A stretch of DNA of 64,000 bases from Curvularia clavata (taxonomy: Eukaryota): positions 4,402,001-4,466,000 of the forward strand of contig CP089276.1 in the NCBI GenBank assembly GCA_023920165.1, written 5' to 3'. Both the position numbers and the translations under genes were made by a program. Each line of letters opens with the position of its first letter. Position 1 is the stretch's first letter. The notes under the pieces are model-generated. The model saw only the letters and a program-made list of their open reading frames with translations, did not search any database and was not told the origin of the DNA. This document shows, one piece after another, positions 1 to 64,000 of this stretch.

Positions 1-711
1 TCTTCGATGATGGAAAGCGAAGGAGTGAGACTGAGACGAGCAGCAGCCCGGCACCCCCACAGGCAAAGAGAACAGCATCTGCGGAAAAGGCAAAAGAGAA
101 CCATCCCCCGTCGACCAAGCCTCGGTCAGCGAATCCGGTTGGAGGTGCCTCTGCGTTTGCATGGCTAAAGAATGGTGGGCCGAAATAGCGTTGCCGCACG
201 GCTGACTGGTCTCGCCGCTTAGTAGTAGTAGCTATTTAGAGGGTTTCTGAGCTTAGCGCTTGCAGCCAGGCCATAGCAATAAAAATAAAAGCCAAAGCCA
301 CACTGCGTTGCTGTCTGATGGTGAAGAGTGAAACGGGTTGGGTGTACATAGTATGTAGCAGCAAGCGAGACAGGGGACGGGCCTTCAGCTGCTGTCGCCA
401 AGCTCGCTTATTGGCAAGGCTGAGCTGATAGTGCGAAGGGAGAGTGACGACGGCCTAGGGACAGTGTCAGTTGGTGTGCATCTCATTTTTTTGCGGAGCA
501 TTGCACGTACCCGAAGACAAGAGGACCGACGCCTTAGCCATCGCCAGCCCTCGCGACGACGTGTTGCATATTCCTTCTCCCCTCACTCGTCTCGGCCACC
601 CTTCACCGCATAATATACGAACGAGCATTCTACATACATACCTACATACATACCTAGTCTGTCCGGAAGCTCGTCACGTCACGGGCTTCACGGCAGGCAA
701 CCAACTTCAAG

Positions 712-3700
712 ACGGCCTCCACTAATAATAAGAAGCGGAAGATCGTGGCCCCCGCAAAAGACTCGCCTGCGCCGAGGGACGACACTCATTCACCGAATGT
801 GGGCAGCGCTGGCGTAGGGTCCCCTCGCTCCTCCTCCCCGCAGCCCTCAGCATCACCACCACGCTACTTGCCACCACACCTGCACGACGAGGTTCTCGTC
901 GACGCTTCCGACTCTGGCAGTCAGTTTCCACGCGACTATAGTAACGGAGCAAGCTCTCCCAGCGAAGCCTACGCCAACCTCTCGCTCGACAGCCGCGACG
1001 GCTCCTCAACCACCGCCGCCGTCGATCTAGACCGTACACGCACCGCCGAACAGCTCTATACATCACGGCCCACGCCCCGGGCATCCTCACCCGCTAAGCG
1101 CTCTCATTCAGACATGGACGACAAGACTGGCACCAACACCACTTCCCGGACCACCGAAGCCACCAAGCCAACACTGCCCGGCGCATCACAACGCAGCGCG
1201 CGTGCAACATCGGTAGACATGGCCGACACACCCAACAGCGCCAGCTCCGAGGCTGATGGCGTCGTTTCTGGATCCTCGCCTACCACCACCGAAGCCACAC
1301 CGCAGACCGACCTCCCCAGCATAGACGAGCAGGTGACTCGCGTCATGGGCATGATGACAAGCGAGCCTCTGGTTGACCGCCAGGAGGGCTATATCATTTC
1401 CGAGAGGTGGCTAGAACGTGTCTGGGCGAGGACGTCGGAAAATGTTAGCAGGCCTCAAGACTTCAGCAAGGAAGCGACCCAAGGCCCCGTTGGCCCCGTG
1501 GACAACTCGCATTTAGTCGACACAGAATTGCTGCAAGAGGACCTGGCCGACCAGCGGGGCGAAGACTTCATTCCTCTGAACAAGGCTGCCACACTGGGTC
1601 AGGATTTCGAGGTTTTGCCTCGCAAAGCATGGGAGCTGGTCCTGAGCTGGTACGGACTCAAGAAGGGCACTCCAATCATCCGGCGGTACGCTCACAACAC
1701 AGTACCCGGTCAAGTCAACGAGGACATTTCCTATGAGCTGCATCCTCCTATTATTACTATCCGGAAAGTCCGGAAAACAGCAATCCCTGCCGACAACTCT
1801 AAGTTGGCTGAAAAAATCGTCGCCAGTCGATATGAAAGCTTTGTTACCTTTCTCGAGGCCGCCAAGAAGGCTGCGGGCATCGATCTGAACAACAAAGTGC
1901 GGATCTGGAGAATCCTCTCTACCGCACCCACTGACAACCCCCAAACATCTCAACCGTCTGGCATATTGACTCCAGACGCATCCCCACGTAACGGTTCGCC
2001 TGTCGCACCCACAGGTGTTCAACGGCCTTCTCTTGTCATGGACGTCGCAAGTTTCAACGGCCTTGCATACGGAACAGAGCGAGAGCTAGTCACAGGCAAG
2101 GACGAGAACGCCAACGAGACTTACAATGAGTCTCTCACTCTGGCGGATGCTGGTCTCACACAAGATCAAGTCATCGTACTAGAGGAGCATGACGAGAAGG
2201 GCGAGTATATTTCCGACGCAAACAAGGAGGCATCTAGAAGCAAAGCTAGCACGTTAGTCAGCAAAGGCCTCCAAAGCAACACCACAAGTGGCAGAAACAC
2301 GCCTACGAGTAGTCCCATGACACGTGGAAGGAAGCAAAATGGCAAGGTGCGCGGTCACGTCGGTTTGACAAACCTCGGCAATACTTGCTACATGAACTCG
2401 GCTCTCCAGTGTCTCCGAAGTGTCGAAGAACTGAGCATGTACTTTCTGAACAACAAGTGGAAAGAGGAGGTCAATGTCGACAATCCAATAGGCCACAAGG
2501 GTGTCATCGCAAAGTCATACGCCGCGCTGCTGAGTGCCATCTACAGTCTCGACAACAACTCATCCGTGTCGCCGAAGGACTTCAAACAAAAGCTGGGGAG
2601 AGCAAACAGCTTGTTCTCTGGTTACGGTCAGCAAGATTCACAAGAGTTTGTTAGCTGGCTGGTGGACGCGCTACATGAGGACCTCAATCGGATACACAAA
2701 AAACCCTACCGAGAGAATCCCGATTCAGAAGATGATACCTATCGCGACCCGGAGGCAGTTAAAAAGCTTGGTGAAATTTATCGAGAAAATCACCGCGCTC
2801 GAAACAACTCTGTAGCAATGGATCTGTTCAGTGGATTCTACAAAAACACCATGGTCTGCCCAGACTGCGAAAAGGTCAGCATAACATTCGACCCCTACAG
2901 CCAACTTACTTTACAATTGCCCATTGAGCAAACTTGGACCCATACTATCACATATGTCCCGCTTCGTGGAAAGCCTTACCAGCTCGAGGTCGACATTGAC
3001 AAGAATGCCACCATCAAGACACTAAAGGAGTTTGTCGGCAAGCGTGGCGGTGGTGTGCCAGCGAACCGCATCATGGCGTCTGAGCTTTACAGCCACAAAT
3101 TCTACCGCCACTTGGATGATGCACTCACCGTATCAGAGTCGAACATCGGAGCTCGAGACGACATATACTTTTATGAACTCGACATGGCACCAAGCAATTG
3201 GCCAGCTCCAAAGAAGAAGGGATCGAAATATAAGACTATACTTTCTCAATCTTCTGATGAGGATATTCCAGACACCGCTTCACCGCTCCATGATCGCATT
3301 GTTGTCCCTATTTTCCACCGCAGCCCGAGTGTATCCGCTTATAGGTCGAGCAGTACTGGCATGGCACTTTGGCCTAGTTTCATCGTGCTTACACGAGAGG
3401 AAGCAAGGGACTATGACGCGATCTTCAGAAAGGTGTTGGCAAGGGTTGCACAGATGACCACGCGAAAGATACTAAGTGAGCTTAGTGGATCAGATCATTC
3501 GCAATCTGGTTCTGATGTTGTGCTAACTACCGAAGAAGACGCTTCGCCAAACGACCCCCAGGTCAAGGATGACTCCGTTGAGGGCGAGGACATGGTTGAG
3601 GTGACAATGACAGACGCTAAAGACTCGCCCACAGCCCAAGCTGAAGATCCAAATCAGATCCCAGAAGTGCTTCGTCCGGGCAGCTTTATCCATCCGGAGT

Positions 3701-5547
3701 TTAGGTACGTCAAGCAATCTTGAAGTAACTGGATGATTAGTCACTGATACACGATAGGCAACTGTTTGAAATGAAGCATACCAGGAAAGGTAATGAGATC
3801 GTGACGACCGGTTGGAGTACCTTGGATCACAACCGCGCGTGCGAGCCCATTTCGAAGCGTATCCGGGTGCCCTCATCACGAGAGGAGTCGGTCCAGTCGT
3901 CTGCTGGCGGAAGCGAGCCTACATCCAGTGATGAGGATGAAGACGCTTCCCAGTCAACTATCGTTGATGCCGAGGCTGCTGTCGAACCGGCGAACGTTAG
4001 CAGTGATGAAGAAATGCAATCAGTCGAGCCGGAAACAACCGAATTCGCGCGACCAGGCCGCCACAACAAGAAGAAGAGCAAGAAGGCCCGGAAACATGAG
4101 CGAAAACTCGAAAGGAAGAACAAGCACAATAAGAATTTCAAAAACCGGAAAGCTGGCAGGGTACCCGAACAACCGAACTATCCTGACGATCCGGACGACG
4201 AGGCCGACGACCGCTTGATCCGTATGGGTGAGGGCATTGTACTTGACTGGACTTCAGACGCTATAGATGCCTTGTTTGGTGGCACTTCGGAAGACGACGC
4301 CCGGGGCATGGACGTTATCAAGTCTATTGAAGTGCTGGACGATCCTGAGATTCGAGAGAAGAAGGCAAAGCGTGCTGCTCGCAGGAAGAACGGCATCAAC
4401 TTGGACGAGTGCTTCACCGAATCGTCAAAGAGCGAAGTGCTTTCTGAGGACAACGCATGGTATTGCAGTCGGTGCAAAGAACTGCGCCGTGCAACAAAGA
4501 CATTGGAAATTTGGACAGTACCTGACATACTCATCATCCACCTCAAACGTTTCAGTGGTCATCGAACATTCCGAGACAAGATTGAGGATCTGGTCGACTT
4601 CCCGGTTGAGGGCTTGGATCTTTCGGGCAAAGTTGGCTTTCCTGAAGGCAAGGATCTTATCTACGACCTGTTTGCTGTCGACAATCACTATGGTGGTCTT
4701 GGAGGCGGCCACTACACAGCCACTGCTCAGAACTTCTTCGATAAGCAGTGGTACGATTACAATGGTGAGTAGCCCAGTCTTCCGCCTGAGACATTCAACA
4801 CTGAATGATTACCTCCATCTTTGTCGTCATATAAAACTAACTTTTCCAGACTCTATTGTTTCTCGTTGTGAATCGGGTCGAAAAGCTGTTACGAGAGCTG
4901 CTTACTTACTCTTTTACCGTCGCCGCTCGCCTGTCCCTTTAGGCCCACCAGAGCTTCAGAAGGTGGTGACTGCCGACGTCAGCAATCCAGACTCTGATGA
5001 CGAGAACAATACGGACGCAGATGATCAGCAGACCCGTTCCCGCTCACCGGCGGGAAACGGCTTGCGCCTCGGCGATTCGTCCCGCAATGGGTCGTCGAGC
5101 GCTGGCGCAGTCGGAGCGGGAGCCGCAGTCCTGCGCGGGGATGGCTATCAGCGTTCAGCAGCAGGGAACCGTCCAAAGAACGGAGCCGCAGCCGTGAACC
5201 TGAGTGACGATGACGACGAAGACCTACCCCCGTATGCTGACGAAGACGAAGGATACGCAGAGGACTCTTACAACACCAATCCTTGGGCTGCTGGTGAAAG
5301 CGACCGACCAATGTGGAGCTTTAATGCGCTTAGCGAAAATACAATCCGCAACGATAACGATTCGGATACTGGTGGAGTGGCGTCTGACACCGGTGCAGCG
5401 TCAACTGGTGACGGCATGGAACTGAGCGACAGACTTTTGGAAGACTTTGGCGACGAAGAACCTATTAAGGGAGCATGGGGTGGTGTTGGCACGCCAGTCA
5501 CGCAGCAGGAGGATGAGGTTGCTGAAATCAGGCTGACTGGCGACTGA
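712..5547 (+). CDS. UBP12: Ubiquitin C-terminal hydrolase, USP4/11/15 (Ubp12)-like, with DUSP region and split catalytic domain; 3 exons
   Basis: Cys box GLTNLGNTCYMNSALQCL, QQDSQEF, CPDC and WYCSRCKE zinc-ribbon cysteines, His box NHYGGLGGGHYTA, and AAYLLFYRRR. Introns 3705-3757 (GTACGT..CTGAT..TAG) and 4765-4849 (GTGAGT..CTAAC..CAG) join ORFs 745, 3771 and 4267 in frame. The start is uncertain: candidate ACG at 712, first in-frame ATG at 1114. Confidence 0.93.
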
Positions 5548-7039
5548 GATAAGTAGAGTGTTTTTTGCCGATTGATGATTGCATGCCTGCATCAATTGTA
5601 CAACTTTAGAAATTAGATGTTTAAACATGATTGAACGAAAAAAAAAAGAAGGATGATTGTTGACGCAAAGGGAAAGAAAGGTAACTGGAGATGGGTGGGG
5701 TACCTCGACGCAACACGAGCGTTTCTCTTGCATAGCATTCGTAGGCGCGGGTTTGACGTATTCATCGAATATGCATGGTTCCAGAGATTTTGTTGCTCTT
5801 TGTGGGTTCTGAGAATGGAACTGTAATGGAATTCTGTAATAAGTCTTTCTTCTTTCGATCACTACTACACTTGGGATTGCGTCTGTGATTGCCTCAATCT
5901 GTAGGCTTGACCAGGCAAGATGCTGACCTCTGTGCTTTGAATTTTCTTCGCGAGCTGCCCAAGAAGACTATAAACCACAGGGTACAACCGAAAAGTAAAG
6001 CATGATCATGACCCATATATGCCACAGAAAGCTATAACTATTTAGTCACTATTAGAAGCCTATATAGTATGTAGTCATCGAAACTCTGAAATAGACAGAA
6101 TTAGCAGCACAAGCTTAATTGAATAGAGTAGCTTGGGAGGTGAGACTAAGCACAAGATCAGAGCCATTGCGATATACCCAAACGGGTGACGCCTGGCAGG
6201 CTATATGGCCATAGTAGCGGCCGGCTTATGGCGGCTACGAATATGAAGCCCCGGATATTCGAGTGTAATGAGTTAGTGAGACGGGCTACTTTACTCGATT
6301 GAAGCTCACCAGCTCTCGTAGCAATGCCTCTCATAGATGATTTTATGCCCAACTTCATAACACCTGGCTTTTTTGTTTCCATGTAACTCCATTTGTCGAG
6401 CTTTCTTGACAGAATAGATATTCCTGGTGCACGGAAATGAACGCAAACCTAAGAGAAATCAGAAGCAGGATTCAAGATCATGCATAAAAGATTGATTTTA
6501 GTTAAGCGGTAGGTAAGCACAGGCCATCATTTCATTCATGTACGCAATCACCCAGGGCAGCCAATGCATATGCTGGATAGAGTCAGAGAAGCCATTTTCA
6601 GGCGTTTGCGCTCAGTACCTGGCAACAAGGCTTACTTTGTCCTACGACAATGGTTGTCCGTGCTCTAGGGTCTGTTACTCGTCTGCTTTTCTTATTGAGT
6701 CAGATATTATAGATTTGATCATGGCTAAGCTCCAAAACAAACGAGCGGTGATTGGTTGTATCAAACTCAGATCCCGTGGTTGGAGCCGAGTGAAGCCGTG
6801 GTAGTAATAGCGGTCAAGGCAAACGCGGTTCTGACTGCTGCCTATATAGAGACCGCCACTTGCGACTTCTCGCCCATTCTCTTACCTTCTTCGAAAGCCT
6901 CACTCTAACCCACCACCACTTTTACCTACCACCACTCCTCTTACTTCCCACCACTACTCCTCCCAAACCTTTTTATCGGCTGTTGCAAATCTGTGACAAA
7001 CATAAGGGTCTCAACTTCATAGACAAACGAGCCTAAAAG

Positions 7040-8232
7040 ATGTCCGAACCTTTCAACCCCAACCAACTTTCCACGCAAGCAATCCAGACTGAGCTTCAGA
7101 CAGCTGTTGCGTCGGGAACAGGAGGCCGCGCTCCCAAAGTCTACAAGAGGATTTCTGCAGTACTCATTCACTTTGAAGACGACGACATAGGCTGCGATGG
7201 CCTCGAAAAAGAACTAGCAGAGACCTTCCGCAACTTCTACAATATCAACAACATTAAGCATCTCTTGATCAAGAACGAAAACGCACACCTAGCTGTGTCC
7301 AGAGTTCTCGTTGAACTGACAGACAAGGGCTGCACGGGCAAGGACTGTCTTGTCATTCTTGTTTTTTCTGGTCATGGAAAGGCTGAGCCTGAGTTTGATC
7401 CGAACATGATTCGAGGACCCATATACAAGCTGAAGCTCGGGTAAGTTGAAGCCTTGTGCTTTATGTCTCTTTCTTCTTGGGGTATACTAATATATCTTCT
7501 AGTGGCGCGATTGGTGCCAACGGAAAGTTTCGCACCCGAACACTTGATTGGAATAGTGCTACTGCTATCCTCGATGACATGGAATGTGATGTCCTCCACA
7601 TCATGGACTGCTGCTTCGCCGCCGAGAGCATGAGATCAGATGCAGAGTTATTGGCTGCTGCATCGCAAACGGCCGGCTCAGACGCCAATACGTCCTTCAC
7701 GAACGCCGTCATCCAGGAACTCCGTCGCTTATCTTCAAGGCCTTTTACGATCTCCACTCTTTACCAAGAGATCATGAGAAACCGGAGAGCATTGAAGCTA
7801 GAGTATATTCCATTTTACCACAGGCGCCCTGGCCGAGCTTCGGTTGTCTTGGGAGGACAGCGAGGCCCGCCCGTGGTTCCGACCCTCAAGCCAAATGATC
7901 CACGTGTCTTGCTTGCCGTGCATGTTTCTAAGACCTTTGACATGCAGGACCTCGAGGACTGGAAGAAATGGCTCAGTGACCTCTTGCCGCCCACAGTTAT
8001 GGGAATGCAGATCAAGTTGGAAGGCGCCTGGGACTCCTCATCATCTGTCATGCTCCTTTCTGTCCCCATCACTGTCTGGGCCCAGCTCAGCAACATCAAC
8101 CGGGCGTTCATTTTTGTCGGCGAGGTGACTTCGAACAACAAGTGCTTGGAGCAAGCCACCACAACACTTGCAGTTAGACCTCTGAAGGGATTGGAGAACC
8201 AGAAGCCAGGAGAGTCTTCTAAGAAGAAGTGA
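7040..8232 (+). CDS. Caspase-like (peptidase C14/clan CD fold) protein; 2 exons
   Basis: His motif LVILVFSGHG and Cys motif DVLHIMDCCFAA match the caspase/metacaspase His-Gly and Asp-x-Cys dyad context, followed by ELLAAAS..SFTNAVIQEL. Intron 7441-7502 (GTAAGT..CTAAT..TAG) joins the two ORFs in frame. TATA-like TATATA near 6843. Confidence 0.7.
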
Positions 8233-9644
8233 GCTGTCCTACATGGCTCACAAAACTGCCTATCCTACAGAGTATCACACCACAATCGGAAAGGACTCTT
8301 CTTATCTCGTACCGAGTCCAGGCAATTACTCACCATGTGGCCTTCGAATAGTGTCTACACAGTCATAGCTTTCTGTAGAATGAATGAAATATGACCTTGC
8401 ATTACTTCCCAGTTGCACCCTGCTATGTACAACCACATGACGCCAATGTTTCAATGGCAAAAGACTTTCTACGTAGGGATAGGAATGGCCACCGCTACAC
8501 GCCTTTTGCGCATGCTATAGAGGCTTTATCCATGTATGGAAAGCTAGAGGAGGTAGGGACCCGCTCGACAAGTATTTTCATGCAGAGCTTGGGGTTAACA
8601 GAGCTACAAATGTGGTTGCCGCTTTTTCAAATGAGTAACAGAGAAGATGGATAGTGATATTCTAGAATTTTCTCTATAATGATTCTGGTTGTAGCTGTGC
8701 GCAAAAGTACCCTCACCTTTTAACCGCGGTAGCTACCACCAGTTGAATGACGTTTACCTGCTTATTGCTCGCATATGCTTGACAACAACGAAGCAATTTG
8801 GTTGTAGCGCCTAGTCCTGCACATGGCAGCCAGTATGCCAGTATCTCACTGGCTGCCCTAGGTATCATGGTGTGTGCTTTGCCACCCCACTAACGGCCAA
8901 CACAACCACAGCTCCGAACGGCACCATCCATCCTATCGAGAATGCCCTGAAGAACGCCTTACCTTTAGTGATATTCTTGAAACAAGCCTCTATTGGCATG
9001 CTCAAAAATTTTCGGGGTCTGATGTATCAAGCTGCATGTGAGCCTGATCTTCACCCAAAGCAAGCATCACTGTCAAAACAACAACACAACCATTCTTTAG
9101 GCTACTGTTCTATTCCTCAACCATAAAGCAAGGGCTTATATATTTTGATTATGAAGGTAGTCCTTGTATGCGAAATCTTAAGATCTGGCGCACTACATTC
9201 GAGCTGGGCAAGATAATTGAGTTTAACAAACGACGTTTGAGGCACTCCAATTTCAAGCGGCCAAATAAATTGCCAACTATCTAAACTTGGGCATTTGTAA
9301 AATGGTGTAAAGTTCTTGTTCTTGTCACAGATCAAGAATTTTGATTAACGTCAACTCATGACAGCGTTACACAGCATTAAGTTTTAATCGAGTACTCAGC
9401 TTGGCTTGGCTATCCCCTTGCCACCATTCCACAACGAATATCCCTCACAACCATCAGGTAGATATTTTTTTTATCAAAATCATAAGCTGATTCACTTTCG
9501 TATAGCATCTTGGCTCCTACTATGAACTCTGCCTAAGCTATGGCAACGAAGCAGTTGCTCACGCACGGTATGTACAGAACAATCCGGACAATACATGGGA
9601 CTACCAGACCCCACCAGTGAGAAACAGTCCTTCCGATCATCTCT

Positions 9645-12283
9645 TCATACCTGATCACGCAGGTCATCTGCCCCTCTTGATTCCCTTCTCGCAACGCAAA
9701 AGCGCCTCATGCAATGAGCCTGGGCGCAATCTGTAGAATGTGCATGTTCGACCTTATGCCTTTCAACTTCTCGCTTCGTCAGCATTTTGCGGTCGTTACA
9801 GATTTCGCAGGTGGAGTCTATCACGGCGTCGAGGGCTTTCTGTAGATCTTTTGGGTGGGGTTTTGCGCAGGGATCGAGCCAGCGGAGCTGGGTGGTGGAT
9901 GGGATGAAAAATTCATCGGCTGCCATTGAGGGAGAAGGTTGAGAGGGAGAAGGGCGGGGTGCAACTGATATTGTGGCACTGCTGTTGGGATTGAATTGGA
10001 ACGGTGCGCGAGTTGATGGTGGTGGGGCGACTGTGACGCTCGAGGCTGGGGAGCTTTCATCAATAGAGACAGGGGAATTGCCGTCCGCCGTGTTCGGCTG
10101 GGAAGCTGGCTCGAGTGTTGTGCTTGATGGTGAAGGCCGGGTATGCAGCAATGCGGTGACAAAGTCAGAGTCAAACCGCATCGCCGAAAGACCTGTGCAT
10201 TCAAGCATGGAAGTAACATGGAAAACTTCGCCCCTCTCTTTATCATCTAATAATCGGTCTTTCGCTCGCCGAGCCATCGTTTCAACGAAGAGCTTACTGA
10301 CAATGGTAAAATATGCTTTGTGTACAGCAGGTCGAACGTGCTCTGGAACCCTGTCTTGCAGAAAGAGTGCAAGATCACCCCCCAGGTTGGAAGCGCAGAC
10401 ATGCTCGTACGTCTGCGTTGATGAAATAGGGAAAAATTCCCTAGGCCCCTGGTATGAAGCACTATCATGGGCTTGAAAATGGGCCCCAGACATCTTGCTA
10501 ACCAGAGCAAGCATAACTTCCGACAGCAGCGGCTCGTCGAAGGTTTCGACCGCTAGGACATATGGCTGTACGCCATCGGGATCTGGGGCCGCTGGGTCTG
10601 CGCCACGGTCCAGAAGAACCTGCAGACGTGCAATAAGATCGACAGCTGGGCAATCTATAATGCACTTGCGCAATGGGCTGATTGTGTCGTTTTGTGTGCG
10701 GTTTGGACTTACACCTTTCGCGAGCGTTACTTGGAGGTCCCGCAGTGTATCAGTGGCGTGGCGTTTTGCATCTGGGCAGCTACCGAGGATTTCATAGAGG
10801 ATAGCTCTGCCATTACCCATGTGCGACGGGGAAAAACTGTCAATGATGGATCTCGCGAGTGTTGGCGTCGAGTGCCAAAGCGCCTGATGTAGGAAAGTAT
10901 CTCTTGAAGGTGATTGACAAGGGACTCCAGGAAAGGGCAATCGAAGATCTGAACCTCTGCTCACGATCATAGCAAAGCACTTGAGCTCCTGTTGTGTGAT
11001 GTGAAAAGCCCAATAGGGCCGAGTCCTCCATGGCTGCAGGAACGCATCAAGTGCCGACTGTATCGTGGGATCTTCAGCTCGACTATGAACGTTCGCTCCT
11101 TGATCGAGCAAATCATCAAGAATGTCGTGGCAGCGTACACGGTACGATGAGTCGGCGTAATTGTCTATTCGCCGAGCAAGGCATAGCTGCAAAGGAGAAT
11201 TTATGGACGGTTGAGCAATTGGAGGAAGTGGGGGTTCCATGTCCTCGACGTGCGCGCCTCGATGTAGAAGGATGCGAACGATTTCTGGATGCATCCAAAA
11301 TACTGCTTGTCGTAGTGGCGTCCACTTGGAGTCAGAGAGACCATTGATATCTGACCGCCCTGGTTGAAGCAGCGCCTGGACGGTGTGCACTCGCCCGTTC
11401 TTGATGGCATTGTGCAACGCCAGATCTGACCCGAGTGGGTGCTTTGAGCCTTTTGCTCCGTATGCGAGTAAGAACCAGATGATTGGCCCACAAGGCATTC
11501 CACACGCAATATCTAACAGAGTTTGCTCAGGATGCTGCAAGATGACCATTTGGCTGAGTGCAGGATGGCCAAAGAGAGCACCACCGGGCTCAAGCAAGAG
11601 TGAGCCAATGGGTTCGTTGATGCGGTCGACATGTCTGCTGATTAGCCTTTGGAGTCTCTCGAGGTCGCTGTCCAGAACTGCCTCAACCATGTCAGATACG
11701 ATATCCGGTGGCTGTGTAGGCTCCGGAATCCACATCTGGGGCGATGTCTGGAGGCTGCGACATCGTCAGTCAGCATGATCTCCACTTCGCGACAACAATT
11801 TTGAATGAGTCTTACTCTTCATGCCCTGTCATAGACGACTCCATAACGTCACTTATTTCGTCAGTTCCCAAACTTGGCAAAGCAGCATCAATCTGCCATT
11901 CTTCAGTTTCCTCTACACGGTCCTTTGGCGAATCATTCATATCTGCAGCCTCCACCATCCCGGCCGATTCTTCCTCACGCCCATTCTCATCCACTATCAT
12001 AAGACTCTTACTCCTCTTTCCTCTCTCCCGCCTGTCCCCAGCACTACCCCGCGGGCGATGTCTCATCAGGCCCCACTCTTTCAACTTCATACGGTACGCT
12101 CGCGTTCTATACAGTTGAAATCAGCTCAGCACTTACACAGCACTCATCATGTCGCACAACCACTTACGAAGCGCGAAATCTATGCTTCTTTGCCATTAGC
12201 TCCTTGACTTCTTCAAGCGTTTTCTTCTGCGAAAAAGAAAGTTCCTTGATCTCATCTTGGAAGAGATCCCAGTCTTTCGTCAT
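9645..12283 (-). CDS. Clr5-domain and ankyrin-repeat protein with C-terminal Cys/His cluster; 3 exons
   Basis: N-terminus MTKDWDLFQDEIKELSFSQKKTLEEVKELMAKKHRFRAS/TRAYRMKLKEWG is Clr5-domain-like. Ankyrin-type repeats (ALHNAIKNGRVHTVQALL, TPLRQAVFWMHPEIVRILLHRGA, LLDRGADP). C-terminal CEIC..H..H..C..C..C. Introns 12167-12107 and 11815-11755 restore the frame. Confidence 0.8.
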
Positions 12284-12848
12284 GTTGGCGAAAAGGTCAC
12301 AAATATATAAGGTTGGAGCTGTCCGTGAGTGCAAGTCTTGACAAGCGCAACAGTATAACCTCAATTCTTGCATATATGGCTCGGAGGCTCAGGAAAAAAT
12401 CACCAGAAAACGAATGGTGAGGTTATAAAACGTGTCCAGATTAGGCTGCCATATGGAAACGAGGTGAGGGATGTAACGAATTTTGCACACACTGAGCAGG
12501 AAACTCGAAAATGGAGACGATAGCAATGGAAGATGCAAATCCGTGAAAATGCTGGAATTAAGTATATGATAATTGCACATTGGCTGGAGTGGAGCTGAGC
12601 AATGTGCAAAAATAAGCGGCAGGGGTGGCTGTGCAAAAGTGCAATTCTTGCGCTAGTATGCTTTTCACCTAGTGCCCTCTGGCCAGTTCTGCCTAGATCA
12701 GGCCGATTAAAGGATGCAAGGAATTTCCAAGGACAGTGGAGATTGGCTAAGTAAGGGGAGACGTTTGTATACGAGCAAAGTAAAGGTATTTCATCTATCG
12801 TAACGCTAAATAACAAAAACAGCGAAAAGTTAAAGGCTCATTACAGAT

Positions 12849-14599
12849 TTATCGACCGCCGATTTGGCCCTTGGGAATAGGCCTAACCCACAAGAAGATG
12901 CAGTTCAGGGCAATGATCATGATACCGCTGATCCAGAAGACTTTGGCATAATCCGTCTTGTGGTAGCGGAAAATGATGGCGAAGATGATGCCACCAAAGT
13001 TACCAGTTGCACCAACAATGCCCGACAAAACACCTTGGATATCGTTAGTCGCTGTTATATCAAGCAACTCATAAAATAAGACTTACCATTAGCATGAGGA
13101 TGGACATGCGGCACCAAAGCAAAGTTGGCGCCGTTACCCGCCTCCAGGAAAATAGCCATGACCGCAATGAGACCAATCATCTCGTCCAGGTGTTTCGGAT
13201 CAACCTTTCCAATCACAATGCACAGAACACCAGACATGACGCCTACAAAGTGAATCAAAAACTTCTTAGCCCACAGGCTGTGGCCGCTAATCTTGTAGAC
13301 GTAATCACCAGCCACACCACCCAGAGGACGCGTCACAATGTTCAAAAGACCGAACATGGCAGCCCACCGACCGGATTGTGTCTGGCCTAGGTAAGGGAAG
13401 TTCTTGAGGTAGTAAGCGCCGAGGATGGAGTTGATGGCTAGTTCGCCGCCAAAGGAGCAAAAGTAGCCTGCGCAAAGCGAGGCGGTTTGAAGAGAAAAGA
13501 TGACTTTCATGACTTCCTTGAAACTCGGCTTGACGACGACTTCGTGTTGGACCTCGTCGATGATTTGGAGATCGCCACGACCAGATTCGACGTCTGCGGT
13601 GGATTCTGGGCGTTTTTTCTCATCGTTGGAAGTGATGGAGCTAGCGGCCGTGGGCTTGTCGTTCAGAGCACCAGTTGTAGGTACGATGGACGGCTGAATG
13701 GGTTCTTGACTGCTGGACACAACTGTCACACCGCGTTCGGACCATTTTCCGGTAGGAGTGTCGTCGGTCAAGAGCAAAAGACCAAGAGCACAAGCGGTGA
13801 TCATGATGAAGGGAACGATAAAGGCGACGCGCCAGGCGACGTGTGAAGACAGGCCTTGGTCTTTCTTGAGCGAATCATAGATGGCTGGCATGACGAAACT
13901 GACCGAGGTTAGTACATATTACCACGCACAAGATGAAGCGGACGTACTATGTGATGCCACCACCAGAATTGCCCCAACCACCGACCAAGGCGTTGGCAGT
14001 TCCGACAACATTTTTGTCGAAGAAACCAGTACTCCACACCTGGCATGGGACAAAAGTACCGCCAAGAATACCGACAAAAAATCGGATAAAGTACAGGCCA
14101 GTGGCATTGGTAGCTGTACCGGCAAGAGCCGTAGGGATCGCGCCAGCAAACAAAAGCAAGGCGAAAGTCTTGCGAGGTCCAATATGATCGCACATGGGTC
14201 CAGCGATAAAGCGGACCAAGAGTGTGGCACAGAGCGCCACGATGTTTGAGTTGGCAATCTGATCTTGAGACAGATGCATATCCGCCTTGATGCTCTTACT
14301 CAGCTGTACATGTTTTAGTCAACAACGTGATTCTGTGGGGAGGCGAAGAAATCAGGGCAACCATACCAGAGGCGGAAACGCGTACCTGATTATCGTAAGT
14401 ATTCCTGTGGGGCAAAGTGGTCCACTTGTGGAGAAAAGGTGGCTTACCATGACCAGAACGCAATGAAGAAACCGAGGTAAGAGAAAAAGAAGACGCGCCC
14501 ATATTTGTTAACGGGGTTGAGTACAGGGATCGATCGAGCCTTTTGGTTGTAAGGGTTTACCTCTGGCGCTGACCAGAGGAGGTTGATAGCAAAAGGCAT
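12849..14599 (-). CDS. nrtA: High-affinity nitrate transporter (NRT2/NNP family, MFS; NrtA/CrnA-like)
   Basis: Start [29 protein letters not shown]. Nitrate signature motifs GGWGNSGGG and GATGNFGG, plus FGGELAINS and [14 protein letters not shown]. Multiple TM helices. Four GT-AG introns, including a 19-nt micro-exon (YAFPPL, 14385-14367). Confidence 0.92.
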
Positions 14600-14676
14600 G
14601 GTGGCAGGAGTTCCGAGTTAGATGCTGACAACTTGCCGGTGCTTGCAGGAATCACCACAAATGGCAGTTTCAGCAG

Positions 14677-15659
14677 TTATATAGACAAAGACGACCAGAA
14701 ATGCCAAAATGTGACAATTCCGCGGTGATTGTCAGTGACGCATCTACCCCAACCTTTCCCAAGCCTGTGGCGCAATGATGGTCCCCCCCCAGATCAGAGA
14801 TCAGACTTCTCCGATACCTGTATGTGGTAATGCTAGTGGGCCGTCGTTATCAGCATCGTTCAATAAACAGCACCTGTAAGTTCAGAGGCTTCCGAGTAAT
14901 TGTACGCTAAAATGCGCAGCAAGAGTGTGAAAGCTGTTCACTGATCAGCGCTTCGACCTTGATTTAGAATCCACACAGCCTTTCAGTGAAGTATATTTCA
15001 TAGTAGACCGACGAGAAGAAATGTCAAGAAGGGGAGATTTGCTATGCGAAGAGTCCCATTTCGCTGCGGCTGATCATCGACGTGGGATGGTGGGGGACGG
15101 CAAAGGCGTTGACCTTATCTCTTGGCGGTACCGACTGGGCTCGAGCTCGACATGGGTCCTTATCAGAACTCGTAGAGATAATATGAATTCCAGCTTTTCC
15201 GCGGTGTTCAGCGTTTGCTGGAGCGCTTTCCTTCTGCGATGGATGTCCAGATTTCTTTGTTGTTTGTCGTTCCGAGCGATACCGGAATTTTTGAACTATG
15301 GAGTGGCTAAGAGTTTTAGTCTCGCTCAAACTAAGGAGCAGCTTCAGATATCAATTAGGTTACTACTTCTGATGTGATGCTTGCTTTTTAGCTGGACCTC
15401 GCGCGAGATGTACGGTATGGAGTGCCAAAGTTGGGGTTACTCGCTGCATGAAAATGAAGATCTGTCAAGATAAGCACCGTAGGCTTATTCAGCAAAGCAC
15501 GATGGAACAGATATTGGCTTAGTTTTTGCACAACTCTTGCAACCTTTTTCCCAAGCTCGATATGAATTCTTTTTTGACGATCTGTTCCTGTGTGAGAGCC
15601 GGTCGCTTACTTGTGACGCCAAATGCGGGCCAATCGGCAATATAATCACTACCTTATCT
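14677..15659 (-). promoter_or_regulatory. Nitrate-transporter promoter: TATA box, two TTCCGCGG NirA/NIT4-like sites and clustered HGATAA (AreA/NIT2) sites
   Basis: TATATAA at 14683-14677 (minus). Identical TTCCGCGGTG at 14718-14727 and 15197-15206. GATAA cores at 14847, 15115, 15160, 15176, 15468 and 15654. Confidence 0.6.
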
Positions 15660-16236
15660 CGCGTGACGGCAGTTTCGATCTGCCACAAGTCTGTACACAC
15701 AACAGGCAAATCGAGATGCGTTCACGATTTGAAGATGTAAATCATTGCCAACGTGCTCAGAAGTCCAGTTGGATGTCATTGTGATTCATTTGCTATAGGC
15801 CTTCATCCTGCCAAGTTCCAAGGGGCCTTTGGAGTGATTCTCAGACTGCCAAAAACCAGGGCTCGTCGCTATTGCGCACATGTAAGAGATAAGGTTATTT
15901 GAATTCATAGTTATGCTGATATGCGGGAGAGATCTCCTGATATCGGGATGTCGTGGCAATAGTACTGGAATATTGAACAAAAGTGCGAAAAGGCGTATTG
16001 AGGGATTGGAATCGAGTATCTCCGGTAATGGAGATTCTCTGGCGAGTGTGGGCCTGTTCGATATCGGAGCTGATTTTTTTGGGCAACCGCGGAGATGCTG
16101 TGTCGTTTCAGACTCGACGTTCGCTGGAGTAGGTATTCAGCCTTGTGGCTGGGACTTGATAAGAAACTCGCAAATAATTTTACAAGTGGGTTTCAAGCGT
16201 ACCTTATCAGTGAGAAACAGTTAGTGTTCCGTATTT

Positions 16237-17589
16237 TTACAGAATGCTTGCGCACCCAGACCCTCTCCAGTGTTCTCTTGCTTTGAGCACACCCAAGCCA
16301 TATGCCACCGCACCACATACAACAAGCACGTGCATGATCTGGTGGCTGCTACCCACAATATCGTAGCGCCTTGGATACCATCTTTCAGGTATTCTACACG
16401 TGTACATTATCGCGCCTGTTGCATGGCATATGCCAAGAGCGATGTAATACGAAAGACTCATTCTTTGCTCCATCTGATGCCAACCGAAGAGGCAAACACC
16501 CTGGATAATGGGTAGAAAAGAGGAGAGACCGAGCAGGACATAGGTTCCTGTTCGAAACCCTTTGCATGCTGTGCCTGTGAAGGAAGGGTGAAGTGTAGTG
16601 ATTGCGCAGGCAAGTCCTGCGCCGGTAGCGAAGACGCAGTGAGCTTTGCGCAAGCCAGGTTCGCAGTGAAATCCAAAATGAACGCTGGCCATGGTGGTGC
16701 CCCAGAGAGGAATTACAATCCCAAGGTAGTCAAATCGACTTGTCCAGGTTCGGGTAGCGTGGCTATGGTCTAGGAAGATGTGGTATCTGCTTTCGTGTCA
16801 GTTCCCTGTACTTTCTTTTCGTGGATGGGAATGGTAAAATGGAAAAGAAAGCAATACCACCTACATGAACGAAAGGGAAAAGCACAAAACGACGGAGATG
16901 AAGTAAATCAGAATCGCAAGCTCGTCCTTCATCTCCACATGCAATCCACCCGTATACAATCTCGAAACGCCCATTGCATACAAGAAAGCCGCTGCGCCTG
17001 CAATATGTGACCAGATATTAACCGTTTCATTATGAATACGGAATATGCTTTTGAGCGAGTTGCGATAAGAAAGAGTTGCTCGTCTGGTGCATTTTGTTAG
17101 TCTCTTGCCGTATGCCATTGGGTGCAAAGAGCAACGAAGAGCAACTTACCGATAACTTGTAATTATGAACTCGTTGTCCTGCTGCCAGTGTACTGCGTAA
17201 ATAAACCATTAGTTTGAAACTTCCAAGTGACTGCCGGGGAAGAGGCACTTACAGAGGTCATCCCATTCGAGCAACGTTCCACCGTCTACCGGCTGGAGGA
17301 CCTGATACTGTCCACACATCTTCTCGCAAAGCTGCTGCTGCTGCTGTGGTATCGATTTCGCGCTGTCGGGCCAACTACCATGGTTCTTTCCCTCTATGGT
17401 TCCTTCCACTTTTTCTTTGGCGGCTTGGCGAGTGCTTGATGCCGTACTTTCTTCTCCGGATCTAGATCGCAAAGATGCGATACAATGGGAAGATTTGATG
17501 GGAGTGTTGAAAGGAAGCGTTGAGAGGCATTGACCACCCCTTTCGGAGAGCCCTACTCCCTTACTTGGCCGCGTTGTATACCTGGGCAT
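16237..17589 (-). CDS. PAQR/hemolysin-III (IZH, adiponectin-receptor-like) membrane protein; 4 exons
   Basis: After splicing: WQQDNEFIITSYR, IHNETVNIWSH, YHIFLDHS..FDYLGI, RIPERWYPRRYDIVGSSHQIMH, which are the conserved PAQR motifs. The start codon at 17589 is less certain. Confidence 0.88.
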
Positions 17590-18900
17590 CCTTGAACTTT
17601 ACAGTCTACTCTGCTCAGTTAGATTGTGCCTATAGCTCCCAATGGGCCAATGTCCGTTGGTGAGATTGAATTTGTTTTTCTGCAATATGTACCGGGTTCC
17701 TGGGTGTGCAACGTGGACTGCTCGTTTAGGATCTTGGCGCAGAGTGCCGCCGAAGCTCTGAACCTCAGGTACTTTGTGTAAATTGCTACTTTGACAGCAG
17801 AGTAGTTTTATTTGGTCTTGGAGTTTGGATAGGTCGGTGGCTGCTGCAGTTCTTTTTGGGAAAATAAAAGACGGTTTGGTCGCTATTCGTGAGCCAATGG
17901 TAAAGATAGAAGAGAAAGAAATCAGTTCTAGCCAGTTAGTTAATTAATCTTTGAGATTCAAACAAGGACAACAGGCAATTGCTTTCGAAGATAGTAAATC
18001 TGCCAAAGCCAAAGACGACACTTTGAACATGTTGTTAAAGCCTTCATCGTCACCATTACTTCGTCCTGGAACGAGTCATCAGGACATTTGAGATGCGCCA
18101 ACATGACGCAGTCGGCGAGTCCGCGGAAGTCCTAGTATGGCAATTTTCCAAACATCGTCAGGATTGCTTTTGCAATATTCGCCCGTTATGAAAATAGAGT
18201 AGCTTGAATGAGTTAGCGCTAGATGGAACGAGGACCTGACGTCAGTACCTGATCACCTAAAGGATGTGATCTTGGAATCTACGGGAACTCTAATATAAGC
18301 CTCATTCCTTTTTTAGTTTTTTTTTTGGAACCCTGTGGTTGTTAGCGAGAAATGAAGGCACAAATAAGAACCAGACCGTCTTTAGCTGTTGGTGGTCGCA
18401 TTCCGAGGCCATGTCACTCCAAAACGGAACTTGCAGTATCATTGATGAAGTCGACTTATGCCTTGCATTGCTCATAGTCCCATATTTTCAGTTCGCGCCA
18501 AGTATGCAACAGCCACAATTCAATAGTCCCCCCTATCATGCTAGAGAGCAACAAGGAAACAGCACTTGAGGCTGGCTGGGCATCATCTGTTTGATCCAAG
18601 TAACATCATACGTCCAGATGAGAGCGAGCCCAGTGACTGTTAAGCATAGGGACAGTAGCAATAGTATGAGAGAAAAACACAGGAGAGAAAGCAAACGGAC
18701 GAAGTAGGACGGATTAATACTTGCACAGCGGCATTGCGCGTAGGTCGATATTTTTTGAACGTCATGAAGAACAAGACTGAATAGGGTACGATGGCGGCGG
18801 ACTTTCGACGGGTACGTTGACCGGGAATTGCCGTACGCAGGTCACTCGTTGGAGACATGGGCAGAATGGTATTGTCTTTCGAGTTGACGGCTTCGTATGC

Positions 18901-20626
18901 TTAGAAGTCGGGAAACAGGTGTCCGTGGCTATTCGGACACGTCAGAATATGATCTACAGTGTAAGGAGGACTCTGCACGCACGGGTCATCTCCTGCCTGA
19001 CCGTATGCTTCCGTCTCCTCCGGATACTTATCGAATTGACTTGCGTCGCCAACGCCCGCTCGTACGGGTGGGACGTAGGGAGCGTCAATGTCCTTCTTTT
19101 GTAACCGGTCCCAAGTTACCTCGGCGAACCAAGGGTGGTTCATAACGTCCTTGCTGCCACCGTGCAAGTTGCCCAACCGCTTGGTGAGGTCAGGCGTGAT
19201 GAGCTTCTGCAGGAGGTCGTGCGCGTCGGGGTGAATGTAGGGCGGATACTTGACTCTGGATTTGAGAATGTTTTCGTAGATCTTCATGGGCGAGCCACCG
19301 TCCCAGAAGGGGGTGAAGCCGCACAGCATTTCAAAAATGAGGATGCCAAGTGACCACCTAATGTTATCAGTAAGCTGACATAGCTCGTGGCGCTTGCGAC
19401 TCACCAGTCAACAGACTTGTTGTAGCCTTTGGATGCGACGACTTCGGGCGCCAAGTAGTCGGGCGTACCACACAGGGTCCATGTGATGTCGGGGACCTCT
19501 TTGGCAAAGCCAAAATCCGTAATTTTCAAGTGTCCATGGCGGTCCAAGAGTAGATTCTCAGGCTTCAAGTCGCGGTAAATAATGTTGTGGGAGTGCAAGT
19601 AGTCTAGTGCAAGCGTGACCTCGGCGGCATAGAACTTTGCGACGGGGTTGGGGAAGCGCTGGAGGAGTTAGTTTACTTTGAAGCCAAAAAACCCCCTACA
19701 CACAACAAGGGAGTAGGGTTGAGCATTGGTGAGATGAGAATAAGAATAAATACCTGAGACTTTCGCAATAGACTGAACAACTCGCCGCCCTCGACAAAGT
19801 CCATGACCATGTAGAGGTTCTTGGAGTCCTGAAAAGTTCCCCACAAGGTAATCAAGAAGGGGTGCTTGACCTGCTGCAGCATGCGGCGCTCGTCATTGGT
19901 GTGCTCGACCTGCTTCATCTTGACGACCTGGGCCTTTTTCAGTACCTTGATGGCATAGAAGCGCTGATTGTGCTTGGACTGGACAAGGTGGACTCTGCCA
20001 AAGCTGCCGGTGCCGAGGGTGCGCTGGATGGTGAAGTCGGTGAGCGAGTACTTGCCCTTTGTGACGCGGGTCTGATTGAGGGGCTGTGTCTGGAACTGGG
20101 CAGCGCCATTCTTAGCCGATGCCTGGTGCGATGACGTGTTATTTGGGTGTATCAGGTTCTGTATGCTGGGCGAGTTGCGCGAGTGCTGCTGGGGGTTGGA
20201 CTGCGGGCTGGCAGCACCATACTGCTGCGAGTTTGCTTGCTGCTGCTGCGGTGGCTGCTGCTGCGGCTGCGGGTGGTGGTCTGCGTGGGCGGGGTTCATC
20301 GAGTCGGCCGGCTTGGAGGCGTCGGACGAGGAAGAGAGGGCGGCAGCAGCAGCAGGCGCGGCCGAGGCCGGGGCAGTAGCAGAGGCAGCGGCGGCGACGG
20401 CGTCGTGCGAGTGCGAGTGGCTGTTGGTGTGGGTGGTCGAGGTGGTGGTGGTGTTGGCCGAGTCGTTTGTCCTGGTCTTGTGGAGGTGGAGGGAGCCCGA
20501 CTTGCGGGAGCCGGTGGGCGTGACGGGCGAGGGCGTGTCCTTGATGGGCGAAGTGGGCGAGTCGAGGTCGCGGGAGCCGTTCGAGTCCTTTGTGCGCTTC
20601 TTCTTGAGGAAGCCCAGGGTAGGCAT
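18901..20626 (-). CDS. PKA1: cAMP-dependent protein kinase catalytic subunit (PKA-C); 4 exons
   Basis: [42 protein letters not shown] and a C-terminal FPDF (FxxF) motif. Long Q/S/A-rich N-terminus typical of filamentous-fungal CpkA/PkaC1. Confidence 0.96.
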
Positions 20627-20849
20627 TGGAGGGGCAAATGGAGCGAATGCAGCGGCGCTGCCCTGCCGGTACCTCGACGCAGACGACTCGGGGCGATCTT
20701 AGCAGCAAACTCTAGACAACAGGCGCTCGACGGGCGGGGGCAGGCGGCGGGCGATCTGGCGCGGCGGCGGCGGGGCGGCAGCGGAGCAGCAATTGATGGA
20801 TGGGACGAGCAGCGTGTGGCTAGCGGGGTGCCGTGGATCTCAACCTGGC

Positions 20850-20915
20850 GGATGGATGGATGGATGGGTGGGTGGGTGGATGGAGGCGGCGATGGGATGG
20901 GATGGGATGGGATGG
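20850..20915. repeat. (GGAT)n/(GGGAT)n simple repeat upstream of the PKA start codon
   Basis: gatggatggatggatgggtgggtgggtggatgg...gatgggatgggatgggatgggatggg read directly. Confidence 0.7.
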
Positions 20916-21498
20916 GCGGGACGTGGAAGTGGGACGCTGAGGTTGGCTTGGGCACGTCGCTAGCGGACTGTCGACGACGACGAGAGGGGGAAGAAGCTGC
21001 GCGCCCGCGCCTCAGCACACTGCACATCTACTACTTGGATGCAATCCCCACCATGTCTACAATTCAATTCAATGCAATTCACTTCAACGCGACGCAGTAC
21101 GGTACGATGCGCTACCACGATACACGACGCCTCTCCCCACACCGCCCCAGACGTCGTGCCTGTTAGCAGCACCAGTTGCGTCATGCGTTCCAGCATCGAG
21201 GAACATGGCGCCCGCATCCTAGTCGTGACCTGATCTGACCATAGCCATGGCCATGACCGTGAGATACCGGTATACCCCATCCAGCCTTGCCCCATGCCGC
21301 CCATACATTGGTCCCGATCCATGCAACGCCTAACCAGAAGGCCCGCCAAGCCAGCCCGCCCTCAGCATGCCCAACCCAACGCCGCCCCATCGACGCCAAC
21401 CACAGAAAACAGAGCCATCTGCCCCAAAAAACAAAAACACAATAACTCCCATGCAGGCGTGACTTCATTACCAAAAACAAAAACCTTGTGTGCTCGTT

Positions 21499-22753
21499 TC
21501 AAAGCTCGCCAGACACCGTCACGGGCCGGTACGTCTCCAGGTCCAGCCCGCACACTTCCATGCGCTGCTGCCGGAACCGCTCGTATAGCCTGCTCCACGC
21601 CTCTTGCGCCTCTTCATTGCGCGGTCGCAGGCGCGCCCGCTCTGCATACGGCACGTCGTACTCGGGCCCCGGCAGTTCCGGGTCCGACAGGCGTACAAAC
21701 GTCGTCGCCTGCTCAAAGGCCGTCGCGTTGAAGCCGTCGGATGCGGTGCGCAGCTTCTGTGACTCGTACACGACATTGCCCATTGACAGTGACCACTCCG
21801 AGATGAGCGACTCGGGCACCGTGAACGTCTTACGGAACATGTCCAGGTCGCTCGTCGGCTTGGATGCGCGCAGTGCTCGCAGTTGGCTGTAGCTCTGTTG
21901 CGATGGGTGTATCATGAGCAGCGACGTCGACATGTCGGTCCGCTCGGGCGTCGCTGGGTATGCCGCCATGGGCTCCGATTTGGAAAAAGCAAGCAGCGAG
22001 TCGAGCGCAGACGCATCCAGCAGCACGCCTGGTCCCTCGAGGTACAGCAGGCGCTCGTAGTCGACGAGCGAGTACAGGCTGGCTAGCGAGTAGGAAGAAG
22101 GCAGTGTGTCTGTACTAACGATAAGCGATTGGCAGCAGCAACGGGGCATTGCGAAGAGCCTCACCATCTGTGCCTTCGACAATGGGTTTCATGGGTATCA
22201 GCGTCACGCCATAGCGTCTTGCTGCCGTCCTCAACAGCCGCCGTGTCGTCGTCATCTCAGGGCTGTACTGGTTGTCTTGAGCTTCTGCTAGCCACGGCTT
22301 GGGAAACATCAAGATCCTCTTGGCGGGGCTCTTCATCCTGTGCAGGTCCGAGAGCAGCATGACGGCGCTGCACAGCTCGACATGTTCGCGCACCACTTGC
22401 ACGTAGCCTAGCCGGCTCCAGTCCATGGTCAGGCCCGCAACATACTGGGCATATGTATCGTCCACCTCGGGACGGCTGCCCATGGGTCGCGCCCATTTGG
22501 CGTCCAGTGTTGGTGGCTCAATTGGCTTTTGCGCGGGCAACGGCTTGGGCAGTCGTGGTTTGATGGCGGCCTGGAGCGAGTGTACGTAGCGTTGCTGCAA
22601 TACCCATCCCGAGAGGAAGAGGGCCAGTGTGAAGAAGAAGACTAGATGCGCCCGTCAGTGTGGGGGTCAAGGCATGTGATAGTGGTCTCGCGCACCAATG
22701 GTTACCGACAAGAGGATAGAAACCTGGCCCGAAGTGAGAAGGAGGCGGCCCAT
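21499..22753 (-). CDS. Glycosyltransferase family 8-like (Gnt1-like) type II membrane protein; 3 exons
   Basis: N-terminal TM anchor (MGRLLLTSGQVSILLSVTI/VFFFTLALFLSGWVLQ). DWSRLGYVQVV..LCSAVMLLSDLHRMKSPAKRILMFP and SLVDYERLLYL resemble the fungal GT8 GNT1-like family. Confidence 0.72.
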
Positions 22754-23092
22754 GGCGGGCAGCAAGTCGAATAGAAAGACTATCAAAGGGGTATCAAAAC
22801 GAGTTGCTGGTGAAGAGAAGAGCGGGTGCAATGCCAAGTATGCAGAGTGGACATGTGCAGTGACGTGCGGTGAAGATGTCAATGGCCAGGCCTTCGCCGA
22901 GCTGCATCTTGTGCCTTGTTGGGGGGGCAACAATCGATAGTCGCTCTACCCCGGCCTCAAATTATGCCATTCATGCGCCCAAGCTCACCTTGACCATCCA
23001 CCAGCGTCATACGACTGCGCACCACCTTCTCTGCCGCTCGAGTCCATATACCTGAAGCGCACGTACGCATCAGGACCCTCGCCCGCCTGCAC

Positions 23093-24031
23093 ATGTCGAA
23101 GCCGCAATTTGATCGCGCCGACGCGAGCGCGCTCCTCGACGACCGAGGCTACCGCGGCGCCCTCATCCGTGGCCAGAACCCAGCCCTCCTCTTCGAAAAG
23201 GGCGTGCGCGAGCGCATCACCGAGTCGTACTACTGGAAAGAGCAATGCTTTGGTCTGAACGCGGCAACCCTATGCGACCGCGCAGCAGACCTCAAGTTCA
23301 TCGGCGGCACCACAGGTATCACGGGCAAGCCAACCCCGTTCCTGTGCTTGGCGTTCAAGTTGCTCCAGCTTGTTCCAGACAAGGAAATCATACTCGAGTA
23401 TCTCAACTTCCGCGATGACGAAGACGACGACGACGACAAAGACGAGGGCAACAAGGAGCTAGACCTGAATGCAAAGGGAAAACTTGGCTGCTTCAAGTAC
23501 CTACGCTGCCTCGCTGCCTTTTACATCCGCCTTGCCTGGGAGCCCGTCGAAATCTACAAGACATTGGAGCCGCTGCTCACAGACTATCGCAAGATTAAGC
23601 GCCGCCTCAAAGACACCTTCACCCTCACCCACGTCGATCAGTTTATAGACGACCTTCTGACAAAAGACCGCATCTGCGCAACCAGTTTGTGGAAGTTGCC
23701 CTCGAGGGCGATTCTCGAGGACTTGGATATGCTGGACCCCAGAGAGAGTCCATTGGGAGACGAGCTGGACGAGCTGGACGAGGACATGGACAGGAGGAGT
23801 GTTGGCAGCCAAAGAAGCTACAGAAGCCCAAGTTATGAAAGTAGGAGCAGGAGTAGGAGCTACGACAGCCGCAGCCGGAGTCCAAGTCGAAGCCGCAGTA
23901 GGAGCAGAAGCAGAAGCTACCACAGTCGGGATCGAGACCGAAGTCGTAGCCCCGACGAGCGTAGCCGATCAAGGCACAGCACACGGAGCCGCAGTCAAAG
24001 TCGTAATCGTCACAACAGTCATGAACGATAA
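23093..24031 (+). CDS. PRP38: Pre-mRNA splicing factor Prp38 (PRPF38A-like) with RS-rich tail
   Basis: GQNPALLFEKGVRERITESYYWKEQCFGLN, PTPFLCLAFKLLQL, FKYLRCLAAFYIRL, LEPLLTDYRKIK and C-terminal RS repeats. Single exon. Confidence 0.95.
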   Translation: MSKPQFDRADASALLDDRGYRGALIRGQNPALLFEKGVRERITESYYWKEQCFGLNAATLCDRAADLKFIGGTTGITGKPTPFLCLAFKLLQLVPDKEIILEYLNFRDDEDDDDDKDEGNKELDLNAKGKLGCFKYLRCLAAFYIRLAWEPVEIYKTLEPLLTDYRKIKRRLKDTFTLTHVDQFIDDLLTKDRICATSLWKLPSRAILEDLDMLDPRESPLGDELDELDEDMDRRSVGSQRSYRSPSYESRSRSRSYDSRSRSPSRSRSRSRSRSYHSRDRDRSRSPDERSRSRHSTRSRSQSRNRHNSHER

Positions 24032-25745
24032 AGCACCCAGCAGCCTGCGGACCCTTTTACTTCCCCAGTCAGGATTCCATCTAAGCTATATACCCATGAG
24101 TCTACACCAAATACAGACAAGTCGCACTGCAGAGCCTACCTCATACATTCTCCGCCAGTTTGTGTGTCATAGTCAAAAGTCAGGTCAAATAAAAAAAGTT
24201 GACATACGCTTAACGACCGCTCCGTATTCCTCCTTTACAATTTTTTTTTTCGTTTTACCTGCCTACACCTCTACGCGGTAAGAGTAGCTTTTGACGCCTG
24301 CCTTCTTGGACTAGCCTGTGGCTTGCACGTGATTCGGGGAAAAGCCAAACAAAAAACACCACTACGAGATTCGTTAATTCTCACCTGCCTAACCACTAGA
24401 ACGCTAGTAAGCTGCTTTAAATAGGCAGGATCGGTGGCTTCTGTTAGTCCCGCTGAGCGGTCTACCGAAAGTCTGTTGGTCTTTTAGATCCGCTTCTTAC
24501 ACCCGCCATGTTCAACTACTCAGAATCGACTCACCTTGGTTTCTCACGAAAAAGGGGGGCGGTGTAGGACACACTTGGCGGTAGCAACTGCGTTACAGAG
24601 AATACTTTGGATTCAAACAATGCGAAGGACCTGCAAAGTGAAGGGAGCACCAGGCATGATATGAGTGCTGGATGTGCTACAGCACATTTCAAGACATGGA
24701 CTGACAGCGATAGTGTCGCCGCGAACCATTTTTCCCTCCAAATTCGCAATGCACACAGCATCAACATTGACGATGCTGTACATGACAAAACTGCCGAGAT
24801 CTCGACGCCGACTGAACGCCCTCTTACGCTACTTTGAACCTGTGCACGAGGTTCAGCCTCATCGCTTAGTAGCGAAAAACAATGTTCTTCGGGCTTTCTA
24901 TGAATCTAGACAAAGAACGTGCACAGATATCGTGCTCGGAGCACGATGGAAGTGACAAGCACTGCTTGGCACGCTAGCTTTCCTCTGCCTAATTCTGCAG
25001 GGGCAAATTATCGCAACTCTTGGCGGCCCACTCGGCGCCGCGTCCCTAGTCAGGTACCGCGGACCAACATGGAATATGAGAAGAGTGAATTGCTCTTCAG
25101 TTCAATGCAATTCACCATGAGCACTGGCATGTGAATCAAGTTTGCCCTTTGCTCTCTGGAGAAACAGTAGGCATGCCATTTGATAGACAACATTCCGTCT
25201 CTTACAACGGCAAATCTCACTAGTCCCGGTGCAACTCCACAAACCATCGGCCAAACTTCAGGACCCTTTGCGCCAAGGCGACGCTATCGGGTCGACTAAG
25301 AAAATCACATGGCATGATTCCCACCACGTGGGGAAGATCTGGATCTCAAAACTGAGGGCCGAATGGGGTACCCGAGAGATCCTCTTCGCTTCGGAGACCA
25401 GGATGGGTATCCCAACTCGACCAGTGGCTTGGAAAACTGCCAAAAGTACGCGAGGCTCTAGACTACTCGAGTCAACGTCGTGTAAAGGCCTGTCCCATTG
25501 CGGAACTCGTCCAGCCTTTTTCGATAACTGCCAGCAGCCTCGTTCCATCTATTCAGCAGCGCCTCCAACAAGCCATGAGGTCTGGATGGTTCAGCTGCGG
25601 CCACTCCGTGTGGCATCGTGTAGTTTGTATAGACTTCGAGAGCTTCACCGGCAGTACATAAACACCCACGAAGACCACTTGAGATAATCACTCAGCTTCT
25701 CAGCTTCGGTCTCTCTTTCAGCTCAAGCATCTCCGGTCTTTCACA

Positions 25746-28110
25746 ATGCGGTCTTCATTCACTCTCTCTGCTGCAGCGATCCTCGCTGTGGTTGGAGCTC
25801 AAGACATCGACTTCGCTGGAGTCGATGCCACGCCTGGTATGATGGTCCATGTTCGAAGAAAAACGATATGCTAACTCCATAAAGACCCAGTCATCAACAT
25901 CATTCCTGGCCTAAAGGAACAAGTGGTTACCTTTGACAAGGAAGAAGCTGTTGCAGCCGTCGTTGCTCAGGTCAAGAGCGATCCTGTTGATGTCAAGCCT
26001 GTGTCCCAGCCTTCATCCGTCCCAGATGTCAAGAGGCACATGAGGCGCGCAGCATGTGATCCAGAGCCCAGCAATCCCAACACCTACGGTTTCGACTTGT
26101 CATCCGCCAGCAGTTTCCGTGCCGACGCCAAGATCGCATCTGTTGCCAAGGGCGCTTCCACGCCCTCTGGATACTTCAACACCTTCACCAACTTGCAAGG
26201 CGCAAGCAGTGCTTACGGATATATGGGATACAAGGTGGTGGATAGCTACGATCCTTCTCTTTGTGCTTCCGAGTGCAACTCCAAGGAGGGGTGCCTTGGC
26301 TTCAACATCTGTAAGGCTCCGCCGATTCCCCACTTTGCTGGTAACCCATGACTAACTTGATACAGACGTGGAGCGTGATCCTTCGGTCAACCCGGGCCCT
26401 GCTTGCCAGGACCCCGAGGCGGTTGCCAACATCAAGTGTTCATTCTGGGGTGGACCCGTCTACACCGACACGGCAAACAACAATGGCCAGTGGCGAGAGA
26501 AGTTCGAGGTCGCCATTGCTGGAAGCAACGGTTACTCGTCTCTCAAGACTCAAGCTGCCGAGGGATACAAGATGGTCGAGCTCAAGAACAGTGCCATCAA
26601 CTCTCCTTTGGACTGCAACAACCAAGGATCGTACATGGGCTACAGGCTGTTCGTTGAAGGCGCTTTTGATGCTAAGCTCTGCGCCACTGCCTGCAAGGAA
26701 AACAACAAGTACGCATTGGAACACCCCCCTGCCACTGGCCAGCCCCAGCTGTGCCGTTACTTCAACACCTACATTCTACTCAAGAACGGTGTTTCCCAGG
26801 GTCAATACTGCTCCATGTACTCCCAGGAATGGGCTCCTTCCTTTGCTACCAACGATGGCCAATGGCGCGGCGACGATCACTACACAATCCAGTACAGCTT
26901 TGGCTTCACCGATGAGAGCGATGATGGCGCACCAGTCTGCCCCAGCGATCTGAAATACCTCAAGACCAATGGCCAAGAATTCTGCAGCAGCTACATCAAC
27001 TACGTTCCACCGGTCACGACAGCGACAGCGACTGCTACTACAACCCCTCCCGTCCAGAAGACCATAACTACCACTACGGTTACAGAAGTCGCAACAGTTG
27101 CTGCCGCTCAGTTCGTTGAACCAAAGTTCCGACGTGCGGACAACGGCACCGAAGTGAGCGACGAAGTCGTTGTTGCCCCTTACGAAATCGCTATCGTAGC
27201 CGTCAAGACTCTTACTCACGAGGACGACGCAAGCATTCCTAAGCTCAACGAAACCATGGCGGAAAAGCTCAACAGGCCTGTCGAAGAGCGCGCCGTCGAG
27301 AGGCGCGCTATCGCAACTCCTGCCTCCATCACAGCCTGGCCCTCTAGCAAGATCTCTGCAGCTTGCTCTCAGGTCGCGACTGGACTTACTACTACGACCG
27401 CAACTGTCACCACTGCTGCTCCTACTCCGTTCACTACGTCCCTTCAGACCGTAACCGTTATCAAGAGCACTTGCACGGTTCCTGCGCCCAGACCAACGGC
27501 TCCTTCTTACGTCAAGATTTGCGGTGGTGACCCAATGGGTGACGCGCCCAAGGTACCTGGACCAGCCGACCGCGCCTGGTACACCAACGAGTTTACCATC
27601 GATCTGCCTTTCGCCGTAAAGGTCTTCGAAACCTCATCTACCAGAATTGTCGTCGGCGTCGGTGGATACATCAACGTCGGTGCTTACAGATTCAATGCTT
27701 TCGCCGATGCGCTATATGTCTACGGCCCTGGCTGGAATCAAGGTTTGTTCTACCGCATCGATGGCGCCGTTGGCTCGCGTAAGATCCACTTCTCCTGGTT
27801 CAGCGGCAGCTACTACTGGGGACACGAGCGCTTCCACATCACCGCTACCTTCGATGAAACCAAGCCCGGTGTTCTTGTCAGCAAGGTCTTCGACACTTGG
27901 GGCCAGGTCACTCCTAGGCGTACTATCTCCGTCACAGGAAACGGCAAAAACATTCCATTCGCCAACTACGGATCTAACAACGTCTACGAGGGCCAGCAAA
28001 TCACCTTTGATACTACTTCTGGTGGAGGAAGCGTCTCCCAGAAGGCCTTTGATCGCATCGACTGCTGCTCCAAGACAGGTTGGGAGTGGCACGTATGCAC
28101 TGAGGTCTAA
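25746..28110 (+). CDS. Secreted Cys-rich/Thr-rich multidomain protein (two apple/PAN-like Cys modules, Thr-rich linker, C-terminal beta-rich domain); 3 exons
   Basis: TCACAATG start and signal peptide MRSSFTLSAAAILAVVGA. Introns about 25837-25884 and 26311-26365 join ORFs 25923 and 26368. Repeated YMGY..C..C..C.(F/Y)N module, Thr-rich tracts and dibasic sites. Strong codon bias. Confidence 0.8.
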
Positions 28111-29309
28111 GTTTGCGAAACCACTCTTTTTGCCTACTCCATGTAGGTATAGATATCTTTAGACCATCTCACTGCAGTCATACTCCTCTGCTCATGTCCT
28201 AAATAGCTATTCTATAATTTCTATTATGTAGTAATATGACAATCTTAGTATCATGCACGAATCCCTATCGTTTTTTGTTTCCTTGCTAAAATCTCCCGCT
28301 TATTTGGCCAACGTCACCGCGAGCTATTCTAAAGATTCAACGATTATTTTGGAACAGGCACGCCTATCTAGAAGAACTACAGAGACCTTGTAGTGTTGTC
28401 TGTAAATGCAGCAAGCAAGCTACCTAACAATTAGTTACTGATTCGATATTATCAAACAAAGGTAGCAACACATGAGGGATGCCCCCGGGAAAATCTTACT
28501 TAGCCAAACGAACACAAATCTTATTTTGCTGCGGCACTTCAACAAACGGCTTCAAAGATTCGATTGACTCTGTTGAATGTTTGGAATAATAGACTGTCTG
28601 AGATATCTGGAAAACCCTTGTTTAGAGCGTTGTAAAGAACGTGCTTCTAGGGGGTCTTAACTATTGGTTTCTGTAGCATTGAATTATACACCCTTGCATG
28701 ATGGATTCATGAGCCACGTAGTATAGGAAGTCTCATAATGAAAGTTGCTAATTGTGTTGAATTCTAAGTGTTCTATGTGAATAAAGAATATAAGCTGCAA
28801 TCATGGCTCTCCCACAACTAGAAAAATAAACAATTAAAACATGCTTACTGTAAACACAGTGTGTCAACGCAGTAAGAAATAAAAGAATTGTAAAAAAATG
28901 CGGCCACTTTCCAAATTGCCCACCATGTTCCAATTTCACGAGTTATGACTGCAAAGAGGGGCGATTGACGTTCCGCGACTTGCGCTCAATTCGGAAACGC
29001 TATTGAATGCCAGCTAACCGGTCATAGCAGGTCTAGCCGACCATGTACAAAGGCAACAGGTCTACTCAACCCCCACCTACGAAACTCCGGCCTGTGACCC
29101 TCGTACACGGAGGTGGGGAAGGGTTATCTGCCGCGATACATCCTCCCGAGTTCGCCCGCTTGGATTTGGCTTGCCAAGGACGAACCTACAAATACCTACA
29201 TAAAACGGGCTGCCTCTCTTCAGTGGCAAAGAAAGCCTGGGTATGAACGGCACACTCTCGCAACTCGGCAGGCATCATTTCACAGGCACGCAACCAGGGT
29301 CTACTGAGG

Positions 29310-31429
29310 ATGGCGGGCATTGATGTAAGCCTCTGAAAATCATTGCGTGAAACTGACTAATCAAAACATTGGAGAATCGTGAGGCTTTACTCAAGAACGC
29401 GGGGTTCGACATAGTGGAGGCCAGCGTCAAGGACCACCGCGAGGCCCTCAACTCTGGAAACATCACCAGCGTCGATCTGGTAGTCGGTTACCTCAACCGA
29501 ATTGCCCATTACGATACTGTCAAGGGTCTCAATGCCTTTACTGTCTTCAATGACAATGTCCTTGAAGAAGCAGCAGCGTCTGACGCGCGGCGAGCCCAAG
29601 GTCTGCCGCCACGGCCACTAGAGGGCATACCGTACACAATCAAAGACAGCTACAAGGTTGCCGGAATGACTGTGACTGACGGATCGCCTGCTCTCAAAGG
29701 CGTCATGTCGAGCGAGGATTCGGCGATTGCGAAGAAACTGCGAGATGCGGGAGCCGTGCTGATTGGAAAGACGAATATGCCTCCCATGGCTGCAGGTGGT
29801 ATGCAGAGAGGACTGTATGGCCGCGCAGAGTCACCTTACAACTCAAAATACCTCACTGCTGCCTTTTCATCCGGATCTTCGAATGGCGCGGGAACATCTA
29901 TAGCATCAAGTATGGCGGTTTTCGGCATGGGCAGTGAGACGGTAAGCAGTGGTCGCAGTCCGGCTTCCAATAACGCACTCATCTGCTACACGCCATCAAA
30001 AGGACTGCTGAGCTGTCGAGGGCTTTGGCCGTTGTATGTCACATGCGATGTACCGACACCTTATGCTCGGTCTGTTGAGGATATGTTGGAGATACTGAAC
30101 GTCATTGCTACGTCAGACGAAGATACCACGGGAGACTTTGTACGCGAACAAAAGCACGTGCAGATATCCAAGCCTCCTCAAATCGACTATTCAACGCTAT
30201 GTCAGTCCGATGCGCTCAAAGGGAAACGAATTGGCGTCCCTAAGATGTACGTTGGCCAAAAGGATTCGGATCCGCACGCGAAGCCAACCTACGTTTCACC
30301 CGAGGTCGTTGCGTTATGGGAGACTACCGCCAAAACCTTGGGAGGACTCGGAGCAGAAATAGTTTATACTGATTTCCCCCTTGTGACGAATTACGAGAAT
30401 GATTCTGTATCAGGTGAAGCCAACAATGTGCATGGTCAACCGGCAGACTGGAACCACACGGAACGAGGCATTCTCATCGCGCAGGCTTGGGACGCATTCC
30501 TCGTGCAGAACAACGACGCAAAGATCAAGTGTCTAGCCGACATTCAAGACTCTGCAATGCTTTTCCCCAAACCACCAGACTATAAACCCGACACCTTTCT
30601 TGAAGTGCGCAACTGGATCGATTACGCCGGTCTACCCAAGCTCGTCCAGCAAGAAAGCATCCACGCAGTGCAGGGACTAGAACAAGCCTTGAAAGCGCTC
30701 GAGGCCCAGCGAAAGCGCGACCTAGAGGACTGGATGGACACCAACCGGCTTGACGTAGTGGCGTTCCCAGCCCAAGGCGACGTCGGCCTCGCAGATTTGG
30801 AATTTGATCTCGAGAGCACAAAGCACAGTCTACGCAACGGCGTCAAGTACTCCAACGGCAACCGCGCGATTCGCCATCTAGGTGTGCCGACCGTCAGCGT
30901 CCCCATGGGCGTCATGAGCGACAAGAAGATGCCGGTCAATCTTACGTTCGCAGGCCAGGCTTATCAAGATACGAAATTGCTAGCGTATGCGTACGCTTTT
31001 GAACACGCGACTAAGAAGCGTATAGCTCCGCCGCTCACGCCGGGCCGGGATACAGATGTCATTGCTCCTGCAGTGCGGTCTGCGCCATCTGCCAAACCAG
31101 TCATCTCAAACATTGATCTTGTCGCGGATTCAGATCCAGCTTCAGAACAGCTTCGTATCACGCTTCGCGGGACGCTGGCCAAAGCGTCGCCTCAGACGAG
31201 CGTCCAGGTCTTTGTCGATGGCAAAGAGGTAGCGACAAAAGTGACGAATGAAGTAGAGTGGAGCATTGAATATAGCCATGTTCCTGAGAGACCGCAGCTC
31301 CTGGGCTGGGATCTGAAGCCTCTGCCACACAAGGACGTCATGATTCTTGCTGTCGTGACGACAAAAGTTGATGGAGAGCGAGTTGGACAGAGGGAGGCGA
31401 AATTGATGTGGGCGCCGATTGCGAAGTGA
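29310..31429 (+). CDS. Amidase signature family enzyme; probably 2 exons
   Basis: Ser-cisSer-Lys triad context: PLEGIPYTIKDS, GAVLIGKTNMP, SSGSSNGAG, GSETVSSGRSPAS. Likely short first exon ATG GCG GGC ATT GAT (29310-29324), then a GTAAGC intron with CTGAC/CTAAT branch ending at 29374. Confidence 0.88.
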
Positions 31430-32177
31430 AGTTTGAGGGAGGTACGGAGGTTAGGAGGGTTTTCGTCTTTTCGATAGCCAAGCTCGAGCAGCTGGGTCCA
31501 GTGTTGATGTTCGCGTTTTTTAGGTGGTGGATGGGCGGTTCCAAATTAGCAAGTTGACTAGGCAAAACGACATGTAGTATTTCGCGTAGTAGTTATACGA
31601 ATACATCAAGATTTTCTTTTCTTGGTTCTTCGGTTTACCCTACGTGCAGTTAGTGCATGTACTGTCAAACATGGAAGATATTATATCGCGCCGCACGTAA
31701 CGTACACGTTACGATAGATATTCTCTGCTGTGGAAAGGCCGCGGAACGTCGATTTTGTTATTCTTGCCAAGTACAGATGCTTCTTCTGATGTCATTGGCA
31801 CTGATAGGTAGGTACGCGTACTCGAACCTGTATGTTTGGGTCACAGCCTTACGTCACCTGTTTCCCAGCTAGTCAGTATCCGGTTTGTATGGCGTCGCTC
31901 CGAAGATAGCAGATTTGTGGTACGATCCAGATCGCGGACCAGAGACGATAGTACTAGGGTCCAAGGAAAGCTGAAAGGAGAACCAAAAGCAAGTGAAGAG
32001 GAAAAAAATTCAATTCTCGTTCCACTACCTTCTAAGACAGAGGTAATGGATTAAAGTAGCCTGCGCCAGATATACCCAAATCATTGCAACTCCTTTCCCC
32101 GCTCCCCACGCATATGACTGATGGACTTGTTCGCTCTCAATCGTGCCGATGTCGTTTCAGAAGTCTGATTGCGGTGT

Positions 32178-32294
32178 TTACATGACGGTGCACCAGCAGG
32201 ACTCATCGCAGCCACAGCATTCGCAGGACTCGCCGCACTTGGGAGCAGTGGGCTTGACGATGGTGGAGATGGAAGAGGCGACGCTGGCAGGCAT
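32178..32294 (-). CDS. 38-aa Cys-rich peptide with C-terminal CaaX box (MPASVASSISTIVKPTAPKCGESCECCGCDESCWCTVM)
   Basis: Read manually; it is below the 60-aa ORF cutoff. TTCAAAATG Kozak context, TAA stop and C-ending codon bias. 5'UTR intron 32370-32317 (GTAAGC..CTAAC..CAG), (CT)n tract, and TATAAA at 32497-32492. Confidence 0.82.
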   Translation of the reverse strand: MPASVASSISTIVKPTAPKCGESCECCGCDESCWCTVM

Positions 32295-32374
32295 TTTGAA
32301 GAGTGGTTGTGAGGTGCTGCAAGTATGGTGTTAGGTGAGTTGAGGTAGGACCGGCAGGGGGGCTGCTTACTGGT

Positions 32375-32390
32375 AGAGAGAGAGAGAGAG
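32375..32390. repeat. (AG)n microsatellite; CT tract in the 5' leader of the CaaX peptide gene
   Basis: agagagagagagagag immediately upstream of the 5'UTR intron donor on the minus strand. Confidence 0.7.
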
Positions 32391-33902
32391 TAGGTTAGAG
32401 GAGAATGGTAGGGTATGGAGAGGTGTTTGGCCGGATAGTGAGGCGATGTAGAGTGTGGAATGGAAGGATAATTCAGCGGCAGCGTTTGGGCTTTATATGG
32501 TTGCCAACGCCGATCAGCAGGTTACTTCCAACTTGACTTGTGAAGCAGCATACAACGGTCAGAGCCATGTTGCAGCCCCTCATTTGCGACCCAACCCGGC
32601 CTTGACCCTGAGGAATGCATGACCTGTTTCGACAGCTGCCAGATGTCAGCCATGTCATTGGCCGCGCGTGCTGGCTGCACCGCCTCTGGGTCCCTGTCAT
32701 GTCTCCAGCCTGGACAGTTTGCGCGTATAGACGGGTCTGGAGATGAAAAGGGTAACGGCTGTGGTGGCTCAGCTGGCTTGAGGCGATAATTGAGCGTCGC
32801 CATTGGCTCTTCGTCGGCGAGACTCGTATCACCACTGTCATCGAGCATGCAGGCCCCTGTGAGTGGCATGGACTAGTTGCGCAACTAAGCAGCGCCAAGC
32901 TTCGAGGCGCTGCTTAATCCCTCAGCGAAAACAGGCCATAAGCTTTGCCAAGCGCCAGCCAAAGTCTTGATTTGTGCTGTGGATCAGCCTGTGGAGCACG
33001 CCAGATAGCATGGCTGTGCCACAGTGGGCTTATGACGCCTCATTTCGCGCTGCAGTAGCTTCGTCATTGTGTGTGGCATGCATACTTTGGGCGAGCAAAA
33101 GGCGCAACGCGGCGGTGTGTGTGTGTCTGAGTGGGTAAGTGGACGCGGCGCTTCTCTGGTCGGGTGGTAGCGTAGCAAGTAAGCAGAGGGACTACGTAGC
33201 CTCAGAGTCGACATTGTGGCTTCGCTGGACAGTGACCCTTTGCGGGCCGAACCAAGTGGCGGGACGTGGACGCGGCATTATCGTTGATTTTTGTGACACA
33301 GGGCTGTCAGCCCAAACGCCGCAAGGTTGTTGTTCCTTCATCTCGTCTCTGGTGTAAAGTAGGTAGATTGTACCAGTCCTCCAGACATGCTCGGGCGCCG
33401 GATCCAGCGGAAGCCGCTTAGTCACACCGGAAATGACTCCGGATTCTCCGGCACACGCGCCACAATTAACATCAGCCTCCCTTCTCATACTCCGTGTTAC
33501 AGCATCAAAGCAATTTACTTTGTCGCACGCGCTGGTCTCGTCGCTAGGCCTTGCCTCGACAAAACACCAGGAACACCTGCTGCTTGCCTCGGTTTCGTTT
33601 CTCCTATCCGAGGCATCCGGACGACACTCCTGCCGCAGCCGCGTGCAAGACGCCCAAGACGCTCATTTCAATGAACCGTCGCAGAACAGACACGGCCACA
33701 ATGGCTAGCATCCGCCTTCTGGTGGAACGCATTACGCTTTCCTTGGCGGCCTAGGCAAGCGGATGAACGGCAAACAAGCATACATCACTAACAAGCTCAA
33801 AATCGTGAAAACTGACAACAGGCATGAATAAAGACATCTGCTAAAAGCAACCCGAAAGATGCTACACTCCACCCAGCTGCACAAGCCCACCTCGTCAGCC
33901 AC

Positions 33903-34637
33903 CTAGCTTACGGTAATGGAACTGGATCCACTCGGCAGCAAAGTCCCATTGGCAAATCCCTCGGTGCACAGAATCATGTAGTCGTGGGTACCAAGCCGCA
34001 TTCCCGCCTTGGCCCACGCATCAAAATGCTTCTGTGTCGTAATGGTGCCTCCAACTCGCTTCTCCGTCCTCACAGACCAGAATTGCGTAAAGGTGCGCGT
34101 GCCTTCAATCGACGGCTTGTTGACGCGCTGGCTGGTGTAGAGGTTGTACGTGCCTTCTTCCGAAGTGAAGTTTCCTTTGGCCGTCCACGGCTCACCTGGC
34201 GCGAGGACGTCGTAGGATTCGACAACATAGAACTCAATCAATGGATTGCGGGTCCACCCATAGAGAGCGAGATAGCCGGGTCCTTTGGCTTGGTAGGTTC
34301 CAGAGTATCGTACTACCCTGCTTCTCGTCAACAATGGTTTTTTCACAGTCGTAGAGGGGCCAACATACCGTGAGCCTCCTGGCTTGAAACCTGTACCTGC
34401 TACAAAACCTCCGCCTGGCTGGCCTGACCAGTTGCACGAGTATCTACCGCCGCCTTGATTGTTGCATTGGAAGTTGCCAGCGCCTTCAGACCAGAACGAA
34501 TAAGTCCCACCCTGGCGCGTCTCGAGCTGCTTGCCTACAGTCTCATGGCTAATGAGCGACTCAATACCGCTTGGTGCAGTGAGCACGCCGGGAATGAGTG
34601 TTAGCGCGGCGGTTGCGAGGGTGATGAAAGATACCAT
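33903..34637 (-). CDS. Secreted endo-1,4-beta-xylanase, glycoside hydrolase family 11; 2 exons
   Basis: Signal peptide, YLALYGWTRNPLIEFYVVE (nucleophile Glu), RVNKPSIEGTRTFTQFWSVR, HFDAWAKAGM and YMILCTEG (acid/base Glu). 51-nt intron 34368-34318. Confidence 0.93.
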   Translation of the reverse strand: MVSFITLATAALTLIPGVLTAPSGIESLISHETVGKQLETRQGGTYSFWSEGAGNFQCNNQGGGRYSCNWSGQPGGGFVAGTGFKPGGSRYVGPSTTVKKPLLTRSRVVRYSGTYQAKGPGYLALYGWTRNPLIEFYVVESYDVLAPGEPWTAKGNFTSEEGTYNLYTSQRVNKPSIEGTRTFTQFWSVRTEKRVGGTITTQKHFDAWAKAGMRLGTHDYMILCTEGFANGTLLPSGSSSITVS

Positions 34638-36123
34638 GATGAAGATGATGATGCTGCTACGGTTGAAAGCAGACTTGAGACCATGTACCTCAGGCTCCTA
34701 TTTATGTAAAAAGAGCCCTTGGGCAACACAATATGACAGCACCAGGACAGCTCCCGGATATGCGGAGTCCATCCATGGGATCAACTTCTGTTGTCCATCA
34801 CCAAACCTAAATTCCCACCGCCAGAGATGTCAGCATTGAGCGTGTTCCAAGGCTATACAGGCTATTCTGAGCGGGGGAGATGATGGTGATGTAGCAAGCC
34901 AAGCTCTTGTCGTGGCCATACAAGCGCCCGCCAAGTCCGGGGTGCATTGCCAATAACATATCTGGAACACGAGCAGCAAACTCAATCTTTCCATGTGCGA
35001 CACAAAAGCAATATGTCTTGTTTTTCGCTAATCTGCCGTAATGTCGCTTTTCTGCCGGTGGGTTAGCTCTCAGGAATACCCATATTAATATCTGATGACT
35101 ACCGCGCGTCCCGTCCCAAGTGCCGGCCGGGTACATAGACAATGGCAAACTGATCGGCGCCAGCATGATGTGGGGTAGGGGGATTGGACGTGGTATTGAA
35201 CCGATGCCATTTTCCGTGGGCAAGTCTATCGAGGACAATCATGTAAAGATGACCTCTTGAATTGCAGACATCAGAGTTTGACTTTTGCAAATACCCGGTT
35301 TGTTCAGAACTAACAGGCTCTCCTAGAGTTGGTGAAACCGGAACGTGGCGGCTTACAGAATCATCTTACATTTTCCTAAGATCATCAATTTGGAAAGTAA
35401 CCGTAGTTGTCAGGGTTTCATGATTTTCGGCGCTGATGGCTTGTCACGATAGGTGAGCTCGCTTTGGTTTTTCGTATTCACTGGGTCTTGGAGAGAGTAG
35501 CTCTTTGCATCAGTATTTGATTCCGAGTAAGACAATTGGAATGCTCCTATAAACATGTTAAAAATATCCAACTATAGCAAGGGACACTGGCTCGCAGACT
35601 ACTCACTACACTCTAAATAAGTACTACGCTCACGCTGAGCGGGGCAACAGCGCCTTCTGCGGAATCTACAATAGACTGCTAGACTTATGAGCGGCTACCA
35701 TGTATTCCAACCACTACAATTGCTCGTGCAAGAGTGTCATTCATTTGGCCAAACGCACACGCAGGTGCAGTTGACTATTTTGATCTCACGTTCAGATGTA
35801 GAGTACGACTTGGATGGAGGAAGTCAATAGCATCAGGATCGATACTGATAGCGTCATAGCAATGTACTACACGAAAGAAATAGACTTTAACTTCACCGAC
35901 CCGTTGACTGCACAAGCTCGACATGGGGGCGAGCAGGAGGCCTACCAAGACTACTGTCCTGGCGGTAGAGGTTTAAAGTAAAGGGACTGCATATGATTTG
36001 AATCGATTGGGTGTTGTACAGCTGAAGAACATACTGAGTAGTCCATGTCCACCACCACTGCCTTGATCCAACATTGCCCAGACAGCCTCACTCCAGACCC
36101 CCTATATCCTTTGCCATTTCTCA

Positions 36124-37160
36124 CTAGGCTGTACTGGCCCAAAGCGCCTTCATCCTTGTGCTGCCGGCAATCAAACCGCAGGCGCCCATGATGCCCAGAT
36201 TCCAGCCAGGCAGACCTCCGCTTGCACTGCTAAAGTGCAGGGCCATGGGGAACCAAGCGCTCGCAATGACAAAGTCGGTCCACCACCTCTTGTCGAACTT
36301 GGCGTCTTCTTCTTCCTGGTACTCTGCAACTGCTTTTCCTTCTGCTACCATCTGCCTGCGCGTAGCCCGCCTGCGGCCCTCAATCTGCCACTCGCGCATC
36401 AGACGGAGGAAATCGCACGAGACACCGCCGAGCCAGCAGCGGTAAGCGTAGAGGTACAGACGGGCGGTCTTGGAGTCGCCGCGGTTGAGGGCAGCGATGA
36501 CGCGGGGAGAAACGACGCCCGAGTCAGCGAGAAGCGAAATGTTTTCGAGTGCTTGGTAGACAAAGTAGCTGAGGGCTTGCAGCGTGGCGATTCTGTGCAG
36601 GACTACGTCGGTGCCTGGCTTGGGGCCCGAGGCGAGCGAGCGCAGCCATGCATAGAGCGGCAGGGTGCCGGTCAGCCTAAGGGTTGTACGCGTCTTGGAG
36701 ATGAGGACGGCGAGGGCGGCGATGGGGGGTACGGAGCCATTGTCGACCAGCGTCGTGGCGGGAATCTTTGTGTCATCGCATGCAGGGCGAATCAAGGAGA
36801 GCAGCTTTGCGGCGAAGCTCGAGACCGAGGGGGATTTTGTCTGCGCGTAGGCGAGGATGTAGAGCGTGTAGTTGAATGTGGAGAGGAATGCGGAGAGGCC
36901 GCCCGGGGAAGCTAGCAGCCTGCTCTAGATTTAGCTCATGATAGTGACGCCTGGCCAGCCAGCCAGCCAGCAAGCACTCACTTGTTGAGGCGAAGGATTG
37001 TCTGGTCGACCTTCTTGATACCAGCAAGCAGGTCTGTTCTAGAGGCGTTGGTTGGGTCGGCGGTGGGCGCTGCGTCAGCGATTTTGTCGACTACCTCTTT
37101 GACCTCTGGTGGGTCGGCCGCTTGGGGCGCGTCGGACTGTGGGTTTTCGCTGTCGGACAT
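36124..37160 (-). CDS. Peroxisomal membrane protein, Pex11 family (Pex11C-like); 2 exons
   Basis: Exon 1 MSDSEN..ILRLNK is spliced at a GTGAGT intron (about 36980) to LLASPGGLSAFLSTFNYTLYIL. SKTRTTLRLTG, YQALEN, RCWLGGVSCDFLRL and AWFPMALHFS..GLIAG match the Pex11 family pattern. Confidence 0.75.
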
Positions 37161-38503
37161 TTTGGACGTGTAATGGGGGGTTCGAGGAGTGTAAAAATGC
37201 GGGCAGGTGAAGTTAAAAAAAGAGGGTGTTGGTTATGCCTGTCGGCATCCTGGCCTGGCAGCTAGCTGTGCTATGGCTGCCGCTATCTCCGTGGACCGAG
37301 GTCTGATGCTTCCGGCAGCTTGGAGAGTGGGCCTGATGGCGTTACATAGCTATGTGTGTACATATAAAGGATTGTCTTTGCCTGGGCCACGTCACTGGGA
37401 TGGGGCTGGCTAGCTGCTTAAGCGCTCTGTGGGTCACTACTGGCTGGCGACATTGTTCTGCAGGCAAAGTTGTATCTACTATACAGTAGTATATGGTAGT
37501 AGTATGTAGGTACCTGCCAAGCCTGCCTGTCTGGGGATACTGGGGCAGCCCGACGCGCTAGCCGCATACGGTAACCATCTACTTTGCTCGACTGACATGG
37601 CCGTTTCGACTCAACGGTGTCTCAGCGCCCGTGGCCTGTCTACCGGTGTCTTGTTGCGCTGCATGTTTGTGACGAGAGAAGATTACATACAAGGCAGCAC
37701 CCGTCTATACAAATGCCATCTCTCGGAAGCATGAGCGAATCCATAGCCAAAACTCGTACACATATTACACTCTGTACAATACCCCTGATAGATTCCGGTA
37801 ATGTCCAATTTTGGTCAATTGGCAGTTTGTACAGACATGGGAAGCGTGCATCTTACTTGTTCCTCAGGTCCAACTACGTAATTCTTACAGTACTACGTAC
37901 ATGAGCGAATTGTATTTGCTCCGTACTTCATACGTACCTGGTGAATGGCAAACCGTGCCTTGGATGTGCGCTAATCTCTTTCTGACAGAGGGACCGTCTT
38001 GTCTTGTAAGAGAAATTGCCCAAGGACCCAGCAGATCCAAGTACATGGCCGCCGACTCTTTGCCTGATGCGTGTTCCCAGGTAGTACCTGGCCCAATCAA
38101 AGCAAAGCGCCCCTCGGTGTATGCATTGTATTTACCTGTTAGGGCTCGACTAGCTGGGGATGGTGCTGCGAACATGCAGTCTAGCACCGCTGCCACCTGG
38201 CCCAGGGCTGCATGAACGGCTGCAGCGCGGTGGAGAGTGTACATGCGTAATAGTTGTGCTGTACGTAGGGTGGGTAGGGCGGCCAGATGCGCGGTCCACC
38301 TGCCAAGGCGCTGACGACGGGCGACAACGTTCCAGGGCGAAACACGCGCTTGCTTGCTCTCCACTGCTTTGCTTTGCTTCCCTTTGCCTGTCTGACCCTT
38401 TCTCACCACATCCCCTCGGCGCCTCCACCAGCCCAACCTCCTGAGGCCTGAGACTCTGTCATTCTTACCCTCGACATTCCCCCGGCCTCCCCAATTCGCA
38501 ACA

Positions 38504-40677
38504 ATGGCTGGCCGATTCGTGCGCGCTTCCAAGTACCGTGAGTATTGATGCCCAGCGCCGCCTCAGCTCCATGCACTCCTAACACATGCGCCCCAGGCCA
38601 TGTCTTTGGCAAAGGCACAAAGAAGGTACACAAACACCACCATCGCCTCCCCTCCTTGCATGCGCTGACCTTCCCAGGAACAATGCTACGATAACCTGCG
38701 CATCACAAAGAATGCCTGGGACACCAACCTGATCAAGGTCAGCCCCAGCCCATCCGCACGCGACCATGGCTCGACTCCCTCTCACACCCCCTAGGCCAAC
38801 CCCGAGTACATCTCAGTCAACTGGGAGGCCAGCGGTGGCGGCGCCTTTGCCGTCATCCCCATCAACGAGCGCGGCCGCGCCCCCGACCAGCTGCCTCTCT
38901 TCCGTGGCCACACGGCTGCCGTCCTCGACACCGACTGGTACGCCCACACGCGAACCGCCACGCTCCATACTGACGGCCCATAGGTCTCCTTTCAACGACT
39001 CGCTCATCTCTTCGGCTTCGGACGATGGCAAGGTCTTTATCTGGAAGGTTCCCGAGGGCTTCTCCCTCCACACTGACGCTGAAGAGCCCGCCGACGTGGC
39101 TCCCGTAGCCAGGCTGAGCGGCCACATGAGGTGCGACTGAGAGCGCTATCATTCACAGCCATTCCCTAACCCTCGTGCAGGAAAGTCGGCCATGTCCTCT
39201 TCAACACCGCCGCCGAGAACGTACTTGCTAGCGCATCCGGCGACTACACGGTAAAGATCTGGGATGTCGAGGCAGGCGCGCCCCAGCTCAGCCTCAAGCA
39301 CAACGACATTGTTCAGTCGCTGTCTTGGAGCGCCGACGGATCGCTGCTCGTTACCACTAGCCGAGACAAGAAGCTGCGCGTGTGGGATGTACGCCAGGAA
39401 CGGCCCGCCCAGGAGGTGCCTGGCCACCCTGGTGCCAAGAACAGCCGTGCTGTATGGATGGGCGAGACAGACCGCATTGCAACTACTGGTTTCTCCAAGA
39501 TGAGCGACCGTCAACTTGGTCTATGGGACCCCCGCAACCCTAACGAGCCCATTGGCGGCTTCCAGATCCTCGACTCCATCTCCGGTGTCTGCATGCCTTT
39601 CTGGGACGACGGCACACAGTGCTTGTATCTTGCCGGCAAGGGGTATGTACATCTTCATCGTCCTCGAAACTCCCGGCTAACCATGACAGTGACGGCAACA
39701 TCCGATACTACGAATACGAAAACGACAAGTTCGAGTATCTCTCAGAGTACAAGTCTGGCGACCCCCAGCGTGGTATTGCCTTCCTCCCCAAGCGCGGCAT
39801 CAACCTGCACGAGAATGAGGTTCTTCGCTGCTTCAAGACCGTCAACGATTCCTATGTCGAGCCTGTATCCTTCATCGTACCCCGCCGATCGGAAATGTTC
39901 CAGAGTGACATCTACCCACCCACCAATGGTCTCAAGCCTGGTGTCTCGGCCAAGGAATGGTTCAGCGGCAAGACGGCAATGCCACCCAAGATTTCGCTCG
40001 AGAGTGTCTATGAAGGAGATGCGCCCAAGGAAGTGCAGAGCGACTACAAGCCCTCTAGGCCGGTAACTGCCGAGACTATGCCTGTCAAGGCGGAACCACC
40101 CAAGCCAGCTCCTGAGCCTACACAGGCGCCGCTAGCCTCCCGCGGTCCACCACCATCTATGAAGGACAACAAGGATTCCATGGCTTCTGCCGCATCCAAA
40201 TATCTCGACAAGGATACTCCTTCTGACAATGAGAGCGCATCCAGCTTTGAGGAAATTTCCAAGCCTGCCGATCGCCGTAACTTGACCAGTGCCCGTCAAG
40301 AAGAGAAGACCAGGGGTCCTGTCATGACCAAGGAGCCCGAGCCTGCAAAGCCATCTACCACCCACACTGCTACGCCCTCTCAGTCCAGGCCAGCCACATC
40401 AGCTGAGCCCTCTCCCGCATCTGCAGCTGCATCTTCTTCTGCCCCAGCAGCCAGCTCCGGCGGCCCTGCCTCTGCTCTTCGCGACGCACTGGGCGACATC
40501 AAATCTCAGCTTGAGCACCAGAACAAGGTCATGTCGGACCAATCCGACCAGATTGCCATTCTGCTGCGCGAAGTTTCGCAGCTCAAGGCAAAGGTTGGAG
40601 CTTCTGAACCTTCTGACCGCGAAAAGGACGAGCGCATCCGCCAGCTGGAACTCGAGCTCGAGGAGGCTAGGTCTTGA
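38504..40677 (+). CDS. CRN1: Coronin (WD40 actin-binding protein with C-terminal coiled coil); about 7 exons
   Basis: MAGRFVRASKY/RHVFG, SVNWEASGGGAFAV, GHTAAVLDTDW, TTGFSKMSDRQLGLWD, GKGDGNIRYYEY, VSFIVPRRSEMFQSDIYPPT and a terminal coiled coil. Several short GT-AG introns at the 5' end. Confidence 0.96.
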
Positions 40678-41792
40678 GTCTGAACTGGCAATACTAGAAA
40701 AAAATCCCTTTGAGTACCACGTGCATCTGGTGACACGCTTGTGTCGTCAAGAAGTCGTCCCCTTTGGATAGGCGGGCTCAGGAGCATGCTTATTGCCATT
40801 TAATCTCGTTGATTAGGCGCCGAGCAACGCGGACAGGGGAAAAAGCTGGAGTTTGTATGATGATAGGCAAGGTGTGGGTGTGAGTGTATGCGTACTTGAT
40901 TTGTTTGTTTGACCGTCCGTCGAAACCGGCTTTTTGCTAGCAAGGTGTCTGGGTTAGCGGCATTGTTTGTTGATATATAAAATTCATCCTCTTCTTCATC
41001 TTGGACAGTCCCTGGGGTATAGCTTGAATACGGTGTATGTGGACGATAAAGTCCACGAATCAAACGCTATCAACTATCAAAAATGAGTTGTCCATCGAGA
41101 GAACTCCTTTCCATCTCAGCATGAAGAAGACAGTTCTACGTCATTACTGACACCATTATCTTGACCTTGGTCTTGTCATTCTTCATCGCTATCCGTAGCT
41201 TATGAATAAATGCGTACATCCCAGGTCGAAATAGACATAAAAATATAACAACACAACACGCACACAGACCCATAGATAAAGGTGTCCATAAGCAAACAGT
41301 CGTATATACTCGATACCTTCACCACTCAGTATCGCTCCTATATACCTAGCCTCCACACCATCTTAACAAGATGGGAAAAAGACAAAACATCTCGGCTCTG
41401 AACACTTCAAAAGCCGACGGTTGCGCTCTACTCCGCTCTGCTCTGCTTATACTCGGCAAGTAAAAGAGTGGAAAGAAGAAAAAGGTTAAAAAAAAAGCCA
41501 AATAATCACAATCGCGTGGATATACAACCCAACTTCCTTTCCTCCGCCCCGGGGGTTTTTCCTTCAATCCAACCCAGCAGCAGGGCGACGCCACAGGCAC
41601 ACACACATAGATACACACACACCTCGTGATCCTGACTCCCCTACAAGCAAGAAAAAAGAAAGGAGGAGAAGGGGACACAATTTAACCCCAGAACTCCCCG
41701 ACAACTCTTCCCGTTGTCAAATCCAACCTTACCGAACCCAACCTAACCCAAACCCTGGCCGAAAAAAAAATTCATAACAACTCATTACTATA

Positions 41793-44700
41793 CTAAGCCT
41801 TTGTCTGCTTCTTGGCGGTACCAATATGCGTATTATGCACCTTGGTCGCAAACTTGAGACTGGTAATTGTCTCCTGCAGATGCGCCTGGAGCGGACTAAC
41901 CATGACGAACATGAGGGTTTTGGAGTTGCCGCCGAGCGAGTATTGGAGCAGGTAGGTAAGCTGTGGAGACGTGGATGTTAGCAACAAAGTTTCTCCATAT
42001 GAGGATAACCAACACATACCTTTGAATTTCTGTATGGAATGTGACCGCCTTCTTTGGCTGAGCCAAGAGCATTGATGACGTCGCCCAGACAACTCAAGCT
42101 CTTGTTGATATTTTGTGTTTCTTTCAAGCGTGCGCCTTCGACCTTGGAATGCTCTAGACGCTCGGATCCCGCAAGGTCGACTAGGTTGAGTGTTCCTTCG
42201 CTTCTCTCGCCCGTAATGGCATTGTGGCCAACGAGTCTCAGAATAAAGACCGAGTGACTTCGACTAGATCGCATGTTGGCTTTTGTAGCAGCCACGGTCC
42301 TGTTCTTGCTGGCAGTTTCCAGGATCTCCTCGACACGGCCAGGGCCATCCAACTTGACGCTGACGGCGTTGTCCAGGTTGGTCTGCTTTTTCACAGGGTC
42401 ATGCCGGACTTCAACCTTTTTCTTATCCAGGTCTTCGGACCGGCCAAGCAGATCGTTGTATTGCTCGTTGTAGACCTCGATGAAAGAGCCCTCCATAGTA
42501 TACTGCCAGCCTTTTTCTTGCAACCGTTGCGCCTCATCCCAGATCTGGGCTGTGGCACGTGGAATCATACCATCGGCTGATGACATGGTGTGCGTCTTTC
42601 CAGATCCCGTCTGACCGTAACAAAAGATGCAGACGTTGTAGCCATCAAGAGCGCTCTGCACAAGCTGGCTGATCTCCTCAAAAACTTCTCCGTTCTGGGA
42701 CGCCGGGCCAAACACACGATCAAAAGAGTACGAGTATGCGGCAGTGATGTCCTTGCCAGTCGCACTCTGCTTGCTTGGGCCAAGAATGGCAACTTCCTTG
42801 CTGTCGGTGTCGGTGTCGGGAAAGGATATCTGTGCAGGGTGACTTTCGGTAGCATGAGCGGGTCGCACACGACACATGACGCGAATGTTGCCCTTGAGCT
42901 CTTGGACTTGGTTGAACAGCTTCCGGCGCAGTGTCTCTTCTTGACGGAGTTTGTCGTGTGCTCTTTCTGCTGCTTCAATGGCATCTTGCATTCTCTTGTG
43001 GAGATCGTTGAAGGCTGTTGACTGTGCCTGGCTGTCAGACTCGAGAAAGTCAATCTTCTCCTTCATGGCCTTGTTCGTTGCCTCAAGGGTGAGATTGAGT
43101 GTTGTCGCCTCTGTGAGTTGGTTCTGAAGGCCATTCTTAAGAATTCTTTCGCGATCGAGTTCCGACTTGACGTTGGTGAGCTCGCCTTGAAGCAGCTGTG
43201 CCTCGCGCTGCTTGACGTCTGCATCTAGAGCAGCCGCTCGGAGTTTGGAAGCATACTCTTCTTCAATCTTTTGTGCCTCTTGTGCGCGCCTGCTGCGCTC
43301 CGCTTCAGAGTCCGAGTCGAGCTTCTTTCGCAGTATTTGGAGTTCCTCCTCGTGTTGCTTCAATAGTTTGTCGATTCGTGCTTCAAACTCGCTGCGAGTC
43401 TTTCTCTCCAGCTCGTCCCGCTCTCTTTCTAACCGATCCGTGTCTTTTCGATGCCGCGATTCCAAATCCTCGACCTCGTTGCGTAGCCTCCGCCGTACGT
43501 CGTCGACTTCGTAAGTGTGCTTCTGCTGGGCCATGTCGAGTTCCATCTTTACCGATTTCAGGCTACTACGGGTATCATCAAGTTCCGACTCGAGTCCTTT
43601 GTTCACAATCTCTAGTCGTGCGCGAATGGTTTCGAGTTCAGTAACACGGCCCTGGAGCTGCTGAATTGTCTCCTTGTAGTCAGTGGCCTGTTGCACATCC
43701 ATCTCCATCTTCTCCTTGAAAGAACGGAAATCGCGTTCCATAGCCTCGATCCGCTCATTGTAGAAATCTGGACAACGATCGTTAGTAAAGCGGTTCAAAA
43801 ATGGTGGTGGTGCTGACCGCCTCGGCGTGGTTGACATGGGCCGCCATGGCGACATGTTCATTTGCGGCTGCCGCACAGGTGTCTGCGTCGGCTGCCGAAG
43901 CTTTGAGGGAGGCAGCTTTGGTTTAAGAAATGGGTTGATCCCGTTGTCAGAAGTCATTCCACGTCCGAGCCGACCTTGAGGCTCTTCTGCCTTGGATGCG
44001 CCCAGGGTGAGCGCTCCAATCTGTTTGCAGATGGAGTTGCAGTCGGGATCGGTGGGGTCTTCAATGACAGGAGTGACCGAATGAAAGGAACAAGGAGAAG
44101 AGACTGTCCGAGGCTTGGGCACTTGGGCAACCCGTCCACGGGAAACATCCTGTGAAACGGTGCGTGGCGGTGGGATGGAAGGTATGTCACTAGACATTGT
44201 GAAGGGGGTTGAAGATATAAGAAATGTATGCCCACCTTTGCGGTCCGCTTGATCACTGTCGTCGTCACCTGCCCGGTGCATCATTGACGTGGCAGGGCGC
44301 GATCCCTGGTGGTAGGACTTGCTTCTGGCATGTGTAGTCTGGCCATAGGCAGATTTCGGTCTTGCGATTGCGGCGGGCCTGGGAGTAGCGCCCACGCTAC
44401 TGCCGTACGCAGATACGGATGTGTTCTTTACCGCTGGTTTCGACAAGGCGCGGGATGTGGATGCAGCCAGGCTGCGGGGGGCGGGAGGCTTGAGGCCATT
44501 GGAGATCTTGGAGGGTGCGGGTATTCTTCTCGATGGTGGTTCGGCCACAGGTTCAGTCTGCGTCCTCCGCTGCTTGTAGGCCGGCTCGGGTACTGTGGTG
44601 GTCAGCGAAGTGTGCAACCAGAGAGGTGTGGCGAGGGGTAGATACAGCCAGAGGGTTTGTGTTTGGCCGTGGGTATAGCCATTGCGCTGCGCATGTTGGT

Positions 44701-44879
44701 GGTGGATTCGTGCAGTTCGCCCAGGGCGCGGGTCGGCGATGATGGGATGTGTGAGAAGGTCGACGGTGGTTTGATTCCGGAGGGTTTGGTGATGCCCTAA
44801 CACGCCCTGAGATTAGACAATGGACGGGCCAGGGGATGGCCTTGGGGATACCCACAGCGTTCTCGTTTGCCGCCTCCAT
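41793..44879 (-). CDS. KAR3: Kinesin-14 C-terminal motor (Kar3/KlpA)
   Basis: Coiled coil, neck ELKGNIRVMCRVRP, P-loop YGQTGSGKTHTM, SSRSHSVF, LVDLAGSER, and HIPYRNSK/LTYLLQYSLGGNSKTLMFV. Start MEAANENA at 44879. Introns 44855-44797, about 44645-44594 and about 42018-41961, plus an optional 468-nt intron at 44235-43768. Confidence 0.95.
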
Positions 44880-45411
44880 TGTGTGGGCTGGCGTGGTGAG
44901 GCGTGATGAGGTGCAGGGTGCAGCAAAGGAAGGATAACAGCAAAGCCTGTGCCGTCGCAGCCAAAGGCAGCAGCGCGTCGAGAGAGGGTTGACGGGCGAC
45001 GATGATGGTGTTGCGGTGTTGGATATGGATTGTTTGGGTCTGCGCTCAGACGGTAAACACAGCAGGCGCGACCCACTCTCCCCGTAACCACACGCTAGGC
45101 TCGGCTAGGTACTCGGCTTAGCGCCGGTCATACATGCATGCTAAATACGTGTAATAGGGCCTGCATGGCATTCAACAAAGTATCACACGGCTAAAAGCAA
45201 CAGTATCCTGTCTTCATGGGGTATCGCCGGCTACTGTCTACTAGTACGTTGCTACACAATGCCACTCTCTTTCAACGCCAGGGCGCCATGCAAAATGCTC
45301 GTGTCCATGGTATGCCTACCATCTCCATGCTTGCGCACAACAAACGCCCGTTTTCTTTTGCTAGACGAGCACGAGACTCTGTAGCAATCTCCCTCACCGC
45401 CTTCGAGTGTG

Positions 45412-46667
45412 CTATACTTGCTTTACAAATGCTTTTGCTGTGTTAGTCATCTGACACTCGACCAATACACGTGGCACTTGAGACTTACTGGCATCAATCT
45501 GCACAACCTGCGGCAGTGCCAACTTTACCTTGTTGCGGTACAAGGCTGGTTGAGACCGTTGCAGGGGATTTCCCTCAAAGTACACCGTTTCCAGCTGCTC
45601 CTTGTCTTTCAGCTCCCGCTCGATTTCGCCAAAGTCACTCAGCTTGCAGTTGCTTGCCCAGAATTCGGTAAGGTGTTTCAGGCTCTTTAGCCCACTCAGA
45701 TGCTCGATTGGGTTTGCACTGATATCGATGACGCTCAAGTTGACGTTGTTTTCTAGTCCCGACAAGTCGGTAAGAAGATTGTGCGAGATGTGCAGCTCCT
45801 CGAGATTGACGAGCTTCTCCAACCCCGTGATGGACCGCAACCGGTTCGACTGTATGCTCAAGATCTTGAGGTTAGTAAGGGTGTCCAAGCCTTTGATTTC
45901 CGTGATCTTATTCTTTCCTAACCACAACTCCTCTAGCCCCGTCAACGTTTCCAAGCCTTGAATTTCCCGGACCCTGTTCGCGCCTAGTTCAATTTGTCGC
46001 AGATTCGAAAGGCCTTCTAGATTTTCTATCGTACTAATCTTATTTTGCACAAAATATAAGTCTTTGAGTTTTGTCATGTGGCTGAGTCGCTTGATGTGCT
46101 TGATCTTGTTAAAGGACAGGTCGAGTGAAGTGAGTTCGGTAAAGGCATCGAGACCTTTGATGTGCGCAATCAAGTTGTCGTAGAGGTCTACCTCTGTGAG
46201 AGTCGACGCGAGGTCTTCGGGTATGGCGATGCTTTCTATACGGTTTTGGCGAAGGCAAAGGCGCTGAGACGTTTGGTCATTCCATGCACACTCTCGAAAC
46301 AACCATGGCGACATACCTTCATCTGTTTGAACCTCTCGAGCCGCAATAACGACATGTCTGAGATTTTGCAGTGCACTAGCTCGATTTCTTCTTCGTCATC
46401 CGGCACGTCATCTAGCAAGTCTTCGTCGGCAGCCAGCTGTTCGGGAGGAGGCCCTTCATCCTCCGATGCTTCTGGGTCGCTCTCAATTTGCGCATGGGGA
46501 TCTCTTGGTTCGTCGGCAAGCGTCATTCTGTCTACTCGCAGCTTCCCATCCCAGCCGTTACTGTCTCGTGGCTTATGTTCGTTCGTGTCCTGGTCGCGCG
46601 TCTCATTCGCGTCGGGCATGGCTGCGGGGTCACCTTCGGTATGCGGGGCAGAGTTTGTTTCCGTCAT
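45412..46667 (-). CDS. SDS22: Protein phosphatase 1 regulatory subunit Sds22 (leucine-rich repeats); 3 exons
   Basis: GWDGKLR..EQLAADEDLLDD N-terminus, tandem SDS22-type LRRs (LDLSFNKIKHI, LWLGKNKITEI, LSIQSNRL) and LRR cap VYFEGNPLQ..YRNKVKLALPQVVQIDA. Confidence 0.94.
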
Positions 46668-47138
46668 TGTGCGCCGGGAGTGGACTGGAAGGGAGGGTGA
46701 CTAGGGAAGGGGGTTTGGCGGCGGGTGGCGTGCTGGCAAAAAAGGCCGAGTCTTTGAGCGACAGCGGTATTGTTTGGGAAGACAACGTTCCTAGTGTGGA
46801 GTGAGTATGTCGCTGGTGGCTAGTCAGAGTCTAGCTAAGCAAGGGTCCAATGCGATGACGCATGCCGTCGTCTCACCAGACCATATTTTTTTTGTCAACG
46901 TTAAAACTGCAGAACAACGACGACCAAGTTGGAATTAGATGAATCAAAGCTTCGTGGCGACGACTTCATCAACAATAGTGAAGTTTGCAAACCGACAACA
47001 CGAAGGAAATTCGAGAATTGACTTGTTGGTTTTATTTACGACGGGCAATATACAACAACACCTGAACCAGCCTAATTCATACATAAGCTAGACAGTGGAT
47101 GGTCCAATGCATCTCACCGTATAATAGCCAATGCCACA

Positions 47139-48412
47139 TCACCTCTTCCGACTGCCCCAAACTTTCAAAAACGCGACCTTGTCCTCAACTCCTAGACCCA
47201 CTCTCTTCACTCTACCCAGACGCGCAAGGTCCTCTGCAACCCGCTCAAGTACCTTTTGCTCCTGGGGACTAGGATCGTAGCCACTGCTAGTCCCACCAAC
47301 GTCAACATCCATACCATCGCCACCCTCCCCGTGTGCGCCACTGAATCCATCTTTGAACTCTGGCTGCTCAAAGATGTTAGATTCATAGCCGCTGGCCATG
47401 GCCTTGCTCGACTCCGAGCTGGGTTTGGCTGGCGAATCTTGGTTTGCACTGTTGTACACGCGCGAGGCAATACGAACACGCATTTGGTGCGATGGCTTGC
47501 TTAGAAGCCCCCAGAACCAAGAGAAATAGCCTCCAGGAACGGCCGTTGTTACATCCTGGGGAGTGTACCTGAGATTGACAGGGTAGATCTTTGTTTTTCC
47601 ATCTGCGCTCAGTAGACTGGGACACAGTGGTAATATGCCTCTTCCGTTTGTGGTGGTTGTCTCCGGAAATACACATATGATCCTGTCGGGGTTTTCGCGA
47701 GTAAGCTGTTTGAGGGTGACGAGCTTAGCCTGGTCATGTGGAGTCAATGCAGGCGGCGAGAAAGCGAGCATAATGGCACGGAAAAGGGTTATGCGTTCGA
47801 CCTTGCGTTCGTGCGGATACGAACGCGTGAAGATTGGCTGAAAGATGGCGGCAAGATAGAGGGGGTCGAGAGGCGAGGTAAAGGACGAAGCGATGATAGT
47901 GCCGGGCTTGGGCAGGTTGTTTTTGGCGGAATGTAGTTGTCTATTGTGTTGGTCAGCTCCAGACTTGGTCCGCCGACTGTGAAGCTTTCTGCGTGGAACT
48001 TCAATCTCATATGTGGTGGAAGGGTACATACCCTCGTTTGACCCCATCAACCTGCAAGTCCACCCACCACACGCCTGGAATCCCTAGCATCAACCACAGC
48101 ACGGCATACTTCAACCTCCTGCCCACAGGTAGGAATTCAAGGCCAAGGAAGTACAGGAGCGAAAAGGCGATGACGAAAGGCGTGCGGATGCAGAAGAGGA
48201 ACAGGTATATCGGCTGCCAGATGATGCTGACGGGTGGGGGTGGCACGGGCAAGAAAGGCGCAATTGCGGTACCTGTCTCCAACTGTAAGCAAATGGATTC
48301 CAGATCAACGTGTAGAGGCCGCTGGAAGCAAGAAAGGGTGTTGACAACAGTCAAACACATGTGTTCTTTCTGCAGACGCACCTTTGTCGCGAAACTGGCT
48401 ATATTTTTCCAT
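47139..48412 (-). CDS. LOA1: Lysophosphatidic acid acyltransferase Loa1/Vps66-like
   Basis: MEKYSQFRDK/GTAIAPFLP start, LGIPGVWWVDLQVDGVKRG, SFTSPLDPLYL, acyltransferase motif FPETTTTNGRGIL, and LARLGRVKRVGLG. Confidence 0.85.
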
Positions 48413-49678
48413 GACGGGCAGAGCCTAACAAGCTACGGAGAGGAAGACAGGCGGGTTGGTTGATGTGTCACGAAGCCATGCACGGTGAGAACTTGTAGGT
48501 GGTATATGTATGTGTATTGTAGAAGAGGAGGAGTAGGAGGGACAGGGTATGACAGCCAGTGGGCCTGGCAATGACACAGCGGCGGCGGCGACGGGGGCGG
48601 AGGAGGTGGAGAAGAGCAGCGAACAAACGTGCCTAAACAAAGCGTTTACACCAAGCGACGGATCAAAGTTACCGAAGGGCTTCCTGTGCCGCAGCTCTTC
48701 AGCGTGGCAACGAGAGGTGCTGCGCTCTGGTCTGTGCCTGGGTTGCAGGTCGTGTGTCCCTTGGGGTGGGACGCGAGCTTAGTGGTTACATTCAACTACA
48801 AATCATTTCCGTGTGGGCAGCATGTGAATGCCAAGCCAGGCGTTCGATCGCGCATCCAACGTCATCACTGCATCTGGTAGCGCCAAATATGCCCTGGCTT
48901 ACTACATACATGGTTCACGACATGCACATCATATCTTGCCGGGCCCTAGAACCTGGTTGGACAAACAAAAGGGGTATTTGTTGACTATCTGAACTTCTAC
49001 GGCCCACACTAGCATCTGGATGCGTCTGCAGGCACCTTATGCTTCAGCCTCGCCACACAAAACAGAAAGGAAAAACAAAAGCTCAGACTTACGAGGGGGC
49101 ATCAAAGCACGCTCCAGTCGTGGGAATGAATAGACTTTGCCTGTACCCGCCAGCAATGCAGAACCAAGAAGAATAACACACACACACAACGAACAAAGGA
49201 AATGATACTGATGGTAAATACTACACGACCTTGCAAGGTCAGACGTCGCATATGTCGAAAAGGGGGGTATGTGCCAATATTACTGCTGATTTTTTCGTGG
49301 CTCTTGAAGCCAAAGGGACGCCGTTGTGCGCCGGTCCTCCTTATGTTTTTTTAGGTTGCGCAAAAAATGGAAGCAATGTGCTCCAGGCCGGTGTCCATGG
49401 CTGAGAAGAGGGAGAGGGCCCCGGAATGCGCGCATTCGGTGGGTCATGGAAGCCTGGCCGCAATGTGGCAGTCGAAGACGGTTTCGCGCTGCAGCGTGTA
49501 CATCCGTTCACCACGGAGCCGCTTTTGATGCAGATTAAAGCTGATTACAAGGTACAGAGTGGAATAGGTAGGAGCATGGCTCCCTAGGGTTGCGCCCGAA
49601 GAAAATGATTATGTCGGCGCCATGAGAAGGGTATGCGCAAAGGGTATCCTCGTTCGTAACTATCGTCTCGAGCAATGC

Positions 49679-51488
49679 TTACAAAGCTACGTCAAGCACC
49701 AGACTGACGTCGCTGACTTGCTGGCCAGCGAGGTCCTCGAGCACCGGTATCAGGTCGAGGAGTTCGTTGTCGTGCGCGTCAGAGAACCAGCTGCTGATGG
49801 GGACGGCGTGTTGCGGATGGAAGATGTACGAGGTGGGCGAGTTGTCAATGATGATGGTGTCCTTGAGGTCACGGCCAATCTGCGAGAGATCCTAAAGCAG
49901 GCGTTAGCGTTGGATACGCGAATGATTCCGGCTTCGTCATCTGACCTTTACGTAGTTGCCCTGGTGGTTGTAGCAGCTTTCGCGGAAAAGACGGTGGTGA
50001 ACAACGCCGTGAATGTCGAGCTGGTCGAGAAGAGGATCACCGTACTACAGTTGTTGTTAGCCAGGTTATTGGAACAAGCTTGAAATGCACATACCTTGGA
50101 AACAGATGCCGTGAAAACGACAACCTCGTACAGCTCGCCTACTCGCTTCATGAACTGGTCCACACCCGGTCGCTTGATAACGTAGACATTGTGGTATTGG
50201 CCTTCAATCTCAACGGGGATGGTGAAGTCTGCCTGGTGCAGGATCTAGAATCAAATCAGCAAACAATGGCAAAGACTGGGTGGGCCCTGTGCACATACCT
50301 TGAAGCTGCTGTGGACCAAGGTCTCGTCGAGGTCGAGAACCAGACATTTCTTTCCTTGGAACCTGGGTGCAATAGGGCCCAGAAGATACTTTTGCTCCTC
50401 TGGAGCTTCGCCCGCATCTGTGCTCTGTTCCTGTACAGCCACCTGTCGCTCGGCCAGCGGTGGCGGGGGAGGCAAGTCGACCTTGGGATGCTCGGCTTCG
50501 GCCTCGGCCTCGGCTCCGTCTGTCTCGTGAGGAACGTCCTTGGTTGAAAGGGGCACATCCCTCATTTCAATGTCATTGTCAATCTGCTTCTGCTCCTCGG
50601 TCTGGTCCTCGATTATACGCTGCTGCTCTGCAGATGGACGAGGCAAGACTGGGGTGGTGGCGGTTGGCGTGGGGTTAGTGATATTGATCTGAGGGTGGCC
50701 AGTCTGTAATGTACCGGACTGCGAGGACGCAGTTGTCTCTGGTTGTTGCCTCTGAGACGGGTTTCTTGTAACGCCCTGAGATACATCCTGGGTTGAGGGC
50801 TGCTCGGCAGTGCCGTCGGCGTGGGGGGGCTTGTCAGCAGACGCCAGCGGGTCGGCGCCTATCTTTTCATCGAGCGGTTCCTTGGAATCGGTTTTGCTTG
50901 ACTCTGCGACTGCGGACTCTTGCTTCCTGACCGGTGTGGACTGCGATGTCCGTCCGGCAGGCACCTTCTGGGCCTGTTTGACATTCTCCAGAGGGGTCGA
51001 GTCGCCAGCGAGGCGGGACTCCTTGGGCGCAAAGCAGGGCAGGCAGGATAGCAGGCCACCCTTGCGTGTCTTGCTCCTCGTCGAGGCCGGGCGGTTTGCG
51101 GTAGAGGGGACTGGAGGCGGTTGCTCCGTCTTCTCGGATGGGGCAGCATTGGGCTGAGAGCGCTTGCTGCTCGCCGTGCTTCCGGCCCGTCGTTTGCCCA
51201 TGAGGCTTCGCTTGGAGCCGCGTCCTACGCTGTCGGCGTCTGCTGCAGTGGTGGCGCCGCTGAGACCGGTGTTGGGCGTCTGGCTGTCGCTTGATTGCGG
51301 GACGTTGAGGAGGGAGTGCTTCTGGGTGGTATCGGCTTGAGACGGAGCGAAGGGATCCGAGGCGACGGCAGCTGCAGACTTGTCAGTTATCGCGTCCAAG
51401 GGAGAAGGGGGTTGCTTGAGAAAATACCGTTGGGGCTGGGCTGCTTGTCGGTCGATGGGGCGGATGCGTCAACCGGTTGGACGCTCAT
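49679..51488 (-). CDS. PSR1: Small CTD/NIF-family HAD phosphatase, Psr1/Psr2-like; 5 exons
   Basis: [18 protein letters not shown] (DxDxT), [47 protein letters not shown]. Cys cluster GLLSCLPCF in a disordered N-terminus. First intron 51427-51372. Confidence 0.93.
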
Positions 51489-54400
51489 AATTTTGTCGCG
51501 CGTCTCGTGCAGCAGGCAAAGCGGGCGCACAGAGACGATGGGAGACGACGAGGTTTAGTGATGGAGAGAGGGGCGGCGAGGGCGAGGGCTGCCTGAGTTG
51601 TCGCGTGGTGGAGGAGAGGCGGAGCGTGGTTGGGAGGGCGGGAGGGAGGCAGCGAGTAGCTGAGGGTGGCCGGGGGTGCTGGGCGTGGGCAAGGGCGAGG
51701 GCGAGGGCGCGGGTCGCTGCTTCCTTTCCTATCGGGGGTTGGCAGGGCCCGGTCGCGACTGCTCAGTCAAGGCACGAGAGGGAAGGCGCTGGGGAGATGG
51801 CAGTCGCAGTCTCGTCGAAGGCAAGGCAAGGCAAGGCAAGGGCGGTCGAGGCGAGGAGGGAAAGGGCAATGGGAGCTTGGAGCAGATGCGCGCTGCTCTG
51901 CTTGGCCCGCCTGAGGGTTCGCTAACGCGGGCGGAAATGAGACGCCGTCTTTCACCGTCGTCAGCGCCAAAGCTCCACCACCATCTATGTACGTACTATT
52001 GATCTGGTTATTTGCTGCGTCCAGATGCATTCGACCACTTGGCCGGCACTCGGGTCTTGTCGACGCGCCTGCGTCGGTAGCGCGGCTCTGGCTGATGGCG
52101 TTGCAGCAGCAGCCTCGCCCATGCCCGCTCTCGCATTTCTTCTTCTGCTCGCTGCTGCTGCTGCTGCTGCTTGAGTCGATTCGCCCCTAGGCCGCAATGG
52201 CCCTAGCCCACCCACTCGACGGCCAGGCCCAAACCCAAATCCAGTCTTTCTCCACGCTGCACATCTCCAAGCCCGCGGCGGTTCATCCGTCTTTCACCCA
52301 ATCACACGCTCCACGCCTCCCTCCACCAGGCGCCTCACACGGGAAATGACCTCCGACGGCCCAGCCTCATGCTCTGTATGGCCATGGGCCCTTTAGCCAG
52401 AAGCCCGACAATACTTGCCATCCACACGCCTCCCACCATAGGCCCTCTCTCCATCGTCGTCCATGTCAACCCAGGTCCGCGTTAACCATGCTTCGCGCCC
52501 TGCATAACTGCGACCTGGCCAACCCTGCCATGGCGACCGAATCCCAGACCACGCGACCGTTCGTGCAGCCACAAGCTCGCTCCTCGACTCGCGCCTAGCC
52601 GCCATGGCATGGGGAAGCATCGGTTCCCTGGCCTATCACCGCTCACGACACCCATGGCTGCGTCCCTATTGATTGCACCCACCGTCCTCAACACCCGGAC
52701 ATACCCTGGCCCGACGCCATCTCCACGACGACTGGCCTACGCCTGCGTGCGCCGTCGTCGCCTGCTCTCGTCACCACGCTCCTTGTCACCGTATCGTGTC
52801 GTCTACTGCTGCTGCCGTCACATGTCAGAAGTCGGTCGCGTTCCACTGTGGCGACAATGGTGCAGAGCGGGCCGTCGCACGTAAAAGTCATCCCGCGTCG
52901 ATCTTGCAGCTTGATGCCGCCCTATCCATGTCCGCATCGTCACAAGGCCAACGTCCTTTCTTTGAGTGTGTGCGCCATCCACATCCCCCCACCGCCCTGT
53001 GTGGCAACCGTTTGCGCCCCAAAAGCGTCCCCCTACGAACATCGCAATTAACACTACACCGTTATGGCTGCATGCCGACCGGTACTCATCCCTCCTCCAC
53101 CCGGGCTCCAAGCCACAAACCTCGGATGAGCGTCACCGCTGGGAATGGCAATGTTCTAGCTTACCAGCAATGCGAACCTTGGTACATGATGATCTTGCTG
53201 GCGGTTACTATGCATCACAATTGAACCACACAGCACAACCAATGCGCACACACTCTTCCCTTGCTTTCGACCATGTCTGGCCTCAATCGACCATCTTCCA
53301 CCATGCCGGGCCCCAAGTTGAGTGCGTCCGAGCCGCATGTTTGCTCATCTGCTCTTCTTCAATATCAGGGCATGCTTCCATAGAAAGAAGCCCGCTTCAG
53401 AATACAGGGACAAAATCTTGACATGTAGATTATCCACAGCAATGCGCTTCTTTGCTGTCACTCACCCTCTCATCAGCAGCCTTGTATGCAGGCCAGATCC
53501 TGCGATCAAGGCTTCGAGCGTCGAACAAACAACTCCGTGATGAAGACCCAGATATATCACTGCTCTATCACCTATCTTGTAAACAAAGAAGAAGGCTAAG
53601 TATTCACATCGAGTTTGAATTCCCCTTTCCCTCTCCTCTGCTACTTCATCATCACCATGAACCGCCTTTGCTCCATCTCTTCAATTGTCCTCTCTTCATT
53701 GCCCATTCGCTAGTTCACCAATTGGACCGCGGACATTTCCTGGGACCACTGATTGAAAAAGGCGCAAACCCGGATCGCACTCATAAAATCGTATCGTAAT
53801 CTCATGGCCTTCTTGACGCCCAACATCAAAGCATTCATAAGGTGTTTGAGCGAGCTTTACAAAGGCCCCATAGTCGGCAACGTTTGATCGACTACAACTC
53901 ATCACCTTCGGATCGATTGCCCGATCGTCGATCTGGCTGCATGCGGCATCTAAATATATCCTGCCGTTCGAACCACTGAGCATCACTGAACGTTACTCGT
54001 CACAAACTTAATCTATTGTTCGAGAATCTTCTACTTGGTGTTTCTCTCGTTTGATTCAATTTCTGTCTCGCAATCCAGTCTACAGTCTGCTTGCTGCTGT
54101 CATGACATCGGCGATCAGCGCCCAGGCCAGCCGCACTGAGCGTTTGCGACACAATCGGGTGCTTTCCCTCGCGCGTTACTCGTTTCGCACTTACACCGCG
54201 TGCCCAGTCGGCCATCATGCTAGCCAAACTCAACACACAGCTCATGGCACCTTTTGCGGGCAGAGATGGCGAGTACAGAGCCTGGCATGCCACTTCATCA
54301 CAACGGACTCATGCGAAATCTGCGAGCACGAAGCACACTCGTTCACAATCTATTCCCCATTTTGGCGTCTGACATTTCACCACATCTTGCCTGCTTATAG

Positions 54401-54883
54401 AAACAACGCCCTTCTCTTCTTGTCCCTCTGTCTATCTTTGGAGTTTCGAAACAACGTTTACCTAAACGCCGACTAGATTGCAAATACCATGCAAGACAGT
54501 ACTCGACGACGGGAAAAGCAAACCTGGCCACAAAGGGGCTGAGACAAACCCGAAAAGCTCTTTCTAGACACATTAGAAACATGACTTTGCTTCTGCTCGT
54601 AATGCGTTTGCTGTTTCGACAAAGAACCCTCTTCCACCTAATGGGACGCAACATGGCCATCGCACAGGATGAAATGCCATTTGTACGACCATTTTCCCAT
54701 GGCCATGACGGAAACAAAAAAGCACTAGCCTGAGAAGGGCTTAATATGTATCTAGGTCGACCGCACCCAAGTCTTTTCCGTCTTACTGCGGGCAGCCATT
54801 TTCCACTCCTTTGGTGATTGATCAGAAATGCTCATGTCGCCTGACACTGCCATCGACCTGGACTCTCACCTTGTCCTACGACC

Positions 54884-56443
54884 ATGGACTTGACAGTTAA
54901 TATCCAGCCTCTTGCATATGCGGTCGCCTACATTACATTCTTTATTGGCACTTTGTCAATCTTTCTAAGGTTTTATTGTCGTTATATTGTTCTGCGAACA
55001 TGGGGTTGGGACGACTACATTGCCGTGGCTATTCTGGTGAGTTTGAATGAAGAATGCTTACATCAAGAACCTGGCCGAAATGTAACTAATGCAATATGTG
55101 ATTGCCAGATTTTCAGTTTTGCACAACAAGGTGTCTTGCAGATGTTTCTGTACTGGGGCTGTGGACTGTAAGCAATCTTTACAGCTGCTTGTCTTGCGAT
55201 AATACAGGATGCTTACCAGAGCAGTCATATTGAAGTTCTAGACGCCAGACAACAGCTCGAGATTGCCAAAGTGAGAACCGACGCCCAGGAAAAGGCACCC
55301 CGGCCTGTCATTGCTAACAAAGCAAACCAGTGGTTATTCGTCGAGGAAATACTGTACTATTCTGTTCACTGGGTGATCAAACTAGCGTTTCTCGTATTCT
55401 ACCTTCGGCTATCGCCCGATAGCGACAATTTTCGGCATGCAGTCCACTTTGGCGTGGGGCTGAACACTGCTGTATGGATTGCCAGTGTGTACGTTACGCC
55501 GAGCTTCGAACGCCCTCCCTCTTATACGGAGAAGAGAAAACGCTGACCGTAAAGATAGCCTCCTAGCGTGCTTCCAATGTACGCCATTCGACGCGATCTT
55601 TTACCCTGGCACTCACTCTGACGCAAAGTGCATAAATAAATTGATTCTATTTGTCGGCCCCTGCGTTCTCGTATGCCACCCCCAACTTGTCCCACTCTAT
55701 GCAGCTCAACTAACTTTTTTCTGTAGAATATACTCGTAGATATCTACATTCTCATCCTACCAATCTCCACCATTTGGGCTCTGAAAAACATACGCATGCG
55801 CAGGAAGATTGCCGTCTTATGCGTCATCGGCTTTGGCGGGATATCCGTCCTCATTGCCTGCTGTCGCATTGTCCTCTTACTAAGGCTTAGTTCATCATCC
55901 CCCACATTAGACACATCGTACATCCTGGGTACCATGACCGTCGTGAGCGCCCTAGAAATCCAATCCGCCATCATCGCCGTCAATCTCCCTAGCCTCAAGG
56001 CCCTGTGGACAAAGTACACAGGCGGGTCGTCGGGAAACGACGCTGGCGTGCCAACCAGTCGCCAGCATCTGCATCACAAGGCATACCGAATGTCCAGTCT
56101 CAGCGGCGACTCTGCTTCAATGTTCAATTCCTCTCCGGATAGAGGGCTACGAAACAAAAGCAACAAGAAGCGCGCCTCGGCATCCACCTCATGCTGGGAC
56201 GCCGAAAACCCTCTTACAAGTATTGCATCAGAAGAAGAATCTGTTCTTAGCGATATGATGGCCGTCGTGATGCCCATCCAGTGGGTTCGCAGCGACATAC
56301 GCGCCATCCGCGTGGGAAGGGGATACATAGTACGCAGCATGATGAGCATGGAGCGGGTAGAGGACTGCTTTCCTGTCGGCCATTTTCTACGGAACTACGG
56401 GCCAAGAAGGAATGCAGAGAGTGTTGTTGCGTCTCTTGTCTGA
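54884..56443 (+). CDS. PTH11-like (fungal rhodopsin-domain) 7-TM integral membrane protein without CFEM; about 6 exons
   Basis: LRFYCRYIVLRTWGWDDYIAVA, VIKLAFLVFYLRL, FQCTP, NILVDIYILILPI..MRRKIAVLCVIGFG and EIQSAIIAVNLPSLKAL are hallmark PTH11-family motifs. GT-AG introns join the fragments. Confidence 0.85.
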
Positions 56444-56910
56444 CGTTGAGGCTTTGCGTATATATGAAGGTGAAATGAAACAAAACAAAGTAAATTTACT
56501 ACATTTTATGAGCATTCCACAAAACGGCATCGTTCGGTATACTGTGGCATCAGACATTGGAAAGGGGGGCTATCTTGAATGGCTTGATCGTCCATGTCAT
56601 TTATACTATGTCATTCAGATATTTCGGAGTAAGGAAATAAAGTAACCACACAAACAGACGAGTAACACAAAAATGTTGAGATGGCATTGCTAGGTGCCAC
56701 CTCAGCATCCCTGCAAGACTCCAGCTATGGAATGCACCCCTAGATGCGAAGGAGAAACGTATATAGCAAAACAAGAGTAAACAAAACAATCAAAACGTCG
56801 AGAAGGGAAAAATGAAGTAAGCGTGTATTCACCATCAGCAACCAACTTCTTCAGAAAGGAGAACAGGGGGAAAAAAAGAAGGAGAAGGTAGACCACCAAA
56901 CCAAACCCAA

Positions 56911-58976
56911 TCAGACCTGAAACCTACGGTAACGAGGAATAGGCCCGGCAGGCCTTTCTTTGCACTCATCCTGGCGCTTCTTGTTCGCTTTGTAGTACTC
57001 CTCAAGCGACGCCGTGACCTGCGCCAGCTCGCTGTATGGCTGCTCAAGGGCCAACTCATTCACTCTCGCCCTAATCTTTTCTTCCGAAAAGATACCCGAT
57101 CTCGCCGTCAAATCCGCCGCTGTGAACGGTTTCGCCGACCAACGAGCATCTTCAGGATCATGAAAATCCGTCGTCTCATTATAGCCAAAGTTCTGCAGCT
57201 TGGTCACGTCAAAAGCAGCCATCATATCCTGGTCCTCGTGAATCAGGTTGTGGCAGTGGAACATGTAGACTCCGTCCCAAGGGGCATAATGCGCCTCGAC
57301 GAGCACCGTCTCGTGGCGGCCGAGCCACACGACGTCCTTGAGCCCCGCGGCCTCGTAGGGCATAACGCCGCGGGTGCTTTCGTCGCCGTAGCGCGCGACG
57401 ACGCGGAAGTCTACGAGATGGACGTGAATAGGATGGGACCAGCCGCCAGAACTGTTCTCGAGTTCCCACAGCTCGACGGTGCCGCGCGGGACCTTGGCCA
57501 GGATACGGTTCTCGACGTCTGCGAAGCCGATGCCGTTGATGCGCCACTCGCTGTTTGTGCGGTGGAACCGGAAGTGATGGTCAATGCTGGTCTTGTCCGC
57601 CGGGAACTGGATCTGAGATAGTTGCTCGGGTACCCTCGAGTTATCGACGACGGTTTGACTGCTGACTTTGAACCGCATCACCTTGTCGGTATTCGCGTAG
57701 TCGTCGTCGGTACCAACGCCATTGGCCTTTGCGAAGTTCCGTAGATCGATTGTCTGGCCGGCATACGGCGCAAAGTCGAAGACGATCTCATACCGTTCGG
57801 CGGCTGCGACGTACATATCGGAGGTCTGGACCGGGTGTGTGAGAAGCCCGGCGTCAGAGGCAATGACCTGGAAAGGAAGCCGGGCGGCAGTGGCTTGTTG
57901 CTTGACGAAGTACAGAGCAAAGTTCCTAGACACAGCCGCATTGAGGAACCGAAGGCGGTACTTTCGAGGCTCGACGTTTAGGAATGGCCACGGCTGACCA
58001 TTGACATGGATCACGTCGCCCCAGAGACTGTTGTCTTCGCCCTGACTTGTCTGGAGCGTTCCGTCGGCGTTGTAGAATTTGGAGCTGAGCACAAGTGGGA
58101 TGTCGTATTTGCCGTAGCCTGAAGGAAGGCCTAGAGCGTCCTCAGCTGGGTCTGTGATCAGGTAGGCCCCGGCTTGTCCGAAGTAGGCATTTTCGGCCGT
58201 CTGCATAGGTGTTAGCCCAATCCTTTCGTTCTGCTTACTTGATAAGCTAGAAAGACTTACGAAATGCATAGCGTGGTCGTGGTACCACAAGAACCTGGCA
58301 GCTTGGTTGTTCGGGTAGTAGTAGTCTGAGAGGGCATCCTGTTAGTATGGCAGAGGCTTCATGGTGCGTAGAGATGATTTTTTTTATACCTTTATATTGT
58401 CCCTGCAGAATCAGATCTTCAGCCCACCCATCGAAGGGGGCACGAGAGGGGGAGCCGTGGAGATGAATCGAACTTTCGCGATCACCCTGGTTTACGAATC
58501 GCACAACGGCTTCTGTTCCTCTCGGGACGATGATTGTAGGACCTGGAGAGATGCCGTCATATCCTACCAGGCGAGCAGGACGTAGACTGGGATAGACCTG
58601 TTGGGTGAAGGGCTTGATGACAATCTCGTAGTACCAGATCTCCTTGTTTGTGACAGGATTCGTCATTTTACTGTGGATGTTGAGCAAAATTCCAGAAAAT
58701 CTGTCCATGCGATCGAAAGACTCACTACTTCGGTTCCTTGGCTGGAGGGATAGGCAGTGCCTCGCGGAAAAGGATAGGATACTCTGGGCTTTCCCAGGCC
58801 TTCTTGACGGTGATAATGTCGGCAGGGTCATCTTCAACGATTGATGCCAAAGCTGCCTTTTCTTCGGCAGGAGTGTTGTCGACATATTGGGCAGGACGCT
58901 CGGTCAGAGCCTGGCCGTATATGCCTTTCGCAATTGAAGCGAGTTGAAGTGCCGAGAAGAGGTACTTGGAGACCAT
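56911..58976 (-). CDS. Bilirubin oxidase-type multicopper oxidase, secreted; 4 exons
   Basis: All four copper-binding motifs: SIHLHGS, WYHDHA, WSHPIHVHL and YMFHCHNLIHEDQDMM (Met axial ligand). Signal peptide MVSKYLFSALQLASIAKG. SPSRAPFDGWAE is typical of fungal BOD. Confidence 0.93.
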
Positions 58977-61097
58977 CGTGAAGAAAGGAGCTGATGAGCT
59001 GAGAATGTTCAGTGAGCTGATGATGAGAGTGTTCTGGACAGAACATTCCCCCTTTTATATCTCATGAGCGAGGCAGGTCTGGCATTCGGATAGAGACTCT
59101 CAGTACACTACATCCTTTCCCGGTTTGTTCCTATCCAAGGCCATTAGCAATCACATGCCATCCTTCTCATACTTAGTACGACTCGTGATGAATCCCTTGT
59201 TGACTTGGCGGACTGGTGGCTATCCCGGGGGCGCCTCCGGGCGCGAACTATTCAGGGAATGGGTATAGACCAGCTGCAATGCGAACGGAAGAACCTCCTT
59301 TCTTGTAAATTCAGTACGTTGGGTTACATTGGCCATGGTGCTTGTGGCCACCCAGACGAAATGTTTACCGCTGAGGACCTTTTGCAAGGAGTTCGGTGAG
59401 TCTTGGCTACAGGCATGCATCTTGTCACTTTGTTTTCGTAGACATACACACTAAAATGGTATGACTGCCATATAGGCCTACGTACATGTAAAACAAATAT
59501 CTCTGTACCGCTTTGATGGACTTCTTCATCGTTGCTTGGCTGGAACTTTTATGGGTCACTGCAAAGCAACAACAGTGCTCACAAATGGGCATGTAACGCT
59601 GGAGTAAACGCATCATGATTCAGACCCCATCTCTAATCTACACCTTATGTGGAATAAAAAGCGCTACTATTGTAAGGGTATAATTAGAGGTCACCGGCAG
59701 CATGTCTATAGCCCCCAAACGTGGCGGACTTTAGGTAGGTTAATCGAGATGACACTTGTAACCTATTTAGCATTCGGCATATTTCGGTGGCTTATTGAAA
59801 CCAGTATGAAGATCGAATGAGGTATTTGATTTCCTGGAAACTGTGGAGACACAACTGTGGAGATTCTACTTTTGACTCAAATCGAATCTGAGGGTGTCTT
59901 CACTCGATCCTGTATCCCATGTTTCAATACTCCTGCCAAGGTATTGTGTGGAACAAGAATCTACTCCAATTGTAGGTTACTCCAAAGTCTAGACAGAAAA
60001 TAGAACCCACATGGCCGGAGCCAGGAGCCAAAGGCGGCATCGTGCCGCGCCGTTTTGGCCTCGTACCTACTTTAGCGTATCCCAAATCGCTAACCGAGGA
60101 CTTTGCGGGTTTTTTTCCCCACGTGCCTATCAATAAGGAGTTTGAAGACTTGTGAAGCCTTGTCTTGTGGCTTGGATGTCCAAGGTAGTCTTGGCGTGCT
60201 AAAACGCGGAGAGGTCCGCGTCTGCATGTTCAGCTGTGCTTGCGGACCGAGCCTGGCGGGGAACTTCTTGGCTAACGAGATCACCCCACGTTTAGTTCAC
60301 GATTCAGTTCATGCGGCACGCTGATCTCAATTATAGGTGCTGGGCAGTCTATGGGGACAAGTAACCACGTCATGCTCAGAAGTTTATGCCTGTCTTTTCA
60401 GTGTTTGGTTTGATTTATACCATATTTAGAAGGGGTAGGTGTTCTTCACTAGAAACAGACCTCGGTACGGTTTCTAGAAAGGAAGATCTGCATCATCACT
60501 AGGCGAGGTCTCAGAATTCTGACCACTAAAACTTATCAGAATTTGTCGGTCACACGCTCAAGACCTTGGCATTTTAACCGAAGGAGAAGTCAACGCTGAA
60601 CTTGGCATTCGATCCTCACCGGCTCTTTTTTCTTGGCTCAACCTTGGCGGTCCGGACTTCATGCTCTCCCCCACTGCAAAAGTTTCCGAGAATAGCCATT
60701 CAAGGATCATTCAGCTATACACAAGGATTTAGGGGAATCGGGAAAAACCGGCCAAGTTACACAGTGGATCCGTTGCGTGTATTTGCTTTTGAAAACCGTA
60801 CTCGCATTCATGGCGAGGTTCCTGCAGAGGCGGACATGAACTCTCGAAAAGTAGGATGGAACCCCACTCAAATCATAGATTCGAGCTTAGACTGCGTGAA
60901 TACTACAAGGGGTGGTGTTGAGACAATAACGTGTATAGCTTGGCACGTATTGGTATCCTTTTCCATGAGAATATGCTACATCGAAGTCTTGTCTCTAGAC
61001 GACCTGGCGATGGGAGAGAAATATAAAAGGGGCGTGAAATAATCAAATTTTGAGCATCAGCAAACCCAAAGCTTCAAGTTATACAGCAGACTTTGCA

Positions 61098-62835
61098 ATG
61101 GCGCGCAACAATTTGTTCTACACCTTCTTACTTTGTGTCAATCTTCTTCTATTCATTCCCAACATCTTCGCTCAGGATGCTCCTCTGTTTGTCCAGGGAG
61201 GTCTTGAAGATGCCACTGCCACTGATGGAAGCTACAATTCTGGAGGATCTATCACTGTGAATGGTTTCAGCATTCAGATTCCAAAGAACCTCCAAGTGCA
61301 GTTTCCTGCCGCATGGGTCCCATGGAAGGACTTTTCTGCGGGCAAAGAGTCCATGTTGGGCTACGAGATCAATGTATTTACAGTGAACTGAGCCTTCGAA
61401 ACCTCTAAGCTAATGCCGGGAATAGGTCATCGGAAACTTCATCAATGGCCGGCCTATTGCCGCTCAAGTCATTGCCTATGAGTTCTTTGAGGGGCTCAGC
61501 AGTGGATTCATTGAATCATTGAACTTTGCCGAGGGCACCATGAAGATTGCCTCGGGACCCACTGTTCGCATCAGTGACCCAAATGCTGTCTTCTCCATTG
61601 GTTATGCCGAAGCGCCTTTCTTTACCGCTGACGATGAGAGCCCGAGCGTTTCTTCGTTCTCAGGCTTTCCAATGTGTATACCACGCAACACAACTGACCC
61701 TCTGTGTCCAGCGAGCAATCGACCCTTTCAGGGCTCTGGTACATTGTAGGTTTTACTCTTTCACATCCTGCAGCACGACGATTGATTGAATGCTAATTAA
61801 CACATAGTTCTGTTCCGGACCCACTGACCATGTCTCCTTTCCTAGTCGGTGACTTTGTGACCTTCTCAGGCATCAGACGCGGTAGCGAGGTCATTGCCTA
61901 CAGCATCGTTGCACAGAATGTCATGATAACCACCTTGGGCGATCTTGTTTACCTACGTATGGAACTTGGTCTTCTGGGAATTGACAACGTCAACCCTAAC
62001 ACTGAACTCGCGGAGTCTCGAGTAAGTCACGCTTTGTCATGAAAGTGGTTTTGTTTCTCATCATCCTTCTAGTTCGTAGGATTTGCATCCAACCCTAGAA
62101 CTACAGTAGCGCTCTATGCGATGGATACCGATCCTTGCACTGGCAAGGTGACAGACCGGATCGTCGCGACCATGGGTCTTCGTGGTGGCCGTAACGAGCA
62201 AAACAAATTCGAGTATCGATCAGACATGTTGGGCGGCTATGCAAGGGAGTATCGGGTTGTTGCGGAGATCAATGGTGTCCCCAAAACACGCACAACCAAG
62301 AATGGGCTTTTGGCAGGCACCTATGTCCAGCCAATCAATGTGTGGGTCCACGCGGAGCAGGTCATTCCGGGCACAGCTCCGCCTGCGAACGATTTCAGTC
62401 AAATGACCTGGCTGACCAATGGTATTGGAGTCGATGAGAGCGGAAACCTCTGGGGTCCCTTGGATCCTTTCCCACAGACTGGTGTCTTCATTGACCCACC
62501 ACAGTGTGGCCCCGTGAGCCAACTGAGGTTCGAGGGTGATAACTTGAACACTACCTGGGCTCCATCTTGTAAGTGCAATTCCTCACTGTCCTTGTGACTC
62601 ACATACAGGGTCATGCTAATAGATTGTTACTTTAGCGCAACTCTTGAACAACTCAACAGCACCTTCTAATGTCACCACACCTGCAACCAATGTCACTGTC
62701 GACACGGCGGCTACCAACAGTGTCACCCCTCTTGCCATGAGACGTGGGGTTCCCAACGTTCGCTGGCTCTCTCGAGCTCGGCTGGATGCTGAGACAATCC
62801 CTGAGGGCGATACAGTGATTGCCAAGGCAGACTAG
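61098..62835 (+). CDS. Secreted protein of unknown function; 5 exons
   Basis: Signal peptide MARNNLFYTFLLCVNLLLFIPNIFA and TATAAAA at about 61022. Introns about 61374-61425, 61748-61807, 62022-62072 and 62569-62636 join ORFs 61050/61519/61830/62121/62644. Motifs GGSITVNGFSIQIPKNL, DDESPSVSSFSGFPMCIPR and GPLDPFP. Confidence 0.8.
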
Positions 62836-63729
62836 AGGAGGAGATCGGAGATAGGCACCAAACAGGTCAACTCGACAACGCTGTCAATAGTCAGGGTGCA
62901 GATAACTAAGGCCTTAGCAATCAAAACCCTTTAGTGCATCCATGATTTGTGAAAAAACTTTTCAGCAAAGACTATCAATGTGATCGATGATGAACATCCT
63001 GGATACAGACGTCATAGGTGCACCCTCATAAATGAGAGCCGTGAAGTAAATCGCGCCTAGCAGAGGGTTCAAGTGGAGTAAGGCAGAAGTTTCCGCGTGA
63101 TGAAAGAAACCCTGTATGATCGTGATGGATTGAGCTGGTGCGGAGCCGAAGTATGCCAGCAGTGGTGCTTTTAATCTGCATGGCCTTGCCTCGGCCTTAG
63201 AAATCCAACCTAGATTAGGTCAAGCTTCCTTGTCCTCAGCGCTGTAAATGTCCTGTATCTCGCCCATAAAGACAAGAGATTCTCATGATGTTGGGTACTT
63301 TGTGTAAAGGTCGCGATAGAGAATATTTGTCGGCACATGGTAGCGATCTTGACAGATTGGACAGACATTTTTCACGTCCTAGACTGTTGTTACATTTCTA
63401 TTTTCAGTTCATCTGCAAATGGATCAGTTGTGTTTGTCACAATGCGATATACTGCACATATGGCTAAGACAGAACCTTAAGTGATATTGCTATTTCTTGC
63501 TCAAAGAGAGAACGACTACACCGGGATGACAAGCAGAACTCAGGCACTAGGTAAAGGACGAGACGTCGCTGGTGAGAAACATCCGCGACGTAATTTCACC
63601 TACCAGTAGATATAGAAACCTCTTTCTCCTAGTTTCTACTCTTCCTCTTCACTTCCACTATTTCTCACGACCTGTATCATCCTTCCTGATTTTTACTATC
63701 TCTACGCCAAGATACCCAAAGCCAACAAG

Positions 63730-64000
63730 ATGATTGACTCAATGAACAACTTCATTCCTGATTCGCTCGGTATTAACGACGTCATGAATGAATCTCTTCC
63801 CAGTGGTGCGCCCACCATAGAGAATCAAGAGCACAGAAGCAACTCTTCTATCTCGGAACAAGACTCTTTCGCGCCCCACCCAGCCGGGAGGAAGACCATT
63901 GAGCTTGATCAACAAGGACTAAAGGCTCGTTTGGAGTACCTAGACAAGCTTCTTGCGGTTTCTCAGGCTGTCACCGAAATTACCAGGATCCAGGTTAAAA
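63730..64000 (+). CDS. 5' part of a hypothetical protein running off the window end
   Basis: CAAGATG after a pyrimidine-rich leader. The frame MIDSMNNFIPDSLG..LKARLEYLDKLLAVSQAVTEITRIQVK stays open to 64000. Confidence 0.5.
   Translation, partial: MIDSMNNFIPDSLGINDVMNESLPSGAPTIENQEHRSNSSISEQDSFAPHPAGRKTIELDQQGLKARLEYLDKLLAVSQAVTEITRIQVK

Follow-up and report, generated by a model that had tools for sequence, protein, structure and literature searches.

A transcribed micro-gene of Curvularia clavata encodes a 38-residue Cys-rich peptide with a CaaX end, a member of a peptide family spread over Pezizomycotina

The window analysed here is a stretch of 64,000 nucleotides from Curvularia clavata (assembly GCA_023920165.1, contig CP089276.1, positions 4,402,001 to 4,466,000 of the forward strand), and all coordinates are counted from its first nucleotide. 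Its minus strand carries a genuine, intron-containing and transcribed micro-gene for a 38-aa precursor. A TATAAA box is present in the sequence at 32492..32497 (minus strand); it lies 36-41 nt 5' of position 32456, at which the short transcript contig of run X8 begins (a contig end is not proof of a transcription start). Exon 1 (32371..32456, minus strand, 86 nt), covered by the X8 and X9 contigs, is entirely 5'UTR: it is pyrimidine-rich, contains no ATG and ends in a (CT)8 tract (32375..32390, minus strand); in the strain or species from which runs X1 and X5 derive, this tract is shorter by 2 nt. A 54-nt 5'UTR intron follows (32317..32370, minus strand; GTAAGC...CCTAAC...CAG), whose CT..AC ends on the plus strand read as GT..AG on the minus strand. 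Exon 2 (31997..32316, minus strand), matched by the X8 contig with 0 differences, consists of 22 nt of 5'UTR, the coding sequence and about 181 nt of 3'UTR. The coding sequence (32178..32294, minus strand; 38 codons plus TAA) starts at the earliest AUG within the covered part of the transcript, there being no ATG 5' of 32294 within the X8 contig. Its start codon lies in the context TTCAAAATG, and the ORF 32294..32178 (minus strand) translates to MPASVASSISTIVKPTAPKCGESCECCGCDESCWCTVM, followed directly by the stop.

The original prediction, made from the letters of this DNA, had described a minus-strand 38-aa gene ending in CTVM; the ORF, start context, TATAAA box, CT tract and codon bias on which it relied were all borne out. 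It had also placed an intron at 32370-32317, and excision at these boundaries was seen in contigs from all four runs examined (4 studies). Run X8 yielded a 406-nt contig (100 % identity) in which 32456..32371 is spliced to 32316..31997, the exon joint of run X9 was identical to that of X8, and runs X1 and X5 had the same donor and acceptor. The RNA nature of the runs is a guess from their label ('RNA?' for all 22 candidate runs), and their contigs reveal splicing and extent of cover, true 5' and 3' ends and expression level being outside their reach. A plus-strand ORF of 61 aa (32149..32334) was rejected because the splice orientation is that of the minus strand. The peptide gene is present once in the 64-kb window. 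CaaX-like ends were found in 2 of the 469 ATG-initiated ORFs of at least 30 aa in the window, the 38-aa ORF being the only Cys-rich one, and a tRNA scan and the base composition of the window revealed nothing relevant.

An ORF this short could have arisen by chance in a non-coding or antisense transcript from which no peptide is made, an explanation to which we assign next to no probability. Against it stand the start codon of the ORF, which no other AUG precedes in the covered transcript and which has a good context, and the codon usage (C-ending codons 24/38; GC3 0.82, compared with a GC of 0.52 for the window). In run X9, two short diverged contigs match only 32177..32300, which is approximately the coding sequence, and then depart from the window sequence; both listed differences within the coding sequence are synonymous, so that conservation is confined to the coding part. 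The peptide alone retrieved 15 matches at E<=1e-3 when its 38 aa were searched with phmmer against 1.84 billion representatives. Matches to a joint profile of the wider family (138 at E<=10, 120 of them listed) keep the frame, the Cys positions and the CaaX end across three classes. In the relatives, pN/pS was far below 1 (0.35 in the N-terminal motif and 0.20 in the core, with synonymous sites saturated), indicating purifying selection over the whole peptide.

Sequences were retrieved for 14 of the 15 phmmer matches, and the full motif set was present in all 14. The named relatives are all Dothideomycetes (Alternaria, Stemphylium, Pyrenophora, Clathrospora, Ascochyta, Plenodomus, Phyllosticta and Macrophomina), and the consensus of this conserved group is MPASVASSISSIVKP..CGESCDCCGCDESCWCVVM. 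The tail of the window peptide is its Pleosporales/Botryosphaeriales variant, CGE[SE]C[DE]CCGC[DE]ESCWC[TIV]VM. Residues C20, G21, E22, C24, C26, C27, G28, E31, C33 and C35 are invariant in the 14 subfamily sequences, and the CaaX end reads C[TIV]VM in 13 of them. The original prediction of a real gene that the ORF track had missed was supported: relatives are often missed as well, or mangled by false 5' extensions or by fusion to a neighbouring dehydrogenase. In the Alternaria, Stemphylium and Clathrospora models a short-chain dehydrogenase lies 3' of the gene; in the window it does not adjoin the gene.

Three parts can be distinguished in the peptide. Residues 2-15, PASVASSISTIVKP (32250..32291, minus strand), form the conserved Ser/Thr-rich N-motif, delimited from the alignments and from hhalign comparisons with Leotiomycete-type and Sordariomycete-type profiles. 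Residues 20-35, CGESCECCGCDESCWC (32190..32237, minus strand), form an acidic Cys-rich core with 7 Cys in the alignment of the 14 subfamily sequences. The last four residues (35-38; 32181..32192, minus strand), CTVM in translation, match the Cys-aliphatic-aliphatic-X prenylation signature. In CaaX boxes, X = M, S, Q or A directs farnesylation and X = L geranylgeranylation; CTVM, with X = M, implies a putative substrate of the farnesyltransferase type. Since a canonical CaaX box adjoins a dense Cys cluster, we reasonably infer that the peptide may be prenylated and, in addition, palmitoylated or metal-binding. For the window peptide no Pfam family was found at E<=1, nor any for the relatives P0035, P0097 and P0144, and a PDB profile search with the family gave nothing better than E 0.7. 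AlphaFold2, run on the family alignment, returned no fold (mean pLDDT 49.3, pTM 0.12). The top Atlas cluster (score 0.80), a 56-aa ascomycete 'hypothetical protein', is a lead only. A likeness to the CCG motif found in iron-sulfur domains of the heterodisulfide-reductase type was dismissed, as the spacing did not fit.

The Dothideomycete sequences were then compared with Leotiomycete peptides of 45-64 aa that were named 'putative a-factor' in 2023 (Wilson et al. 2023, PLoS One, PMC10569646). The Leotiomycete-type set was assembled from the sequences of its file S10 and 20 distinct peptides from 35 metagenome loci. Aligned with hhalign, the window subfamily matched the Leotiomycete-type alignment at 91.4 % (E 9e-7) and a Sordariomycete-only alignment at 92.7 % (E 4.4e-7). 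Both matches span 15-16 columns and lie in the N-motif; the Cys cores did not align. The conserved N-motif P-G-S-A-A-x-S-x-x-x-S-I-V-K-P is present in the window subfamily (hhalign and alignments), and in the window peptide the acidic Cys cluster runs directly into C-[TVI]-[VI]-[ML]. The core signature CCCIP(IP)C is replaced by CCGC.ESC[WYG]C in 14/14 subfamily sequences, the window peptide included, which is therefore classed as a family member with a variant tail. The CCCIPIPC-type peptides were not retrieved by the window peptide alone (phmmer, E<=1e-3), nor by the first subfamily profile at E<=1; the link between the two types rests on the 15-16 aligned columns and the common layout.

On these sequence grounds, the window peptide is a member of a family of 35-64-aa peptides spread over Pezizomycotina, with a common layout: an initial Met is followed by a conserved motif rich in Ser/Thr (P-[GA]-S-x-A-[ST]-S-x-[SE]-[ST]-I-[IV]-K-P), which a short and variable linker connects to an acidic cluster with 5-7 Cys, and the CaaX box comes last. 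Among the 120 joint-profile matches listed, 73 carry organism names: about 51 Sordariomycetes, 17 Leotiomycetes and 5 Dothideomycetes, as classed by genus name. One family cluster contains FGSG_05361 of Fusarium graminearum PH-1 together with F. oxysporum proteins; by BLASTP, the window peptide aligned with FGSG_05361 over residues 2-38, to its last residue (40 % identity, E 0.023). At the X position of the CaaX box, members have either M or L, the latter as CTIL in Fusarium, CVVL in Claviceps and CVIL in Ustilaginoidea. Family members are already listed in public databases as hypothetical proteins, and no mention was found in the literature searched for the tail motifs, six locus tags, FGSG_05361 and related tags.

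The closest described counterpart is the Leotiomycete peptide of the Botrytis cinerea BCIN_13g03330 type, which is likewise tiny and often unannotated and combines a C[TV]VM end with an acidic core rich in Cys (PMC10569646). The two have the N-motif in common (P-G/A-S-A-A/V-S-S-(T)-I-S-S/T-I-V-K-P in the Leotiomycete type). They differ in that the Leotiomycete peptides are 45-64 aa long and begin with a head, 'MC..LVNRNG', whereas the window peptide is headless at 38 aa, and in the core, which is CGESCECCGCDESCW with 7 Cys in the window and C-x2-C-x4-CCC-IP(IP)-C in the Leotiomycetes (PMC10569646). That study did not extend to Dothideomycetes, the class of the window. The original prediction had suggested an undescribed family. 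This did not hold: by its N-motif, its size, its core rich in Cys and its end (C[TV]VM), the peptide is linked to the Leotiomycete family as presented in PMC10569646, and members are in databases. The peptide family is already known though little studied, and the window peptide adds a tail variant to it.

The small copper metallothioneins of fungi (Neurospora CuMT type) are very small, highly expressed and contain about 7 Cys in CxC and CC motifs. The window peptide resembles them in size and in its Cys motifs, and might be a prenylated micro-metallothionein, its 7 Cys (C-x3-C-x-C-C-x-C-x3-C-x-C) forming a Cu(I)/Zn thiolate cluster that a farnesyl group would hold at the membrane for metal buffering or sensing. 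All 7 Cys fall in the last 19 residues and are invariant in the 14 subfamily members, and the CxC/CC spacing, like the conserved acidic residues, would fit metal binding and acylation alike. The failure of AlphaFold to find a fold, in a ligand-free model, would fit an apo-metallothionein and equally a disordered lipid anchor; an Apiospora member is named 'Metallothionein' in one database, an automatic name and a lead only. Several results speak against this reading, which we consider unlikely: no Pfam family matched at E<=1, metallothionein families included, no PDB sequence matched better than E 0.7, and the Cys spacing differs between the two tail types. Metallothioneins do not typically have a conserved aromatic residue or several acidic ones, and the peptide has both (W/Y34 and the acidic spacers), in addition to a CaaX end and a conserved N-terminal half free of Cys. 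Upstream regions (17 after de-duplication) were scanned with consensus motifs (Ste12 PRE, HMG, MRE, CuRE, Ace1-like, STRE, Yap1, ZRE and CreA), and no motif stood clearly above mononucleotide shuffles; the lack of enrichment of copper- or metal-responsive motifs is a weak argument.

The alternative that in this Dothideomycete the gene encodes the precursor of an a-factor-like lipopeptide pheromone, whose leader would be removed after CaaX processing and whose farnesylated C-terminal part would leave the cell through a Ste6-type transporter and act on a Ste3-type receptor of the partner, was weighed against the classical Sordariomycete precursors (Neurospora MFA-1, Sordaria PPG2 and Fusarium PPG2; file S2 of PMC10569646). 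The window peptide has their very small size (38 aa, within the <100 aa of a short CaaX/CpaX precursor), MP start, Ser/Thr/Ala-rich head and CVVM/CTVM end, and they presumably use the CaaX enzymes that would also act on it; tiny size, MP start, Ser/Thr-rich head and such an end are the sequence traits by which a-factor precursors are nominated. A homologous Leotiomycete peptide was put forward as a-factor on like grounds (PMC10569646). The classical precursors differ, in the file S2 listing, in having 21-24 aa and a single Cys preceded by GY or a similar motif, and in having neither the IVKP motif nor the Cys cluster of the window peptide (PMC10569646). The latter reads ...DESCW-CTVM and thus lacks the GY-like motif before the CaaX Cys that is a feature given by Wilson et al.

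Coexistence of the two kinds of gene bears most directly on this question. For Gibberella zeae, file S2 gives a distinct classical a-factor of 21 aa (PMC10569646). Because F. graminearum PH-1 has both FGSG_05361 and a classical a-factor gene, the window family is represented there by a gene separate from the bona fide a-factor gene, and it is unlikely to be orthologous to a-factor. Members also occur beside classical genes in F. oxysporum, and many other Sordariomycetes have members. Such coexistence would be compatible with a pheromone role in other classes, and the ppg2 gene of F. graminearum was, in one study, reportedly without detectable expression or phenotype. No a-factor was found described for Dothideomycetes in the literature searched, and the pheromone slot in that class is therefore open.

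Other properties are at odds with a mating signal. The tail is nearly identical in two classes, which would be unusual for a signal recognised by a partner, the X of the CaaX box alternates between M and L, leader and supposed mature part are equally conserved, and the mature peptide would hold six extra Cys. Leotiomycete members are described as not mating-type dependent in 3 species, with expression highest in sclerotia (PMC10569646). No Ste12 PRE was found upstream of the window gene, and Ste12-type and HMG-type motifs were not enriched in the upstream scan, which is a weak point. The family is probably not one of a-factor-type mating pheromones, and a pheromone precursor in this particular fungus appears rather improbable.

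Ubiquitin-like fusions of the tail were found in four metagenome proteins (P0027, P0028, P0029 and P0034), in which the Cys-rich CaaX tail follows directly after the GG of a ubiquitin-like domain. The domain scored above the cutoff for PF00240, and its GG aligns with G75-G76 of ubiquitin; no match to the membrane-anchored ubiquitin-fold (MUB) family PF13881 was obtained at E<=1. This GG sits exactly at the position where ubiquitin fusion proteins are cut. A search with P0029 retrieved one further relative only, and in the Atlas the fusions fell into generic ubiquitin-like clusters with scores below 0.9, a UBL3-like cluster being a weak lead. Prenyl-plus-palmitoyl anchors combine a CaaX box with Cys just upstream, and MUB/UBL3 proteins are known that are anchored to membranes. 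The window peptide likewise has a CaaX box and upstream Cys, and its tail is also carried by ubiquitin-like domains. Compared with Ras- or Rho-type tails, its Cys cluster is far denser and the 'cargo' is merely a 19-residue Ser/Thr-rich segment; compared with MUB, the fusions match the other Pfam family and have GG at the ubiquitin processing position. Tentatively, and with more doubt than confidence, the 16-19-residue Cys-rich CaaX segment might be a free-standing, evolutionarily mobile unit, carried behind either a Ser/Thr-rich leader (the window gene and its Pezizomycotina relatives) or a GG-ending ubiquitin-like carrier. Once released it would act as a micro-lipopeptide that is prenylated and either binds metal or is acylated at several sites. 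If true, this would define a new class of lipidated peptides apart from pheromones and metallothioneins; the Leotiomycete 'a-factor' would be misassigned, and in Leotiomycetes as in Dothideomycetes the true a-factor would still have to be found.

The reading that we prefer, with slightly better than even confidence, is that of a prenylated, multiply S-acylated or metal-binding micropeptide anchored to a membrane, probably not a pheromone of a-factor type. For lipidation, topology and a non-pheromone role, we infer the following course: Cys35 would be farnesylated, the last three residues (TVM) clipped and the new C-terminus methylated by the general CaaX pathway. S-acylation could follow on the six neighbouring Cys, the less likely alternative being that these form a metal-thiolate cluster. 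The product would be tightly anchored on the cytosolic face of a membrane, with the conserved N-motif as its exposed, interacting part. The M/L variation of the CaaX X and the occurrence of the same tail on ubiquitin-like domains are pointers toward a membrane anchor. From the original prediction, the prenylated CaaX micropeptide stands as a candidate, while the atypical pheromone is weakened by coexistence with the classical a-factor, by the M/L switch and by the ubiquitin-like fusion.

The gene appears to be a conserved, well-transcribed micro-gene in major lineages of plant pathogens (Alternaria, Pyrenophora, Fusarium, Botrytis and Colletotrichum) that has been systematically missed or mis-modelled. 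The only a-factor candidate published outside Sordariomycetes belongs to the family of the window peptide. As Sordariomycetes have family members in addition to classical a-factor genes, and the family reaches into Dothideomycetes, the Leotiomycete candidate is probably something else, in which case the identity of a-factor would be at issue again in both Leotiomycetes and Dothideomycetes. With a prenyl box, six adjacent Cys and an N-motif conserved across classes, all within 38 residues, the peptide may represent an unexplored type of lipidated micropeptide.

The minus-strand interval 32294..32178 translates to MPASVASSISTIVKPTAPKCGESCECCGCDESCWCTVM followed by a stop codon, a 38-aa Cys-rich peptide with the CaaX end CTVM (the window peptide). 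The features behind the original prediction of a hidden gene were all found in place by reading of the minus strand: the start-codon context TTCAAAATG, a TATAAA box (32497..32492), a (CT)8 tract (32390..32375) and a 54-nt intron interval with GTAAGC, CCTAAC and CAG (32370..32317). C occupied the third position in 24 of 38 codons, and the GC3 of the coding sequence was 0.82 (overall GC of the window, 0.52). The six frames of the window contain 469 ATG-ORFs with a length of 30 aa or more; two of these had a CaaX-like end, and of the two only the window peptide ORF was Cys-rich.

The stretch was matched by 22 public sequencing runs from 14 studies, the kind of run being guessed, not recorded, for all of them. 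Contigs were compared from four runs of four studies (X1, X5, X8 and X9), taken as RNA by guess, and the predicted intron was missing at its exact boundaries in all four. The X8 contig (406 nt, identical to the window) joined 32456..32371 to 32316..31997, a 335-nt X9 contig carried the same joint, and the 4-kb contigs of X1 and X5 used the same donor and acceptor, with a CT tract shorter by 2 nt. Because the skipped segment has GT..AG ends on the minus strand, the transcript lies on the strand of the ORF; the X8 contig holds no ATG upstream of 32294, so that the start codon of the ORF is the first AUG in the transcript as covered. Such assembled contigs show splicing and extent of cover, true ends and level not being readable from them, and those of X1 and X5 extend over neighbouring genes and do not represent a single transcript. 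The X1/X5 strain carried one replacement (T16I, within the variable linker). Two further short, diverged X9 contigs matched the window at 32177..32300 (approximately the coding sequence) and were unlike it beyond; their two listed differences were synonymous (C27, E25). We are highly confident that this is a genuine gene and a member of the family described below, and an ORF arisen by chance is extremely improbable.

By Pfam, the peptide gene is convergent with an amidase gene (29357-31429, plus strand) and lies downstream of a GH11 xylanase gene (33903-34697, minus strand); the X1 and X5 contigs reach both flanks. The window also encodes a PRP38 splicing factor (22994-24031, plus), a WD40_4 (coronin-type) protein (39544-40677, plus) and a C-terminal-motor kinesin (41978-44812, minus). 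Translation of the minus-strand segment 32609-32773 matched the Alternaria tenuissima model P0018 within its spurious 5' extension (44 % over 55 residues), so the promoter DNA is conserved with Alternaria; the regulatory motifs scanned for were not enriched upstream. In models from Alternaria, Stemphylium and Clathrospora the gene is followed by a short-chain dehydrogenase, which is not adjacent in the window.

Relatives were searched with phmmer (38-residue query, 1.84 billion representative proteins, E ≤ 1e-3), which gave 15 matches, including four at E ≤ 1e-10. Fourteen were retrieved (P0009, of 1903 aa and with no aligned stretch, was omitted) and all held a counterpart of the window peptide, in many cases preceded by a spurious 5' extension or joined to a downstream dehydrogenase model. 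The named sources were Alternaria (five species), Stemphylium, Pyrenophora (three species), Clathrospora, Ascochyta, Plenodomus, Phyllosticta (two species) and Macrophomina, that is, Pleosporales and Botryosphaeriales (class looked up for two). The nearest of them was Alternaria (89 % identity), which makes the Pleosporales the most likely origin of the window. In 14 aligned sequences of natural length, M1, K14, P15, C20, G21, E22, C24, C26, C27, G28, E31, C33, C35 and V37 were invariant. Misleading database names occur among P0003, P0004, P0030, P0074 and P0123: 'Gluconate 5-dehydrogenase' and 'NAD(P)-binding protein' stem from fusion with the neighbouring gene or name transfer, 'Metallothionein' is an automatic name, and one member is also labelled 'MUS-26 involved in DNA repair'.

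The idea that this may be an undescribed family had to be given up: its kind has been published once, besides standing in databases as hypothetical proteins. Filtering of small CaaX proteins is described as having led to a Leotiomycete 'putative a-factor pheromone' (Botrytis cinerea BCIN_13g03330), reported at 45-64 aa from at least 111 species and mostly ending in CTVM (Wilson et al., 2023; PMC10569646); file S10 of that paper displays a conserved GPGSAASSTISSIVKP motif, an acidic Cys-rich core and a CCCIPIPCTVM end. A tail-motif scan of metagenome contigs gave 35 loci of this CCCIPIPC type, 31 with a complete ORF; in L012, L016, L018 and L022 the ORF was either truncated or interrupted by a stop or intron. 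Nineteen of the 20 distinct peptides (L019, with an in-frame upstream extension, was omitted) formed the alignment A3. Neither the window peptide alone (phmmer, E ≤ 1e-3) nor the first profile search had retrieved this type. When the Dothideomycete alignment was compared with A3 profile to profile, the probability was 91.4 % (E 9e-7); PASVASS-ISTIVKP aligned with PGSAASSTISSIVKG, and the Cys-rich cores stayed unaligned. The link between the tail types is based on 15-16 aligned columns and a common layout of motif, short linker, Cys cluster and C[TV]VM. Bridging forms were found: a 41-aa metagenome peptide and Myriangium duriaei P0144 join an MPPS/T-rich head to a CCCIPIPC tail, and P0010 joins such a head to a window-type tail.

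A third form (L001, L006, L007, L009, L014, L017, L027 and P0144; 41-55 aa) combines an MPPS/T-rich head, in which the IVKP motif is absent, with the core CWCGDDC.CCCIPIPC[TV]VM; it bridges the head seen in Dothideomycetes and the tail of the Leotiomycete/Sordariomycete type. The sole intron of the window gene is in the 5'UTR, whereas L012 and L016 have introns in the coding region, immediately 5' of the CCC codons in L012 and within the N-motif in L016. The latter also has an in-frame TAA ahead of the CCC codons and is possibly a pseudogene or a gene with an additional intron. The window peptide has a tail variant of its own and comes from a class outside the coverage of PMC10569646, and literature searches with tail motifs and locus tags found no paper containing them.

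The joint profile A4 (26 sequences of both tail types), run against 5.8 billion proteins (lengths 19-111 aa), gave 138 matches at E ≤ 10 among 1060 candidates. The best 120 of the 138 were listed, 73 with organism names: about 51 Sordariomycetes, about 17 Leotiomycetes and 5 Dothideomycetes (classed by genus, with the class looked up for five species). The Sordariomycetes listed were Fusarium, Colletotrichum, Gaeumannomyces, Rhypophila, Diplogelasinospora, Ophiostoma, Sporothrix, Diaporthe, Cytospora, Purpureocillium, Ophiocordyceps, Claviceps, Ustilaginoidea, Lomentospora and Xylariales such as Nemania, Hypoxylon, Xylaria and Apiospora; no Eurotiomycete was recognised among the named matches listed. 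A Sordariomycete-only alignment matched the window subfamily at 92.7 % (E 4.4e-7). P0145 is FGSG_05361 of Fusarium graminearum PH-1, in one 90 % cluster with F. oxysporum proteins, described as common to 21 Fusarium taxa; BLASTP aligned it with residues 2 to 38 of the window peptide (40 % identity, E 0.023 in a single comparison). In file S2, Gibberella zeae (= F. graminearum) has a classical a-factor entry of 21 aa, distinct from this protein, and the legend of Table 1 also names an F. oxysporum a-factor (PMC10569646). With both in one species, the family stands apart from the classical a-factor gene and exists alongside it. Sordariomycete homologues of the Leotiomycete candidate go unmentioned in the available sections of PMC10569646.

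The same sections report expression of the B. cinerea gene in a MAT1-1 isolate with a peak in sclerotia (RPKM 198), no MAT1-2-exclusive expression in three species (B. cinerea, M. fructicola and A. resinae) and undetectable expression in M. fructicola (PMC10569646). Across 19 distinct CCCIPIPC-type coding sequences, pN/pS was 0.44 in the head, 0.35 in the N-motif, 0.36 in the linker and 0.20 in the core (the part before the pattern-forced segment; synonymous sites near saturation), which indicates constraint on the whole peptide, beyond its C-terminal 'mature' part. The window peptide had no Pfam family, the PDB gave no sequence match better than E 0.7, and AlphaFold2 modelling from a family alignment gave a pLDDT of 49.

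The CaaX X residue is M in the window peptide and most members, and L in Fusarium (CTIL), Claviceps (CVVL) and Ustilaginoidea (CVIL). Since X = M directs farnesylation and X = L geranylgeranylation, the predicted lipid changes within the family, which fits a membrane anchor more readily than a receptor ligand. A pheromone role is quite improbable, even though the window peptide satisfies all sequence criteria used in nominating a-factors, literature searches turned up no report of an a-factor from Dothideomycetes, and coexistence with a classical a-factor in Sordariomycetes is compatible with another use elsewhere. We consider the only published functional label of the family, a-factor, to be probably wrong and lean, from sequence, towards a lipid-anchored micropeptide that is not a pheromone. 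By the general CaaX pathway, Cys35 would be prenylated, TVM removed and the new end carboxymethylated; the six neighbouring cysteines may be S-acylated, and the conserved Ser/Thr-rich N-motif would be the exposed functional part. That these cysteines hold a metal cluster instead appears unlikely.

The first profile search also found the window-type tail, CGESC.CCG.GESC[WY]CTIL, behind a ubiquitin-like domain in metagenome proteins (P0027, E 5e-3 against 5.8 billion sequences, P0028, P0029 and later P0034), encoded outside the window on JGI metagenome contigs of about 1 kb. The domain scored above the cutoff of Pfam ubiquitin (PF00240) and aligned with ubiquitin end to end, its GG falling on G75-G76, the exact ubiquitin processing position. 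The Cys-rich CaaX tail of 19 residues, which differs little from that of the window peptide, follows GG directly, starting at the point at which eL40 and eS31, the extension proteins of ubiquitin fusions, start; this placement makes the tail a discrete module. MUB/UBL3-type proteins keep their tail as an anchor. The fusions could likewise be anchored ubiquitin folds with a retained tail, or cleavable carriers that release it after GG.

The window holds a conserved, transcribed gene for a predicted lipidated, uncharacterised micropeptide that is not of a new family. What is new and checkable is that the family occurs in Dothideomycetes, Leotiomycetes and Sordariomycetes alike, coexisting with classical a-factor genes, and that its tail occurs also behind a ubiquitin-like domain.
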